This document shows, piece after piece, positions 1 to 64,000 of a DNA stretch of 64,000 nucleotides (positions within the stretch are counted from its first letter, which is position 1; each line of letters opens with the position of its first letter). The translations under genes and the position numbers were made by a program. This DNA comes from Polyangiales bacterium (GTDB taxonomy: Bacteria > Myxococcota_A > Polyangia > Polyangiales > Polyangiaceae), in contig JBBRLQ010000036.1 in assembly GCA_038231275.1 (NCBI GenBank), forward strand, positions 8,301-72,300, read 5' to 3'. The notes beneath the pieces were generated by a model. That model ran no database searches, was not told the origin of the DNA, and was given only the letters and a program-made list of their open reading frames with translations.

Positions 1-1592
1 GTGACGCTGATGTGGCCGGAGCCCGTCGGGCCGTCGCCGACCTTGGCGCACGCCGCCACGCTCACACCGCCGAGCGCCGCCGCGGCCGCGCCGCGATCGA
101 AGCCTTTGTCGGACGCGGCCGCCGGAGGAGGAGGGGGAGGATCGTTGTTGCCGGCCGCTTGCTTCAGCGCAGCGGCGAGCCCGCCGCCGCCGCCACCACC
201 GCCGCTCTTCGGCAAGTCGGGCGGAGGGGGAGGCGCCACGGCGCCGCCGCCACCACCACCACCACCACCACCACCGGTCTTGGCTGCTCCGCCACCACCG
301 CCGCCGCCACCGCCGCCACCACCGGCCTTCGGCGCTGCGGCCGCGGGTTTGTCGGTGGGAGAAGCTGCAGCTGCGCCGCCGCTCTTCGGATCGTTCATCG
401 CCATCGGCGCCGCGGTTCCGGCGCCCGTCGCGGCCGCGGTCGTCGTCGGATCGGCCGTGGGCGCCGCGGTCGCGGTGGGGATCGCCGTCGCTTGGACGGT
501 TGGCGCGTCGGGATGCCGCGTCACGAGAAAGACGATCGTGCCGAGCATGCCGAGGAACACGGCACCGATCACGCCGTACATGACGAGGTTCTTGTTCTTG
601 CCGCCGGACGGCGAGCCGTCGGCGAAGTCGCTGTGGTCGACCGGGGGCGGAGCCAGGATCGGCGCCGCGAGGGCCGCGCCGAACGCGCCGCCGCCGCCGA
701 GGTTCATGATGTCGTCGACGTGGGAATGCTTGTCGTCCTTCTTGTCGCTCATGTTCGCGCTGAGGGCGCGGATGTCGATGAGCCCGGAGCCGTCACCTTG
801 CGGCGCGGCGGCCGGCTTCTTCTCTTCGTTCGCGGTCAGCGCGGTGAGGGAGAAGAGGACGCTGTTCTCGTTGCGCTGGCCGGTGAGCTTTTGATCGCCC
901 TGCATCTCCGGCGTGCCGGCCGGGGCGCTCGTCATCACGTCGTCCTCGCCGCCGGCCGCCGAGGCGCCGCCGAAGAGATCGCCGCCGCCCGCTCGTCCGC
1001 CGACGCGGCGCGCGGCCACTGGAGCGGGCGCGGGCGACGGGGACGACGAGCCCCCGAAGAGCCCAGCGCTCACGCCGTTGCCGTTCTTGCCGTTGCCGTG
1101 GCTCGAGAGCGGGATCTGATCCGTCGCCGTCGCGTCGTCTTTCTCGTACGAAGGCGGCTCGGGGTTGCCGAGGCTGAGCGGCGCCTGGTCGGAGTACGCG
1201 AGCTCCGGAGCGAGCGAGGGGCGGTTCGTGCACGCCGCGTAGAGCTGCTCGATCTCGCGGAGCGGCAGCCAGTCCGGCATCCCGTCCTTCCAGCAGTAGG
1301 TCTCGTCGTTGCAGACGCCCGCGTGGTACTCGGCGACGATCTCCTGCATCGTCATGGTCCGCTGATCGCCGTCGGCGACGTTCACCGTCCACTGCTCGCC
1401 GGCACCTCCGCCCGCGGTGTAGTCGAAGACCGCGCCGTCCCCGCTCGCCCCGCTCCCGGACGCGGCTTGCTCGTTGCCGTTGATCACGATCGTCGCGCTG
1501 CACTTCTTGCAGCGGATTTTCACGATCTTGCCGAGGACCTTTTCGTCCGCGATCGTGTATTTGGCCTGACACGACTGGCAGGAGATCTTCAT
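1..1592 (-). CDS. GltJ/AgmX-like protein: zinc ribbon + GYF_2 + low-complexity linker + TM + TonB-C-like domain (3' end runs off window)
   Basis: Not in the ORF track because there is no stop in the window. Manual translation from ATG 1592 gives MKISCQSCQAKYTIADEKVLGKIVKIRCKKC (MJ0042-type ribbon), TYCWKDGMPDWLPLREI (GYF_2), TGQRNENSVLFSL, a TM helix, a Gly-rich tract and ...CAKVGDGPTGSGHISV. Frame checked at 1590, 897 and 3. Confidence 0.8.
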   Translation of the reverse strand, partial: MKISCQSCQAKYTIADEKVLGKIVKIRCKKCSATIVINGNEQAASGSGASGDGAVFDYTAGGGAGEQWTVNVADGDQRTMTMQEIVAEYHAGVCNDETYCWKDGMPDWLPLREIEQLYAACTNRPSLAPELAYSDQAPLSLGNPEPPSYEKDDATATDQIPLSSHGNGKNGNGVSAGLFGGSSSPSPAPAPVAARRVGGRAGGGDLFGGASAAGGEDDVMTSAPAGTPEMQGDQKLTGQRNENSVLFSLTALTANEEKKPAAAPQGDGSGLIDIRALSANMSDKKDDKHSHVDDIMNLGGGGAFGAALAAPILAPPPVDHSDFADGSPSGGKNKNLVMYGVIGAVFLGMLGTIVFLVTRHPDAPTVQATAIPTATAAPTADPTTTAAATGAGTAAPMAMNDPKSGGAAAASPTDKPAAAAPKAGGGGGGGGGGGGAAKTGGGGGGGGGGGAVAPPPPPDLPKSGGGGGGGGLAAALKQAAGNNDPPPPPPAAASDKGFDRGAAAAALGGVSVAACAKVGDGPTGSGHISV

Positions 1593-1676
1593 CGCGGGTC
1601 CTGTGCGCCAAAGGTGGCGTCGGCTTGGTGGCGGGCGCGGTCAGCGTCCATTTCAGCGTCTCCTCGACAAGTACAA

Positions 1677-1706
1677 ACTATAGCGGTCCGATTCCGTAGC
1701 GATCAA
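1677..1706 (-). promoter_or_regulatory. Putative sigma70-type promoter of the gltJ-like gene
   Basis: Minus strand reads TTGATC-N18-TATAGT about 85 bp upstream of ATG 1592. Confidence 0.4.
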
Positions 1707-1863
1707 GCAACCGTCCCAATGAGGTCGAACCAATGGCCGCGTTGGGCGTCCCGGCGGCTCCAGCCTTCGCGAGAGACATCCTGACGAAAGCGTTTGACGC
1801 GCGACCTCCGAACATCATGGGTACGGGCGGGGTAGTCTTTACGTCAGACGGAGCGCGACGCGA

Positions 1864-3459
1864 TTAGTTCAACAATACCAGCGCGGTCCCGTCCTTCCCA
1901 CAGAACCCTGAAGCCCCCTCGAATCGGTCGCCGCAGGTAGGGCAGATCTTCCCCTTGGCCGACACTGTCGCCGTAGCGGCGACCGCAGCGTACGGAAGGA
2001 GCTCTTCCTTGTCGGTCGGGCAGACCCTCACGCCGGGCTGGAATCCGCGACGGCACACCGGGCAGACGCCGCCGGCGGGGGCGAGCGCCGCGTCGTCGGT
2101 GTCGGCGAGTGGGACGAGGCGAGTCGCGTCCTGCGGACAGAAATTGCCGGCGGGGGGCGGGAACTCGCTCTTGCACGTCGGGCACAGCATCGTACCAACC
2201 GCGGCTTCTGCGACGCGCTTCACGCGGAGGATGCTCTCCTCGTGCGCTCTCTGCTGCGCCGCGTGGGCGCCCATCTTGGCGCGCCGGCGATCCTCGGCCT
2301 CGCGAACGAGCTCGGCGTGACGCTCCTCGGACTCTTTCTCGATCGCCTGCGCCTTCTTCGCGCGGCGCGAGTAGACGAGCGCGAGGATCCCGAGCACGAG
2401 CACCAGCGCGCCGACGATCGAGACGAAGATCGTCTTGCGCTTTCGCGCGCCGTCCTCGGCCTTCGCGTCGGCGCCACCGATGCTGCTCCCGGCGATCACC
2501 GCGGTCGCCGCCGCGTCGTTCTCGCCTGCGGCGTTGAGGCCCTGCTTCGAGAGCAAATCGTCGTAGCGCGCGGCCGAGGCGACCTCGACGATCACGTGCA
2601 CGCTCTTCTCCGCGGCGGTGGCGACGAGATCGGTGGTGCCCTCGAGAGCGCCGTCGTCGACGGTGACCTTGCCGTTCGGCTCGAGCTTGAGGCGGCGCGG
2701 CGCGTCGGGATCTCCGAGGGCCCACGCGGTCTGCGTCGGCGTCGGGCAGCCGCTGGCGTCGGTTACGAGGGCGCGGAACGCGAACGACTCGCCGGGCCGC
2801 ATCAGCTTGCGCGAGGGTCGCACCTCCAGGCGCGCGGGCTCACCTGGCGTGCACGCCTGACGCGGCGTTGGCGCGGGCGTCGGTGCGGGCGGCGGCGTCG
2901 TGGCGGACGGCGTCGTCGGCACTCCGTCTTTGGACACGAGGTCGAAGCCGCGCGAGCGCTTGACGTCGGCGATGCAGCGGCCTTCGTTGAGCGTGATCTC
3001 GTAGCGACCGGTCTCGATGACGTCGATGTGCGTGTCGCTCGTCGCCGCCACGAGCGTTTGCATGAGCGCGTGCCGCGGGTCGGCCGCCGGCGTCGAGCAG
3101 CGCGTGCGCCACGTCCGACCGTTCGCGTCGCGCGAGTGCGAGTCACGGGCGAGCGTCGGCAGCTGGTCGTAGCACTGGTTGGATTTGAAGACGCGCCCGC
3201 CGCCGACGATGGAGAGCTCGTCGCCTTCTTCGCGGATGCTGACGATGTCTCCGCCGCCGCTGTTTCCGCTGACGGGGGCCGGACCGCACCCGGGCAGCCA
3301 TTGCTGCACCGTGTACTCCTCGTGCAGTGCGGCCTGCTTCCACTTGCCATCGAACGGCGAGTCGCCGCGCGCCGTGGTCGCCCCCGTGGCCACCGCCGCG
3401 AGAACTAGGGCACCCGGGCCCAGCCGAGCGCCGCGAGAGAGCTTAATGAAGTGACTCAC
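1864..3459 (-). CDS. Single-pass membrane protein: signal peptide, extracytoplasmic beta/Ig-like region, TM, coiled coil, three C-terminal CxxC..C(P/G)xD zinc ribbons
   Basis: 531-aa ORF; TM IFVSIVGALVLVLGILALVY; CPTC..CPQD, CPVC..CPTD, CPTC..CGKD. Confidence 0.8.
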   Translation of the reverse strand: MSHFIKLSRGARLGPGALVLAAVATGATTARGDSPFDGKWKQAALHEEYTVQQWLPGCGPAPVSGNSGGGDIVSIREEGDELSIVGGGRVFKSNQCYDQLPTLARDSHSRDANGRTWRTRCSTPAADPRHALMQTLVAATSDTHIDVIETGRYEITLNEGRCIADVKRSRGFDLVSKDGVPTTPSATTPPPAPTPAPTPRQACTPGEPARLEVRPSRKLMRPGESFAFRALVTDASGCPTPTQTAWALGDPDAPRRLKLEPNGKVTVDDGALEGTTDLVATAAEKSVHVIVEVASAARYDDLLSKQGLNAAGENDAAATAVIAGSSIGGADAKAEDGARKRKTIFVSIVGALVLVLGILALVYSRRAKKAQAIEKESEERHAELVREAEDRRRAKMGAHAAQQRAHEESILRVKRVAEAAVGTMLCPTCKSEFPPPAGNFCPQDATRLVPLADTDDAALAPAGGVCPVCRRGFQPGVRVCPTDKEELLPYAAVAATATVSAKGKICPTCGDRFEGASGFCGKDGTALVLLN

Positions 3460-3537
3460 GTTGCATCCAAAAGCTTAACAGATGCTCTCCACGAATTGTC
3501 GCGAGTTTCCCTTGGTATGTTAGCGTTCGTGGTCGAG

Positions 3538-5478
<1,941 letters not shown>

Positions 5479-5506
5479 ACCACGGGTCGGCGCCGTCGCC
5501 GGGCCT

Positions 5507-6481
5507 TCAGCGAGACGCGCTGGCGCAGCGGAATCCGATGAGGACGCTGCGCCGCGACGCCACTTCGACCGCGCGCGTCGAGGCGACGTCGAGCGCGCCG
5601 ATCATCCAGCCGCCGCCGCGTGCGACGCGCATCTCGCCGGCGTCGCCCGCGTCGTCGACCCACTCGGCGACGTTGCCGAACATGTCGAGCGCTCCGCCCG
5701 GAGACGCTCCCGCCGGGAAGCTGCCGACGGGTGCGGTGGTCGGGAAGCCGTCGTCTCCCTCGTAGAGTGCCTTCACGTCGACGTGGCTCTTCTTTCCCCA
5801 GTCGACGCACTCGTCGCCGCAGCCGTTGAGCAGGCGAGCGGTCGGTGCCGCCGCGCCCCACGGCGCCCGCGCCGTCGCACCGGATGCGCCGAAGGCCGCG
5901 CGCACCCACTCGCCCTCGGTCGGGAGGCGCTTGCCGCGCGCCTTGCAGAAATCGACCGCGAGGTCCCAGTCGACGCAGTTCACGGGGTGCTTCGCGCGGG
6001 CCTCGGGGGCGCGGGCGGTGCAGAGCGGATCGATCACGTCGCGCGCCTCTTGCGCGACGGTCGGGCCCTCGGTGCGTTGGCCGGCCGGCCGGCACACCTG
6101 CGCCTCCACGCACGGTCGGTACGCGTCGACCGTCACCTCCATGCGATCAATGCAGAATGCACGCAACGGCGGCGCCGCGACGATCATGGCCATCCCTTCC
6201 GGACACGAAGGCACCCGCGGAGGCGGCGCCGCGGCGCTCGAGGACGCTCGCGTGGCCACGGTGGCTTTTTGCGTGCGCGCGTTCCAGAGCGCGAGCGTCG
6301 TCGACGTCACGAGGGCCATCGCGATGAGTGACGCCCCGACTGCGAAGCGCCGCGTGAGCCCTCGCTTCGGAGCGATGGGAGCCGGATCGGGCGCGGTCGG
6401 CGCTACGGCGCGACGCGCGGCGTCTCCTTCGTCGGGCGACGACGGGGCTTCGACGACGACGCGCCGCGGCTCGTCGCTCAC
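5507..6481 (-). CDS. FGE-sulfatase (SUMF1/EgtB/PvdO, C-type-lectin fold) domain membrane protein
   Basis: GTG 6481 overlaps upstream TGA (GTGA); N-terminal TM; HPVNCVDW, RLPTEGEW, DMFGNVAEW, RGGGW, IGFRCA. Confidence 0.85.
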   Translation of the reverse strand: MSDEPRRVVVEAPSSPDEGDAARRAVAPTAPDPAPIAPKRGLTRRFAVGASLIAMALVTSTTLALWNARTQKATVATRASSSAAAPPPRVPSCPEGMAMIVAAPPLRAFCIDRMEVTVDAYRPCVEAQVCRPAGQRTEGPTVAQEARDVIDPLCTARAPEARAKHPVNCVDWDLAVDFCKARGKRLPTEGEWVRAAFGASGATARAPWGAAAPTARLLNGCGDECVDWGKKSHVDVKALYEGDDGFPTTAPVGSFPAGASPGGALDMFGNVAEWVDDAGDAGEMRVARGGGWMIGALDVASTRAVEVASRRSVLIGFRCASASR

Positions 6482-8609
6482 GGTCCACCCGCGCCCATCG
6501 TCGACGCGCATCGGAAGCCGATGCCGTGGCTGCGCTTGTTCTCGGCGTCGTGGTAGCGGAAGGTCGGTCGCACCCACGCCGCCATCGCGGCGTTCCACGC
6601 GCCTCCACGGATGACGCGCTCCTTGCCGCCCTCGGGTCCGGTCGGATCGGTGCGCTCGTCGGCGGTGTACGGCGCGTACCGATCGGCGACCCACTCCCAG
6701 ACGTTGCCGACGACGTCTTGCACGCCGTAGCGCGATTTGCCGGCCGGAAACGATCCGACGGGCGCCGTCGTCGGAAAGCCGTCGTCGTCGGCGTACATGC
6801 CCTTGCCGAGGCCGGTGGGATCGATGTGGTTCCTCTTCCCCCAGTCGACGCACTCCTTGCCGCACGCGTTGAGGAAGCTCGCGCTGGGCAGCTCGTCGCC
6901 CCACGGGTATTTGCGGCCGTCGGGGCCGCGCGCGGCATACTCCCACTCCGCCTCGGTCGGCAGGCGCATCGCGCGGGAGCGGCAAAACGTGTCGGCCATG
7001 GCCCACGTCACGCAATTAATCGGATGCTTCGCGCGGTCCTCGGGAGCGCGCGCGTTGCACAGAGGATCGAAGGCGCGTCGCTCGGCCGCGGTGATGCCGT
7101 CCCATTCATTCGTCTGGCCCGCCCCCGGCACCGTCCCGGCCTCGCTCGCCGCGACATACTCTTGAACGGTCGCCTCGAACGCGTCCATGCACGTCGGTTT
7201 CGTCAGCACGACACGGTGAGCCGGCCGCTCGAACTCGAAGTCCTCGCGATCGTCCGAGCCCATGAAGAAGGCGCCCGGCGGGATGAGGAGTGAGCCCTTC
7301 GGACACGCGGGCGCGATCGGCGCCGAGGGAGGCGGCAGAATCGGCGCGACGGAGGCGCTCGGCACGGGTGTCACGGGTGCTGGTGCGCGCGCGAAAAAGA
7401 CGAAGGCCGCGCCGCCTCCCACGAGCAGCACGGCCGCCAGCGTGGCCGCGACGATCGCCGAGCCGCCGTGTGACACCGCGCGCGCGACCGGCGCTGCGAC
7501 GAGCGCGCTCGGGGGAGCCGACGCGACGTGCACCTCACGCGGCGGCGGCGGGGTCGGCGGGATCGGCCTCAGCGCCATCGGCTCCACCGGGATCGGCGCC
7601 GCCGGGGCGTTTACCGGCCGCCCGCCGGCCGACACCGCCGCGCGCGTTCCGCTTGCGGAGCGCCGCGGCACCGGTCCGGCATACATCGCGCCGCGGAGCT
7701 CGTTCCACAGCTCCCCCATCGTCTGGAACCGCTCTTGCGGCGAGACGGCGAGCGCCTTGCGGAACACCGCTTCGACCGCGTCGCTCACCGCCGCGCCGAG
7801 CGTGCGCGGGGTCGGCTCACTTGCTTGTCGGTCGACGCGTATCCGCTCTGCGTGATCGAGCCCGCGGGGAGCGCTTCGCGTGCGGTCAGCGCCTCTCCTA
7901 GGATGAGCGCCATCGCGAAGACATCGGTCCACGGACCGGTAGGACCATGCGCGCGCGAGAACTGCTCCGGCGCCCCGTACGACGGCGTGAACGACGCCGG
8001 CGCGCCACTCTTGTCGAACGCGCTCGCCATCTTCTGCGCGTCCTGGATGACCTTCGCGATGCCGAAATCCAAGAGCTTCACCGGGCAGGCGGGGCTCCGC
8101 GGATCGCCGAGGACGAAGACATTCGCCGGCTTGACGTCGCGGTGCGCGATCCCTCTGCGGTGCGCCAGCGCGAGGGCCGCCGCGATCGGCTCCAGGAGAT
8201 CCACGATCTGCTCGAGGGTGCGGGGCGGCATCGATCGCATCTGCTCGCTTTCGAGCACCGCCGTGAGCGTGCGCCCCTCGAGCCACTCGAGCACGAGGTA
8301 CGGAGCGTTCATGCCGGCGCGCGTAGTCAGCGTCCCGACGTCGCGCGCCTGGCAGATCGCCGCGCTACGCTCCGAGAGCTCGGCGAGCAGCGTCCCTTCC
8401 TGGATGAACGCCTCGAGGAGCCGCGCGCGCTCGGCCGCCGAGAAGCTCGCGAGCCCCTTGAACACCTTGATCGCGACGGGGCGCTTCCAGATCAGATGCG
8501 CGGCCTTGTAAACGATCGCGTACGCCCCTTTGCCGACGACGCGCTCGATCGTGTATTTGCCCGCGATCGTCGCACCGACGAGGTCGAGCGGATCGCTCTG
8601 CGCCGTCAC
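6478..8609 (-). CDS. Ser/Thr protein kinase-TM-FGE-sulfatase fusion, interrupted by a 1-nt frameshift at ~7816
   Basis: Kinase motifs GKGAYAIVY, VAIK, HRDVKPAN, DFG, APE lie in ORF 7785-8609. The continuation PTPRTLG..RFQTM, TM, RLPTEAEWE, GNVWEW, GFRCA lies in ORF 6478-8286. The junction GTG AG CCG ACC lacks one base. Confidence 0.85.
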
Positions 8610-8619
8610 GACGCGATCC

Positions 8620-10191
8620 CTAGCGGCCCTTCAAGAAATCCAGGCAGGCGCGGTCTTTGAGGCCCTCGCAGGCGGCCTTCAAGAGGCGCACGTCCTCGGA
8701 GCTTCCGCGCCCGCCGGCGACGACCGGCATGAGCAGGCTCTTCGTGAGGCTCGGGTTGGTCAGGAGCGCGTCGCGCGCTTGTTCGGTCGTGCTGCGCCCC
8801 GGCGGCTTCGGCGGCGTCGGGACCGGCGGCGGCGTCGTGTCGACGGTCGGCGGCGGCGGCGTGGGCACCGGCCGGCGCACGGTGTTCGGCGGCGGCGGCA
8901 CCGGATCGGGCCGCTGCGTGCCCGGCGGCAGCGGGACGCTCGGGACGGTCACCACCGGCGAAGACGCGGTGGGCGTCGTCGACGGCTTGTCGAGGGCGGC
9001 GATCGCGTCGCTGGCGTGGATGCGAAGCGCGTGATCGGCGCGCAAGAGGCCGTCGGTGGCGACGCGGCTCAAGATCGTTCGCTTGGCCGACGGGTCCGTC
9101 TCGTGATCGGCGCGCGTGATCTGATCCTGCGCCCAGCGCGCCTCGGTCGCCACGAAGTCCGCCGACTGGCGCATCGTGTCGGTCGTGATCTCCGTCGCGA
9201 GCTTGGTGTGCGCACCTTCGAAGTCGCCCTTGTCCGCCAGCGCGCGCGCGGCGTCGAGCACCGTCTGGTCTTTGGACATCGGAGAGTCGCCGGTGATCGG
9301 CGGGTTCGGGATCGCCGGCGGCTTCTTGAGGAGCATCATGTATGCGGCGGCGATGACGACGCCCGCGAGCACGACGCCGAGGAGCCCCATCAAAAGCACG
9401 TTCGAGCGCCGCGCCGATTTCGGCGGCACCGCGCGATCGCCGATCGCCGCGAGCTGCTGGCTGTCGTTCACGCCCGGCAGGAAGATCTGGCCGGCGCCGA
9501 CGAATTTGAACTTCACGTCGCCGAGCTCGATGATGTCCCCCGCCTCGACGATGCCGCGCTTCAGCTCCGCGGAGTTGACGCGAACTCCGTTCGACGAGCC
9601 CTTGTCGACGATTTCGTAGCGGGCCTCGCCGAGCAGGTGGATCTCGCAGTGGAGTCGAGACACCGAGTTGTGGTTGACGCTGATCGTCGCGTCCTCGGCG
9701 CGGCCGACGGTGAGCCGCTCGCGATCAAGAGGATATTCGGCGCCCGGCGTCGGGCCGGCGAGCATGACGAGGCGGTTCGGCCGCTCCATCAGCGTGACGC
9801 CGCGGTTGGGCAGGCTCGCGGGGATCGTCGTCTTCGAGTCCGCGCTGATCGACGGCACGGCGGTCGGTGCTTCGACGACCTGGTCGTCTTGCAGGACCAT
9901 TCGGTAGTCGCCGATCTGGATCAGATCGCCGTGAATCAACTCCTGCGCGTTCGCGACGCGCAGGCCGTTCACGTAGACGCCGTTGTAGCTCGTGAGATCT
10001 TCGAGCGCGTACGACGTCACCGTACCGGCGCCGTTGGGCTTTTTCCGGTGCAGCTTCGCGTGCTCGCGCGAGACGTTTCGCTCGGTGAGGCGGATGGTGT
10101 TCCCCTCTTTGCGCCCGATGGAGTAATCGTCGCGCGTGAGCGGGACCACGGTCCGCTTACCTTCGTCGTCCTCGATGACCAGCTTCCACAT
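8620..10191 (-). CDS. Double-FHA-domain membrane protein
   Basis: IGRKEGN..VSREH..SYNG and VGRAED..VSRLH..SSNG FHA motifs; TM; Pro-rich C-terminus. Confidence 0.9.
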   Translation of the reverse strand: MWKLVIEDDEGKRTVVPLTRDDYSIGRKEGNTIRLTERNVSREHAKLHRKKPNGAGTVTSYALEDLTSYNGVYVNGLRVANAQELIHGDLIQIGDYRMVLQDDQVVEAPTAVPSISADSKTTIPASLPNRGVTLMERPNRLVMLAGPTPGAEYPLDRERLTVGRAEDATISVNHNSVSRLHCEIHLLGEARYEIVDKGSSNGVRVNSAELKRGIVEAGDIIELGDVKFKFVGAGQIFLPGVNDSQQLAAIGDRAVPPKSARRSNVLLMGLLGVVLAGVVIAAAYMMLLKKPPAIPNPPITGDSPMSKDQTVLDAARALADKGDFEGAHTKLATEITTDTMRQSADFVATEARWAQDQITRADHETDPSAKRTILSRVATDGLLRADHALRIHASDAIAALDKPSTTPTASSPVVTVPSVPLPPGTQRPDPVPPPPNTVRRPVPTPPPPTVDTTPPPVPTPPKPPGRSTTEQARDALLTNPSLTKSLLMPVVAGGRGSSEDVRLLKAACEGLKDRACLDFLKGR

Positions 10192-10315
10192 AACGTCTTG
10201 CGTGCGCTCGCCTTCCGGGACAATAGCGAAAATCGTGAGCGAGAACGGCGGTACAAGCCGCGCCAGGGAGTATCCCGAAGGCGCCGGGAGGAAGTCTACC
10301 GACCTCCTCTGTCCA

Positions 10316-10693
10316 ATGGCAACGGCCTACGTGTATGCGCTTTGGTTCTCGCTCTTCCTCGTGGTCATTCTGGTGAGCGGGGGTGGCATCGGGTGCGCAA
10401 GCACTTGGAAGGGGTCGGTGGGGGCGGTTCTGGGGAAAGACAACCGAACGGGCCGAGTATTTGTGCGGGATGCGCCTTCCGGCATGCCCGCCGACCGGGC
10501 CGGAATTCGGGTCGACGACGAGATCACAGCCATCGACGGGACCCCCGTCCAGAAAATGAGCCCCCAGGACCTGCACGAAAAATTAATCGGCGACGTGGGC
10601 TCCAAGGTGAAGCTCACCGTCCAACATCCGGGTGATCCGTCCCGGGAGGTCGTCGTCGAGCGAGGTCCCTTGCGAGGTGAGGAGCGCCGATGA
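10316..10693 (+). CDS. Small PDZ-domain (lipo)protein
   Basis: Hydrophobic N-terminus ending GIGC; GSVGAVL, PADRAGIRVDDEITAIDG; start uncertain. Confidence 0.75.
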   Translation: MATAYVYALWFSLFLVVILVSGGGIGCASTWKGSVGAVLGKDNRTGRVFVRDAPSGMPADRAGIRVDDEITAIDGTPVQKMSPQDLHEKLIGDVGSKVKLTVQHPGDPSREVVVERGPLRGEERR

Positions 10694-11384
10694 ACGACGG
10701 ACCGCACTGCGCGCATTTCTTGTATCTGCATGGATTCGCGTCGGGCCCCGATTCGAGCAAGGGGCGCGCGGTGGCCGGGCATTTCGCCGCGCGCGGGGTC
10801 GAGGTGAAGCGGCTCGATCTCCGGCGCCCGTCGATGGAGCACCTGCGGCTGTCGGCGATGATCGCCCACGTCACCGCAGAAATAGGCGGTCCCCGTGATC
10901 GCGCCGTGCTCTTCGGATCGTCGCTCGGCGGGCTCACCGCCGCACGCGTGGCGGAGCGTGATCCTCGTGTGGCGGCGCTCGTTCTGCTCGCCCCCGCGTT
11001 CCGGATGATCGATCGCTGGCGGCAGCGCATCGGCGAAGAGGCGTGGAAGGAGTGGGAGCGCGGCGGCTGGCACGAGACCAAGGACTGGGCGAAGGGGGAA
11101 TGGCGCGCGTCGATTTCGGCTTCGCAGAGGACGTCGCGGCGGTCGATGGGCCGGCGAATGGCACGGAGGCCTGGCCGGACGTTCGTGTTCCGACGCTCAT
11201 CGTCCACGGCATCGGGGACGACGTGGTGCCGATCGAGCACTCGCGCGCTTGGGCGCTCGGGAAACCTCATGTCCGCCTCGTCGAGGTCCGCGACGGCCAC
11301 GAGCTCGGCGCGTCGATCGACCTCATTAATCGCCTTTCAGTCGAGCACTTGCGCGGATTCGTCGGCGGCGAGGTTGACGCGTGA
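10690..11384 (+). CDS. YqiA/YcfP-like alpha/beta hydrolase (esterase), frameshifted in G5 run at 11094-11098
   Basis: YLHGFASGP and GSSLGG are in the first frame; PTLIVHGIGDDVVP and DGHEL (Asp, His) are in the frame of ORF 11043-11384. Confidence 0.85.
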
Positions 11385-11417
11385 CACATTCAAACTTATG
11401 TATCACGACGTGACACA
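11374..11417 (+). promoter_or_regulatory. Putative promoter overlapped by palindromic operator
   Basis: TTGACG-N17-TATGTA; inverted repeat GTGACACAT-N8-ATGTATCAC (11381-11406); second GTGACACA at 11410-11417. Confidence 0.5.
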
Positions 11418-11892
11418 GGCAAGCGAAGACCCCCCCGGCAAGGACAGCGCGGACGCCCCGGGCCCGAGCGCCGAGGCCGACGGGAAGAAGGAGCGGGTGC
11501 TTCACACGCGCGTCCCTGTTGTCCTCGAGCGCGAGCTCAAACGCTTCGCCGAGAACCTCCGCGTTCCGGTGTCGAATCTGGTCCGCACCATTCTCGAGGA
11601 CGCGCTCGACGTGGCCGACGCCGCGAGCGAATCGGTCGAGGATCGGTTGAAGCGCGCGGCGGACGGCCTCGAGGCGCAGCGCGAGCGCCTGAAGAAGAAG
11701 ATGCACTCCGATCCGCTGGGCCACGTCTTCGCGTACCAAGCCATCACGCTCGCCCAGCGGGCGGTCTGCGCGCGATGCCGGCGCGACATGGAGCCCGGCG
11801 AGCACGCCCACCTCGGCCTCACCGACGATCCCGGCCCGCGCGGCCGCCCGCAGCGAATCTTCGTCTGCGACGAGTGCGTCCCCCGCAAGTAG
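11398..11892 (+). CDS. Ribbon-helix-helix-like DNA-binding protein with C-terminal Cys4 zinc finger
   Basis: VLHTRVPVVLERELKRFAENLRVPVSNLVRTILEDAL; CARC...CDEC; start ATG 11398 or GTG 11410. Confidence 0.7.
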   Translation: MYHDVTQASEDPPGKDSADAPGPSAEADGKKERVLHTRVPVVLERELKRFAENLRVPVSNLVRTILEDALDVADAASESVEDRLKRAADGLEAQRERLKKKMHSDPLGHVFAYQAITLAQRAVCARCRRDMEPGEHAHLGLTDDPGPRGRPQRIFVCDECVPRK

Positions 11893-11970
11893 CGACCGAT
11901 TTCACCACGCCACCACGAGAAGTGAACCACCCGCGGCACGAGACGCCGCGGCCCACAGGAGGACTGCGTC

Positions 11971-12231
11971 ATGAGTGAGAACACGAACGAGCACGTCGTC
12001 ACCGTCGAGAGCGCTACCAACGAAGACAAGAGCGCGAAGGAGACCGGCGCCACGCTGGTCGACGCGATCTTCGACATCGGTCTCACGTGGGCCGCGCACG
12101 GCCTCAAGGTCGCAAAGGGCGCGCTCGAGGCGAGCGGCAAGACGCTCGACACGACCGCCAAGACGCTCGATCGGATCGCCGACGAGCTCGCGAAGAAGGA
12201 AGACCGCGCGAAGGCGAAGGACGCGGCCTGA
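11971..12231 (+). CDS. Small helical hypothetical protein (86 aa)
   Basis: AGGAGG Shine-Dalgarno sequence; typical codon usage; Ala/Lys-rich amphipathic helix. Confidence 0.7.
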   Translation: MSENTNEHVVTVESATNEDKSAKETGATLVDAIFDIGLTWAAHGLKVAKGALEASGKTLDTTAKTLDRIADELAKKEDRAKAKDAA

Positions 12232-12260
12232 GGCCACCTTCGCGCATTCGTGGCGCGTTT

Positions 12261-13007
12261 CTACCCGAGACGCTGCGGCTCGCCCGCAGGGAGTAGCGCC
12301 ACCAGCGCGTCCCGTGCTGCGTCCACGCGGGCGACGTCGCGACCGTCGAAGGTGAGCTTCGTCTTGTACGACGGGTCCATCCACTTCGGATACGACCCGA
12401 CGTCCACGTCGGGAAAGCGCGCGACGACCTGGTCGAGGAGCGGCTTGAGGTCGCCCTCGTCCATGCGCGTGTAGACTGCACGCGATACGAACGGCGGGGC
12501 TCCGTCCGCGATGCGCGCGACGACGACCGGCAGCTTCATGCGGAACACCTCGGGGATGCCCGGCATGATCCAGGTGTTCCGCATGCGCACGGTCGGCCAG
12601 CGCACCTCCTCGGTCGCCTCGAGCTCCGCTCCTTCGGGGATGAGCGCCATTCGCAGGTGCCCTTCGGTGACGCGGTCGCCGTAGTGATCCCTCAGCATCT
12701 GCTCCATCGGAGGTGAGATCACCGCGCGCACGTCGAACGCGGCGGCGACCGCCTCGATGGTCACGTCGTCGTGGGTGGGGCCGACGCCGCCCGACGTGAA
12801 GAGCCAATCGTGCGTCGCCGAGAGCGCGCGCACCTCTCGCGCGATCTCGGCCTTGTCGTCCAGGATCGTGACGACACGGCGGAGCTCTACGCCCAGCGCG
12901 CGCAGCGTCCGCGCGAGGACCGCCACGTTCGCCTCCTCGACCTTGCCGGAGAGGAGCTCGTTTCCGATGACGAGCGCGGCGGCCGTCTTTGCCCGCAGAT
13001 GCTGCAC
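12261..13007 (-). CDS. CinA N-terminal/COG1058 molybdopterin-binding-fold protein (no PncC domain)
   Basis: VIGNELLSG, TSGGVGPTHDDVT, MPGIP, VGSYP. Confidence 0.85.
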   Translation of the reverse strand: MQHLRAKTAAALVIGNELLSGKVEEANVAVLARTLRALGVELRRVVTILDDKAEIAREVRALSATHDWLFTSGGVGPTHDDVTIEAVAAAFDVRAVISPPMEQMLRDHYGDRVTEGHLRMALIPEGAELEATEEVRWPTVRMRNTWIMPGIPEVFRMKLPVVVARIADGAPPFVSRAVYTRMDEGDLKPLLDQVVARFPDVDVGSYPKWMDPSYKTKLTFDGRDVARVDAARDALVALLPAGEPQRLG

Positions 13008-13074
13008 CGCCCGATGATAACTCCACATTTGCCAGATTTGCGGCCCGGTCGGGGGCCCCGTAGTAAGATCTGCG

Positions 13075-13491
13075 ATGGGTATGCGTAAGCTCCTCGTCGT
13101 CGAAGACTCCGCGGCGGCCCGCGCGCTGGTGCGAGGCATCCTCGAGGATCCGGCCTTCGCGGATCGGTTTGGCGGCTGCGAGGTCGTCGAGGCGACCTGC
13201 GGCTTCGACGCGATGCGCCTGCTCCCGCGCGGCAAGTTCGACCTGATCATCACCGACATCAACATGCCGGACATCAACGGCCTCGAGCTCATCCACTTCA
13301 TCCGCAAGAGCGAGCACCACAGGGACACGCCGCTCGTCATCATCTCGACGCAGGCGACCGAGCGCGACGTCGATCGCGGGCTCGCGCTCGGCGCCAACGC
13401 CTACGTTCGCAAGCCCTTCACGCCCGAAGAGCTGCGAGCCGCGATCGGCGGGCTCCTCGCTCCCGGTGCGCCCCTCGACAAGGGCGCGTGA
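13075..13491 (+). CDS. cheY: CheY-like single-domain response regulator
   Basis: VVEDS, IITDINMPDING, KPF; directly upstream of cheA. Confidence 0.9.
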   Translation: MGMRKLLVVEDSAAARALVRGILEDPAFADRFGGCEVVEATCGFDAMRLLPRGKFDLIITDINMPDINGLELIHFIRKSEHHRDTPLVIISTQATERDVDRGLALGANAYVRKPFTPEELRAAIGGLLAPGAPLDKGA

Positions 13492-13494
13492 CCG

Positions 13495-15711
13495 ATGGCG
13501 GAGCTCGGCGGCGGACGGGGGGACGGCGGCGACAAGGCGCGTGAGGAGTTCTTCTCCGAAGCGCAGGAGATCGTCGACGGCCTGAGCCGCGATCTTCTCC
13601 TCCTCGATCAGATCGTCAAGCGGAAGAGCAGCGACCCCGAGCTCGTCAACGACGTCTTCCGCGCCGTGCACACGATGAAGGGCCTCTCGGGGCTCTTCGG
13701 CGCGACGATGATGAGCGGGCTCTCGCACGAGCTCGAGGATCTCCTCGACGATCTTCGCCTGGGGCGCATCGAGCTTTCGGAGCAGGTCCTCGATCTGCTG
13801 TTCCAGTCCGTCGAGCTCTACGGGCGCATCCTGTCGGCGGTGAAGGGCGATGGGCCCGAGCCGGCCACCGAGGTGAAGGCGCTCCTCGTCAAGCTGGGGC
13901 AGGTCTCGCAGCAGCGCGAGGGGGGCGGGCCGAGCTTCGTCGCGCAATACGAGCTCGATCCGGGGCTCCTCGGCGTGCTCACCGAGTACGAGGAGCACCG
14001 CCTCCGCGCGAACATCCAGTCCGGTCTGTCGCTCTTTCGCATCCACGTGCAGTTCTCGCTCGCGTCGATCGACTCGTCGCTCGACGACCTCAAGGCGCGG
14101 GCGCGGCCGCACGGGGAGATCATCACCTACCTGCCGACGGGGACGGGCGGCGACATCGAGACGATCGAGCTCGAGATCCTCCTCGCGAGCCGCGCGCCGA
14201 TCGAGCAGCTTCGCGCGGCGATCAGCGGTCCGAACGTCTCGATCGACGAGGTGCGACGGCGCGACGAAGGGCCGGCCTCGGCGGTACCCTCGTCGCCGCC
14301 GCTGGATCCGTCGATGCCGTCGATCGCGCCGGCGCTCGCGGCGGAGATGTTCGCTCCGCCGCGCGACCTCGACTCGAAGAATCGCCAGCGCGCGACGGTG
14401 CCGCCGCAGCTCGCGTCGCTCGCTCCGCCGGCGGGGCAAGGCCAGGGCGCCCGTGGAGACCTGTCGCTGCGGTCGATCAGCCAGACCGTCCGCGTCGACA
14501 TCCGCAAGCTCGATCACCTGATGAACATCGTCGGCGAGCTGGCGATCGTGCGGACCGTGATGCTCCGCTTGACCGAGCGCGCTCGCGGACGCGCCGAGTG
14601 GCGAGAGCTCTCCGTCGAGCTCCAGCGCATGCACCGGACGTTCGACCGCCACCTCATGCAGATGCAGAACGGCATCCTCGAGGTGCGCATGGTCCCGCTC
14701 GGCCAGGTCTTCGACAAGCTGGCCCGCATCGTCCGGCAGATCTCACGCGAGCACGACAAGCAGGTCAACCTCGTCATCACCGGCGCCGAGACGGAGATCG
14801 ACAAGCTCATCGTCGAGGAGCTCTCCGATCCGCTCATGCACATGATGCGGAACGCGATCGATCACGGCATCGAAACGCGCGAGGATCGGCTCCGCGTCGG
14901 CAAGCCACCGGTAGGCACGATCGCGCTCAACGCCTTCCAAAAGGGGAACCACGTCGTGCTCGAGGTGGAGGACGACGGTGCGGGGATGGATCCGAACGTC
15001 ATCCGGCGCGCGGCGGTGCGCCTCGGCCTCGCGCAGCCCGAGGAAGCGCAGGCCATGACCTCGCGCGAGATCCTCGCGTTCGTGTTCACGGCGGGCTTCA
15101 CCACGAAAGAGGACGTGACGAACCTGTCCGGCCGCGGCGTCGGCATGGACGTCGTCAAGACGAACATCGCGGCGCTGGGCGGGATCGTCGACATCACGAG
15201 CGATGTCGGGATCGGAACGAAGATCACGATCACTCTGCCGATCACGCTGGCGATCATCAGCGTGCTCGTCCTTCACGTCAGCGGCCGCACGTACTGCATG
15301 CCGCTCGCGAGCGTGGAGGAGGCCATCGTCCTCGACGAGTCGCTCGTGCGGGTGGTCGAGGGGCGCGAGGTGATGACCGTGCGCGGCGCGACGCTGCCGA
15401 TCTGTCGCCTCTACAAGATGTTCGGTCACGAGCCGAAGGCGGACGGCGCCAAGTCGTACGTCGTCATCGGGCGCGTCGGCCTGCGCCGTCTCGGCTTCGT
15501 CGTGGACCGGCTCGTCGGTCAGCAAGACATCGTCATCAAGGCGCTCGGAAAATCTCTGAAGAACGTGAAGGGGTTCGCCGGCGCCACCGAGCTCGGCGAT
15601 CAACGCGTCGGCCTCGTGCTCGACGCGGCGGCGCTCCTCGACGAGGTGCTCGCCGGAAACGAGACGCGCCACGCCAGCACGATGGAAGGGAGCGCGCAAT
15701 GGCGCTCCTGA
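13495..15711 (+). CDS. cheA: Chemotaxis histidine kinase CheA
   Basis: Hpt FRAVHTMKG; VRVDIRKLD; NAIDHG; DDGAG; SGRGVGMDVV; C-terminal CheW domain. Confidence 0.97.
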   Translation: MAELGGGRGDGGDKAREEFFSEAQEIVDGLSRDLLLLDQIVKRKSSDPELVNDVFRAVHTMKGLSGLFGATMMSGLSHELEDLLDDLRLGRIELSEQVLDLLFQSVELYGRILSAVKGDGPEPATEVKALLVKLGQVSQQREGGGPSFVAQYELDPGLLGVLTEYEEHRLRANIQSGLSLFRIHVQFSLASIDSSLDDLKARARPHGEIITYLPTGTGGDIETIELEILLASRAPIEQLRAAISGPNVSIDEVRRRDEGPASAVPSSPPLDPSMPSIAPALAAEMFAPPRDLDSKNRQRATVPPQLASLAPPAGQGQGARGDLSLRSISQTVRVDIRKLDHLMNIVGELAIVRTVMLRLTERARGRAEWRELSVELQRMHRTFDRHLMQMQNGILEVRMVPLGQVFDKLARIVRQISREHDKQVNLVITGAETEIDKLIVEELSDPLMHMMRNAIDHGIETREDRLRVGKPPVGTIALNAFQKGNHVVLEVEDDGAGMDPNVIRRAAVRLGLAQPEEAQAMTSREILAFVFTAGFTTKEDVTNLSGRGVGMDVVKTNIAALGGIVDITSDVGIGTKITITLPITLAIISVLVLHVSGRTYCMPLASVEEAIVLDESLVRVVEGREVMTVRGATLPICRLYKMFGHEPKADGAKSYVVIGRVGLRRLGFVVDRLVGQQDIVIKALGKSLKNVKGFAGATELGDQRVGLVLDAAALLDEVLAGNETRHASTMEGSAQWRS

Positions 15712-16187
15712 CGCGGCGCGGGGCCGAGCCGCGCGCAGCGATGCGTCGCGCAGGGGAGCTCGGCAAGCGCACCGAGTACCTCACGTTCCTCCTCGCCACG
15801 GAGATGTACGCCGTGCCGATCGGCGTGATCGCGGAGATCTTGAAGCCCCCGCCCATCACCGAAGTGCCGCGGGCGGCGCGCCAGATCCTCGGCGTGATGA
15901 GCGTGCGCGGGCGGCTCGTCACGGTCGTCGACCTGCGCCGCAGGTTCAACCTCATCGAGGCGCCCATCGGTCCCAAGTCGCGCATCCTCCTCGTCGCCTC
16001 GGCCAGCGAGAACGATCCGATGGGCCTCCTCGTCGACGAGGTCGTGCAGGTGTACCGCCTCGCGGACTCCGAGATCGAGCAGGCCAGCGTGCTCGGCGGT
16101 GAGCAGCCGGCGCACATCGCAGGCATCGGACGTCCTACCGGCGCGATCCTCATCCTCCTCGATCTCAAACCGATCCTGGAGGGCTGA
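15699..16187 (+). CDS. cheW: CheW coupling protein 1
   Basis: YLTFLL..YAVPI, ITEVPRA, GVMSVRG, GLLVDEV. Confidence 0.9.
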   Translation: MALLTRRGAEPRAAMRRAGELGKRTEYLTFLLATEMYAVPIGVIAEILKPPPITEVPRAARQILGVMSVRGRLVTVVDLRRRFNLIEAPIGPKSRILLVASASENDPMGLLVDEVVQVYRLADSEIEQASVLGGEQPAHIAGIGRPTGAILILLDLKPILEG

Positions 16188-16190
16188 GCG

Positions 16191-16703
16191 ATGGGGCAGC
16201 GGCAGCGGCACGATCCCACGAAGAACCTCGTCGGCTTCATCGTCGGGGACGTCGAGTACGCCGTGGTCATCAGCCTCGTGCGCGAGATCTCCAATCCGCT
16301 CCCGATCGTGGCGCTCCCTCGCGCGCCCGCCGGGATCTGCGGGGTCGCCGATTTTCGAGGAGAGGTCGTCCCCGTCGTCGACATGCGCGCGCGCTTCGGG
16401 CTGCCCGAGACGGTCGCGACCCGGCGCACGAAATGGATCCTCGTGGACTTGGGCGGTCGTATCTCGGCGCTCATCGTGGACGCGGTCACCGACGTCTTCG
16501 GAGGTCTCGACATCAAGCCGGCGCCGGCGCTCGGGGGAGGGGAGGAGCACCGCGGCATCGTCGGCGTCGCCAAACACGACGGGGCCCTGGTGTTCGTGCT
16601 CGACGTGCGCCGCTTCCGGGATCTCACGGCGGATCTCGCGGAGAGCGGCGCGCTGGCGGCGAGCCTCGCGCCGCTCGGGCTCGTCCGGAAGGGGGGGACG
16701 TGA
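16191..16703 (+). CDS. cheW: CheW coupling protein 2
   Basis: LPRAP..GVADFRGEVVPVVDMR, LIVDAV. Confidence 0.9.
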   Translation: MGQRQRHDPTKNLVGFIVGDVEYAVVISLVREISNPLPIVALPRAPAGICGVADFRGEVVPVVDMRARFGLPETVATRRTKWILVDLGGRISALIVDAVTDVFGGLDIKPAPALGGGEEHRGIVGVAKHDGALVFVLDVRRFRDLTADLAESGALAASLAPLGLVRKGGT

Positions 16704-18751
16704 CGGCCGCGTCGATCGCGGCGCGCTTGTCCGACGTCGAGCCGGAGGCGCGGCGCGTCGCGACGCAGGAGATCGCGAAGCTGCGTGGCAAGGAAGCGGC
16801 GACGCTCCTCGTTCGGGCCCTCGCCGACGAGGACTGGCGGGTCCGCAAGGAGGGAGCGCAGGTCGCGGCGTCGGTGGAGCCGCGGCACCACGCGATCGCC
16901 GCGCTCGTCGCGGCCATGCACGACGGCGAGAACGTAGGGCTCCGCAACGCGGCGGTCGAAGCCCTCGTCGGCATCGGACAAGACGCGCTCCCGAGCGTCG
17001 TCGCCGAGCTCGCGAAGCTCGACGCGGACGGCAAGAAGCTGGCGATCGAGGTGCTCGGCGGTGTGCCGGATCCGCGCGGCGCGCGGGCGTTGTCGGAGTG
17101 CCTTCGTGATGTCGACGCGAACGTACGAGCGGCGGCGGCCGAGGCGCTCGGGCGCGCGGGGGCCAGCGGCGACGAAGCCCGCGAGCTCGCGTCGGCGGCC
17201 TTGGTCGTGGCGCTCGGTGACGGCGAGCCCAGCGTGGTGCTCGGCGTGCTCGAGGCGCTCGCGGCGCTCGAGGCGCGCGTTCCGTGGTCGCGGCTCGCGC
17301 CGCTCGCGCGCGATCCGTTGCTCCGGCGCTACACCCTCTCGGCCGCCGTGACCTCGCGTGAACCGGCGGCGCTGGTCGCGCTCGCGGAGGCGCTCGCCGA
17401 CAAGGCCAACGCGACCGCGGCGCACGCGGCGCTCCTCCTCGGCGACGTGCTCCTCGAGGTGGACGACGAGGACGTCTTGTCGCAGATCCGCAGCGTGGTT
17501 GCGCCCTCGGATGCCGCGATTTCCCGCGCGCGGGCGTGGGCGCGCGAAGAGGACACGAGGCTGCGCGGCGCCGCGCTCGTCGTGCTCGGGCTTGCGCGCG
17601 CGGAGGAGGACGTGGCGCTGCTGGTCGACGCGCTCGCGGACGATGCGCTCGCAGAGCGCGCGGAGCTCGGGCTCACGCTCTTCGGGCAGCGTGCCGTCGC
17701 TCCCGCGCTCGCCGCGAGCCGCACCGCGTTGCCCGCCGCGCGCGGCGCGTCGATCTCGATGATGCCGATGCTCGCGCTCGGGCACGAATCGGACGTCGTC
17801 GCGCAGCTCCGCGAAGCGCTGCGTTCCCCGCAGCATGACGTGCTCGCCGGCGCGCTCAAAGGCATCGCCATCGCGGGTGGTGACGCGGAGCTCGTGGTCG
17901 TGGTCCCCCTCGCGAAGCACGACGACCCCAGGGTCGCGAGCGCGGCGCTGTCGGCGCTCTTCTCCATCGCCTCGCGGCAGCGAACGGCGGCGGCGAAGCT
18001 GCTCGGGACGCTGGAGTCCACCGGCGCGGATGCGGCGTGCGGGTGCGTCCTGATCGATGCGACGGCGCGCGGAGGGCGCCCGCCGACCGACGCGGATCTC
18101 GGATTTTTGCGGACGTCGCTCGCGCAGGGCAGCGTCCTCGCACGGAAGGCGGCCCTCGAGGCGCTCGCGACGATCGGCGGAGACGCCGCGGCGGAGGCGG
18201 CCTCGTTCGCGCTCGCCGACGAGGAGCTGGAGGTCGTGCTCATCGCCGTCCGCGCGCTGGGTCGCCTGCTGCGCGCGGAGCCGCTCGAGCGCCTCGCCGC
18301 GACGGCCACCGATCCGGCGCTCGTCTCCGCGGTGCTGCGCGCGCTCGGAGCGGCGGATCCCGAGCGCTTCATGGGCGCCGCGCTCCCGCTCGTGTCGAGC
18401 GCCCGACCGGAGATCGCGTGCGCGGCCGTCGAGGCGTTCGGACGAATGGATGGCCGCACGCGGGAGGACGGTCTCTTCGCGGCGCTCGATCACACCGATC
18501 CGGAGGTCGTGAAGCTGGCGCTCACCGAGGTGGCGCGCGTCCCCGACGCCCGCGCGCTCGCGCGACTCGGGATGTGCCTCGATCACTCCGGCGCCGACGT
18601 CCGCAGGCTCGCGGGAGAGCTCCTCGGCAACGCCGGCGGCGCCGGGGCCCAGGCGCTCCTCCGCGCCCGCCTCGTCCGCGAGCGCGATCCGGCGGTCCGC
18701 GCCGCGCTCACCGACGCGCTCATGACGCCGCCGCACGAGATCGTGGAGTAG
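16700..18751 (+). CDS. HEAT/PBS-lyase repeat protein within che cluster
   Basis: Repeated L.D....VR..A..ALG units; GTG overlaps cheW stop. Confidence 0.9.
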   Translation: MTAASIAARLSDVEPEARRVATQEIAKLRGKEAATLLVRALADEDWRVRKEGAQVAASVEPRHHAIAALVAAMHDGENVGLRNAAVEALVGIGQDALPSVVAELAKLDADGKKLAIEVLGGVPDPRGARALSECLRDVDANVRAAAAEALGRAGASGDEARELASAALVVALGDGEPSVVLGVLEALAALEARVPWSRLAPLARDPLLRRYTLSAAVTSREPAALVALAEALADKANATAAHAALLLGDVLLEVDDEDVLSQIRSVVAPSDAAISRARAWAREEDTRLRGAALVVLGLARAEEDVALLVDALADDALAERAELGLTLFGQRAVAPALAASRTALPAARGASISMMPMLALGHESDVVAQLREALRSPQHDVLAGALKGIAIAGGDAELVVVVPLAKHDDPRVASAALSALFSIASRQRTAAAKLLGTLESTGADAACGCVLIDATARGGRPPTDADLGFLRTSLAQGSVLARKAALEALATIGGDAAAEAASFALADEELEVVLIAVRALGRLLRAEPLERLAATATDPALVSAVLRALGAADPERFMGAALPLVSSARPEIACAAVEAFGRMDGRTREDGLFAALDHTDPEVVKLALTEVARVPDARALARLGMCLDHSGADVRRLAGELLGNAGGAGAQALLRARLVRERDPAVRAALTDALMTPPHEIVE

Positions 18752-18753
18752 CG

Positions 18754-19632
18754 GTGCGCAAGAGCTCGCTGTTCGGCCCCAGTGACATCCCGCTGAAGCC
18801 GGAGGAGTACCGGCTCCTCCGCGATTTGTTCGTCGCCAAGATCGGCGTCCACTTCGGCCCCGAGGCGCGCTTCTCGCTCGAGCGCCGCCTCCGCGAGCGC
18901 CTCGGCGCGCTCAAGCTCTCGACGTTCGCGGAGTACTACCAGTACCTGCGCTTTCATCCGCTCGCGATGGCCGAGTGGGAGGAGGCCGTCGAGCTCCTCA
19001 CGACGAACGAGACGTATTTCTTTCGCGAGGACTACCAGCTCCGCTCGTTCAAGACCGAGCTCTTGCCGATGCTCGCCGCCCAGGCCCGCCCGAGGAAGCG
19101 CCTCGCGATCTGGAGCGCAGGGTGCTCGACCGGGGAGGAGGCGTACACGATCGCGATCCTCGTCCGTCAGTCGGGCCTCTTCGTCGGATGGGACGTGCGC
19201 GTGTACGGGTCGGATCTCAGCAAGCGGTGCGTCGCATCGGCGCGCAAGGGCATCTATGGCGCCGGAGCCTTCCGTGCGACGCCCGACGACGTGAAGCGCG
19301 AGTTCTTCGTCGTCACGCGGGATGGGCACCAGGTCTCGGACCCCATCCGTGCCATGTGCCAGTTCGGGCAGATGAACCTCCTCGACAAGGACAAGGCGCG
19401 CCTCCTCGGCCGCGCCGACGCCATCTTCTGCCGCAACGTCCTCATCTACTTCGACACCGAGAAGCGCCGCCACGCCATCGACACGTTCCATGAGCGCCTT
19501 TACTCGGGCGGCGTCCTCCTTCTCGGACACTCCGAGTCGCTCCTCAACGTGTCGACGGCGTTCGAGCTCCTCCATCTGAAAGAGGATCTCGTCTACCGGA
19601 AGCCCAAGCCCTTCGCCCCGGGCACCGAATAG
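18754..19632 (+). CDS. cheR: Protein-glutamate O-methyltransferase CheR
   Basis: TTNETYFFRE, WSAGCSTGEEAY, IFCRNVLIYF, LGHSES. Confidence 0.95.
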   Translation: MRKSSLFGPSDIPLKPEEYRLLRDLFVAKIGVHFGPEARFSLERRLRERLGALKLSTFAEYYQYLRFHPLAMAEWEEAVELLTTNETYFFREDYQLRSFKTELLPMLAAQARPRKRLAIWSAGCSTGEEAYTIAILVRQSGLFVGWDVRVYGSDLSKRCVASARKGIYGAGAFRATPDDVKREFFVVTRDGHQVSDPIRAMCQFGQMNLLDKDKARLLGRADAIFCRNVLIYFDTEKRRHAIDTFHERLYSGGVLLLGHSESLLNVSTAFELLHLKEDLVYRKPKPFAPGTE

Positions 19633-19656
19633 GGTACGGTCGATAGAAGCGCGTAC

Positions 19657-20748
19657 ATGACTGCACCGTTACCGCCCATCCGGCTCTTGATCATCGACGA
19701 TTCGGCGTACAACCGCCGCAACATCGCCGACGTCTTCGCGAGCACGCCGGAGGTCGAGGTGGTCGGCAAGGCGGCCGACGGCGAGGAGGCCCTTCGCCTC
19801 GTCACGATGCTGAAGCCGGACGTCATCACGCTCGACCTCGAGATGCCGCGGATGGATGGCTTCACGTTCCTCCGCATCTTGATGAGCAAGCAGCCGACGC
19901 CGGTGATCGTCGTCTCTTCGTATTCGCAGAAGGAGAACGTCTTCAAGGCGCTCGAGATCGGCGCGCTCGATTTCGTCGCGAAGCCGACCGCCCAGATCGC
20001 GCCCGACGCGACGGAGGTGCGCGAGCAGATCCTCGCGAAGGTTCGCCTCGTGCGCAGCCTCCGCCCGACCTTCACGGCGCCGTTGTCGCAGCGCGGCCGC
20101 GGGATGAGCGGCTCGTTCAACGTGGACGGGCGGCCGCAGGTCGAGGGCGCGGCGCAGCCGAGCGAGAAGTACGTCACGCCGAAGCACCTCGTTGCGATCG
20201 CGAGCTCGACGGGCGGCCCCAGCGCGCTGCTCGAGATCTTCAGCAAGATCCCGCCGACGTGGAGCGGCGGCCTCGTCGTCGCGCAGCACATGCCCGACAA
20301 GTTCACGCGCACCTTCGCCGAGCGCCTGGACAAGAAGGGGCCCGTGCGGACCTCGGAGGGACAGGACGGCGACGCCGTCGCGCGGCTCACCGGCTTCGTG
20401 TGTCCCGGACGCCAGTGCATGGAGGTCGCGCTCGTCGGTCACGAGTATCGCCTTCGCGTCGGCCCGGCGACCGCGAACGATCGCTACGTGCCGAGCGCCG
20501 ATCGCCTCCTCAAGAGCGCGGCGGCGGCGGCGGGGCCTCGCGCGGTCGGCGTCATCCTCACGGGAATGGGGGACGACGGCGTCGAAGGGGCGAAGGCGAT
20601 CCGCGACGTCGGCGGGACCGTGATCGCCGAGGCGCAAGAGACCGCAGTGGTCTACGGCATGCCGGGCGCAGCGGTTCGCGCGGGCGTGCCGCATCGCGTT
20701 CTTCCCCTGCCCCTCATCGCGGATTTCCTCGCGAACCTGCCTGGCTGA
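19657..20748 (+). CDS. cheB: Receiver-methylesterase CheB
   Basis: REC domain TLDLEMP; SSTGGP, QHMP, LTGMGDDG catalytic motifs. Confidence 0.95.
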   Translation: MTAPLPPIRLLIIDDSAYNRRNIADVFASTPEVEVVGKAADGEEALRLVTMLKPDVITLDLEMPRMDGFTFLRILMSKQPTPVIVVSSYSQKENVFKALEIGALDFVAKPTAQIAPDATEVREQILAKVRLVRSLRPTFTAPLSQRGRGMSGSFNVDGRPQVEGAAQPSEKYVTPKHLVAIASSTGGPSALLEIFSKIPPTWSGGLVVAQHMPDKFTRTFAERLDKKGPVRTSEGQDGDAVARLTGFVCPGRQCMEVALVGHEYRLRVGPATANDRYVPSADRLLKSAAAAAGPRAVGVILTGMGDDGVEGAKAIRDVGGTVIAEAQETAVVYGMPGAAVRAGVPHRVLPLPLIADFLANLPG

Positions 20749-20807
20749 AGCGCGGACGCGAGGGCGCGGACCGGCCCTCGAGCCGATCGCGTGGTACGCT
20801 TCAGGCG

Positions 20808-21785
20808 ATGCGCGCTGCTGCCCTCGTCGTGTGGCTGCTCGGTGCGGCGGGGCTCGCGAGCGCGTGCACGTCGCTGAGCGGCCTCTCCGAGCCGGGTCCC
20901 GTCGCGACCGACGGCGGCGCGGACGGATCGGAAGGCGGCGGAGAGACTCCGGTCGAAGGCGGGGCCGCCTGCACGCGGCCGAACGCGACCGCCGAGATGG
21001 TCGATGGCGTGTGCACCGTTCGCGCGTGCAATCCCGGCTACAAGGACTGCCGCGGCGGCCCCGCGGACGGCTGCGAGACGTTCGTTCGCGGCGGCGATCT
21101 CGCGAACTGCGGCGACTGCGCGTTGGCGTGCGTCGCGCCCCACGCTCAGGTGGCGTGCGACACCGGTGGCACTTGCACGATGGGCGCGTGCGCCGCGGGA
21201 TACGGCGACTGCAACAAGACCGCGGCCGATGGCTGCGAGACGTCGCTCCTCTCGAGCGATCCGGCGCACTGCGGCGCGTGCAGCAAGGCGTGCCTCTTGG
21301 CTCAGTCGTGCGCCACCGGCGCGTGCGGCGACGACACCGTCACGTGCTCGAGCAACGGGGTGGCCTGCGCCCAGGCGTCGTGCAACCAGGCCGGGCGCTA
21401 CGCGGTGACGACCGACGTCGTCGTCGACCTGCAGAACGGACGACGACTCTGGCAACGCGGCCTCCAGGCACCTGCCGTCTACGACGTCGCGGGAGTGTTC
21501 TGCGCGAACCTCGTCCTCGCGGGCCTCAAGAGCTGGCGCCTGCCGTCGTACACGGAGCTCGCGACCCTCCTCTATCAACAGGGAGGCCTGAGCGGCTGCC
21601 CGACGTGCGATCCCGCCACCGATCAGGCCGCGTTCCCGGCAGTGCCGAGCTCGGCGACGGTGTGGACGACCGAGCTCTACATGCCGAGCATCTACCAGAC
21701 GGTGAACTTCTGCGACGGCCGGAAGAAATACCCGACCGACATCACGACCCCGACCGCGTTCCGCTGCGTACACGATCCGATCTGA
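20808..21785 (+). CDS. Cys-rich lipoprotein with C-terminal DUF1566 (Lcl C-terminal-like) domain
   Basis: Lipobox LASAC; DC....ADGCET....NCG.C repeats; LWQR, WRLPSYTEL, FRCV. Confidence 0.8.
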   Translation: MRAAALVVWLLGAAGLASACTSLSGLSEPGPVATDGGADGSEGGGETPVEGGAACTRPNATAEMVDGVCTVRACNPGYKDCRGGPADGCETFVRGGDLANCGDCALACVAPHAQVACDTGGTCTMGACAAGYGDCNKTAADGCETSLLSSDPAHCGACSKACLLAQSCATGACGDDTVTCSSNGVACAQASCNQAGRYAVTTDVVVDLQNGRRLWQRGLQAPAVYDVAGVFCANLVLAGLKSWRLPSYTELATLLYQQGGLSGCPTCDPATDQAAFPAVPSSATVWTTELYMPSIYQTVNFCDGRKKYPTDITTPTAFRCVHDPI

Positions 21786-21819
21786 TCGCTGGGCCGTCAT
21801 CGCGCTACATTGAGGATCG

Positions 21820-23679
21820 ATGAGTGGGCGGGTTCTTGGCCTAATCGGAGCGGCGGCGCTGGGGCTGTCGGCGGCCGCAGCGTGCGGAACGACCTCCGAT
21901 ACGGTGCCCGCACCTGTCGGCGACGCGAGCGACGAGGCGACGGCGGACGGGGCGCTGGACGCGGGCGACGAGGGCGAGGGCATCACCGGACGCGGCAACG
22001 CCGATCTCGTGATCCTCGCGCTCTCCGATTGGCGAGGACAGGTCGAGACGATCGTCGAGCCCGACGGGACCGGCATTCCGCGGCGGTACGGAGGCCTGCC
22101 GGCGCTCGCCACCTACTTCGCGCGTGAGCGGGCGCAGAGCCCCAACACGCTGGTCTTCTCGTCGGGCGACGCGTTCGGGTCGACGCCCCTCTTGTCGAGC
22201 GCGACCGGCGACCTCCTCGCCGCAAAGGGACTCGCTCTGCTCGGGGTCACCGCCGGCGCGCTCGGGCCGCACGACTTCGATCGCGGCGCGACGCAGCTCT
22301 CGACGCTTCTCGACGTGGGCGGCTTCCGTGTCACGTCGACGAACTTGGAGAAGGTCATCCAAGTCCTCGGCCCTCGTCCGGTCACGCCATTCCTCCTGGT
22401 CGACGTGGGCACCGGGGACGCGTCGGCGCCGATCAAGGTCGCCGTGCTCGGCCTCACCGACTGGGCCCTCGCCGAGCTCCAGTTCGCGTCGAACCTCGAG
22501 GAGATCGCGGTCCGCGGGACCAAGGACCTCCTCGGCACCGCCGCCGCCGCGAACGAGGCCGCGGCAAACGCTCGCCTGGTCGGCGCCGATCTCGTCGTCG
22601 CGCTCGCGAACGTGGGTGCTGGTGATGTGTCGGGCGCCGCGCCGACCGGCCCGCTGATCGAGCTCGCCGGCCAGCTGAAGGGCATCGATCTCCTCTTCGG
22701 CGGCGAGACCGATCGTGCCTACGCCACCACCGTCGGCGGCGTGACCGTGGTGCAAAACCGGAACAAAGGGCGCACCTACGCGCGCGTGAAGCTCCACGTC
22801 GAGAAGGGCATTCCCACGCTCCAGGGCCTGCCCGAGATCGTGGAGCCGCTCGCTTACGACGTCGTTCGACCGGTCTGCGGCGACGCGGCCACCTGCGCGT
22901 GCCCGAGCGCGCCGTGCCCTGACGCGACGCACTCGTGCAACTCGGCGTCCGGCTTCTGTGAGGCCGCGGTCGTGAAGCCGGACAAGACGGCGCAGGATCT
23001 CCTCCAGGCCGCCGGCGGCGAGGTGGGTCCGCTGCTCGACACGATGATCGCCGTGGCGACCGACGCGTTCCCCCACGACGCGACGAGCGATCAGATCCAG
23101 GAGACGGCTCTCGGCGATCTCGTCGCCGACGCGATGCGTATCCGCTACGGCACGCAGCTCGCGCTCGTCCCCGGATCACGCATCTTTTCGCCGCTCCCTT
23201 CGGCGTACAAGGCGCCGGCCAACCTGAACCGGACGACCGCGCCCTACGATCTCGTCGTTGGCGACGTCGCGACGTTCCTCCTCACCGGAGGCGACTCCGC
23301 CGTCGTTCGCCAGATCTCCGGACAGGCGCTCTGGCAAATCCTCGAGAAGAGCGTCGCCGTCACGCCGACGAAGGATGCCGGGTTCCTCCAAGTGAGCGGC
23401 TTCTCGTTCACCTACACCATAGCGGCCGACGCGGGCACGATGAGGGTGAAGACGGTCACGCTCGACGGCGGCAAGATCGTGTCGCCGAACGATCCGACGC
23501 TCTACACCGTGGTCCTCACCGACGCGCTCAGCCGCGGAGAGCTCGGCTATCCGGCGCTCGCCGAGGAGGTGCCGACCCTCACGCGGGAGCTCCTGACCGA
23601 TGTCGTCGTCGGGTACGTGAAGGCCAAGACGCCGCTCGCGCTCCCCAAAACGCTCACGCGAATCGTCAAGGTCCCGTGA
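21820..23679 (+). CDS. 5'-nucleotidase/UshA-fold lipoprotein with degenerate metal ligands
   Basis: Lipobox AAAC; metallophosphoesterase scaffold (SDWRG, GDAF, GPHDFD); C-domain ETALGDLVADA, GFLQVSG. Confidence 0.8.
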   Translation: MSGRVLGLIGAAALGLSAAAACGTTSDTVPAPVGDASDEATADGALDAGDEGEGITGRGNADLVILALSDWRGQVETIVEPDGTGIPRRYGGLPALATYFARERAQSPNTLVFSSGDAFGSTPLLSSATGDLLAAKGLALLGVTAGALGPHDFDRGATQLSTLLDVGGFRVTSTNLEKVIQVLGPRPVTPFLLVDVGTGDASAPIKVAVLGLTDWALAELQFASNLEEIAVRGTKDLLGTAAAANEAAANARLVGADLVVALANVGAGDVSGAAPTGPLIELAGQLKGIDLLFGGETDRAYATTVGGVTVVQNRNKGRTYARVKLHVEKGIPTLQGLPEIVEPLAYDVVRPVCGDAATCACPSAPCPDATHSCNSASGFCEAAVVKPDKTAQDLLQAAGGEVGPLLDTMIAVATDAFPHDATSDQIQETALGDLVADAMRIRYGTQLALVPGSRIFSPLPSAYKAPANLNRTTAPYDLVVGDVATFLLTGGDSAVVRQISGQALWQILEKSVAVTPTKDAGFLQVSGFSFTYTIAADAGTMRVKTVTLDGGKIVSPNDPTLYTVVLTDALSRGELGYPALAEEVPTLTRELLTDVVVGYVKAKTPLALPKTLTRIVKVP

Positions 23680-23694
23680 GCCAGAAGCCGCGCG

Positions 23695-24804
23695 TCAGAA
23701 CGTGACGACTGTGCGGATCGCCTCGCCGGAGTGCATCGCCGCGAAGCCCTCGTTGATCTTCTCGAGGGGGATGACCTGCGACACGAGGCTGTCGATGTCG
23801 ATCTTCTTGTCCATGTACCAGTCGACGATCTTCGGCACGTCGGTGCGGCCTTTGGCGCCGCCGAACGCCGTCCCGCGCCACACGCGGCCGGTCACGAGCT
23901 GGAACGGACGCGTCGCGATCTCCTCGCCGGCGCCGGCGACACCGATGATGATGCTCTCGCCCCACCCCTTGTGGCAGCACTCGAGCGCGGTCCGCATGAC
24001 CCGGACGTCGCCGATGCACTCGAAGGTGTAGTCGGCGCCGCCGTTCGTCGTCTCGACGAGGTGGGCGACGAGATCGCCCTTCACGTCCTTGGGGTTCACG
24101 AAGTGCGTCATGCCGAATTTCTCGGCGAGCGGGCGCTTCTTGGGGTTCAAGTCGACGCCGACGATGCGGTCGGCGCCGGCGATGCGCGCGGCCTGGATGC
24201 AGTTGAGGCCGATTCCGCCGAGGCCGAAGACGACGACGTTGTCCCCCGGCTTCACCTTGGCGGTGTTGAAGACGGCGCCCAGGCCCGTCGTCACGCCGCA
24301 GCCGATGAGGCAGACTTTGTCGAACGGCGCGTCCTTGCGGATCTTCGCGAGCGCGATCTCCGGCACGACGGTGTGGCTCGCGAAGGTGCTGGTGCCCATG
24401 TAGTGGTGGAGCTTCTCTTTGCCGAACGAGAAGCGGCTCGTCCCGTCCGGCATGAGGCCCTTGCCTTGCGTCGCGCGGATCGCCTGGCACAGGTTCGTCT
24501 TTCCGCTCGTGCAGTACGAGCACTGCCGGCACTCCGGTGTGTAGAGCGGGATGACGTGGTCTCCCTTCGCGAGCGAAGTGACGTTCGGTCCGACGTCGAC
24601 GACGACGCCCGCGCCTTCGTGGCCGAGCACCGTGGGGAAGAGCCCCTCGGGGTCGCGACCGGAGAGCGTGAACTCGTCGGTGTGGCAGATGCCGGTCGCC
24701 TTGATCTCGACGAGCACCTCGCCGGACTTCGGACCCTCGAGGTCGATCGTCTCGATGGTGAGAGGCTTCTTCGGTTCGAATGCGACGGCGGCGCGGACCT
24801 TCAT
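23695..24804 (-). CDS. frmA: S-(hydroxymethyl)glutathione dehydrogenase / class III alcohol dehydrogenase
   Basis: [39 protein letters not shown]. Confidence 0.97.
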
Positions 24805-24862
24805 CGTGACGTCTCCTTGCGAGGTGCGAAGCCGACGTTACCAGTGCTAGGCTCATCTCCCA

Positions 24863-26248
24863 ATGAGTGCTTCCCACGACGAAGAGCTGAAGAGCTTGCT
24901 CGACCTCGGCGACCGCATCGTCGCGCGCGCCACCAAGGGCGGCGTCACCGTGGCCGAGTGCATGCTTCGCTCGGGACGCGAGCTGTCGGCGAAGGTCCGC
25001 CTCGGCGAGCCCGAGCTGGTCGAGGAGGCGGGCCACCGCTCGGCGGGGATGCGCGTCATGAAGGGGAAGCGCGTCGCGATCACGTCGACGAGCGATCTCA
25101 CGGAGCACGGCATCGATCGCTTCGTCAAAGACGCGATCGAGCTCGTGGAGCTGTCGCAGGAAGACCCGTTCGCAGGGCCGGCCGATCCGAAGCTCCTCAT
25201 GAATCCGAAGGATGCGCCGGAGCTGGATCTGTTCGATCCGGCGGGCGGGAGCGTCGACGCCGCGCAGGCGATCGCGATGGCCAAGAAGGGCGAGGACGCC
25301 GCGCGCAAGCAGGACGCGCGCATCACCAACAGCGAAGGCGCCACGTTCGGTCGCACGGCCGGCGGCGCGGCGATCGTGCTCTCGAGCGGATTTCGTGCGG
25401 CGTACAAGGGATCGTACGCGTCGCTCTCCGTCGTGCCGGTCGCCGAGGACGTCGGCGGCAAGAAGCGACGCGGCTACCACTGGACGGCCAAGCGCTTCCT
25501 CGCAGAGATGGACGACCCCGCCAAGGTCGGCGAAGAGGCGGCGCGCCGCACGGTGCGCAAGCTCGGCGCCAAGAGCGTCACGACCGGCGAGTTTCCGGTC
25601 GTCTTCGATCCCGACACCGCGCGCTCCATCCTTGGCATGCTCGCCGGGTGCATCATGGGCAGCTCGATCTGGCGAAAGGCGAGCTACCTCGTCGGCCGCG
25701 AGGGCACCCAGGTCGCGAGCGATCTCGTCGACGTCGTGGACGATGCGCTCATCCCGCGCGCGCCTGGCTCGCGTCCGTACGACGGCGAAGGCCTCGCCAG
25801 CCGCAAGAACGTCGTCGTCGAGAAGGGCGTCCTCCGCACCTACCTCTGCGACAGCTACTCGGCCCGCAAGCTCGGGCGCGAGAGCACCGGCAGCGCAGGG
25901 CGCGGCGGCGGCGCGGGCGTCTCGTGCAGCACGACCAATTTCATCTTGCAGCCCGGTAAGGACTCGCCCGAGTCGATCGTGAAAGGGACCAAGCGCGGCC
26001 TTTACGTCACCGACATGATGGGCTTCGGCTTCAACGCGGTGACCGGCGACTTCTCGCGCGGCGCGAGCGGCTTCTGGATCGAGAACGGCGAGCTGACCTT
26101 CCCCGTGAGCGAAGTCACGATCTCGCTCAACGTCGACGATCTCTTCAAGAGTATCGACGCGATCGGGAGCGATCTGGACCTTCGCACCTCGACCGCGGCG
26201 CCGACCCTCCGGGTCGCGAAGATGACGGTGGCCGGCTCGGTCGGCTGA
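24863..26248 (+). CDS. pmbA: TldE/PmbA family protein
   Basis: YDGEG, GFNAVTGDFSRGASGFWIENGE; no HExxxH, so PmbA rather than TldD. Confidence 0.9.
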   Translation: MSASHDEELKSLLDLGDRIVARATKGGVTVAECMLRSGRELSAKVRLGEPELVEEAGHRSAGMRVMKGKRVAITSTSDLTEHGIDRFVKDAIELVELSQEDPFAGPADPKLLMNPKDAPELDLFDPAGGSVDAAQAIAMAKKGEDAARKQDARITNSEGATFGRTAGGAAIVLSSGFRAAYKGSYASLSVVPVAEDVGGKKRRGYHWTAKRFLAEMDDPAKVGEEAARRTVRKLGAKSVTTGEFPVVFDPDTARSILGMLAGCIMGSSIWRKASYLVGREGTQVASDLVDVVDDALIPRAPGSRPYDGEGLASRKNVVVEKGVLRTYLCDSYSARKLGRESTGSAGRGGGAGVSCSTTNFILQPGKDSPESIVKGTKRGLYVTDMMGFGFNAVTGDFSRGASGFWIENGELTFPVSEVTISLNVDDLFKSIDAIGSDLDLRTSTAAPTLRVAKMTVAGSVG

Positions 26249-26316
26249 CGATCCACCATAAAAAGCCGTTGATTCGCGAGGTGTAAGGCGGGGCGCGCGT
26301 TGCGCGTTCTCTCCTC

Positions 26317-27171
26317 ATGAAGCCGAGCCCCCGTGCGTTCGCCGCCGTAGCCCTCCTCGTCCTTGCGCCGCTCGCCGTCGGGTGCGGAAAGAAGGCGGAT
26401 CGATCCGCCGACGCGCCCGCCGCGGCAGGGGTATCCGCTCCGACCGCTCCCGTCGCGCAGTCGACGCCGGGTGCGACCGACGCGAGGCCGGCGGGTCGCC
26501 TCGCGCTGCTGGAGGTCCACGCGCAGATCGAGCTCGAGCTGACGGACACCAAGCGCGCCAAGGCGATCGCCGGAAAGCTCGAGGACTTCGCGCGATCGAA
26601 CGGCGGCTACGTCGCCGACTCGAAGGACGACGGGACCTCCACCCACATGGTCCTGCGCATCCCCGCCGCCGAGCTCCGCAACGCGCGCGCGCAGCTCGCG
26701 GGCGAAGGCTCGATCGTTCGCGAGAGCGAGCAGTCGATCGACGTGACCGACGCGATCGCCGATCTCGACGCGCGCCTCCGGTCTGCGCGCATCGAGGAGA
26801 CGCGCATCCTGAAGCTCCTCGAAGAGAAGAGCGGATCCATCACGGACGTCCTCGCCGCCGAGCGCGCCCTCGCCGACGTCCGGCAGCGCGTCGAGCGCCT
26901 CGAGGCCGATCAGCGCGTCGCGCAGGGCCGCGTCGATCTCGCGACCCTCGAGATCACGATGCACCGCCCGAGCGCCCTTCCGGTCGAGCCCGGCGTCGGC
27001 GAGCGCATCTCGGAGGCCGCGAAGGACGGCGTCACTGGCGTGAAGATCGTGTCGATGGGCCTCGTGACGACCGGCCTCCGCGCCGGGCCGACGCTGCTCT
27101 TCTTCGCCGCGATCGGGGGTGCGATCTTGCTTGCGGTGCGCCGCCTCCGCAAGGTAGCCCGTAACGGGTGA
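26317..27171 (+). CDS. DUF4349 lipoprotein with C-terminal TM
   Basis: Lipobox LAVGC; GGYV..LRIPA, DVT...DLDARL, coiled coil. Confidence 0.85.
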   Translation: MKPSPRAFAAVALLVLAPLAVGCGKKADRSADAPAAAGVSAPTAPVAQSTPGATDARPAGRLALLEVHAQIELELTDTKRAKAIAGKLEDFARSNGGYVADSKDDGTSTHMVLRIPAAELRNARAQLAGEGSIVRESEQSIDVTDAIADLDARLRSARIEETRILKLLEEKSGSITDVLAAERALADVRQRVERLEADQRVAQGRVDLATLEITMHRPSALPVEPGVGERISEAAKDGVTGVKIVSMGLVTTGLRAGPTLLFFAAIGGAILLAVRRLRKVARNG

Positions 27172-27497
27172 CCCCCGACGAGCTGAAGGCGCTGCGAAAA
27201 GAGCTGGCGTGCACCGCGAAGGAGCTCGCCGCCGTCCTCGGCCTCGAGCAGGTGACGGTCCTCATGTGGGAGAAGGGTGAGCTCTTCCCGACCAAGCCGT
27301 TCATCGACAAGATGGAGCAGCTGCGGAAGAAGGGGCCCGGCGCCATCCCGCGCAAATCCAAGGGGACGGACCCCATCAAGACGCTGACCGACGCCGCGTT
27401 CTGGGAGCTCGTGAGAAAGCTCGCCGCGCACAAGAAGCTGCGCGACGAGGTGACGAAGATGGCCGCCGCCTACAGCGATCCCGCCGCGGACGAGTGA
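27168..27497 (+). CDS. XRE-family HTH protein
   Basis: LKALRKELACTAKELAAVLGLEQVTVLMWEKG..P. Confidence 0.8.
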   Translation: MTPDELKALRKELACTAKELAAVLGLEQVTVLMWEKGELFPTKPFIDKMEQLRKKGPGAIPRKSKGTDPIKTLTDAAFWELVRKLAAHKKLRDEVTKMAAAYSDPAADE

Positions 27498-27500
27498 CGG

Positions 27501-28601
27501 TCAGCCCGCTTCTTCGTTGTCGGGGCTCGCGTCGGTGCGGTGAGCCTCGGCCTCGTGCTCGTCTTCTGCTTCGTGCTCGTCGTGCGCGGCGTGCTCGCCG
27601 GTGTCGTGCCCGGCGAGAGGCGTGGGCGCGATCGTGTCGCGTGGCATGTCGGGGCTCGGGTGCTCTTCGGCCATCTTGTCGGCCTCGATCGCGGCAGCCT
27701 GCACGGTCTCCAACGTCTCGCCGAGCTCTTGCTCGACGACGCGCCGCGAATCCTCCGTCAGCTCCGCGAACTCGCGCAGCGTCGGCAAGTCCTTCACCGA
27801 TTTGAGGCCGAAGAACTCGAGGAACTCGGTCGTCGTCCCGTAGAGGAGCGGCCGGCCTGGCTCGTCCTTCTTACCGAGGATGCGCACGAGATCGCGCTCG
27901 AGCAGGATCTTGAGGACGGGGCCCGAGTCGACGCCGCGGATCTCGTCGATCTCCGGGCGTGTCACCGGTTGGCGGTAGGCGAGGATCGCGAGCGTCTCGA
28001 TCTGCGCGCGTGAAAGCTTCACCGGCTTCTGCTTCGTCAGGTCGCGCACGAACGGCGCGTAGACGGGGCTCGTGCGGAAGAGCCACCCACCGGCGATCTC
28101 TTCGAGCTGAACTCCGCGGTTCACGTACTCGCCGCGGAGCTCCTCGAGCAGCTCCTTCACTTCCTTCACCTGCGCCGACGCGGTCTTCGCCAGATCGTTC
28201 GGCTTGATCGGGTGATCGCTCGCGAAGACGAGCGCCTCCAGCAGGCCCCGCAGGTGCTTGCGCGTCGCGTGCGGCAGCCCTTCTGCGACGGCGTCCGGCA
28301 GCGCCGTCTGCGTCGTCGCCTCGAGATCGTCGCGCCCCGGGATCGAGAAGATGTCGCCGGTGAGGTTCACCGTCGCCTCCACGTCCATGTCGTCGGCGAG
28401 GCCGTTCGTGGCTTCCCGGATCTCGACGTCGGCCTCGGGCATCGCGTCGTCGACGGCCGGGCTCGGCGGCGGCTCGGGATGCGCCTGCTCTGCGTGCTCT
28501 GCCTGCTCCGCCTGCTCTGCCTGCTCTGCCGCGTCGACCTGCGGCGCACCTTGCTCCGGCGGCGGCGCCGACGACTTGCCCTTCTTCGTCTTCTTGCTCA
28601 C
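27501..28601 (-). CDS. scpB: Segregation/condensation protein ScpB with long acidic N- and C-terminal extensions
   Basis: LEALVFAS, LSRAQIETLAILAYRQPVTR.EID.IRGV, GRPLLYGTT..FLEFFGL; GTG overlaps scpA stop. Confidence 0.92.
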   Translation of the reverse strand: MSKKTKKGKSSAPPPEQGAPQVDAAEQAEQAEQAEHAEQAHPEPPPSPAVDDAMPEADVEIREATNGLADDMDVEATVNLTGDIFSIPGRDDLEATTQTALPDAVAEGLPHATRKHLRGLLEALVFASDHPIKPNDLAKTASAQVKEVKELLEELRGEYVNRGVQLEEIAGGWLFRTSPVYAPFVRDLTKQKPVKLSRAQIETLAILAYRQPVTRPEIDEIRGVDSGPVLKILLERDLVRILGKKDEPGRPLLYGTTTEFLEFFGLKSVKDLPTLREFAELTEDSRRVVEQELGETLETVQAAAIEADKMAEEHPSPDMPRDTIAPTPLAGHDTGEHAAHDEHEAEDEHEAEAHRTDASPDNEEAG

Positions 28602-29446
28602 GTCACGCCCTCGCGCGCGGCCTCGTCGACGCTCGGCGCGTCGATCGGCGCGATGTCCGCGGCGTTCTCGGAGAGCTCTACGTACAGCGGGGACAGCGGC
28701 TCGGTCTGGAAGAGGCGGGTCATTCGGAGCTTGGTCATCTCGAGCAAGGCCAAAAACGTGATCACGAGGTCGAACTTGGAGGTGAGCCCCGTGAAGAGCT
28801 CGTCGAACACGATACGCTTTTTGTCGCGAAGGGCGTCGGTGAGCTCGTTGATGCGGTCTGCGAGGCTGATTCGGTCGGCGAGGATGTCGTGCGAGATCTT
28901 GACCTTGCTCCGCGCGAGCACGGCCTGGAACGCCTCGACGAGCGAGTAGAGCGGGATGTCCGCGAGCGGGGCGAGGCCGGAGTGGACCGCCTCGTCGATC
29001 GCCACGCCGCGCGTGAACGCGTCCGCGCCGGTGATGCCGCGCGCCGCGAGGTCCGCCGCCGCCTGCTTGTACTTTTGGTACTCGAGCAATCGCCGAATGA
29101 GGGCCTGGCGCGGATCCTCTTCTTCTTGGAGCGGATCGTCCTCTTGCCCCGGCGGCGGCGCAGGGAGCAGCGACTTCGACTTGATGTGCGCGAGCGTCGC
29201 GGCCATGAGCAGGTACTCGCTCGCGACGTCGAGGTTCATCAGCGACATGACGCTGAGGTACTCGAGGTACTTCTCGGTCACGAAGGAGATGGGGATGTCG
29301 AGGATGTCGAGCTCGTGCTTCTGGCAAAGGTGCAGGAGAAGATCGAGGGGACCTTCGAAATCTCCCGCCGGCAGCGCGACCTTGTAGGTGTCCTGCCCCG
29401 CTTCGAGGATTTCGGGCTGTTCTTGCTGCGGATCGGGCTCGGACAC
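28598..29446 (-). CDS. scpA: Segregation/condensation protein ScpA
   Basis: FEGPLDLLLHL, EYLLMAATL..IKSKSLLP, TFLALLEM. Confidence 0.95.
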   Translation of the reverse strand: MSEPDPQQEQPEILEAGQDTYKVALPAGDFEGPLDLLLHLCQKHELDILDIPISFVTEKYLEYLSVMSLMNLDVASEYLLMAATLAHIKSKSLLPAPPPGQEDDPLQEEEDPRQALIRRLLEYQKYKQAAADLAARGITGADAFTRGVAIDEAVHSGLAPLADIPLYSLVEAFQAVLARSKVKISHDILADRISLADRINELTDALRDKKRIVFDELFTGLTSKFDLVITFLALLEMTKLRMTRLFQTEPLSPLYVELSENAADIAPIDAPSVDEAAREGVT

Positions 29447-29528
29447 TGGGCCTTAGGTAACCTCGCCTGGCCCCTTGGGACAAGAGCCAGCGGGCTTTCC
29501 TCGGAAAATAGGCTGATCTTGAGGTGCT

Positions 29529-31151
29529 TTAGAGCCGACGCAGCTCCTGCACGAAGAAGAAGGCGATGATGGCGAGGCCGATCATTCCTTCGAGGAGCGC
29601 GGCGGCGGCGAGGCGCGGTCCGACCATCGCCGACGCGTAGACGTAGCTCGTGCCGGCGATGCAGGTCGCGCCGACCACGAAGACGTCGAAGAGAGACGGT
29701 CCACGCCCGGCGCGACCGCGGACCTGGTGAACCTCGCCGGTGAACATGCGCGCGAGCACCAGGAAGAGGACCATGCCGAGGTAGGACATGCCGCCGGGGG
29801 CCGAGAGGAAGAAATCGTAGGCGCCGTGTATCGCCACCATCGTGAGGAACGTCTTGGACGCGTCGAAGCCGAGGCGCTCGGGATCGCGCGCGCCCTCCCA
29901 CAGCGCGGCGGCGGCGAGGCCGGTGAGCGCCATGTGGAGAAAGTTCGCGGTGAGGAAGCGCGCCATCGCGTTCGTGAGATCGGCGCTCGCGAAGTAGGCG
30001 AGGTTCTCGATCGTCGCGAAGCCGAGGCCGACGAGCGCGCCGGCGACGAGGACGTCGAGCTTCGTCGCGTTTCCGCGTCGCAAGATCGGTACGAGCGGCG
30101 CGAAGAGGAGGAGCTTCGACAGCTCCTCGCGGAAGCCGACGCCGAAGAGGTAAAAGAGCGCGTCGCGGCCCATGTCGCCGGTCTGCGTGAGGTGGAGGAT
30201 CGACTCCTGGAGCGCGATGAGCGCGTCGGTCGGCACGATGCTGAGCGCGCCCAGCACCGGCGCGAGCAGAAAAATCGGCACGCGGAACGCTGGACGCTCG
30301 GTCGCCCGGCCGAGGCGAAAACAGAACGCGAACCACGCCAGGCACGACACCGCGGCGAGGAGAAACGTCCCCAGCGTGACGCGCCCTGCCCACGCGACGG
30401 TCCACGAGAGGCGCGCGACGGCGGGCCAGTTTCGCGACTCGACCGCGTACCGAAAGCGAACCCACGGCGCCGCGAGCGCCACGACGCGCGTGTCCGAGAG
30501 CTTCTTTCCGATCCCCTCCCAGTCGTGGTCGCGCTCGAGCAGCGCGAACATCATCGCGATGTCGTTGGACCGCCCGAACGCGAGGCCCTCGCGCTCGAAG
30601 CGACGGAGCCCCTCCGCGGCGTCGCCGCGCACGAGGGCGCGCTTCGCCAAGAGGTGGTTGGCCCAGGGCGTGGGCGTCGCGCCGTCCGCCGCTGCCTCCA
30701 CCCGCGCTTGATCCTCGGCGAGGACGCCGCCCCCGAGCACGTCGCGCCAGTAGCGACCGAGCAGGGCGATCTCGGGCGCGAGCGTCGGCTTGTCCAGGAT
30801 CTCTTCGAGCGCGTGATCGCGGATGCTCTCGGCGGCCTTGCGCTTGCCGTGGTCGAACGTCTCGAGCGTGCCGTCCTCGTCGCGTGCGCGGCGGTGCGGG
30901 GGAGGCGCGCCGCTCCGCGTCTGTGCTTCGAGGAACGCGACGACGAGGGGGACGGTCACGTCACCGGATTCGAGCTCCTGGAAGTACAGCTCGGCCGCCT
31001 TATCATAGTGCCCCGCGCCGGCCAGGCGCATGGCCTGGACTTCACGAGGGGTGTGCCCGCGCATCCACACATCGAGGCCCGCGCCCGCGGCGACGGATCC
31101 GAGAAGGATCGCGGCGAGGAGCCAGCGTAGCCAGAGAGGAAAGGGGCGCAT
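29529..31151 (-). CDS. prsW: PrsW-family intramembrane glutamic protease with large N-terminal TPR-like domain
   Basis: GFREELSK, GFATIEN, HMALT, HGAYD motifs; multiple TMs. Confidence 0.85.
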   Translation of the reverse strand: MRPFPLWLRWLLAAILLGSVAAGAGLDVWMRGHTPREVQAMRLAGAGHYDKAAELYFQELESGDVTVPLVVAFLEAQTRSGAPPPHRRARDEDGTLETFDHGKRKAAESIRDHALEEILDKPTLAPEIALLGRYWRDVLGGGVLAEDQARVEAAADGATPTPWANHLLAKRALVRGDAAEGLRRFEREGLAFGRSNDIAMMFALLERDHDWEGIGKKLSDTRVVALAAPWVRFRYAVESRNWPAVARLSWTVAWAGRVTLGTFLLAAVSCLAWFAFCFRLGRATERPAFRVPIFLLAPVLGALSIVPTDALIALQESILHLTQTGDMGRDALFYLFGVGFREELSKLLLFAPLVPILRRGNATKLDVLVAGALVGLGFATIENLAYFASADLTNAMARFLTANFLHMALTGLAAAALWEGARDPERLGFDASKTFLTMVAIHGAYDFFLSAPGGMSYLGMVLFLVLARMFTGEVHQVRGRAGRGPSLFDVFVVGATCIAGTSYVYASAMVGPRLAAAALLEGMIGLAIIAFFFVQELRRL

Positions 31152-31264
31152 CGCGTGAGCTGAGCCATTTTACCGAGGGCCCAGCGCCGGAGCGTAGCGC
31201 AGCCTGTGGGTGCATGGGGCAGTCCATCGCGGTGGACGACGTTCGTGGCGTGCCCGGTGACTCG

Positions 31265-31280
31265 TGGCATGAAACTCGCT
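31265..31280 (+). promoter_or_regulatory. Putative sigma54 -24/-12 promoter
   Basis: TGGCATG-AAAC-TCGCT (GG-N10-GC) 42 bp upstream of the kinase start. Confidence 0.4.
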
Positions 31281-31322
31281 GCGTGTGGCCACTGAACGGG
31301 TACGATTGGAGCCGGTCCCTGG

Positions 31323-33815
31323 GTGAATCGCGCGGTAAGTCTGTCCAAGCTGTGCACGACGTGCGGCGCACGGTACGCCGCCGATGCGCTCTTCTGTCCC
31401 AGCGATGGGACTCCGTTGAGCAGCAACGCCGCTGCTGGCGCGGCGAACGCAGGCGGTCCTGACGCGCCGGACCCGTATCTAGGTCGCGAAATTTCAGGGC
31501 ATATCGAGATTCGTCAGCTCGCCGGAGTCGGCGCGATGGGGCGCGTCTATCGCGCGTTCCAAAAAGGGATCGATCGCGACGTCGCGGTGAAGATCCTCCA
31601 TCGCGAGCTGAGCGCGAACCAGCAGCTCGTCCAGCGCTTTCATCGCGAAGCCAAAGTGGCATCGCGCCTCCAGCACCCGAACGTCGTGCAAGTGCACCTC
31701 GCCGGGCAGCTGCCCGACGGCGCCATGTACATCGTGATGGAGTACCTCGACGGATTGTCACTCCAGAGCGCGCTCGCCGCCGCCGGTGGCGCGATGCCGC
31801 TGCCGCGCGCGATGCACTCGGCCTTCCAGCTCTGCGACGCGGTCGGCGAAGCGCACGCGCAGGGCGTCGTGCACCGCGATTTGAAGCCCGAAAACGTGAT
31901 GCTCGTGCGCCGCCACGACGACGCCGACTACGTGAAGGTCCTCGACTTCGGCATCGCGCGCCTCAATTGGGGCGATCAATCGATGGCGACGGCGGCGGGC
32001 CTCATCTTCGGCACCGCGAGGTACATCTCGCCGGAGGGCGCGCAGGGCGAGCAGGTCGGTCCGGCGGGCGACGTGTACGGCATCGCGACGCTGCTCTTCC
32101 AGATGCTTGCGGGGCGAACGCCGTTCGAGGGAGACCAGGCGGTGGCGCTCCTCGTCCAACAGATCCACGACGCGCCGCCCGATCTCCGGGCGATGGCGCG
32201 CTCCGCGTACGTGCCGGAGCCGATCGCGGCGGCGATCATGAAAAACCTCGCCAAGTCTCCCGCCGCGCGTGATCCCGATGCGCGCGCGTTCGGCCGCGCG
32301 CTCATCGACGCGGCGAGGGAGAGCGGGATGTCGCCGGACGACCTGATCATGCGCTCGGGGCTCATTGGCGGGCGACAGAGCGGCGCGATGCAGCTGCCGC
32401 CGATGCAGCGCACCAAGCAGCTCGAGCTCTCCGCGGAGATGAGCGAGCGTCTCGCGCGGACGCCGGAGGCCTCGGGGAGCGCGCCTTCGCTGCCGAGGGA
32501 GCCGACGCCGACGCCGCCGCCTGCGAACCGCCCGCAGAATGGCTCGCCGTATTTTCCCGCGCCGAGCGCGCCGACGACAAAGTGGACTCCCCCGCCGGGC
32601 TTCGCTGCGCAGCTCTCGCCGCCGCGCCCGACGCTGCCGTCCGATCCCAAGGGGCCGGAAGAGACGCTGGACGACGAGTCGGCGCCGATCGTCCCCGCGC
32701 CGCCGTCGAGCGAGCCCATTCGGCCCGCGCGCCGCTCGTCGCCCGCGCCGCTCGCCGAGACCACGCCCGCGACGATGCCGCCCGACGTGCTCTACTCACC
32801 GCCGCCGCCGGCGCCGCTTCGTGCGGCTGCAGGTGCGCCGTATTATTTGCCGCCGACCGCGACCGCACCGGGCGCGACAATCTCGAAGCCTGACGCCCCG
32901 GAGCTCGACGAGGACGCGCGACGGGCTCCGCGTCGTCGCAAGTCGCGCGCGGCGGTGCTCGTGCTGTTCTGTTTCCTCCTCGGCGCGGCGCTCGCCGTCG
33001 CGTTCGGATGGCGGGCGGGCGTGATGGGACCTCGCGCCGCGGCTGGCTCCCTCGACGATCAAATCGCGCGCGCGCAAGAAGCGCTGAAGCACAAGCGATG
33101 GGACGCGCCGCCCGGCGACAACGTGAAGGACCTCACGACCGATGGCCTGTCGCGTTGGCCCGCCGACGCGCGTCTCGTCGAGGTGCGCGAGCGCGCGAGC
33201 GATGAGCTCGTCAAAGAGGCGTTGGGCCGTAAATTCTCGGGCGACTTGACGCAGGCCCTCCACCTCGCGCGCTTGGCGCTGGAGCTCGACCCCAGCGATA
33301 CGACGGCGCAGCACCTCGTGCAGGAGCTCGAGCAGGCAGTCGGACAAGCGACGAGCGCGCTCTCGACGCCGCCGCCCATCCCGCTCCGTCCGCCGTCGGC
33401 GCAGGTTCCGCCTCCGCGTCCGCCGCCTCCCGGTCCGATCGGGCCGGCCGGCGTGCGCGTCACGCTCGACGCGTCGTCGGCGAAGCCGCGCGTGGGTCAG
33501 CAGGTCGATCTCGTCGCGCGGATCGCGTCCGGCGGCGGCGCGCCGAAGAGCCTCGCCGAGGATCCGCACTTCCTCATCTCCGGCCCCGGTGGCGGCGCGA
33601 CGCGGCTCAATGCGTCCGCCGAGGGCACCGGCATCTTCCGCGCGTCGTTCAGCTTCCTCGAGGCCGGTAAATACGACATCACGTTCAACGCGAAGCTCGA
33701 CGGCAACGCGGTCCGTGCCGCCCGCGGCGTCACCGCGGGCGCTCCGGGCCCCGCACCCACGCCCTCCGGGGATCCGCCGACACCGCCGCCGACGCCGTCG
33801 GGAAAATGGCTGTAA
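31323..33815 (+). CDS. Transmembrane Ser/Thr kinase with N-terminal zinc ribbon and extracellular TPR-like and Ig-like domains
   Basis: CTTC..CPSD; GVGAMGRVY, VAVK, HRDLKPEN, DFG, SPE; TM. Confidence 0.92.
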   Translation: MNRAVSLSKLCTTCGARYAADALFCPSDGTPLSSNAAAGAANAGGPDAPDPYLGREISGHIEIRQLAGVGAMGRVYRAFQKGIDRDVAVKILHRELSANQQLVQRFHREAKVASRLQHPNVVQVHLAGQLPDGAMYIVMEYLDGLSLQSALAAAGGAMPLPRAMHSAFQLCDAVGEAHAQGVVHRDLKPENVMLVRRHDDADYVKVLDFGIARLNWGDQSMATAAGLIFGTARYISPEGAQGEQVGPAGDVYGIATLLFQMLAGRTPFEGDQAVALLVQQIHDAPPDLRAMARSAYVPEPIAAAIMKNLAKSPAARDPDARAFGRALIDAARESGMSPDDLIMRSGLIGGRQSGAMQLPPMQRTKQLELSAEMSERLARTPEASGSAPSLPREPTPTPPPANRPQNGSPYFPAPSAPTTKWTPPPGFAAQLSPPRPTLPSDPKGPEETLDDESAPIVPAPPSSEPIRPARRSSPAPLAETTPATMPPDVLYSPPPPAPLRAAAGAPYYLPPTATAPGATISKPDAPELDEDARRAPRRRKSRAAVLVLFCFLLGAALAVAFGWRAGVMGPRAAAGSLDDQIARAQEALKHKRWDAPPGDNVKDLTTDGLSRWPADARLVEVRERASDELVKEALGRKFSGDLTQALHLARLALELDPSDTTAQHLVQELEQAVGQATSALSTPPPIPLRPPSAQVPPPRPPPPGPIGPAGVRVTLDASSAKPRVGQQVDLVARIASGGGAPKSLAEDPHFLISGPGGGATRLNASAEGTGIFRASFSFLEAGKYDITFNAKLDGNAVRAARGVTAGAPGPAPTPSGDPPTPPPTPSGKWL

Positions 33816-33824
33816 GCTAGCGGC

Positions 33825-34685
33825 ATGCGGGCCGTCGTCGTCGCGTGTATTATGCACGTAAGTCTCCTCGCCGCCGGCGCCACCCGCGCGGACGAAGCGG
33901 AGCCGGCGAAGGCGGCCGAGGCAAAGGCGGCCGAGGCGAAGGCGGCTGAGGCGAAGGCAGCCGAGGCGAAGGCGGCTGAGGCGAAGGCAGCCGAGGCGAA
34001 GGCGCCGGAAGCGAAGGCGCCGGAGTCGGAGCAGCTCGCCCGCGTCCTCATCGATCGCCCGCATACGATCGCCGAGCTCGAGCTCGGCTTCATCGCGCTG
34101 CCCACCGCGCCGATCTCCAATAACCAGAAGGGCGGCAAGGTCCCCTTCCTCGGCACCGTCAGCAAAGGCGACGCGACCCTGCAGACCGGCATCCACCTCC
34201 TCTACCGCGGCCACCGCGATTGGGCGCTCGGCGCCGGCGCCCTCTTCGCGCCGAGCCCGACGTCCGACAGCAACGCCGGCGGCCTCGGACCTCTCCCGCG
34301 CACGCACTCGCGCAGCTACCTCTACCTCGGCGGCGAAGGTCGCTACGTGCCGCTGCACCTCAAGTGGCTCGAAGGATGGGTCGGCCTCACGATGGGCGGC
34401 GTCGTCATCGCCGATCGCTTCGTCACCGATATCGGCGATCCGGTCCCGCCCATCCTCGGCACCAAGCAAGTCACCGTTCGCACAGAAGGCTTCGCGCTCG
34501 GCGTGCAGGGCGGCATCAGCTGGATGTTCGCCGAGCGCTGGGTCGCCGGCGCCGCCTTCCGCGCGGACCGTTGGATCCTCCCGGACTCCCCTCAGTGCAC
34601 GCCGATCGGCGACTGCGCGACCCTCACCGGCGCGGTCGAAGCCTACGAAGCCGGCCTCACGATCGGCTACCGAATTCCGCTCTGA
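33825..34685 (+). CDS. Putative outer-membrane beta-barrel protein with N-terminal (AKAAE)n repeat
   Basis: Signal peptide ending ATRA; alternating beta strands; ends AGLTIGYRIPL. Confidence 0.7.
   Translation: MRAVVVACIMHVSLLAAGATRADEAEPAKAAEAKAAEAKAAEAKAAEAKAAEAKAAEAKAPEAKAPESEQLARVLIDRPHTIAELELGFIALPTAPISNNQKGGKVPFLGTVSKGDATLQTGIHLLYRGHRDWALGAGALFAPSPTSDSNAGGLGPLPRTHSRSYLYLGGEGRYVPLHLKWLEGWVGLTMGGVVIADRFVTDIGDPVPPILGTKQVTVRTEGFALGVQGGISWMFAERWVAGAAFRADRWILPDSPQCTPIGDCATLTGAVEAYEAGLTIGYRIPL
33906..34025 (+). repeat. 15-bp coding tandem repeat x8
   Basis: GCGAAGGCGGCCGAG-like units encoding (AKAAE)6(AKAPE)2; units 3-4 are identical to units 5-6. Confidence 0.95.
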
Positions 34686-34689
34686 CCCG

Positions 34690-36093
34690 TCAGCTGCACC
34701 CCCACGCCCGCTCGAGCTCACTCACCACTTCGCCGCTGTAGACCGCGAGCCGCTGCAAATGCGGGACGGTGTCGCGGCAGCCGGTGAAGCCGAAGTTGAG
34801 TGAGCCGGCGTAGCTCTGGAGCGTGATGTTGAGCCCGTAGCCGTGGAATGGGATCGACAGCGGATAAATCTCGTCGAGCTTCCATCCGCGGAAATACAGC
34901 GGCGTCTCCGGTCCCGGCACGTTCGACACGACCACGTTGAACGCCGGCCGCATGCGCCCCGCGACGCCCGGCACGAACGACAGCATCATCGGCGCGAGCA
35001 CGAGCGCGCTGTACTGCATGATCGCCATCTTCGACATGCCTTGCAGCATCGCCTTCGCGCGCTGCGTCGACTCGATGACGCGCGCGAGGCGCTCCTTCGG
35101 GCTCTTCACGTCGGTCGCCAGCGTCGCCAGAACGGCGCCCACCGCGTTTCCGCCGCCGGGATCGTCCTTGGGGCGAACGTTGACGGGCACCATCGCGACG
35201 AGCGACGCCTCCGGCAACGTCCCTTGCTCGGTGAGGAAGCGCCGCAGCGCGGATCCGGCGATCGCGAGCACCACGTCGTTGACGGTACCCCCCGCGGCGG
35301 TCGCGATCCGCTTCACGCGCGCGGCGTCGACCCGTTGCGTGGCGAAGCGGCGGCTCCGCGAGATGCGCTGGTTCAGCGTTGATTTAGGGGCCTTGAGCGG
35401 GTGCGCGAGCGCGTCATCGCGGCTGCGGATCGCGCGCGCGACGCTCATGATCGCTCGGCCGACGCTCTTCGCAGCGCCGACCTGCTCACGCACCGTGTGC
35501 AAGAGCGACTCGAGCGTGGGCGCCCCATGATCGCCCTCCGGCGCGCGCTTTGCGTCGTCGTGCGGCCGCGGTTCGAAGAAGAGCGGAGTGTCCTTGTCTT
35601 GCAGCGAAGACGAGAGGCTCCGCTGGAGGATGCGCATGCCGGTGTACCCGTCGATGAGCGCGTGGTGCATCTTCACGTAGAGCGCGACGCGACCTCCTTC
35701 GAGCCCCTCGATGAAGTGCGCCTCCCACGGCGGCCGATGAAAATCGAGCGGCGTGCCGTGCAGACGCGAGACCAGCACCCCCAGCTCGCGCTCGTCACCG
35801 GGCGACGCGAGCGCCGAGCGGCGTACGTGGTAGTCGATGTCGAAGCGCTCGTCGGTGACCCACGCCTGCGTCGGGCTGCCCAGAAAATCGGGGTGAAGGA
35901 GCTTCTTGTCGAACGGCGGCTCGACCTCCGTGACCGCGGCGACCTCCTCGCGGAGTCTTCCGTAGAAGCCGAGCGTCTTTCCCGGCGGCGGCGAGAACTC
36001 GAGCAGCCCGCCGACGTGCATCATCACGTCGCGGCTCTCGGCGGTGAGGAACGATCGGTCGAGCGCGCCGAGGCTCTTCTTCTTCACGGACAT
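34690..36093 (-). CDS. Wax ester synthase/diacylglycerol acyltransferase (WS/DGAT)
   Basis: HHALIDG catalytic motif; MHVGGL, RPPWE, SNVPGP. Confidence 0.95.
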   Translation of the reverse strand: MSVKKKSLGALDRSFLTAESRDVMMHVGGLLEFSPPPGKTLGFYGRLREEVAAVTEVEPPFDKKLLHPDFLGSPTQAWVTDERFDIDYHVRRSALASPGDERELGVLVSRLHGTPLDFHRPPWEAHFIEGLEGGRVALYVKMHHALIDGYTGMRILQRSLSSSLQDKDTPLFFEPRPHDDAKRAPEGDHGAPTLESLLHTVREQVGAAKSVGRAIMSVARAIRSRDDALAHPLKAPKSTLNQRISRSRRFATQRVDAARVKRIATAAGGTVNDVVLAIAGSALRRFLTEQGTLPEASLVAMVPVNVRPKDDPGGGNAVGAVLATLATDVKSPKERLARVIESTQRAKAMLQGMSKMAIMQYSALVLAPMMLSFVPGVAGRMRPAFNVVVSNVPGPETPLYFRGWKLDEIYPLSIPFHGYGLNITLQSYAGSLNFGFTGCRDTVPHLQRLAVYSGEVVSELERAWGCS

Positions 36094-36113
36094 GGGCGCC
36101 AGCGTCGCACGAA

Positions 36114-36167
36114 TCGGAGTCGGAGTCGGAGGCTCCGCGACCGCAAATCGCGACCGCGACCGCGACC
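36114..36167. repeat. Intergenic hexamer repeats
   Basis: (TCGGAG)3 followed by CGCGAC-type units. Confidence 0.6.
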
Positions 36168-36190
36168 GTCAACCGGAGTAGAGAGAGAGC

Positions 36191-37309
36191 ATGCACGCAG
36201 AGCTACATTCGCTGCCCTCGATCGCCGCGGGGACGACCCGCGAGCTCGTGAGCCTGCACTATGGAGCGCGGACGACGGACGCAAAGGCGTACCTCCAGGC
36301 GTCGCTCCACGCCGACGAGGTTCCGGCGATGCTCGTTGCTCACCACCTGCGCGCGGTGCTGGCGGCGGCCGAGGCGCGAGGCGAGATCGAGGGCGAGATC
36401 GTCCTCGTGCCCGTCGCCAACCCCATCGGCCTGGCCCAGACCGTCTTGGGGCACGCGCTGGGCCGCTTCGACCTGACGACGGGCACCAACTTCAACCGCG
36501 GATACAAGAACCTCGTGCCCGAGCTGAAGGAAGCGCTCGCGGGCAAGCTCGGGCCCTCGGCAGGGGAGAACAAGGCGACGATTCGCCGTGAGGCGGTGCG
36601 CCTCCTGTCGAGCCCCGAGCCGCGCCTCGAAGGGGACGCACTGAAGCTGCTCCTCCAGCGCCTGGCGATGGACGCCGATCTCGTGCTCGATCTGCACTGC
36701 GATCACGAGGGCCTCCCGCACCTGTATGCGGGGACGCACATGGCCGCGGAGGCGGAGCCGCTCGCGAGGCTACTCGGCGCCGGCGCGCTGCTCCTCGCGC
36801 ACGAGTCGGGGGACGATCCGTTCGACGAGTCGTGCGGCCGCCCGTGGCCGGAGCTCGCGGAGCATTTCGGCGCTGCGACCCCGGTGCCGATCGCGTGCAT
36901 GTCGGTCACGATCGAGCTGCGCGGCGAGCGTGACGTATCCCATGCGTTGGCGCGCGCGGACTCGCAGGCGATAGCCGGCTTCCTCGCGCACCGAGGGCAC
37001 CTGAAGGCGCCGCCGCCCGACTTGCCGCCGCCGCGCTGCACGGCGACGCCGCTCCAGGGAGTCGAGCGCGTCAAGGCCCCGCACCCCGGCGTGCTCGCGT
37101 GGCGATGCGAGCCCGGCACCAAGGTGCGCCCCGGCGACGAGCTCGTCGACGTGATCGAGCCGCTCGGCGGCACGATGACCACGGTGGCGGCGACGACCGC
37201 AGGCACCTTCTTCGCGCGCGCCGCACGTCGCTACGCCCACGGCGGAATGGAGGTCGCCCGGATCGCCGGCGAAAAGCCCCTTCGCACCGGCAAGCTCCTC
37301 GGCCTCTGA
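36191..37309 (+). CDS. Succinylglutamate desuccinylase/aspartoacylase (M14) family protein
   Basis: LHADE, NPIG, NFNR, DLHC, IELRG. Confidence 0.9.
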   Translation: MHAELHSLPSIAAGTTRELVSLHYGARTTDAKAYLQASLHADEVPAMLVAHHLRAVLAAAEARGEIEGEIVLVPVANPIGLAQTVLGHALGRFDLTTGTNFNRGYKNLVPELKEALAGKLGPSAGENKATIRREAVRLLSSPEPRLEGDALKLLLQRLAMDADLVLDLHCDHEGLPHLYAGTHMAAEAEPLARLLGAGALLLAHESGDDPFDESCGRPWPELAEHFGAATPVPIACMSVTIELRGERDVSHALARADSQAIAGFLAHRGHLKAPPPDLPPPRCTATPLQGVERVKAPHPGVLAWRCEPGTKVRPGDELVDVIEPLGGTMTTVAATTAGTFFARAARRYAHGGMEVARIAGEKPLRTGKLLGL

Positions 37310-38706
37310 TGATGGCAAAGCGCAAGCTGCCGAACACCTTCGTCCTCCTGTTCGCGATCCTCGCCGTCATCGCGGGGGCGACGTGGCTCATCCCGGGAGG
37401 CAAGTACGAGACGCACCTGGTGAACGGCCGCACGCTCATCGATCCGGCGAGCTTCCACGCCGTTCCGAGCAGCCCGCAAGGGCCCGTCGCGCTCTTGATG
37501 GCGCCGCTCAAGGGGTTCGTCGACGCCGCGCTCATCATCGGCTTCGTGCTCCTGCTCGGCGGCGCTTTCGGCGTCCTCTTGCGGACGCAGGCGGTCGACG
37601 CGCTCATCAAGGCCATCGCCAAGGCGCACACCGGCTCGCGCCTCGTCCGCGCCGCGCTGATCCCGGGGTTCATGACGCTCTTCTCTCTTGGTGGAGCGAC
37701 GTTCGGCATGAGCGAGGAGGCGATCCCTTTCGTGCTCATCTTCGTGCCGCTGGCGCTGGCGCTCGGCTACGACTCGATCGTCGGCGTGGCGATCCCGTTC
37801 GTCGGCTCCCAGGTAGGGTTCGCGGCGGCGTTCTTGAACCCCTTCAACGTCGGCGTCGCCCAAGGGATCGCCGGAGTGCAGGTGTTCTCGGGGATCGGCT
37901 ACCGCATGATCGTGTGGGCCGCGGCCACCGCCGTCACCATCGGCTTCATGATGATCTACGCCGCCAAGGTCAAGCGCTCGCCGGAGTCGAGCCCGACCTT
38001 CGCGCTCGATCGGCACAAGCGGCTCGAGCACGCGAACGCGCCGGGCCTCGACGACTTCCGCGGCATGACCCGCGCGCAAGGCGCCGTTCTCATTATCTTC
38101 CTTGGCGCGCTCGCGTCGATGGTGTTCGGCGTCGTCCGCTACCAGTGGTTCATCGAGGAGATCGCGGTGGTGTTCTTGGTGATGACGCTCGCCGTCGCCA
38201 AGGTCACCGGCCTCAGCGCCGACGAGCTCGTGGCCGCCTTCATCCACGGCGCGAAGGACATGGTGAGCACGGCGCTCGTGATCTCGCTGGCGCGCGGCAC
38301 CGTCATCCTGGCGCGCGACGCGCACATCATCGACACGATGCTGCACGCCCTGACGCCGCTCGTGCGAGCGTCGCATCCGGTGCTCGCCGCGCAGAAGATG
38401 CTGGTGATTCAGTCGGTGATCAACTTCTTCATCCACTCGGGCACCGGGCAGGCGGCGTTGACGATGCCCGTCATGGCGCCGTTGGCCGACCTCGTCGGCG
38501 TGTCGCGCCAGACCGCCGTCCTGGCCTTTCAGCTTGGAGAGCTCGGCATCACGATCATCCCGACCAGCGGCGTCACCATCGGCGTCCTCGCGCTCGCGGG
38601 GATTCCCTGGGCGACGTGGGCCAAGTGGATCCTGCCGCTTCAGCTCCTCTACTTCGTGCTCGCCGCGATCCTCTTGATCCCGCCACACTTCATCGACTGG
38701 CAATGA
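37309..38706 (+). CDS. YfcC-family (DcuC-like) membrane transporter
   Basis: TWLIPGGKY, GMSEE, NPFNVGVAQGIA, SGTGQA, VSRQTAVLAFQ; TGATG coupling to upstream gene. Confidence 0.9.
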   Translation: MMAKRKLPNTFVLLFAILAVIAGATWLIPGGKYETHLVNGRTLIDPASFHAVPSSPQGPVALLMAPLKGFVDAALIIGFVLLLGGAFGVLLRTQAVDALIKAIAKAHTGSRLVRAALIPGFMTLFSLGGATFGMSEEAIPFVLIFVPLALALGYDSIVGVAIPFVGSQVGFAAAFLNPFNVGVAQGIAGVQVFSGIGYRMIVWAAATAVTIGFMMIYAAKVKRSPESSPTFALDRHKRLEHANAPGLDDFRGMTRAQGAVLIIFLGALASMVFGVVRYQWFIEEIAVVFLVMTLAVAKVTGLSADELVAAFIHGAKDMVSTALVISLARGTVILARDAHIIDTMLHALTPLVRASHPVLAAQKMLVIQSVINFFIHSGTGQAALTMPVMAPLADLVGVSRQTAVLAFQLGELGITIIPTSGVTIGVLALAGIPWATWAKWILPLQLLYFVLAAILLIPPHFIDWQ

Positions 38707-38754
38707 AGCGCGACCGCGCGCTCGGGTGATGCAGCGATTCGCAGCGGCGCGATG

Positions 38755-39498
38755 CTAGGGGCTCGAGGCGATCGCCACGGCGATCACCCCCATCGCCCGA
38801 TCCAGCACCACCCCGAGCACGACGAGCACCCCGATCGCCCGCAGCGGCGCCAAGAGCGTGTGGATCTGCGCGGGCGACGCCGCGCGCGCGACCAACGCCG
38901 CCGCAATCTCGAGCACGAGCCCCGCGGCGAGGAGCGGACCTGCCACGGCGACCGCGAGCGTGATCCCCGATACGAGATCGTGCGCCGCCGAGAGGACGGG
39001 ATGCTCGGGAATCGCGCGCGTCGCCAGCGCGGTGACCACGCGCGCGGGGCCACCGGTCGAGAGGAAGATCGCGCTCGCGAGGAGCGACATCGGAACGCCC
39101 AAGGCAGACGGGCGCCCCTCCACCGCAGGGGACGACAGCGTGTCTTGCGCACCTCGCAGCGCGTCGACGGCGCCGCCTGCCATCGTCGCCGCCCACAGGG
39201 GAATCGCCGCGGCGAGCGCCACAGGAAGCCCGCGTGCGATCTCACCGAGCGCGAGAAGCGCCCACGGAGCATCGTGCGCCCGCGCGATCGGACCCAATGC
39301 CGGCAGCACACAGGCCGCGAGCGCGAGCGCCAACACCGCGCGCGCCGGCGCCGGGATCGCGCGAAGACCGAACGCGGGCACCAGCACCACCGTCGGCGTC
39401 GCCCGCGCCCACCCGAGTCCCAGCGCGGCGAGATCGATCCCCTCGCGATCGAACGCGGCGACGACTTCTCCCAAGAGCGACCCCGGCACGGCGGTCAT
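38755..39498 (-). CDS. Type III export gate subunit SctT/FliR family (divergent, orphan)
   Basis: ARATPTVVLVPAFG....PAPARAVLALAL; GEIARG; AGGAVD..RG; A.PLL....LE....LVARA.SPAQ. Confidence 0.7.
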   Translation of the reverse strand: MTAVPGSLLGEVVAAFDREGIDLAALGLGWARATPTVVLVPAFGLRAIPAPARAVLALALAACVLPALGPIARAHDAPWALLALGEIARGLPVALAAAIPLWAATMAGGAVDALRGAQDTLSSPAVEGRPSALGVPMSLLASAIFLSTGGPARVVTALATRAIPEHPVLSAAHDLVSGITLAVAVAGPLLAAGLVLEIAAALVARAASPAQIHTLLAPLRAIGVLVVLGVVLDRAMGVIAVAIASSP

Positions 39499-39537
39499 GG
39501 TTCCACAGAACGAAAAACAAACCTATTCTGCCCCGCC

Positions 39538-40389
39538 ATGGCACTCGATCTCGGCCTCGTCGGAAAATCCACGGACACTCGAACGCACGCGTACACCTGG
39601 AAGGACACGGTCCTCTACGCGCTCGGCATCGGCGCGAAGCTCGAGGAGCTGGACTACCTCTACGAAGGGCGCGGACCCAAGGTGCACCCGAGCTTCGCCG
39701 TCGTCCCGGCGTTCGCGCCGATCTTCGAGCTCCTCGCCAAGACGAACGCCGATCTCGCGATGGTCGTCCACGGAGGCCAGCGCGTCCGAATGCACGCGCC
39801 GATTCCGCCGGCCGGTACCTTCCACACGACCGCCAAGATCCGCGGCATCTACGATCTGCGCCGCCTCGCCACCGTCGTCGTCGACACCGAGACCAAGAGC
39901 GACGCCGGCGCGCTTCTCTTCGACACGTCGTGGTCGATCCTCGTCCGCGACGCGGGCGGCTTTGGCGGAGATCCGCCGCCGAAAGAGGACAAAACGATGG
40001 GCGTCGCGGTCCCGAAGGATCGCGAACCCGATTTTCGAATCGAGGAGCCGACCACGAAGGAGCAAGCGCTGCTCTATCGCCTCTCGGGGGACCTCAATCC
40101 TCTGCACGCCGATCCCGAGTTCGCGAAGCGCGTCGGCTTCGAGCAAGGGCCCATTCTCCACGGCCTATGTACGTACGGGTTCATGGTCCGTCACGTCGCG
40201 AAGGGCGCGTGCGGCGGCGACGCGTCGAAGCTTACCGCCTTCGAGGCTCAGTTCCGCAAGCCCGTGTGGCCGGGCGACACGCTCATCACCGAGGGATGGA
40301 CGCTCGCGCCGGGCAAGGTCGCCCTCTCCGTCCGCGTCAAAGAGCGCGACGAGGCGGTGGTGACGGGCGCGTGGGCGACGTTTTCCTGA
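39538..40389 (+). CDS. Double hot-dog (R)-enoyl-CoA hydratase (MaoC/MFE-2 hydratase type)
   Basis: LYALGIG, VHGGQ, YRLSGDLNPLHADP, ILHGLCTYG. Confidence 0.92.
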   Translation: MALDLGLVGKSTDTRTHAYTWKDTVLYALGIGAKLEELDYLYEGRGPKVHPSFAVVPAFAPIFELLAKTNADLAMVVHGGQRVRMHAPIPPAGTFHTTAKIRGIYDLRRLATVVVDTETKSDAGALLFDTSWSILVRDAGGFGGDPPPKEDKTMGVAVPKDREPDFRIEEPTTKEQALLYRLSGDLNPLHADPEFAKRVGFEQGPILHGLCTYGFMVRHVAKGACGGDASKLTAFEAQFRKPVWPGDTLITEGWTLAPGKVALSVRVKERDEAVVTGAWATFS

Positions 40390-40395
40390 GCCGGC

Positions 40396-41514
40396 TCAGG
40401 CTGGGCCGGGTTTCCCGCGCGGGGCTGCTGCGGAAACGGGCGCGCTCGCTGCATTCGTGATCGTCACTTGGCCAAGCTTGCCCGTCAGGTTCTTGATGTA
40501 CGTGTGGTCGATGTTGACGACGGCAGTCCGCGTATCCTGGTTCCAGTCCGGATCGTCGAACGACGAAAACGAGATCGTGTGTGGTCCCACGTCGGCGTTG
40601 TAAACCATCAGTCCGTACCCGTTGCCGCTCGTCGCGACATGGTCGAGGGTCATCTTCGCCACAGAGCTCGAGTGAATCGGGCAGTGCGTGTTGGTGATGG
40701 TCGAGTACTCGAGATGAAGGAGCGCTGCTGACCCGGGCTCGAAGAAGTCGTTCCCGCCAGGGGTGCCGTTGCCCGTGAATTTCGAATCAGCGGCCGAGAG
40801 TGTCGCGGAAGGATCGCTCATCGTGATGGCCTGCCCCGCGTAATCGAGGAACGTCGCCGTGAAGGCGCCATCGACGTTGCTCGTTCCGCCCTTCACGACC
40901 GCCGCGTGGTCTGTCTTGAACGTGCCGCCGACGTCGACGGTGAAGATGCCGCCCGTAAGCGTGCCGTAGTCGTACTCGGCGGCGAGGTCTTTTCCGTTCA
41001 CGTGGATGCCGGTCGTCGCGTTCTCGAGATCGACGCCGATCAACGTCATCGAGCCTCCGCTGGCCACGATGATGCCGCCCCAGCCGGTGCCCGTGAGCTT
41101 CGCGTGGCTCGCCTTGGCGCTCGCCGTGAGCGTGCCGTGGACCGTGATCGATACGTTCGGGGAGATCGTGACCTTTGCGCCCGGAGCGATGGTGACCGTG
41201 GCGCCCGCGACGATGTCGATGTTCGCGGTGATCGTCTTGCCGTCGGCCCATGTCTCGGTGTTGACCGGGTTGCCGCTGGAGCTGCCGCCGCTGCTGCTCG
41301 TCCCGCCGGACGTCGTGCCGCTCGTCCCGCTGGTTCCACCGGATGTCGAACCGCTCGTTCCGCTGGTTCCGCCGCTGGTTCCGCTGCTCGAATGCCCGCT
41401 GCTCGAGCCCCCAGCGCCGGGGGGACCGCCCCCGCTCGGGCCCTGAACGTCCGACGAGCATGCCACGAGCGCAAGAGTGGAGATTCCAACGGCGGCGAGG
41501 ACGCGGGTCAGCAT
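40396..41514 (-). CDS. Lipoprotein with Ser/Gly/Thr linker and beta-helix-like domain
   Basis: Lipobox LVAC; GTSGGTSG linker; GATVTIAPGA..ITVHGTL..WGGI. Confidence 0.75.
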   Translation of the reverse strand: MLTRVLAAVGISTLALVACSSDVQGPSGGGPPGAGGSSSGHSSSGTSGGTSGTSGSTSGGTSGTSGTTSGGTSSSGGSSSGNPVNTETWADGKTITANIDIVAGATVTIAPGAKVTISPNVSITVHGTLTASAKASHAKLTGTGWGGIIVASGGSMTLIGVDLENATTGIHVNGKDLAAEYDYGTLTGGIFTVDVGGTFKTDHAAVVKGGTSNVDGAFTATFLDYAGQAITMSDPSATLSAADSKFTGNGTPGGNDFFEPGSAALLHLEYSTITNTHCPIHSSSVAKMTLDHVATSGNGYGLMVYNADVGPHTISFSSFDDPDWNQDTRTAVVNIDHTYIKNLTGKLGQVTITNAASAPVSAAAPRGKPGPA

Positions 41515-41684
41515 GAGGGCTCTCCTTAGAAGGGCGCGATGAGGAAGTGCACGCGGTGTGCTGCAGGACCCGGGCCGTGCGGGCGATTCACACAGTGCCG
41601 CAAAACGATTGCGCTCTCAGCGTCCGTGAGGGAGAAAAGTGGCGCCACTGGATCCGCGACAAACCAGGGTAGGAGAATGCGTAC

Positions 41685-42875
41685 ATGAAGCTCGGCAAAT
41701 CGATCGTGGTGGTGGGGGCAAAACGATCCGCCTTCGGAACGATGCAGGGTGCTCTCAAAGGCATCAGCGCGAACGATCTCGCCGTGCACGCCGCGAAGGC
41801 TGCGCTCGCTCAGTCGAAGGTCGGCCTCGATCGCGTCGGTCACGTGATCATCGGCAACGTGATGCAGACGAGCGCGGACGCCATCTACTGCGCGCGCCAT
41901 GTTGGCTTGAAGGCGGGTCTCCCGATCACGACGCCGGCGCTGACGGTGAATCGGCTGTGCGGCTCCGGCTTCCAAGCGATCATCAACGGCGCCGAGCAGC
42001 TGCTCATGGGCGAGGCCGAAGCGGTGCTCGTCGGCGGGACCGAGAACATGACACAGGCGCCGCACGTCCTCCGCGGCGCGCGCGACGGCTGGGCGTTCGG
42101 CAAAGCCCCGCAGGTCGGCGACACGCTGTGGGACGCGCTCACCGACAGCTACGCCCAGACGCCGATGGCGGTCACCGCCGAGAACCTCGCGGTGAAGTAC
42201 GGCATCACGCGCCAGCAGTGCGACGAGTTCGCGCTGACCAGCCAGCAGCGCTGGGCGGCGGCGAACGAGAAGGGCTTTTTCAAGGACGAGATCGCGCCGC
42301 TCGAGATCGCGGGCAAGAAAGGACCGGTCACCGTCGCCGTCGACGAGCACCCGCGCCCGCAGACCACCCTCGAGATCCTCGGCAAGCTCGCCCCCGTCTT
42401 CAAGAAGGACGGCGTCGTCACCGCCGGCAACGCGTCGGGCATCTGCGACGGCGCGGCGTGCCTCGTGCTCGTCACCGAGGAGCACGCGAAGCAGCACGGC
42501 CTCCAGCCGCTCGCGCGCATCGTCCAGTGGGGCGTCGCCGGCGTCGAGCCGAAGGAGATGGGCATCGGCCCGGCTCCCGCGATCCGCAACGCGCTCGCGC
42601 GCGCGGAGCTGAAGCAGAGCGACATGGATCTCTTCGAGGTAAACGAGGCGTTCGCGCCGCAGTTCCTCGCGGTGGCGAAGGAGCTCGGCCTCCCGCTCGA
42701 CAAGACCAACGTGAACGGCGGCGCGATCGCCCTCGGTCACCCGCTCGGCGCCAGCGGCGCGCGCATCACGGCGCACCTCGTGTACGAGCTCCAGCGTCGC
42801 AAGGCGCGCTACGCGGTCGGCAGCGCGTGCATCGGCGGCGGCCAGGGTCTCGCGATCGTCCTCGAGCGGATGTGA
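41685..42875 (+). CDS. Acetyl-CoA C-acyltransferase (thiolase)
   Basis: NRLCGSG, NEAFA, GHPLGASG, CIGGGQG. Confidence 0.96.
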   Translation: MKLGKSIVVVGAKRSAFGTMQGALKGISANDLAVHAAKAALAQSKVGLDRVGHVIIGNVMQTSADAIYCARHVGLKAGLPITTPALTVNRLCGSGFQAIINGAEQLLMGEAEAVLVGGTENMTQAPHVLRGARDGWAFGKAPQVGDTLWDALTDSYAQTPMAVTAENLAVKYGITRQQCDEFALTSQQRWAAANEKGFFKDEIAPLEIAGKKGPVTVAVDEHPRPQTTLEILGKLAPVFKKDGVVTAGNASGICDGAACLVLVTEEHAKQHGLQPLARIVQWGVAGVEPKEMGIGPAPAIRNALARAELKQSDMDLFEVNEAFAPQFLAVAKELGLPLDKTNVNGGAIALGHPLGASGARITAHLVYELQRRKARYAVGSACIGGGQGLAIVLERM

Positions 42876-43819
42876 GCGTGCGCCTCGCCTCGCTCACGTT
42901 CGTTCTGCTGATCGCCGGCTGCAACGGCTGCTCCAAGCCGCAGTCCGGCGATCCGCTCCCGACGGGGACCTCCAAGGCGACGGTCACGGCGAGCGCGGCC
43001 CCGTCGTCGAGCGCGCCCAAGTCGCCGGGCGGCGACACCGGCGTCAACCTCACGCACGCGCGCTCGGCCACGCCGACGACCAAGGGCCTGCCGATGATCG
43101 CGGTCACCGGCAAGGAGATCCGCTTCGTCGGCACCAAGAACGAGCCCCTCCCGATGCCGCCGCCGGTCTCGTGGTACGCCGGGATGCCGCTGTCCATGAA
43201 GGGCGACAAGCCCGGCATGACGATCCTCCCGATCGCCAAGTGGCTGAAGGACGCGCGCAAGGGCGACGAGAGGGATCTGTCGATCGTCGTCGAGAACGCG
43301 ATCTCGTACCGCATCGCCGGGGAGGTCTTCCTCACGGCTGCACAGAGCGGTTTCGATCGCTTTCACCTCGTGGTGCTGATGCCCGACGAGAGCTACGGCG
43401 AGATGATCATCGAGATGCCCCGCCTCAAGCCCGACGCGGGGGTCGCGCCGCCGTTCGCGTCGATCCTCGTCCTTCAAGAAGGCATCTCGATCAAGACGGA
43501 GATGAGCAACGTCGGACCGGGCTGCGCGGGCATGGGCGTCGGGCTCGCGTTTCCGCGCGTGAACGGGCAGGTCGACACGATCGGCCTCCCGAGCTGCATG
43601 GATCGCATCGCACCCGACGGGGGCGGCTCGCCGGACATCGTCGTAGGTGGGCTACCCGAGACCCCGTTCGCCGAGGTCGTCAGCGTGATCGACGGCGTCC
43701 GCGCGCGCAAGGCCAAGACCGTCGTGCACCTCGGGCTGCAGCGCATTCCGCAGAACGTCCCGACGATCCCCGGCCTGTCCGATCTGCCGCCGATGCCGGC
43801 ACCGAAGCCGTCGAAGTAA
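42872..43819 (+). CDS. Lipoprotein with two tandem ExbD/TolR-like periplasmic domains
   Basis: Lipobox LIAGC; IVVENAISYRIAGEVFLTAAQSGF and IVVGGLPETPFAEVVSVIDGVR. Confidence 0.65.
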   Translation: MSVRLASLTFVLLIAGCNGCSKPQSGDPLPTGTSKATVTASAAPSSSAPKSPGGDTGVNLTHARSATPTTKGLPMIAVTGKEIRFVGTKNEPLPMPPPVSWYAGMPLSMKGDKPGMTILPIAKWLKDARKGDERDLSIVVENAISYRIAGEVFLTAAQSGFDRFHLVVLMPDESYGEMIIEMPRLKPDAGVAPPFASILVLQEGISIKTEMSNVGPGCAGMGVGLAFPRVNGQVDTIGLPSCMDRIAPDGGGSPDIVVGGLPETPFAEVVSVIDGVRARKAKTVVHLGLQRIPQNVPTIPGLSDLPPMPAPKPSK

Positions 43820-43821
43820 CG

Positions 43822-44250
43822 CTACGACGTGTGCTCGAGCATTACGCTGCCGCTCGCGCGCGCGGCGTCGAGCTCCGTCGCGGGGCGCTGGCCGCGGACG
43901 ATCGCCCACGACGTCGCGTTGCGCATCGTCTTGGCGGCGGAGATCGCTTGCCGCGCGCTCGGGAAGACCCAGGACATCGCGCCCGGCTGGACGTTGTGCC
44001 ACCCGTAGACGATGAGCGTGACCTCCTCGTCGAGGAGCGGATCGTTGTCGTTGCCGGCGCGGCCTACCACCGGACCTCCGACCTCAGGCGAGCGCTTCCG
44101 GGTCGACCTGGACGAGAGCGCCGGCGACTCGTGGATGCCCGAATCGAGATCGGCCTCGTCGCGAAGGTCGCCACGACCGATCTCGTCGTTCGCCCGTTGC
44201 GCAGCCCATGCTGTGGCATGCGCCTTCAGGATTTCGGCAAGTTTCGACAT
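43822..44250 (-). CDS. Hypothetical protein
   Basis: ORF with typical codon usage; start at ATG 44250 inferred. Confidence 0.6.
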   Translation of the reverse strand: MSKLAEILKAHATAWAAQRANDEIGRGDLRDEADLDSGIHESPALSSRSTRKRSPEVGGPVVGRAGNDNDPLLDEEVTLIVYGWHNVQPGAMSWVFPSARQAISAAKTMRNATSWAIVRGQRPATELDAARASGSVMLEHTS

Positions 44251-44459
44251 TCCCCGGAGCCCATATGAAGGCATTGCGCGCCGACGTAAAGAGGCGATTT
44301 CGTGAATCTTTTGTCGCGGCGCGTCATGAGCCTGTGTCAGGACCTCCATCGTCCGGGGCGGAACGATGAACCATGGAAAATTATGCCCCTTTTCGATCTG
44401 CGCTCCGATGGCCGGGTCCGTAAATGGGGGTTCGATGCGTCATTCGCTAAGATGCGAGG

Positions 44460-46028
44460 GTGACCCAGATCCCGAGCGAGCAGGCTCGTTTGGACGGGAC
44501 CCACGCGCCGTTCGGCGGGGGACCCGGCTACGGCACGCCGCTATGGAGCACGCGCGTCCCGAGCCTTCAGTCGCGTCCGGGATGGCCGCTCGTGCCGATC
44601 GCGCCGGCCGTCGTCATCGCGGTCGGGCTCGCCGTTGCGATCGCGATCGGCGTGGTCGGCGTCGATCAGCTGTCGCGTAGCTCGTACGATCACGCGGCGG
44701 CGCAGGCGTCGCTCCTCGCCGACACGGTTGCGGCGCGTCTCGACAGGCTGCCGCAATCCGAGCGCGCAGAGGCGGTGCGCCTCGCGTCGAAGGGGACCGG
44801 GGCGGAGCTGCTCGTCGTCACCGGGGACGGCGAGGTCGTGCAGAACATGACGCTCGGCGCGCCGGACGCGAAGCTCGTGAAGGCGGTGCTCGCCGCGCGC
44901 GATGGTGAAGCGCTGACGGCGCGAGGACGGACGCGCTTTAGCGTGCACCCAATCGGGACGTCGACCGCGCCGCTGCAGCTCGTGGCGTTCGTGCAGCAGA
45001 GGAGCGCGCCGAGCGGGGCGCCGGCGTTCATCACGGCGCTCCTCGCGCTCACGACGTTGCTCGTCGGCGTCGCTGCGACGGTCGCGTACGCCGTCGCGCG
45101 CGACGCGAACAAGGACGTCGACTTCGTCACCAAGCGCGTCGCCGGCATGGCGCACGTGCAGACGGAGCCCACCGGCGATGCGGTCCCTGTGCGCACGATG
45201 GACGAGGTGGGGCTCCTGACCAGCGCCTTCAACGAGCTCCTCGGCCGCTTCGCGCAAGCGGAGACGAGCTACCGCGGAGATCTCTCTCGCGCGAGCGCCG
45301 CCGACAGGGATCGCGCGGCGTTCCTCGCGGCGGTCAGCCACGAGCTGCGAAGCCCGCTCAACGCGATCCTCGGGTTCGCGGACATCCTCCTCACCGAGGT
45401 CGACGGTCCGCTCTCTCCCGACGCGCGCCAGGAGGTCGAGCAGATCCGCGGCAGCGGGCAGCACCTGCTCGAGCTCATCAACGACATCCTCGAGTTCTCG
45501 GCGCTCGAGACCGGGCAGCTCCGCATCACGCGGACGAAGGTCGATCTGACGCGCCTCTGCAACGAGATCGTCCGCGAGGCCGCGGTCGTCCTGGCGGGTC
45601 GGCCCGTGCGCATCTCCGTGCACGGCGATCCCATCGTGCTCGCGCACGTCGATCCGAAGAGGACGCGCCAGGTCGTCACGAACCTCGTCGGCAACGCCGT
45701 CAAATTCACGCAGCAGGGCGAGGTCATCGTGCGCGTCACGCGAGAGCGCACGCACGCCCTCGTCAGCGTGACCGACACCGGGCCCGGAATCAGCGCCGCC
45801 GAGCGCGCGGTCATCTTCGAGGAGTACAAGCAGGCGAAGGACGAGCGCGCGAAGAAGCGCGGCACCGGGCTCGGCCTCGCGATCGCGCGTCGCCTCGTGC
45901 TCATGCACGGCGGCACGATCCAGGTCGAGAGCGAGCTGGGTCGCGGCTCCACGTTCAAGGTCTATTTGCCGCTGTGGAAGGGCGCCGAGACCGACGCCGA
46001 CGACACACTCCAGCCGGTGGGCCGGTGA
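44460..46028 (+). CDS. Membrane sensor histidine kinase (2 TM, HAMP, HisKA, HATPase)
   Basis: SHELRSPLN, NLVGNAVKF, DTGPGI, GTGLGL. Confidence 0.95.
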   Translation: MTQIPSEQARLDGTHAPFGGGPGYGTPLWSTRVPSLQSRPGWPLVPIAPAVVIAVGLAVAIAIGVVGVDQLSRSSYDHAAAQASLLADTVAARLDRLPQSERAEAVRLASKGTGAELLVVTGDGEVVQNMTLGAPDAKLVKAVLAARDGEALTARGRTRFSVHPIGTSTAPLQLVAFVQQRSAPSGAPAFITALLALTTLLVGVAATVAYAVARDANKDVDFVTKRVAGMAHVQTEPTGDAVPVRTMDEVGLLTSAFNELLGRFAQAETSYRGDLSRASAADRDRAAFLAAVSHELRSPLNAILGFADILLTEVDGPLSPDARQEVEQIRGSGQHLLELINDILEFSALETGQLRITRTKVDLTRLCNEIVREAAVVLAGRPVRISVHGDPIVLAHVDPKRTRQVVTNLVGNAVKFTQQGEVIVRVTRERTHALVSVTDTGPGISAAERAVIFEEYKQAKDERAKKRGTGLGLAIARRLVLMHGGTIQVESELGRGSTFKVYLPLWKGAETDADDTLQPVGR

Positions 46029-47932
46029 ACGTCGGCGCGGCGCGGCTCGTCCTGCGGCTCATCGCCACGCAGGTCGTCGTCCTTCTTGTGACGTGCCTCG
46101 TCGTCGTCGCCTTCGCGCCGCGGCTGCTCCTCCTCGACTCCACGATCCTTCGAGGGACCATCTCGGGCGGCCTGTGGGCGGCGGCGCTCATGTCGGTGTT
46201 CATGGTGGCCGTGACGTGGCTGCTCACGCGGCCCCTGCAGCCGATGCTCCGTTTGCTCGCGCTGGACTCGGCGTCGATCGAGCCGGTGGAGCTGCTCACG
46301 CTGTACACGCTCCCCGCCCGCCTCGCGGTGCTCGACGTCGCCGGCGCGCTGGTGCTGTCGTCGCTCACGCTCATCGACGTGTTTCGCCCTGAAACGAACG
46401 ATCTGCACACGCAGACGGCGCTCGTGCTCCTGACGATGACGATGATCAGCGCGGCGTCGCTGCCTCTCTACGTCATGATGCGGGGGCTCGTAGGGCGCGT
46501 GCTGGAGCTCGCGCCGCCGGACGCGACGCGCGAGGCGGTGCAGCTCCTCGAAGGGCCTGGACGGCGCGGGCGCGTGCAGCGCGTGCGGATGCGCCTCCTC
46601 GCCGCCGTTGCAGGACCGGTCGCCTTCGTCGCGCTCGGCTCGTCGCTCCTCGTCTACGCGCACGCGCGCGCGCAGGACATGGAGGTGCGCGAGGAGTACG
46701 CGCGCGAGCTCGTCTCCGGCGCGTTCGAGATGGTCTCGGGCGACGGGTCCGGTCGCGCGGAGGCGATCGCGCAGGCCAACGGGCATGGCTACCAGATCAC
46801 GCTCGCACCTCGTCCCGCGCCGGGCGGCATCGTGCACGACGACGACGGCTTCACGGTGGTGACGGTCCCGCTCGACGCCGGCCACGCGCGCGTGCGCTTC
46901 GAGACGACACACCTCTCGCCGGTCACTGGCGTCTACATCCTGCTCGCCCTCGTCGCGACGGCCCTCGCCGGCATCCTCGGGGCGCGCATCGGCGCCGCGT
47001 TCGCCGACGACGTGGCCCTCGCGACGCGCGAGATTCGCTCGACCGGCATCGCCGACATCGTGCGCGGGACGAAGATCCCGAAGGAGGCGCGCTTCGCGTC
47101 GATCGCCACGCTCATGCACGCGATCGACGAGCTCGGGGCCGTCTTCCGCGAGTTCGCGTCGGCGCAAGAGCGAGCGATCGAGGCGCGCGCCGCCACCGAG
47201 CGCATGCGCGGCCTCTTCCTCGCGTCGATGAGCCACGACCTCAAGAGCCCGCTCAACTCGATCCTCGGCTTCGCGGAGCTCGTCCTCCGTAGCCCGCTCA
47301 GCGACCCGCAGCGCGAGAGCCTCGCCATCATCGAGCAACGCGGGCGCGAGCTGCTCACGCTCATCCAGGTCATCCTCGACTCGGCGCGCGCAGAGGCCGG
47401 CGAGCTCGACGTGTCGCCGGAGTGGACGATGGTCGGCGACGTCGTCATGAGCGCGGTGCTCGAGGCGCGCGATCTCGCGGTCGGCAGCGAGGTCCAGGTC
47501 GTCGGCGAAATCCAGCCTGGCGTCCCCAAGATGTACATCGACTCGGGCCGTGTCGTTCAGGCGCTCACCCAGGTCATCGTGAGCGCCGTGCGCCTCCTCG
47601 ACAAAGGCGTCGTCAACGTCCGCGCCACGGCTCCCTCGCCGCAGGCGAAGCGCCTCCGCGTGGACGTCGAGACGCAGGGCAGGGCCATTCCCCAGGTCGA
47701 GCTCGACAAGATCTTCGAGGCCTTCAAGTACGCCGACCGCGCGCGCCGTCACGGCAGCCTTGGGCTCGGCCTCTCGCTCGCCCGCTCGATCCTCGAGATC
47801 CACGGCGGAACGATCGGTCTGGAGGTGATGGAGGGCGGAGGCGGAGGCGGCGCCGTCTTCCGGATCTGGCTCCCCACGAGCGGCGAGCGGCTCAGCCTCA
47901 GGAGCGCTCCATCGCTGGCGCGTTTGCGATAA
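46025..47932 (+). CDS. Multi-TM histidine kinase-like protein with degenerate ATP-binding domain
   Basis: H-box SHDLKSPLN is intact; N-box reads QVIVSAVRL and G1 reads ETQGRAI; GSLGLGL. Confidence 0.85.
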   Translation: MNVGAARLVLRLIATQVVVLLVTCLVVVAFAPRLLLLDSTILRGTISGGLWAAALMSVFMVAVTWLLTRPLQPMLRLLALDSASIEPVELLTLYTLPARLAVLDVAGALVLSSLTLIDVFRPETNDLHTQTALVLLTMTMISAASLPLYVMMRGLVGRVLELAPPDATREAVQLLEGPGRRGRVQRVRMRLLAAVAGPVAFVALGSSLLVYAHARAQDMEVREEYARELVSGAFEMVSGDGSGRAEAIAQANGHGYQITLAPRPAPGGIVHDDDGFTVVTVPLDAGHARVRFETTHLSPVTGVYILLALVATALAGILGARIGAAFADDVALATREIRSTGIADIVRGTKIPKEARFASIATLMHAIDELGAVFREFASAQERAIEARAATERMRGLFLASMSHDLKSPLNSILGFAELVLRSPLSDPQRESLAIIEQRGRELLTLIQVILDSARAEAGELDVSPEWTMVGDVVMSAVLEARDLAVGSEVQVVGEIQPGVPKMYIDSGRVVQALTQVIVSAVRLLDKGVVNVRATAPSPQAKRLRVDVETQGRAIPQVELDKIFEAFKYADRARRHGSLGLGLSLARSILEIHGGTIGLEVMEGGGGGGAVFRIWLPTSGERLSLRSAPSLARLR

Positions 47933-47942
47933 TCTCCCCATC

Positions 47943-48296
47943 GTGGCCGAAGAGGACGACGACGCGACCCCGATCTTCAGCGCGCTCCCCAGCGTGATGT
48001 TCGTCGGGCTGAGCGATGCGCTCGCAGAGGCGTGCTCGCCGGGCTGCGATCCGGTCCTCATCTTGAAGGTGGCGCACCCCGCCGCCGCGCTCCAGCGAAT
48101 GGTCGCGACGCACCCGCTCTTGCTCATCCTGGGCAAGTCGGTCAACAAGGCCAACGAGGACGCGATCCGCCAGCACGCCACCGCGATCGGCTCCGAAATC
48201 CTCCTCGAGACCGACCTGATGATGGACGAGCTCGACGCGCAACTGCGCGTGACCGTGCGTCAGGCGATGCGGGCGCGCACGCTCCGTTCGATGTGA
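47943..48296 (+). CDS. Small hypothetical protein, possibly degenerate receiver-like fold
   Basis: 117 aa; AHPAAALQRMVATHPLLLIL resembles REC alpha2-beta3 without the Asp. Confidence 0.5.
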   Translation: MAEEDDDATPIFSALPSVMFVGLSDALAEACSPGCDPVLILKVAHPAAALQRMVATHPLLLILGKSVNKANEDAIRQHATAIGSEILLETDLMMDELDAQLRVTVRQAMRARTLRSM

Positions 48297-48303
48297 TCGC
48301 CGT

Positions 48304-49752
48304 TCACCGCGGCGCGGCCTCGATCGCGCAGAGGACGCCGCGCGCCTTGTTGCGGGTCTCGTCGGCTTCGCTCTTCGGAACGCTCGCCTCCACGATCCCC
48401 GCGCCGGCGGTGACCTCGAACCGATCGCCGTGGCACACCGCGGTTCGGATCGCGATCGCGAAGTCCAGATCGCCCGTCTTGGCGACGTAGCCGACGGCGC
48501 CGGCGTAAATCCCGCGCGGTCGCGTCTCGAGCTCGCGGATGATTTGCATCGCGCGGACCTTGGGCGCGCCGGACAGCGTGCCGGCGGGGAACGCCGCGCG
48601 AACGACCTCGAGCGGCGGCGTCTTCGGAGAGATCTTGCCGCGCACCTCGCTCACGATGTGCATCACGTGCGAGTAGCGCTCGACCTGCATCTTCTTCACG
48701 AGCTCCACGCTGCCGATCTCCGCGACGCGGCCGACGTCGTTGCGACCGAGGTCGATGAGCATGACGTGCTCGGCGCGCTCTTTGGGATCGGCCATGAGCT
48801 CACGCTCGTTCGCGTCGTCCTCCGCCTCGGTCTTGCCGCGCGGACGGGTGCCGGCGATCGGCCGGACGGTCATCACGTTCTCCTCGAGGCGAACGAGCGT
48901 CTCCGGGCTGGCGCCCATGATCTGCGTGCGCGAGGTCTCCCCGGGCGCCGGCGGCAGATCGAGGAAGTACATGTACGGCGACGGGTTGATGAGGCGCATC
49001 GCGCGGTAGACGTCGAAGGGCTCGCGGCCGCCGCGGGGGACCGAGAACGTGCGCGCGAGGACGATCTGGAACGCGTCGCCGGCGGCGATGTACTCCTGCG
49101 CGCGCCGCACCTTCGCTTCGAAGGTCGCGTCGTCGACGTCGACCTCGACGTTCACCGGAATGCGAGCGCGGTCGGGCAACGCGATGCGTGAGAGCGGACC
49201 GGCGCCGGCGAGATCGACGGCGGCGCGGTCGACCTCGGCCTCGCCCTCGGCGGCGATCGTGACCGTGTGGGAGAGCGCGTCGAAGACGACGATCGTGGCG
49301 CCGCCGACGAAGCGCGCCAAAGGGCGCTCCAGTTGGCCGAGGCGGGCGAGGAGCTCGTCGCTCCAGCCGGGGACCTTGTCGATCGTGTGGACGATGTCCC
49401 ACGCGAGGTAGCCGACGTGCGCGCGGGCGAGGCGCGCCGCGGGGTTGCCGGCAGTACGCGCGTCGGTCGCGCGAAAGAGATCCTGCGCGGCGGCGAGAGG
49501 ATCGCCGGGTCTGCCCAGCGACGGCGGCGGCGCGTCTCCGCCATCGCGTCCGCCCGTCACGATCCAGCCTGATTTGCCGAGGATCGCCTCGTACCGCGGC
49601 CGATAGCCGAGGATGGAATAGCGTCCCCATCGCTCGCCGCCCACGACGCTCTCGAGGAGGAAGCTTGCCGCGTCGGGCGCGGCGCGTCGCAACGCGGCGT
49701 AGGCGCGGACCGGGGTGAGATCGTCGGCGACGAACGTCCGGAGGGTCACCAT
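48304..49752 (-). CDS. trpE: Anthranilate synthase component I
   Basis: LLESV.GGE.WGRYS, NPSPYM, SPE, PIAGTRPRG, EHVMLIDLGRND, PAGTLSGAPK. Confidence 0.92.
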   Translation of the reverse strand: MVTLRTFVADDLTPVRAYAALRRAAPDAASFLLESVVGGERWGRYSILGYRPRYEAILGKSGWIVTGGRDGGDAPPPSLGRPGDPLAAAQDLFRATDARTAGNPAARLARAHVGYLAWDIVHTIDKVPGWSDELLARLGQLERPLARFVGGATIVVFDALSHTVTIAAEGEAEVDRAAVDLAGAGPLSRIALPDRARIPVNVEVDVDDATFEAKVRRAQEYIAAGDAFQIVLARTFSVPRGGREPFDVYRAMRLINPSPYMYFLDLPPAPGETSRTQIMGASPETLVRLEENVMTVRPIAGTRPRGKTEAEDDANERELMADPKERAEHVMLIDLGRNDVGRVAEIGSVELVKKMQVERYSHVMHIVSEVRGKISPKTPPLEVVRAAFPAGTLSGAPKVRAMQIIRELETRPRGIYAGAVGYVAKTGDLDFAIAIRTAVCHGDRFEVTAGAGIVEASVPKSEADETRNKARGVLCAIEAAPR

Positions 49753-49762
49753 TCGCGCGCGC

Positions 49763-51040
49763 TCATACGCCGAGGAGCTTGCGCGCGCGCGCCGGATCGG
49801 CAGGCGTGCGGCCGATGCTCCGCGCGTAGGCGGCGGCCCTGGCAACGAGGGGCGCGCTCCCTTCGGAGAGGACGCCCTTGGTCAGGTAGATGTTGTCCTC
49901 GAGGCCGACGCGCGCGTGGCCGCCCATGCGCATCGCGAGCTCGGTGAGCGGCATCTGGTGACGCCCGACCGCGGCGACGCCCCAGGTCGCTCCCTCGGGA
50001 AGGAGCGAGCGCATGTACCGAACGTTGGCCTCCGTGGCGCCGATGCCGCCCGCGATGCCCATCACGAACTGGAAGTGCAGCGGCTCGGAGATCGCGCCCT
50101 CCTTGAGCAGCGCGAGCGCCTCCTCGACGTGGCCGATCTCGTAGCACTCGAGCTCGGCGATCGTGCCGGACTTGCGGATGCGCGCGGCAAGATCGCGGAT
50201 CTGCGGGCGCGTGTTGACGAAGACGTCGTCGCCGAAGTTGATGGTGCCGCAGTTGAGCGTCGCCATCTCCGGCTTGCAGAGGAGAGGCTGGGCGCGCTCG
50301 TCGATCGACATGCCGACGGCGCCGCCGGTCGAGGTCTGCACGATCACGTCGGTCTTCTTGCGGATCGCGACGATCGCCTCCTCGAAGCGCTCGCGCGATT
50401 GGGTGGGCGAGCCGTCGGGGTTGCGGACGTGGAGGTGGATGACCGCGACGCCCGCCTCGCGGCAGCGCGCGGCCTCGTCGGCGATCTCTTGCGCGGTGAT
50501 CGGAAGGTGCGGCGTCTGCGCGCGCGTGACCTCGGCGCCCACGATCGCAGCGGTGAGGATGACGTCCGGCGCGAGCGGAGGGGTGACGATCGAGGCGGTC
50601 TCCGGCGCGGGACCGGCGGGGAGCGCTGGCATGTACAGCTCCTTGTGGCGGCGCTGGAGCGGCTTCGGCGTCACGCAAGTCCCGGTGGCGCGGCACACCA
50701 CGATCGGCTCGGCCAGCACGTCGGCCGCGCTCGCCGGCATCCCCGGTTGGCGGACGCCGGTGACGACCTTGCGCGCCTCGAACCGCATCTGACGGCTGGT
50801 GTTCCCGACGCCGGTGAGCTCGGCGGTCGCCTCGATGTAGTCGCCTGCGAAGACCGGCGCGAGGAAGTCGACGGTGTCGTACGCGCGGAACAGACCCTCG
50901 TCCCCGTCGAGGCGAATGAGCAGCTCCGTCGCGAGATCGCCGAACAGCGCGAGCATGCGCGCGCCATCGACCAGCTCCCCGGCGTAGTGCGCGTCGTGCG
51001 CGGACATGCGGAGACGAAGAGTGACCCTGAGCCCGATCAT
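49763..51040 (-). CDS. kal-kce: Fusion of 3-aminobutyryl-CoA ammonia-lyase (Kal, hot-dog) and 3-keto-5-aminohexanoate cleavage enzyme (Kce/BKACE)
   Basis: N-terminus [37 protein letters not shown]-terminus [33 protein letters not shown]. Confidence 0.9.
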
Positions 51041-51076
51041 GCCTTGATCCGTACCACGAGAGGCCCGCCTTCGCAG

Positions 51077-52747
51077 TCACCTTGGGCAGTCGTCGGGGAC
51101 GGTGTCGCCGCCGTTTCCATGCACGCCGGTGAGGAGCCACACGGGGCCTTTCGTCCCCGGCGAATACCCGTAAATCACCTGGTATCCATCGTCATGGACC
51201 GTCGCGCGCGCCACGACGGCACTGAGGCTGCACCGGGGCGGTCCGAGCCGAGGTGGCGAGTCCTGAGGTTCGTTGACGAGGACGCGGAGGACTCGCGCCG
51301 ACGCGATGACGAAGATCGAAATGGGCTTTCCCGCTTGGGTTCCGAAGAAGCGATAGCGGACCTCGGTGCCTCCCGGCATGACGCCGACGTCGACCGTGCC
51401 GTCGGAGCGCGCGGGCGTCGCCATCAACGAGACGAGCACGGCGTCCGGCGCGATCTTCCGCGCCTGCGCCTCCGCGGTTGGGAGATAGCCGGAGACGTCG
51501 AACGCGGCCGCGCCCACTACGGGCTCCTCCGACGGTCGATCGAGGCTCGCGACCGCGTGCCCGCGACGCATCGCCGCGCGACCGAGGAGCAGTGGCACGG
51601 CGACCGCGAGGAGCACCGTGAGGACAGCGAACGCGACGATCGCGACGCCGCGCGCCTGCGACGGGGCCACCGCTGCCGGCGGAGGGCTGGTGGCCGCCGG
51701 CGCGGACGAAAACGACGCCGACGACAAGGTGCTGAGGTTCGCGCCTGGCGGGAGCGGAAGGAGCGGCGGGTCCGTGGGCAGCGGCACGGGGACCGTCGAA
51801 GGCACCGGCTCCTCGGTCCGCTCGATCTCCAGAAGCGCCCGCTCCAACTCCGCGGCCATCGCGCTCGCGCTCGGGAAGCGCGCGTCCGGCTCCTTCGCCA
51901 TCGCGCGCAGGACCACGCGCTCGACGCTCGCCGGGACCTTCGGCGCGAACGTCCGCAGGCCCGGCGCCGGCGTCTCGACGTGCGCGCGCAGCAGATCGAA
52001 CGTCGAATCGAAGGCGAACGGCAACCGACCCGTCAGCGCCTCGAAGAGCACCACGCCGAGCGAGTACACGTCCGCGCGCGCGTCGATGTCGCGCGCCTCG
52101 CGCACCTGCTCCGGCGCCAGGTACGCAGGCGTCCCCAGCATCGCACCCGCGCGCGTCGGGCCGGTCCCGGGCGGCGCCGACAGCAACTTGGCAATGCCGA
52201 AATCCAGCACCTTTGCGTGGCCGCCTGGCGTGACGAAGATGTTCTCTGGCTTGAGATCGCGGTGCACGACCCCCTTGTCGTGCGCCGCCGAGAGCGCCGC
52301 GAGCACCTCCAACGCGAGCGCGCCGACCTCACGCAGCGGCAACGCGCCGCGCGCCGCGATCAGCGTGGACAAGGACGACCCCTCGAGGTGCTCCATGACG
52401 ATGCACGGCGGGCCGCTGGGCAGGACGAGCATGTCGAGGACGTTGACGATGTTCTCGTGGCGTATGAGGTTCACGACGCGCGCCTCGGCGAAGAAGCGCT
52501 CGAGCTCGACGAGATCGCGCGCGCGGTCCTCGGCGAGCACCTTGATCGCGACGCGCGCGCCGATGTTCGGCTGCACCGCTCGGTACACCCGCCCCATCCC
52601 GCCTTGTCCGATCCGCGAAGCGATGCGGTAGCTCCCCACCGTCTCGCCGAGGAGCGGATCGTCGGACTCCGCGAGGCGATGACCATCGCGTGTGCAGCTG
52701 CCGCTGGCGGGCGCCGATTCACCGCACTCCGGACAGACCCACCGCAC
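51077..52747 (-). CDS. Transmembrane Ser/Thr kinase with N-terminal zinc ribbon
   Basis: CPEC..CTRD; GQGGMGRVY, HRDLKPEN, DFG, APE; TM. Confidence 0.93.
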   Translation of the reverse strand: MRWVCPECGESAPASGSCTRDGHRLAESDDPLLGETVGSYRIASRIGQGGMGRVYRAVQPNIGARVAIKVLAEDRARDLVELERFFAEARVVNLIRHENIVNVLDMLVLPSGPPCIVMEHLEGSSLSTLIAARGALPLREVGALALEVLAALSAAHDKGVVHRDLKPENIFVTPGGHAKVLDFGIAKLLSAPPGTGPTRAGAMLGTPAYLAPEQVREARDIDARADVYSLGVVLFEALTGRLPFAFDSTFDLLRAHVETPAPGLRTFAPKVPASVERVVLRAMAKEPDARFPSASAMAAELERALLEIERTEEPVPSTVPVPLPTDPPLLPLPPGANLSTLSSASFSSAPAATSPPPAAVAPSQARGVAIVAFAVLTVLLAVAVPLLLGRAAMRRGHAVASLDRPSEEPVVGAAAFDVSGYLPTAEAQARKIAPDAVLVSLMATPARSDGTVDVGVMPGGTEVRYRFFGTQAGKPISIFVIASARVLRVLVNEPQDSPPRLGPPRCSLSAVVARATVHDDGYQVIYGYSPGTKGPVWLLTGVHGNGGDTVPDDCPR

Positions 52748-52836
52748 GATGGAAAGAGTACACCGGCCTCACGCAGGCCGCTCGTCAGGGTCCGGCGTCG
52801 AAGGCGCACGTCAGCGGCTCGGAGGGCATGCGGCGC

Positions 52837-53361
52837 CTACGGGTTCTGGAGCGGCGCGGCGCGAACGCACGCGGCGGTGTCGGTCTTTCCGGCGAGCCAC
52901 GAGACGAGGCAGGTGTCGCGATCGTCGCCGACCGCCATGAGGCTTCCTCCCTTGTGATCCTCCTGACCGCGCCCTTTTCGGATGAGCGTGAGGCGCTCCG
53001 GCGCCGCGCCACGTTGCGATACGACCTGGCTCATGATCTCCGGCTCGAGCCCCACCACGGACTGGTAGTCCTGCTCGATCTCCGCTTGCGTCGTCGCGTA
53101 ACCGGGGAGGAGGTTCGGCGACGCGTCTTTCTCGAAGCGCAGGCCTTCACTGCCGTAAAGGCGCAGGTTGCGGAACGTCGTTCCGTGGCAGTCGAGGGTG
53201 CCGCATCGATCGACGAGCATCTTGGCGACCGGCTCGAACGTCGCGCGATCCGGCACGGTCTCGACGAAGCGCCCATCCGTCGCAGGCGTGGAGCACGCGG
53301 CGATGACGCCGAACGGCGCTCCGAAGACCAGCGCGAGCAAGAGAGAGCGTCGGGCGCTCAC
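52837..53361 (-). CDS. Lipoprotein with atypical CX4CH putative heme motif
   Basis: Lipobox IAAC; FEPVAKMLVDRCGTLDCHG; distal HKGG. Confidence 0.7.
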   Translation of the reverse strand: MSARRSLLLALVFGAPFGVIAACSTPATDGRFVETVPDRATFEPVAKMLVDRCGTLDCHGTTFRNLRLYGSEGLRFEKDASPNLLPGYATTQAEIEQDYQSVVGLEPEIMSQVVSQRGAAPERLTLIRKGRGQEDHKGGSLMAVGDDRDTCLVSWLAGKTDTAACVRAAPLQNP

Positions 53362-53870
53362 GGCACACCTCCGTCACCCCAGCCGACGGCGACCGGCCCG
53401 GGCGAGCTCGGCCCCGCCGGATTGAAGTGACACCCGGCGCACGAACCGTCGCGGCCGATGTGCGATTTCATCGTGGTCGTCACGCCGCCGTAATCGACCT
53501 CGACTGTGATCGGATACGCCGGCGTCCACTCGTTCGGGGTCACGTAGAAGTTGCCGACGTCGTTCGTCGTCGCCGCGTGAGAGGCTCCAGTCGCGTCGGT
53601 CATCTTGACGATGGCGCCGCCCGCGCCGTTCTCGGGCGCGATCACGTAGGGCGTGACGAAGACGGTTCCCGCGACGTTGAATTGAGGCGGATCGCCGATT
53701 TTGCCGTCGTGGCAGAGGAGGCACGGCTGTCCGGGGCGATGGGTCGGGCCGGTGCCCACTCCCGACGCCTCGCCGCCGAGCGCGTCGACCTCGTTCGAAT
53801 GAACCGGATCGCACGCGAGAGCGCCGAGCGCCATCGACGCCGACGCGACCAGGAGCGCGGCGCGTTTCAT
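53358..53870 (-). CDS. Di-heme c-type cytochrome lipoprotein (two CxxCH flanking an Ig/prealbumin-like domain)
   Basis: MKRAALL..LAC; H.PGQPCLLCH; AGTVF..TTNDVGNF; SCAGCH. Confidence 0.8.
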   Translation of the reverse strand: MKRAALLVASASMALGALACDPVHSNEVDALGGEASGVGTGPTHRPGQPCLLCHDGKIGDPPQFNVAGTVFVTPYVIAPENGAGGAIVKMTDATGASHAATTNDVGNFYVTPNEWTPAYPITVEVDYGGVTTTMKSHIGRDGSCAGCHFNPAGPSSPGPVAVGWGDGGVP

Positions 53871-55111
53871 AGCTGAACCTCCAGCGTGAACGCGCCGATG
53901 CCGGAGACCCGGTGCGTGAGGTAGATGTCGTCGAGGTACTGCGTCGTCGTCACGTTGAGGTCGAGTCCCAGGATGAACGTGTCGGGGTGCTCGCTGGCGC
54001 CGACCTTCCAGCGGAAGCTCCCTCCCCCGGTGCCGCTCCACAGCGGGCCGAGCTCGCGATCGCCAGTTCTGAGCGCAGGGAAATCGAAGCCCGGCTGCAT
54101 CACGTAGGCGCGCTGCCAGAAGTTGACGGCCTTCTGCACGTGGAAGCGCAAGTGCGGGCCCATCTCCACGCGGCGGCTCACGTCGATCGGAGCGCGGAAA
54201 TCCGTGGTGCTCGCGATCATCGCCCACGAATCCGCGTAGACGCGCTGGTCCCCGCGCAGCGTGAGCGGATCCATGCGGTGCGCGATTCGACCGCTGAGCG
54301 CGAAGCGGTCGCGCGTGAGAGGCAGCTGCTCGAGGGGGCGCGCGGAGAGGCGAAGCTGCGCGACCTGCTCGGGAGGCGCGCCGCGCGCGACCTCGGTCCC
54401 TGGCGCGAAGATGGGGACGTAGCGGTAAGGCTTCGAAGGATCGCCGCGCTCGAAGATCGTGTCGAGGACGACCGACGCTACGGTGACGCGGTCGACGAGG
54501 AAGGTCGCCCCCAGCTTGAACGCGTGGCGATCGAGCTGCCGATTGAAGAGCGACCACGCGGTACCGGTTCGCCCGGCGATGTCGTGCCCGAACGCGTAGC
54601 CGCCGAGGAGCGTCACGCGCTTGTCGAAGAGATCCTTCACGACCGCCGCGCTCCCCGTGACGGAGAGGTAGTCCGGCTCGCTCGAGACGTTCACTCCCGC
54701 GCGAGCACCGAACGTGTCCGGCTTGTATTCCACGTCCGCCGAGCCGACGTGGCGGATCTCCTCCCACCGTCGCGACGCCGTCGACACGATGTCCACCGAC
54801 GCCGCCGACACGACGTCCACGAGGTAGCGGCCGTTCAACGTCCAGCCGGCGGTCGGGTTCACGATGCTCGCGGCGATCGTCGGCGTCACGACGAACACGT
54901 GATCGGTGTCCGCATAGGCGGCCGCTTCGCTCGAGGCGCGCACGTCGATCGCGCGGGCCGGTGGAGGAGGCGGCGCAGGGGCGTCGGCGGGCTTTTCTTC
55001 GGGCGGCGCGTACACCTCGGTAGGTGGAGCCTCCTCGGCGCGCGCGACCTCAGCAACCGCGAGGATGAGCGCGACGGTCGCCGCGCTCGAGGCTCGACGG
55101 CTCAATTGCAT
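53867..55111 (-). CDS. DUF3570-family outer-membrane beta-barrel protein
   Basis: Signal peptide ending ARA; YLVDVVSAASVDIVSTAS, SSEPDYLS, PYRYV, EQLP..RDR, RVYADSW; follows DUF4266 gene. Confidence 0.8.
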   Translation of the reverse strand: MQLSRRASSAATVALILAVAEVARAEEAPPTEVYAPPEEKPADAPAPPPPPARAIDVRASSEAAAYADTDHVFVVTPTIAASIVNPTAGWTLNGRYLVDVVSAASVDIVSTASRRWEEIRHVGSADVEYKPDTFGARAGVNVSSEPDYLSVTGSAAVVKDLFDKRVTLLGGYAFGHDIAGRTGTAWSLFNRQLDRHAFKLGATFLVDRVTVASVVLDTIFERGDPSKPYRYVPIFAPGTEVARGAPPEQVAQLRLSARPLEQLPLTRDRFALSGRIAHRMDPLTLRGDQRVYADSWAMIASTTDFRAPIDVSRRVEMGPHLRFHVQKAVNFWQRAYVMQPGFDFPALRTGDRELGPLWSGTGGGSFRWKVGASEHPDTFILGLDLNVTTTQYLDDIYLTHRVSGIGAFTLEVQL

Positions 55112-55317
55112 CCACATCCACCGCCCGCGGAGAGCCCTCCGCCGATCGCGCCTTCGTGCACGGCGCGCACGTGCTCTTCGCCGACGCCACCCATGTCCGA
55201 CATCGTCATCGTCGGATGCGCCAGCGCCCCGCGCTCGTACGGCGCCACGCGCGCGCACGCCGCAGACGAGAGCGAGAGCGCGAGGGCGGTGGCGAAGACG
55301 ATCGAGGCGCGGGTCAT
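55102..55317 (-). CDS. DUF4266-family small lipoprotein
   Basis: AAC.RVAPYERGALA...M..., EH....HEGA.GG, ends GGGCGCN. Confidence 0.88.
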   Translation of the reverse strand: MTRASIVFATALALSLSSAACARVAPYERGALAHPTMTMSDMGGVGEEHVRAVHEGAIGGGLSAGGGCGCN

Positions 55318-55351
55318 GGGTCGAGGCTCCTAGGCAGGACGCTCAAACGGC

Positions 55352-55795
55352 TCAAACGGCGAGTCGCGTAGCGGCGTCGACTTGCTGGCCGCCGTGGACG
55401 GTGACGTTCCCCGCCGTGTCGGCGCTCACGGCGAAGTGAACGAGCGGCGCGGTCGCAGGTCCGGCGGTGACGGCGCCGTTCACGTCGAACGTGCTCCCGT
55501 GGCAGGCGCACGAGATCCCTGCCGGCGACACGGTACCATGCTCGGCGATGTCGCATGCCTGGTGCGTGCACGTCAGCGTCATCGCGTAGATCCCTCTGGC
55601 GTCGCGACCGATCGCCGCGGAGACGCCCGCGACGATCCGCAACGACCCGACCGGCAAGGCGGCCACGGTGCCTCCGGACACGTCGCCGAACGCTTCGGGT
55701 CCCGCGCCCGAGCTCGAGCATGCCGACATCGCGCGCGGTAGCGCGGCCGTCGCGACGAGCACCTGCAAGAAATGACGGCGGGGGAGGCATTCCAT
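55352..55795 (-). CDS. Tat-exported Rieske [2Fe-2S] lipoprotein
   Basis: PRRHFL Tat motif; AMSAC lipobox; CTHQAC and CACHGSTF; GPA..PL. Confidence 0.9.
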   Translation of the reverse strand: MECLPRRHFLQVLVATAALPRAMSACSSSGAGPEAFGDVSGGTVAALPVGSLRIVAGVSAAIGRDARGIYAMTLTCTHQACDIAEHGTVSPAGISCACHGSTFDVNGAVTAGPATAPLVHFAVSADTAGNVTVHGGQQVDAATRLAV

Positions 55796-55846
55796 GGAGC
55801 GATCGGGAGGAGAGCACTTGTGGGCCGGTGATGATCCCCACATCGT

Positions 55847-55879
55847 CAGTGGGGCCGGCGTGTCGGAAGGGGTCACGCG
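55847..55879 (-). promoter_or_regulatory. Putative ECF-sigma target promoter (copy 2)
   Basis: CGCGTGACC-N18-CCACTG upstream of the Rieske gene. Confidence 0.6.
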
Positions 55880-55888
55880 GGACACGTT

Positions 55889-56476
55889 TTACGGGCAGGC
55901 CGCGGCGCCGGGGCGAAGATGTGGCGCTTCGCTGCGGATCGCGCCGCATTCATCGTCGCACGAGGTCGGTCCCACGCCTCCGCATTTGGCGAGGAGCTCG
56001 CCGCCAGGCGCAGGAGCTGGACAGCTTGGCGGAAGCATCACGCAGACGCCCGGCGGATCGGGATCATGCGGGCACCGATCCGTCGACGGGAAGACGCGCG
56101 CGCAGGACGCGCCGGCGACGGGACACGGCCCGCTGCCGCCGCCGCACGTCGCCGCGCCGGGGCCGCAATAGCCGAGCGCGCTCGCGGTGACGCCCGCTTG
56201 CTTGCGCAGGCAGTCGTTCCAGTAGGTGACGCCGTCGCAGCCGCAGGTGAGCAGCTGGGTCGTGTCGCACGAAACGGGGCGCGCCTCGCAGTGGCCGGTG
56301 GGTTGATCGCACGTGTCACGAACGCAGAAGCCCTCGTGACAGTCGTCGTCGTTGACGCACCGATGGTCGGAGTCTCCGCCGACGTGGTGCGCGGGGAGGG
56401 TGGCGACGACGATGTCCGTGGACGAGCAGCCGACGGCGCTCGCGAGGATCGCGGTGAGGAGCAGCGCGCGGCTCAC
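55889..56476 (-). CDS. Cys-rich lipoprotein (Kazal-like CGCDGVTYWNDC module)
   Basis: Lipobox AVGC; dense Cys; GTG overlaps upstream TGA. Confidence 0.8.
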   Translation of the reverse strand: MSRALLLTAILASAVGCSSTDIVVATLPAHHVGGDSDHRCVNDDDCHEGFCVRDTCDQPTGHCEARPVSCDTTQLLTCGCDGVTYWNDCLRKQAGVTASALGYCGPGAATCGGGSGPCPVAGASCARVFPSTDRCPHDPDPPGVCVMLPPSCPAPAPGGELLAKCGGVGPTSCDDECGAIRSEAPHLRPGAAACP

Positions 56477-57612
56477 GGCGGCGTCGCTCCGCGCGCGTAG
56501 GGGACGGAGCCCGCGAGGTTGAACGTGAAGCCGACGAGCAGCGCAGGACGCACGCGCCACGGCGTGAAGAGCGGCTCGGCTTGCGTGCCTTCGAGCACGA
56601 CGAAGCGGTGGGGCGAGAGATCCACGTCGGCCGAGAACGCGACGAGGAGATCGGCGCTCGGCCCCACCGCGAAGTGCGCCGCGACGATCGCACCGAGGAC
56701 GGGCGACGCGTCGGTGCTCTCCGCGCCGAGGCGCCGATCGGGCAGGCTCGTCGAGTTGGCGCGCGGCGTCGACCACATGACGTCGAAGCCTCCTTCGGGG
56801 CCGGCTTCGACGAGCCATCTCTCGCCTCCGAAGAGCCGGATCGTAGGAGCGAGGCGCAGCGTAGCAGCCTTCGCGTGCACGTCGACGAGGCGACCGCGGA
56901 CGTCGAACGCAACGTGGTACGTGCCGATGAGCCACAGCGCAGGCCGCCACGCGCTCCGGCCCAGCGCGGCGCCGACCAGCCCTCCGCCGCCGACGATCGT
57001 CTCGGCGCCCGATCCGAACGCGCGGCCGGCGAAGAACGCGCCGCCGTCGAGACCGAATCGGGATTCTTCGCGTGCGACGCGCGGAGGTTCGGCGCGCGCG
57101 GGGTCCGCGCGAGGCGGAGGCGGCGGAGCAGGAGGGGGTGGACGGCGCCCTTGCTCTGCGAGCTCTTCGACGGACGATTGGATGATGTGCGCCAGCTCCT
57201 CGACGACGATCGCGGTAGAGCGGTCGCGCTCGACGCTGCGGCGCGCGACGACGCGCCCGGTGCGGCCATCGACGATCGCCATCGATGCGCGCGAGCCGCG
57301 GAGATCGACCCACGCGGTGGCGAGCTCGCCGGCGGCGCCGCCGGAGAGATCGGGCGCGTCCAGATCGATGCGCTCGGCGCGGCTCGCCTCGACGGTCATC
57401 TCGAGGCGCGCGAGGAGCTCGCGGACCGAGGCCTCGAGCGATGTCGCCGCCTCGGCGTCCTCGCCCGCGATGACGAGGCGCAGGACGCGGCGAGGGGCAG
57501 GCTCGGCCTCGGCCGGCGCGGCGACGTCGGCGAGCGCGCGCGAAGTGAACAAGCAGGGGGCGATCGCAGCGAGCGCCCCGGCGAGGAGCGCGCCGCGCCG
57601 GGCGGCGTTCAC
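56473..57612 (-). CDS. Secreted protein with probable C-terminal beta-barrel
   Basis: Signal peptide ending ALA; Pro linker; amphipathic beta strands; translationally coupled on both sides. Confidence 0.7.
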   Translation of the reverse strand: MNAARRGALLAGALAAIAPCLFTSRALADVAAPAEAEPAPRRVLRLVIAGEDAEAATSLEASVRELLARLEMTVEASRAERIDLDAPDLSGGAAGELATAWVDLRGSRASMAIVDGRTGRVVARRSVERDRSTAIVVEELAHIIQSSVEELAEQGRRPPPPAPPPPPRADPARAEPPRVAREESRFGLDGGAFFAGRAFGSGAETIVGGGGLVGAALGRSAWRPALWLIGTYHVAFDVRGRLVDVHAKAATLRLAPTIRLFGGERWLVEAGPEGGFDVMWSTPRANSTSLPDRRLGAESTDASPVLGAIVAAHFAVGPSADLLVAFSADVDLSPHRFVVLEGTQAEPLFTPWRVRPALLVGFTFNLAGSVPYARGATPP

Positions 57613-58679
57613 CGATGTCCGAGCTCCTCGAGCCTCGCGTGGGCGCGCGCGGCGTGGATCGACTGCGGGTAGCCCTTGAGGAGCGCGGACCACGCCGCGC
57701 GCTCGTCCGCGGGACGACCGAGCCGCTCGAGCGCGCGCGCCCGTCCGACCATTGCCTCCTCGCGCAACGCGGGATCGCCGCTGCGAAGGTAGGTCTCGAA
57801 GAGCGGGAGCGCCGCCGCCGCGTCGCCGTCGTCGAGCAGGAGACGCGCGAGCGCCGCGCGGGTCGCGCTCGCCTCGGCCGCGTCGGAGTGCCGGTCCAAC
57901 AGATCGCGGTAGAGCGCGGTCGCGCGTGCGTGCTCGCCCTGGCGACGCGCGGAGTTCGCCTGGGAGAAGAGCACCGCCGCGCCGCTGGGCTCGGGCGGCC
58001 GCGGCGGCTCGGGCGTGAGGGCCACGACCGGTACGATCGCCGCCGGCGCGCGCGGCGCAGCGCTCGCCGCCAGGATCGGCGCTCCCGTTTGCGCGGGCGC
58101 GGTCCTGACGATCGCAGAGGTCGACGCGGTCACGGGCGGCTCCGGCTCCGGGACCGGCGCGGCGGCGGTCGCCACCCGCGGCGAAGGCGCACCCACTGTT
58201 GCCGCGTTGTCCTTCGGAGCTGCCGGAGGCGGCGCTGCCGGAACCGTCGTGAGCGGCGTCGACGCCGACTCGGGCGCCAGCAGCGACCACACGCCGGTCA
58301 CGCGCGCGGCTCCCGCGACGCCCGCGAGCATGAGCGCGGCGGCGACCAGCACCGCCACCCGCACGCGATGACGCGACCGCGCCTGCACGCTCGGCCGCAG
58401 CGCAGGGATCGGCGCGGGCTCCTCCAAAGGCTCCGGCGGCGGCGGCGGCTCGGTCTCTTCGAGCACGCGCGACACGACGCGCGACATGATGAGCGAGCCG
58501 TCGTGAACGGGGGAGTCCGCGGCCATCTCGTCGGCGAAATCGACGCGGACGTCGCGCTCCAGTCGACAGGCCGCGCAGTGCGCGAGGTGCGCGTCGAGCA
58601 TCGCGCGCTCCTTCGGAGTGAGCGAGCCTCGCGCCTCGCGATCGAGCAGGTCCTCCGGATGGAGATCGGCGACGCTCAT
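57609..58679 (-). CDS. Anti-sigma factor: zf-HC2 (ZAS) + TM + Pro linker + TPR
   Basis: H...HLAHCAAC; TM VAVLVAAALMLAGVAGAA; TPR helices ending YPQS. Confidence 0.85.
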   Translation of the reverse strand: MSVADLHPEDLLDREARGSLTPKERAMLDAHLAHCAACRLERDVRVDFADEMAADSPVHDGSLIMSRVVSRVLEETEPPPPPEPLEEPAPIPALRPSVQARSRHRVRVAVLVAAALMLAGVAGAARVTGVWSLLAPESASTPLTTVPAAPPPAAPKDNAATVGAPSPRVATAAAPVPEPEPPVTASTSAIVRTAPAQTGAPILAASAAPRAPAAIVPVVALTPEPPRPPEPSGAAVLFSQANSARRQGEHARATALYRDLLDRHSDAAEASATRAALARLLLDDGDAAAALPLFETYLRSGDPALREEAMVGRARALERLGRPADERAAWSALLKGYPQSIHAARAHARLEELGHR

Positions 58680-59320
58680 GATTCCCCCCCCAGCCCCAGC
58701 TCCTCAGCGAACGCGGGGTTCGCTTCGATGCGCTTCCGAAGCGCCTGCTTCGCGATGCGCAGCCGACTGCGAACGGTGTTCACCGGCGCGCGCGTGGCCT
58801 GCGCGATCTCGTCCAGCGACCATCCGAGGACGAAGCGCAGCGCCATCGACTCGGCCTGCTCGTCCGGGATGTCCGCCAAGAGCTCGCGGATGATCTCTTT
58901 GCGTCGCGTCGCGCGGGCCAGCTCCGACGGCAGCGGACGCGTCGAGACCAGCGTGTCGGCGTCGACGCCGTCGTCGCGTCGCGACTCGAGCGTGCGTGCG
59001 CGCTTTCGCGCTGCGACGGCCGTCCGCACGGCGATGCGCGAGCCGTACTGCACCGGCTCGCACTCTCCACGAAAGCTCGGGAGCGCCTGCACCAACGCGA
59101 TCAGCGACTGCTGCACCACGTCGTCCGCGTCGGCGTGCCCGCCACCGAGCACCGCGTGAACTACGCGTGTCATCCGCGGTGCGACCGCTTCCAACAGGCG
59201 CCGCGTCGCCGTCACGTCCCCCGCGGCGGCCGCCCGCGCGAGCTCGATCGCGGCGCTCGGCGGCCTTACCGGACCGGGAACGGGCATCTCGGATGGCGGG
59301 GTCGGGAGGTTCGCGGCCAT
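58676..59320 (-). CDS. ECF RNA polymerase sigma factor
   Basis: DADDVVQQ, FRGE, LRFVLGWSLDEIA, NTVRSRLR. Confidence 0.92.
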   Translation of the reverse strand: MAANLPTPPSEMPVPGPVRPPSAAIELARAAAAGDVTATRRLLEAVAPRMTRVVHAVLGGGHADADDVVQQSLIALVQALPSFRGECEPVQYGSRIAVRTAVAARKRARTLESRRDDGVDADTLVSTRPLPSELARATRRKEIIRELLADIPDEQAESMALRFVLGWSLDEIAQATRAPVNTVRSRLRIAKQALRKRIEANPAFAEELGLGGES

Positions 59321-59329
59321 ACGAAGCTA

Positions 59330-59362
59330 CAGTGGAAGGATAGGCGCGAAATCGATCACGCG
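59330..59362 (-). promoter_or_regulatory. Putative ECF autoregulatory promoter (copy 1)
   Basis: CGCGTGATC-N18-CCACTG ending 9 nt before the sigma ATG. Confidence 0.6.
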
Positions 59363-59403
59363 CGCGGCGCCCGCTGCACGCGATGCGCGGAAAAAAGCGC
59401 GGC

Positions 59404-60138
59404 TCAGCCGGCCGCCGTACGACCCCGGACGTCCTCGGACCCCTCTGCCGACGCCGTTGCCGGGAGCCAAATCGTGACTCTTGTTCCGCTGTTACGCGTC
59501 GATTCGAAGCGCACGAGCCCCTGATGCTCGAGAAACACCTCGGCAGCGAGGGCAACGCCTACACCGGCCCCGCTCTTTCGAAACGAGCGGCGAACGCCTC
59601 CGAGCTGGCGAAGCACGTCGGCCGGCATGCCGGACCCGGTGTCTTGGATGCTCCAGAGCTGATCGCCGTCCTCGGTGGTGCACGTGTCGATGAGCACCGC
59701 GCCCCCGGGCGGCGTCGCTTCGATCGCGTTCGCCAGGACATTGAACAGCGCCTCGCGGAGCGGCGCCTCCTGACCGTGGAAAAACCCGTCGTCGCAGTTG
59801 ACGAGGAGCGCCACGTGCGCGGCTTCGGCGCGGTCGTAGAGCGTCTCGGTGACGGCGTGCATGAGCGCTCGCACCGAGAGTCGTGCTCGCGCGCCGCCCG
59901 TCGTGGGGCCTAGCGCGAGATCCTCCTCGATGAGGGCGGTCATGCGAGCGACCGCGGCGTCGAGTCGCGCGAGGCGCTCGGCCCCGCGCTCCGAGAGCTC
60001 GGGCCTCACGAGATGCGAAATGGCGCGCACCACCGACACGCAATTTTTGAGGGCGTGGGCGCGCGCAGCCCGCTCCGGCACCTCCGCCGGCGCCATCACC
60101 GTTCTTCCCAGCTCTCCTGCGTCGATTTCTTTTTCCAT
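59404..60138 (-). CDS. Sensor-less cytoplasmic histidine kinase
   Basis: AHALKN, NVLANAIEA, DTGSGM, GAGVGV; no TM. Confidence 0.8.
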   Translation of the reverse strand: MEKEIDAGELGRTVMAPAEVPERAARAHALKNCVSVVRAISHLVRPELSERGAERLARLDAAVARMTALIEEDLALGPTTGGARARLSVRALMHAVTETLYDRAEAAHVALLVNCDDGFFHGQEAPLREALFNVLANAIEATPPGGAVLIDTCTTEDGDQLWSIQDTGSGMPADVLRQLGGVRRSFRKSGAGVGVALAAEVFLEHQGLVRFESTRNSGTRVTIWLPATASAEGSEDVRGRTAAG

Positions 60139-60357
60139 CGATCCTCTGCGCATCAATCCCAGTGCGCGCTGCGCGACAAAACGATCAGGCGCCACGAACG
60201 TTCCTCACGTCGCGCGGCTTTACAAAAACTTTCAGACGACGTGTGACCCCTCCCGGCGCCGTCCTCTCTCCAGTACCGCGACGATGCAGGTCGTGGAACC
60301 TCGGAGTGACACCGGGGAGCGAAAAATCGAGAGGTCATCCGCTGCGGCACCGAATGA

Positions 60358-60600
60358 GGCCGCCGCAAAAGCAGCGGCGCGGGTGCGGCGGAGTTCGCGG
60401 GTGCCGAAGCGATCGGCGAATACGATGACCGCGCACCTCCGCGCGCGCCGCCCGCGTTCGCGCGACCTTCGGATCTGGCTGCGCGCGCCAACGTGGTCCT
60501 GATCCAGCTGGACGCGCTCCGCCCCGACCATGTCGGTTTCGCAGGGTACCGGCGAAAGACGACGCCGCACTTGGAGACGTTCCGCGCCGGAGCCCTGCAC
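60358..60600 (+). pseudogene. Sulfatase/LtaS-like N-terminal gene remnant
   Basis: NVVLIQLDALRPDHVGFAGYRRKTTPHLETF; similarity is lost afterwards and the frame stops at 60702. Confidence 0.65.
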
Positions 60601-60803
60601 TGCCGGAGGTCCGAGCCCGCCTGCTGGACGCGCTCGAAGCCCACGACGCGCGCGGCGGGGTCTATTGACGGCCGCCGGACGCTGGCGCCCCCCGTCGAGT
60701 AGGCGGCGCCGGCGACCTTTCCCGGTCGGCCGCCGACCGTTCGCGACGGTTCGGCGGGATTTGCGGCACGGGCGTCGTCATGGTACCCGGGCGAGGAAAT
60801 CGG

Positions 60804-61604
60804 ATGCCTTTCGTCGAAGCTCGAAATCTCCCCTCCCACGTCGGGATCATCATGGACGGGAACGGCCGCTGGGCGCAGAAGCGCGGCTTCGCTCGGCAAG
60901 AGGGGCACCGCGAAGGATCCCAGGCCGTGCGCCGGACCGTCCGCGCGGCGCGTCGCCTCGGCGTCCGCGCGCTGACGCTCTACGCCTTCAGCGAGCAGAA
61001 CTGGGCGCGCCCTGGCGACGAGGTCGACGCGCTGATGGAGCTCTTGCGCGAGTTCCTCGTGTCGGAGCACGACGAGATCCTCTTCAACGGCATTCGCTTG
61101 AACGCCGTCGGCAACGTGTCGCGCCTCCCGAGCGAGGTTCGCAGCGTCCTCGATCCGCTCCGCGAGGAGAGCCTCGGCAACGACGAGATGACGCTCACCC
61201 TCGCCTTGTCGTACGGCGGCCGCGAAGAGATCGCGGACGCCGCGCAGGCCCTCGCGCGCGAGGTCGCCGCCGGCCGCATGCGCCCCGAAGACGTGACGGT
61301 CGAAGCGCTCCACGCCCGCATCCCGAGCGTCGCGCTCGTCGGCGATCCGGATCTCATCATCCGCACCGGCGGCGAGCGGCGCATCTCGAATTTTCTCCTC
61401 TTCGGTTCGGCGTACGCGGAGCTCTACTTCACCGACGCGCTGTGGCCCGACTTCGGCGCCGACCAGCTCTACGCCGCGATCGCCAGCTTCCAGGCGCGCG
61501 AGCGTCGCTTCGGCCTCGTCGGAAAACCCGCCGAGCTCGAGCTGGCGCCGCTCCCGCTCGACGTCCCCAAGGAAGGGGCGAAGGTCATCCGGCTCGCGAT
61601 CTGA
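60804..61604 (+). CDS. uppS: Undecaprenyl diphosphate synthase
   Basis: HVGIIMDGNGRWA, YAFSEQNW.RP, SYGGR, RTGGE.RISNFL, RRFG. Confidence 0.96.
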   Translation: MPFVEARNLPSHVGIIMDGNGRWAQKRGFARQEGHREGSQAVRRTVRAARRLGVRALTLYAFSEQNWARPGDEVDALMELLREFLVSEHDEILFNGIRLNAVGNVSRLPSEVRSVLDPLREESLGNDEMTLTLALSYGGREEIADAAQALAREVAAGRMRPEDVTVEALHARIPSVALVGDPDLIIRTGGERRISNFLLFGSAYAELYFTDALWPDFGADQLYAAIASFQARERRFGLVGKPAELELAPLPLDVPKEGAKVIRLAI

Positions 61605-61625
61605 CGTGCTAGGTAGGGCTCTCCG

Positions 61626-62453
61626 GTGTCGTCGACGAAAGCCCCCTCCAACCTCGCGATCCGTGTCGCCACGGCGCTCGTCGCCGTCCCGCTGATCCTG
61701 CTGCTTCTCTACCGCGGGCCGGCATGGGGTTTCTTCGTGCTCGTCTTCGCCGCCGCGCTCATCGGCGCGACCGAGCTCTTCGCGATGACGCATCCGAAGG
61801 AGCCGAGCGCGCGGCTGGTCGGCGTCGCGCTGTCGGCGACGACGTCGGTGGCGCTTTATGCGGGCAGCGGCGATCCGCGCGTCGTGGCGACGATCCTCGT
61901 CACGGTGCCGCTCCTCGGGCCGCTCCTCACGCTGACCGCGCTCGGCGACATGTCGACGGCAGCGTTTCGTGGCTTCGCGATGGCGATGGGCCCGCTCTTC
62001 GTCGCCGTGCCGCTCACGCTCGTCGCGATCGTGCGGCGCGACGTGCCGGACGGCGCGGGCTACGTCGTCATGATGCTCATGTTCGCGTGGTTCGCGGACA
62101 CCGGCGGTTACTTCGCGGGACGCTTCCTGGGAAAGCGAAAGCTGTACGAGGCGGTCAGCCCGAAGAAGACGGTGGAGGGAGCGCTCGGCGGGCTCGGCGG
62201 CTCCGTCTTCGGCGGCCTGATGGCGCACTTCATCTACTTGCCATCGATCCCGCTCGCGCACGTCATCCCGCTCGCCATCGTCGCGAGCGCCTTCGGTCAA
62301 GCCGGCGATCTGGCGGAGTCGCTGGTGAAACGGTCGACCGGCGTGAAGGACTCCGGGCAAATCGTCCCGGGCCACGGCGGCATCCTCGATCGCGTCGACG
62401 CGCTCCTCTTCGTGAGCGTCGTCGTCTACCTGTACACGCTCTGGCTACGCTGA
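61626..62453 (+). CDS. cdsA: Phosphatidate cytidylyltransferase
   Basis: SPKKTVEG, GDLAESLVKR..GVKDSG..PGHGGILDRVD. Confidence 0.96.
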   Translation: MSSTKAPSNLAIRVATALVAVPLILLLLYRGPAWGFFVLVFAAALIGATELFAMTHPKEPSARLVGVALSATTSVALYAGSGDPRVVATILVTVPLLGPLLTLTALGDMSTAAFRGFAMAMGPLFVAVPLTLVAIVRRDVPDGAGYVVMMLMFAWFADTGGYFAGRFLGKRKLYEAVSPKKTVEGALGGLGGSVFGGLMAHFIYLPSIPLAHVIPLAIVASAFGQAGDLAESLVKRSTGVKDSGQIVPGHGGILDRVDALLFVSVVVYLYTLWLR

Positions 62454-62550
62454 ATTTCTTACGCGTTGCGTCGTAGCGTACGCGCCAATTCGCGGGTACC
62501 CATGTCCGCGACAACGCGCTAGCTTCACGCAGCCAAGGAGCCAAAAAAAC

Positions 62551-63867
62551 GTGACCTCGAGCAGCCACATCCCCACCGCCCCGTCGTCCCGAAGCACCCT
62601 CAACCCGCTCAAGGAGTACGACTTCTTCAAGGTCGTTCAGGACTACCTCGAGAAGGCGTCGAAGGTCATCGCGATCGAGCCGTTCGTCTCCACGATCCTG
62701 AGCCAGCCGAAGAACGAGATCATCGTCAACTTCCCGGTTCGGATGGACAGCGGTGAGGTGCGGCTCTTCAAGGGGTACCGCGTCCAGCACAACAACCTCC
62801 TCGGACCGTTCAAGGGCGGAATGCGCTTCCACCCGACCGTCACGCTCGACGACGTGAAGGCGCTCGCGGCGATGATGACCTGGAAGAGCGCGCTCATGCG
62901 CCTCCCGTTCGGCGGCGGCAAGGGCGGCATCAAGTTCGACCCGAAGAGCGTCAGCCGCCACGAGCTCCAGAAGATCACGCGCCGCTTCACGCACGCGCTC
63001 GGCTCGAACATCGGCCCCGACTACGACATCCCGGCGCCGGACGTGGGCACCAACGCGCAGACGATGGCGTGGATGATGGACACGTACGCCAACATGGTCG
63101 GCAGCTACCAGAAGCAGGCCGTGAAGGGCGTCGTCACCGGCAAGCCCGTCGCCTCGGGCGGAACGCTCGGCCGCGGCAAAGCCACCGGGCAGGGCATGGT
63201 CTTTTGCGTCATCGAGTGGGCCAAGCAGACCGGCTTCAACCTCGAAGGCTCGACCATGGTCGTGCAGGGGTTCGGGAACGTCGGCTCCAACGCGGCGGTC
63301 ATCCTCTCCAAGCTAGGCGTGTCGACCATCGCGGTCGGCGATCACACTGGCTACATGTTCAACCCCGAGGGGTTCAACGCGCACAAGCTGCAGGACTACG
63401 TCGAGGCCCACGGCTCGATCAACGGCTACCCGGGCGGCAAGGCCATCACGCGCGAGGAGTTCTTCGCGACCAAGTGCGACATCTTCGCGCCCAGCGCGCT
63501 CGAGAACCAGATCGGCGAGGCGGAGGCCAAGGCGCTCAACTGCAAGCTGATCGTCGAGGGCGCCAACGGCCCCACCAACCCCGCCGGCGAGCGCGTGCTC
63601 CTCGAGCGCGGGATCGACGTCCTCCCCGACGTCCTCGCGAACTCGGGCGGCGTCACCGTCAGCTACTACGAGTGGGTGCAGAACAAGCGCTCCGAGAGCT
63701 GGACCGAGGAAGAGGTCGACGCGAAGCTCGAGAAGGCGATGACCCGCGCGTTCCGCGAGGTCAGCGACTTCTCGCGCACCAAGAAGGTCGACATGCGGAT
63801 CGCGGCGTACGCGCTGGCGCTGCAGAGGATCGAGGCGGTGTACAAGGAGCGGGAGATTTTCCCTTGA
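62551..63867 (+). CDS. gdhA: Glutamate dehydrogenase
   Basis: GPFKGGMRF, MTWK, GGGKGG, PAPDVGT, GFGNVG, EGANGP, VTVSYYEW. Confidence 0.93.
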   Translation: MTSSSHIPTAPSSRSTLNPLKEYDFFKVVQDYLEKASKVIAIEPFVSTILSQPKNEIIVNFPVRMDSGEVRLFKGYRVQHNNLLGPFKGGMRFHPTVTLDDVKALAAMMTWKSALMRLPFGGGKGGIKFDPKSVSRHELQKITRRFTHALGSNIGPDYDIPAPDVGTNAQTMAWMMDTYANMVGSYQKQAVKGVVTGKPVASGGTLGRGKATGQGMVFCVIEWAKQTGFNLEGSTMVVQGFGNVGSNAAVILSKLGVSTIAVGDHTGYMFNPEGFNAHKLQDYVEAHGSINGYPGGKAITREEFFATKCDIFAPSALENQIGEAEAKALNCKLIVEGANGPTNPAGERVLLERGIDVLPDVLANSGGVTVSYYEWVQNKRSESWTEEEVDAKLEKAMTRAFREVSDFSRTKKVDMRIAAYALALQRIEAVYKEREIFP

Positions 63868-63871
63868 GATC

Positions 63872-63944
63872 GTCAGGGGGAGTTTGGTGCCCGCTCCGCG
63901 GGCTCAGTCAGGGGGAGCGCCGGACGCTCCCCCCGACCCCCCCC
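63872..63944. repeat. REP-like/terminator-like hairpin element after gdhA
   Basis: GTCAGGGGGAG twice (63872, 63907); stem GTCAGGGGGAGCG-ccgga-CGCTCCCCCCGAC; small GCCCGC-tcc-GCGGGC hairpin. Confidence 0.5.
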
Positions 63945-64000
63945 ACCAGGCTCGGTGTGGATCGTTGTTGCGATGCGGCTCATCGACGGCTTATCGACCG

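Follow-up and report, generated by a model that had tools for sequence, protein, structure and literature searches.

A four-gene DUF4266–DUF3570 cassette with two heme-motif lipoproteins in a Polyangiales bacterium and its possible role as a redox relay at the outer membrane

Genes at the locus

The window, the whole 64,000-nt stretch of DNA that was analysed, contains a run of five co-oriented genes on the minus strand that encode a Rieske lipoprotein (55352-55795, PF00355), a small DUF4266 lipoprotein of 71 amino acids (55102-55317, PF14086), a DUF3570 barrel protein (53867-55117, PF12094), a putative diheme c lipoprotein with two CxxCH motifs (53358-53870) and a putative monoheme CX4CH lipoprotein (52837-53361), the last two recognised by their invariant residues. 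An earlier note made from the sequence alone had described five exported genes of which the last four overlap, and the open reading frames bear this out. The Rieske gene lies upstream, 34 nt from the DUF4266 gene. The other four overlap by 16 nt or 10 nt at the first junction, depending on the start of the DUF3570 gene, and by 4 nt at each of the next two; the second ATG (55111) of the DUF3570 gene matches the point where homologues begin. Pfam was then run as that note had proposed, and the Rieske (44.7 bits against a cut-off of 20.3, E 1e-11), DUF4266 (48.5 against 27) and DUF3570 (48.2 against 25) assignments all stand. Neither heme-motif lipoprotein of the window reaches a Pfam or NCBIfam cut-off. 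A sigma-70 scan and a terminator search along the gene run returned no promoter and no internal terminator, the consensus used being unsuited to this host.

A co-oriented ECF module, also on the minus strand, lies directly upstream of the Rieske gene across a gap of 93 nt. It is headed by an ECF sigma factor (58676-59320; Pfam Sigma70_r2, r4_2 and Sigma70_ECF) and continues with an anti-sigma-like protein with a zf-HC2 domain, a transmembrane segment and TPR repeats (57609-58679; Pfam zf-HC2 and TPR), an exported 379-aa protein without a Pfam or NCBIfam family (56473-57612) and, as its last gene, a Cys-rich lipoprotein identified from its sequence (55889-56476). The sigma factor, the anti-sigma-like protein and the 379-aa protein are conserved in place in a genome of the same genus (G395), where the orthologue of the Cys-rich lipoprotein has a Kazal_1 match above cut-off and ends 37 nt before the DUF4266 gene.

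The conserved unit and its variable neighbours

To determine which of these genes belong together we surveyed one family of myxobacteria, taking the CX4CH gene as the unit of counting, which gave 82 cassettes in 80 regions. The diheme gene accompanies 81 of the 82 CX4CH genes, DUF3570 77 and DUF4266 51. The conserved unit comprises the four genes for DUF4266, DUF3570, the two-CxxCH lipoprotein and the CX4CH lipoprotein. A search of 151 family genomes recovered the marker gene of the cassette in 86, frequently in more than one copy, and the present genome carries four such cassettes. Across the order, 30 of 40 DUF3570 loci have a CxxCH or CX4CH gene, while DUF3570 and DUF4266 occur without any heme-motif gene in 10 of 40. 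As partners of DUF3570 and DUF4266, the two heme-motif lipoproteins are tightly conserved. The diheme domain, for its part, does not need the barrel, as 30 of 40 phylum loci that encode it are without any DUF3570. Over 60 cassettes the pairwise distances of the barrel are correlated with those of its partners (Spearman 0.54-0.72), which speaks for joint inheritance only, because kin share such a correlation, and the cassette tree is a quick tree. The slot taken here by the Rieske gene is filled in other cassettes by DUF2271, TlpA or further cytochromes, and in the neighbourhoods read no gene for an electron acceptor or a transporter recurs consistently with the cassette.

If the Rieske protein were an obligate part of the system, feeding the thiol, the flavin and the hemes in a five-part chain that replaces ApbE and TlpA, its gene should travel with the cassette. 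Its position in this window would suit such a chain, as it is co-oriented, 34 nt upstream, and its product is exported and lipid-anchored. However, no Rieske gene lies within 4 kb of any of the 82 family cassettes, the 40 order-level DUF3570 loci or the 20 distant CX4CH loci, and it is missing from the orthologous locus of G395 and from the other three cassettes, paralogues of this one, that the genome carries. Conversely, 53 of the 150 other family genomes contain Rieske orthologues, with neighbours that differ between genomes, and neither DUF3570 nor DUF4266 stands beside them at any of the 29 loci examined. None of the 80 loci returned by a metagenome search with the Rieske query contains a cassette gene; this is a weak test, since only one of them (L245, 55% identity) is a close orthologue. 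The idea that the five genes are conserved together thus fails, and in the survey of DUF3570 neighbourhoods that the earlier note had proposed, CxxCH and CX4CH partners were recovered and the Rieske protein was not. The obligate five-gene arrangement is largely refuted, and we consider the five-part chain extremely improbable. The Rieske gene is a local, non-conserved extra beside the cassette, most likely an accessory gene inserted upstream of DUF4266 in this lineage.

The Rieske protein itself is as first described, a Tat-type lipoprotein (Tat-like RRHFL motif, lipobox C26) whose boxes CTHQAC and CACH keep the extra Cys pair; C76, H78, C81, C96, C98 and H99 are invariant in 17 of 17 sequences. 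It resembles stand-alone bc1/b6f-type Rieske proteins (closest PDB 9RK4 and 9RK3) in its disulfide-Cys boxes and Tat-like signal, but unlike them it is lipid-anchored, has varying neighbours and no adjoining cytochrome b gene anywhere in the gene run, and it scores far below the NCBIfam cut-offs for the bc1/b6f subunit. It also has Phe where high-potential bc1 proteins have Tyr.

The same chain would also stand in for ApbE and TlpA. Both are missing from the window, as the earlier note had said: there is no such open reading frame. The genome nevertheless encodes two ApbE (among them a lipoprotein form on contig C58), one DsbD (contig C18) and several TlpA-like proteins away from this locus, the ApbE and TlpA copies mapping to other contigs, and this retention in trans argues against a replacement. 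ApbE is found in 84 of 86 cassette-bearing genomes as against 35 of 65 others, although no apbE lies within 8 kb of any of the 82 family cassettes. TlpA lies near 7 of these cassettes and DsbD near 2, ApbE is present at 9 and TlpA at 8 of the 20 distant CX4CH loci, and DsbD and TlpA adjoin the full heme pair in L016, L020 and L021. Hence the proposal that Fe-S and heme carriers take the place of ApbE and TlpA does not hold, as the genome keeps both elsewhere and they co-occur with heme lipoproteins in other loci.

The ECF module raises a further alternative, in which the cassette would sense redox conditions in the envelope and signal to the neighbouring sigma/anti-sigma pair or to a Ser/Thr kinase. 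The module is adjacent and co-oriented both here and in G395, and the four or five paralogous cassettes found per genome would suit distinct signals. Yet an ECF module is near the cassette in only 6 of the 80 family regions, a share not far from the 5% that chance would give in 10-kb windows drawn at random from this genome, and we rejected ECF linkage as a defining feature on that count; the sensor reading is highly improbable. Near Rieske loci an ECF module occurs in 3 of 29 (∼2% expected), two of the three coming from one genus.

Predicted cofactors of the barrel and the lipoproteins

The DUF4266 protein is, as described, a lipoprotein ending GGGCGCN; the ending follows a Gly-rich tail, and the terminal GCGCN is invariant in 60 of 60 cassettes. 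The suggestion that DUF3570 is a barrel agrees with its AlphaFold2 model (pLDDT 86.7), which has 16 long strands, and with structural matches, and it is predicted to be a 16-strand outer-membrane beta-barrel. In wide searches with VIA-align the nearest solved folds were PelB (Z 20.0, rmsd 4.5 over 270 residues), PgaA (Z 19.6) and BcsC (Z 19.1).

These matches bring in an export or assembly channel, in which the barrel would bring the cytochrome lipoproteins to the surface and the DUF4266 dithiol and any flavin would serve maturation or gating instead of net electron flow. All three matches are 16-strand export barrels, some DUF3570 paralogues have TPR-like N-terminal extensions (matches below cut-off), and the partners of DUF3570 vary widely while being nearly always exported heme or redox proteins (the 30 of 40 order-level loci above). 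The likeness to PelB-PelC, PgaA and BcsC (PDB 9H80, 4Y25 and 6TZK) extends to these extensions and to lipoprotein partners. In contrast to those systems, identity is 7-11%, the gene run has no glycosyltransferase or deacetylase, and every partner carries redox motifs; fold likeness at 10-11% identity among 16-strand barrels shows no function. The DUF3570-DUF4266 loci without a heme-motif gene and the frequent occurrence of the diheme domain without DUF3570 also count against this channel, as do two conserved flavin sites, for which export alone hardly accounts. We judge it unlikely.

These sites are two tandem ApbE-type flavinylation-like motifs (54773-54817, minus strand; from alignment and model), DVVSAAS at residues 101-107 and DIVSTAS at 109-115, both of the form D-x-x-S-x-A-S. 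They occupy the last part of strand 3 and the loop that follows; this loop (106-115) is modelled with low confidence and predicted on the outer face. D101, A106, S107, D109 and A114 are conserved in 60 of 60 sequences and position 115 is S or T in all 60. The window protein departs from the strict motif D-x-x-[ST]-G-A-[ST], and Gly is found at position 105 in only 2 of 60, the canonical Gly being otherwise replaced. Such Gly-less motifs also occur in local DUF2271 proteins and in DUF3570 genes that share a locus with apbE (L338, L340, L341, L342, L345 and L346, both motifs), and a Gly-to-Ala change leaves ∼50% flavinylation in one model substrate (PMC12052999). The barrel likely carries covalent FMN.

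The two CxxCH motifs and the CX4CH motif that had been noticed in the lipoproteins are present, and with their Cys and His invariant in 60 of 60 homologues they are not chance occurrences. In the diheme protein, C50xxCH54 and C144xxCH148 flank a transthyretin-like/CnaB beta-sandwich (model pLDDT 79.6, sandwich fold matched at Z 7-8). The candidate distal ligands are His44 and Met134; these two and the six Cys and His of the motifs are invariant across 60 of 60 cassettes. In two stand-alone homologues Met takes the place of His44. Cytochrome_C7 is matched at E ≤ 0.05 by 43 of the 60 homologues. The window protein has Asp at position +2, as do only 14 of 60 homologues, and this residue is an inner-membrane signal in E. 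coli and not the M. xanthus rule (PMC3222651); since it is so little conserved we did not use it to place the protein. The CX4CH lipoprotein has C53-x4-C58-H59 and a candidate distal His136, all invariant in 60 of 60, and a second Cys pair (C151 invariant, C165 at least 90%) that is likely a disulfide. Its homologues match no cytochrome family and no Pfam family, a profile search against the sequences of solved structures gave nothing at E ≤ 10, and the ESM Atlas gave a weak lead to PSCyt1.

CX4CH is among the known heme-binding motifs listed in PMC11492766, and the lipobox Cys was invariant in the first alignments of both proteins. Both are exported and combine a conserved CxnCH motif with a conserved distal ligand, as c-type cytochromes do, and the genome encodes heme-attachment genes, namely a Cys-type CcmE (motif CPSKY) together with three Cytochrom_C_asm (PF01578) genes; ResB had no match in this genome, which is 94% complete. 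The two lipoproteins are likely c-type cytochromes of undescribed kinds, the diheme protein with one predicted His/His and one predicted His/Met heme and the CX4CH protein with one predicted His/His heme. When their profiles were compared, the probability was 45.6% and the match was confined to the N-terminal part, so we claim no homology between them.

A possible thiol-to-flavin-to-heme relay

The earlier note had set the system apart from MtrAB-type conduits, and the barrel is indeed unlike MtrB in size. The MtrB barrel has 26 strands against 16 predicted here, MtrB ranks 33rd among the structural matches (Z 14.2, rmsd 8.6), and the DUF3570 protein has no MtrB_PioB Pfam match. There is no decaheme cytochrome but three heme motifs in two small proteins, and the proposed pore cofactors are FMN and a dithiol. 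Shewanella MtrAB/MtrCAB (PDB 6R2Q) is similar in that genes for an outer-membrane barrel and for c-type cytochrome lipoproteins occur together, and in the proposed electron transfer across the envelope.

A closer parallel is found in the DsbD-type flavinylation clusters, where DUF3570 has as neighbours ApbE, a thioredoxin-like protein, DUF4266 and, in some of them, DsbD (Meheust et al. 2021, PMC8238504), and in which ApbE flavinylates two Ser sites of the Chlorobium luteolum protein (same source). Adjacent DUF4266 and DUF3570 genes, the C-terminal CXC, two tandem flavinylation-like motifs that keep the acceptor Ser, and ApbE, DsbD and TlpA-like genes in the genome are common to both, and TlpA, DsbD and DUF2271 recur beside related cassettes. 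Unlike those clusters, the window cassette has no in-cluster ApbE or thioredoxin, the motif Gly is replaced, and two heme-motif lipoproteins belong to it almost without exception. The main text of PMC8238504, as available to us, describes no heme partners for DUF3570 and no barrel and contains neither 'Rieske' nor 'Myxococc', and its supplementary table may list myxobacterial clusters unannotated. We found no paper on the combination with heme partners, in keeping with the expectation that it is uncharacterised. We tentatively place the cassette as a heme-bearing variant of this DUF3570 system and not as an MtrAB conduit.

In this reading, which we favour while putting its probability slightly below one half, the four genes would form an outer-membrane relay from thiol to flavin to heme that works at low flux, with the Rieske protein outside it. 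The DUF4266 dithiol would receive its electrons from DsbD and a TlpA encoded elsewhere in the genome, and the Gly-rich tail of the same protein may reach into the barrel and pass two electrons to FMN on Ser107/Ser115. The FMN would split the electron pair into single electrons for the hemes, which may in turn deliver them at low flux to an acceptor in the envelope or at the surface, a metal chelate being the most plausible one, and the Rieske protein would be at most an optional one-electron partner. Against the relay, the nearest solved barrels are polysaccharide export channels and some paralogues have TPR-like extensions, features that would suit an export role too. The departure from the strict flavinylation motif, the independence of the diheme domain from the barrel, the +2 Asp of the window's diheme protein and the lack of a consistently linked acceptor or transporter gene also weigh against it.

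With the motif loop predicted on the outer face, the same parts could instead form a redox-coupled uptake pore, in which the outer-loop flavin reduces an Fe or Cu chelate entering via the lumen and the hemes and thiol recharge it from the periplasm. The VIT1 iron transporter in 25 DUF3570 clusters (Meheust et al., PMC8238504) and a TonB-dependent receptor directly upstream of the barrel in L015 point this way. However, no metal transporter recurs in the neighbourhoods read, and a heme-rich module would seem a costly answer to iron shortage, making this pore distinctly unlikely. A bolder form of the relay would make it a third kind of trans-outer-membrane conduit, in which a narrow 16-strand barrel does without a multiheme cytochrome. 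A Cys-Gly-Cys peptide would be threaded into it, two FMNs would be bound covalently to its outer loop, and electrons from periplasmic thiols would pass to heme lipoproteins at the surface that represent two cytochrome families not yet described. The input slot would be exchangeable (DUF2271, TlpA, cytochrome or Rieske). This we regard as rather unlikely.

DUF3570 is a proven ApbE substrate, and we know of no electron acceptor or role for it. The nearly fixed cytochrome-like partners of the cassette name a testable acceptor for its flavin. Myxobacteria are abundant predators of soils and sediments that, to our knowledge, are not known for extracellular electron transfer. If the relay does cross the outer membrane, they would possess a thiol and flavin conduit unlike porin-cytochrome wires.

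The gene run and its four-gene core

The earlier note had described five genes as an operon and a candidate cell-envelope electron conduit, and the open reading frames of the window bear out the run itself: at 52837–55795, all on the minus strand, lie the gene for a Tat-type [2Fe-2S] Rieske lipoprotein (55352–55795) and the cassette of DUF4266, DUF3570, two-CxxCH (diheme) and CX4CH genes (52837–55317). The last four overlap, as had been described, and 34 nt separate the Rieske stop codon from DUF4266. Rieske, DUF4266 and DUF3570 score above the Pfam cut-offs, while the two heme-motif lipoproteins fall below every Pfam/NCBIfam cut-off. Beyond a 93-nt gap upstream of the Rieske gene, four further genes overlap in the same orientation, and their products are an ECF sigma factor, an anti-sigma-like protein with zf-HC2 and TPR hits, an exported protein of no assigned family and a lipoprotein rich in Cys. 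That the cassette serves as a sensor for this ECF pair strikes us as improbable. Downstream of the CX4CH gene, after 89 nt and on the same strand, comes a membrane Ser/Thr kinase gene (51077–52747, minus strand) that is not conserved at this position in G395, a genome of the same genus, and 49763–51040 (minus strand) encodes a hotdog-fold thioesterase domain fused to a beta-keto acid cleavage enzyme (PF03061 + PF05853).

The window genome (G000) holds five DUF3570 genes, four of them followed directly by diheme and CX4CH genes, and the Rieske gene is present only at the window copy. The other loci (C5:39617–43265, C17:8834–12200, C13:61080–64362 and C22:25090–27848) comprise three paralogous cassettes, in two of which DUF3570 has a long TPR-like extension at its N-terminus, and a fifth DUF3570–DUF4266 pair accompanied by an SH3-domain protein. 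A lone DUF4266 gene without DUF3570 (C16:194214–194360) sits immediately downstream of a pair of multicopper-oxidase-like and TolC-like genes.

Across the family, the CX4CH protein profile matches 86/151 genomes (214 matches). From the higher-ranked of the 150 listed matches we drew 80 regions, omitting the window genome, some regions already examined and some second copies; these contain 82 CX4CH genes, and upstream of 67 of them the sequence extends 4.5 kb or more. Beside or near these genes we counted diheme at least 81 times, DUF3570 77, DUF4266 51, DUF2271 12, TlpA 7 and DsbD 2, all lower bounds given home-made profiles and loci clipped by short contigs; with the same profiles and loci, ApbE was found near none of the 82. 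The 17 loci found with the window diheme protein carry the CX4CH gene in 16 and DUF3570 in 15 cases; several coincide with family regions already counted, so the two sets should not be summed. Within the order, DUF3570 matches 110/151 genomes (unpublished G123 counted in), and 40 regions drawn from 150 listed of 395 matches contain DUF4266 (35), CX4CH (23), diheme (8), DUF2271 (8), TlpA (6) and DsbD (3), with ApbE and Rieske in none of the 40.

The Rieske gene

The five genes had been proposed as one unit, a proposal that the surveyed loci do not support: by the same home-made profiles, on loci partly clipped by short contigs, Rieske lies within 4 kb of 0/82 family CX4CH genes and within 8 kb of 2/82, and it is found at 0/17 diheme-found loci. 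Conversely, window Rieske orthologues occur in 53/150 other family genomes, and neither DUF3570 nor DUF4266 is found at the 29 best orthologue loci (1.5 kb flanks). Orthologous DNA of G395 aligns at 74% on both sides of the Rieske position, with no Rieske between the Cys-rich lipoprotein gene and DUF4266, where the gap is 37 nt. The window barrel falls inside a 15-member clade (SH-aLRT 100, quick tree), and no other member's locus showed Rieske. Insertion in the window lineage is a simpler reading than loss elsewhere, and an obligate five-part chain including Rieske is very improbable. In other cassettes DUF2271, TlpA, a mono- or triheme lipoprotein or an unrelated gene occupies the slot adjoining DUF4266, and in the C17 copy of G000 a CPHCH lipoprotein lies upstream there; Rieske may therefore be a functional recruit, and it is outside the cassette core. 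The feature that made the window look special is not conserved.

In two clusters of distant Myxococcota (L083, G220:C4:739000–742000; L089, G200:C7:72000–75200, the latter also holding DUF2231) a Tat Rieske and the same diheme domain accompany a different barrel, DUF5777, indicating that carriers are mixed among barrels. Window Rieske orthologues also have as neighbours a diheme-domain gene together with a protein that carries CAQCH at its N-terminus and belongs to no Pfam family (L111:2–1968), or a CSLCH protein with an Arg-rich C-terminal tail (L103, L106).

The barrel and its flavinylation-type motifs

The AlphaFold2 model of DUF3570 (pLDDT 86.7) has 16 long strands, with long loops after strands 3, 7, 9 and 13 that would face outward if the barrel has ordinary outer-membrane topology. 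Among solved structures it comes closest to PelB (Z 20.0, rmsd 4.5, 270 aligned), PgaA (19.6) and BcsC (19.1), and MtrB ranks only 33rd (Z 14.2, rmsd 8.6), which upholds the distinction drawn earlier from MtrAB-type porin-cytochromes. That the barrel is a channel through which surface cytochromes are exported or assembled is an unlikely reading, and a reductive metal-uptake pore slightly more so.

DVVSAAS and DIVSTAS form a tandem pair of motifs located where strand 3 ends and in the flexible loop that follows it. Over 60 cassettes D101, A106, S107, D109 and A114 never vary, and only Ser or Thr occurs at position 115; the canonical Gly is found in 2/60 first and 0/60 second motifs. Meheust et al. 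(PMC8238504) found that Chlorobium luteolum DUF3570 undergoes ApbE-dependent flavinylation at two serines, and a review (PMC12052999) gives ∼50% flavinylation left after a Gly-to-Ala change in fumarate reductase. Among nine DUF3570 genes sharing a locus with apbE, six lack Gly at both sites and the other three at the second. Taken together, these points make flavinylation of the window DUF3570 a likely prediction from its motifs. In the DUF2271 proteins encoded beside cassettes (L059, L142, L146, L150, L156, L161, L163, L171, L178, L195) the ApbE-motif residue that is canonically Gly may be G, S, A or R, a free variation that suggests a relaxed motif in Myxococcota.

The Fe-S and heme carriers do not stand in for ApbE and TlpA, as had been supposed, since other contigs of the genome encode two ApbE proteins, of which one has a lipoprotein-type N-terminus, along with one DsbD and several TlpA-like proteins. 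Among family genomes, which as kin are not independent, ApbE is present in 84/86 with the cassette versus 35/65 others, and the two exceptions are 76% and 67% complete. Distant CX4CH homologues match 31/201 phylum genomes; 20 regions from 46 listed matches, 19 of them from other families, contain DUF3570 and DUF4266 in 18, ApbE in 9 and TlpA in 8, with Rieske and diheme in 0/20. This makes the CX4CH protein a long-standing member of the phylum's ApbE/TlpA/DUF4266/DUF3570 cluster. Six distant loci (L338, L340, L345, L346, L347, L351) combine CX4CH, DUF4266, DUF3570 and ApbE with two large heme-motif proteins (∼800–1000 aa).

Heme-motif partners and a possible relay

In the diheme protein C50, C53, H54, C144, C147, H148, H44 and M134 are invariant in 60/60; H44 is replaced by Met in two stand-alone homologues, as expected of a candidate axial ligand. 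Its model (pLDDT 79.6) places a transthyretin-like/CnaB sandwich, a common arrangement, between both CxxCH motifs (Z 7–8). The domain matches 48/201 phylum genomes, and of 40 regions fetched for its best matches the 10 highest-ranked are inside cassettes and the other 30 outside. The CX4CH protein keeps C53, C58, H59 and H136 in 60/60, and its family has 798 representatives at E ≤ 0.001 (50%-identity library). None of the 120 closest database matches listed has a Pfam domain, the named ones being hypothetical except one, and the ESM Atlas returns unnamed Myxococcota clusters with a single weak lead to PSCyt1 (0.91), a family carried by 16% of members.

Desulfovibrio CX4CH cytochromes are matured by a Cys-type CcmE. 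The window genome has Ccm genes, including an intact CcmE with the Cys-type motif CPSKY (C1:504762–505328) and a second CcmE-like domain without a heme-binding motif (C18:124219–125025). Such a Cys-type motif is reported for Desulfovibrio desulfuricans (PMC9084895), and CX4CH is a described heme-binding motif (PMC11492766). Lipoprotein sorting signals given for M. xanthus (PMC3222651), Lys at +2 and Ala at +7, may not hold in this family.

The cassette combines a dithiol, predicted flavin-type sites on an outer-membrane barrel and heme motifs; DsbD and TlpA recur nearby, and in L016, L020 and L021 they flank the complete pair of heme-motif genes. This combination leads us to favour, tentatively, a low-flux relay. 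A dithiol carries two electrons and a heme one, and flavin is the usual converter. Electrons would pass from DsbD and TlpA to the CGC of DUF4266, presumably threaded into the barrel, from there to the barrel FMN, and on to hemes on a side of the membrane that we infer, reaching a putative envelope or surface acceptor if flow runs in the presumed direction.

The earlier note knew of no characterisation of the combination, and a full-text search, which covered few subscription journals and not the supplementary cluster table of PMC8238504, likewise returned no paper on DUF3570 heme partners or the cassette, and nothing on DUF5777. The available part of PMC11334425 does not mention DUF3570, and that of bioRxiv 10.1101/2023.06.07.544157 mentions the DUF4266/DUF3570/TlpA neighbourhood once. 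The cassette is real, and we read it as a probably heme-bearing variant, not described in the literature searched, of a flavinylated envelope system that is known but unexplained.
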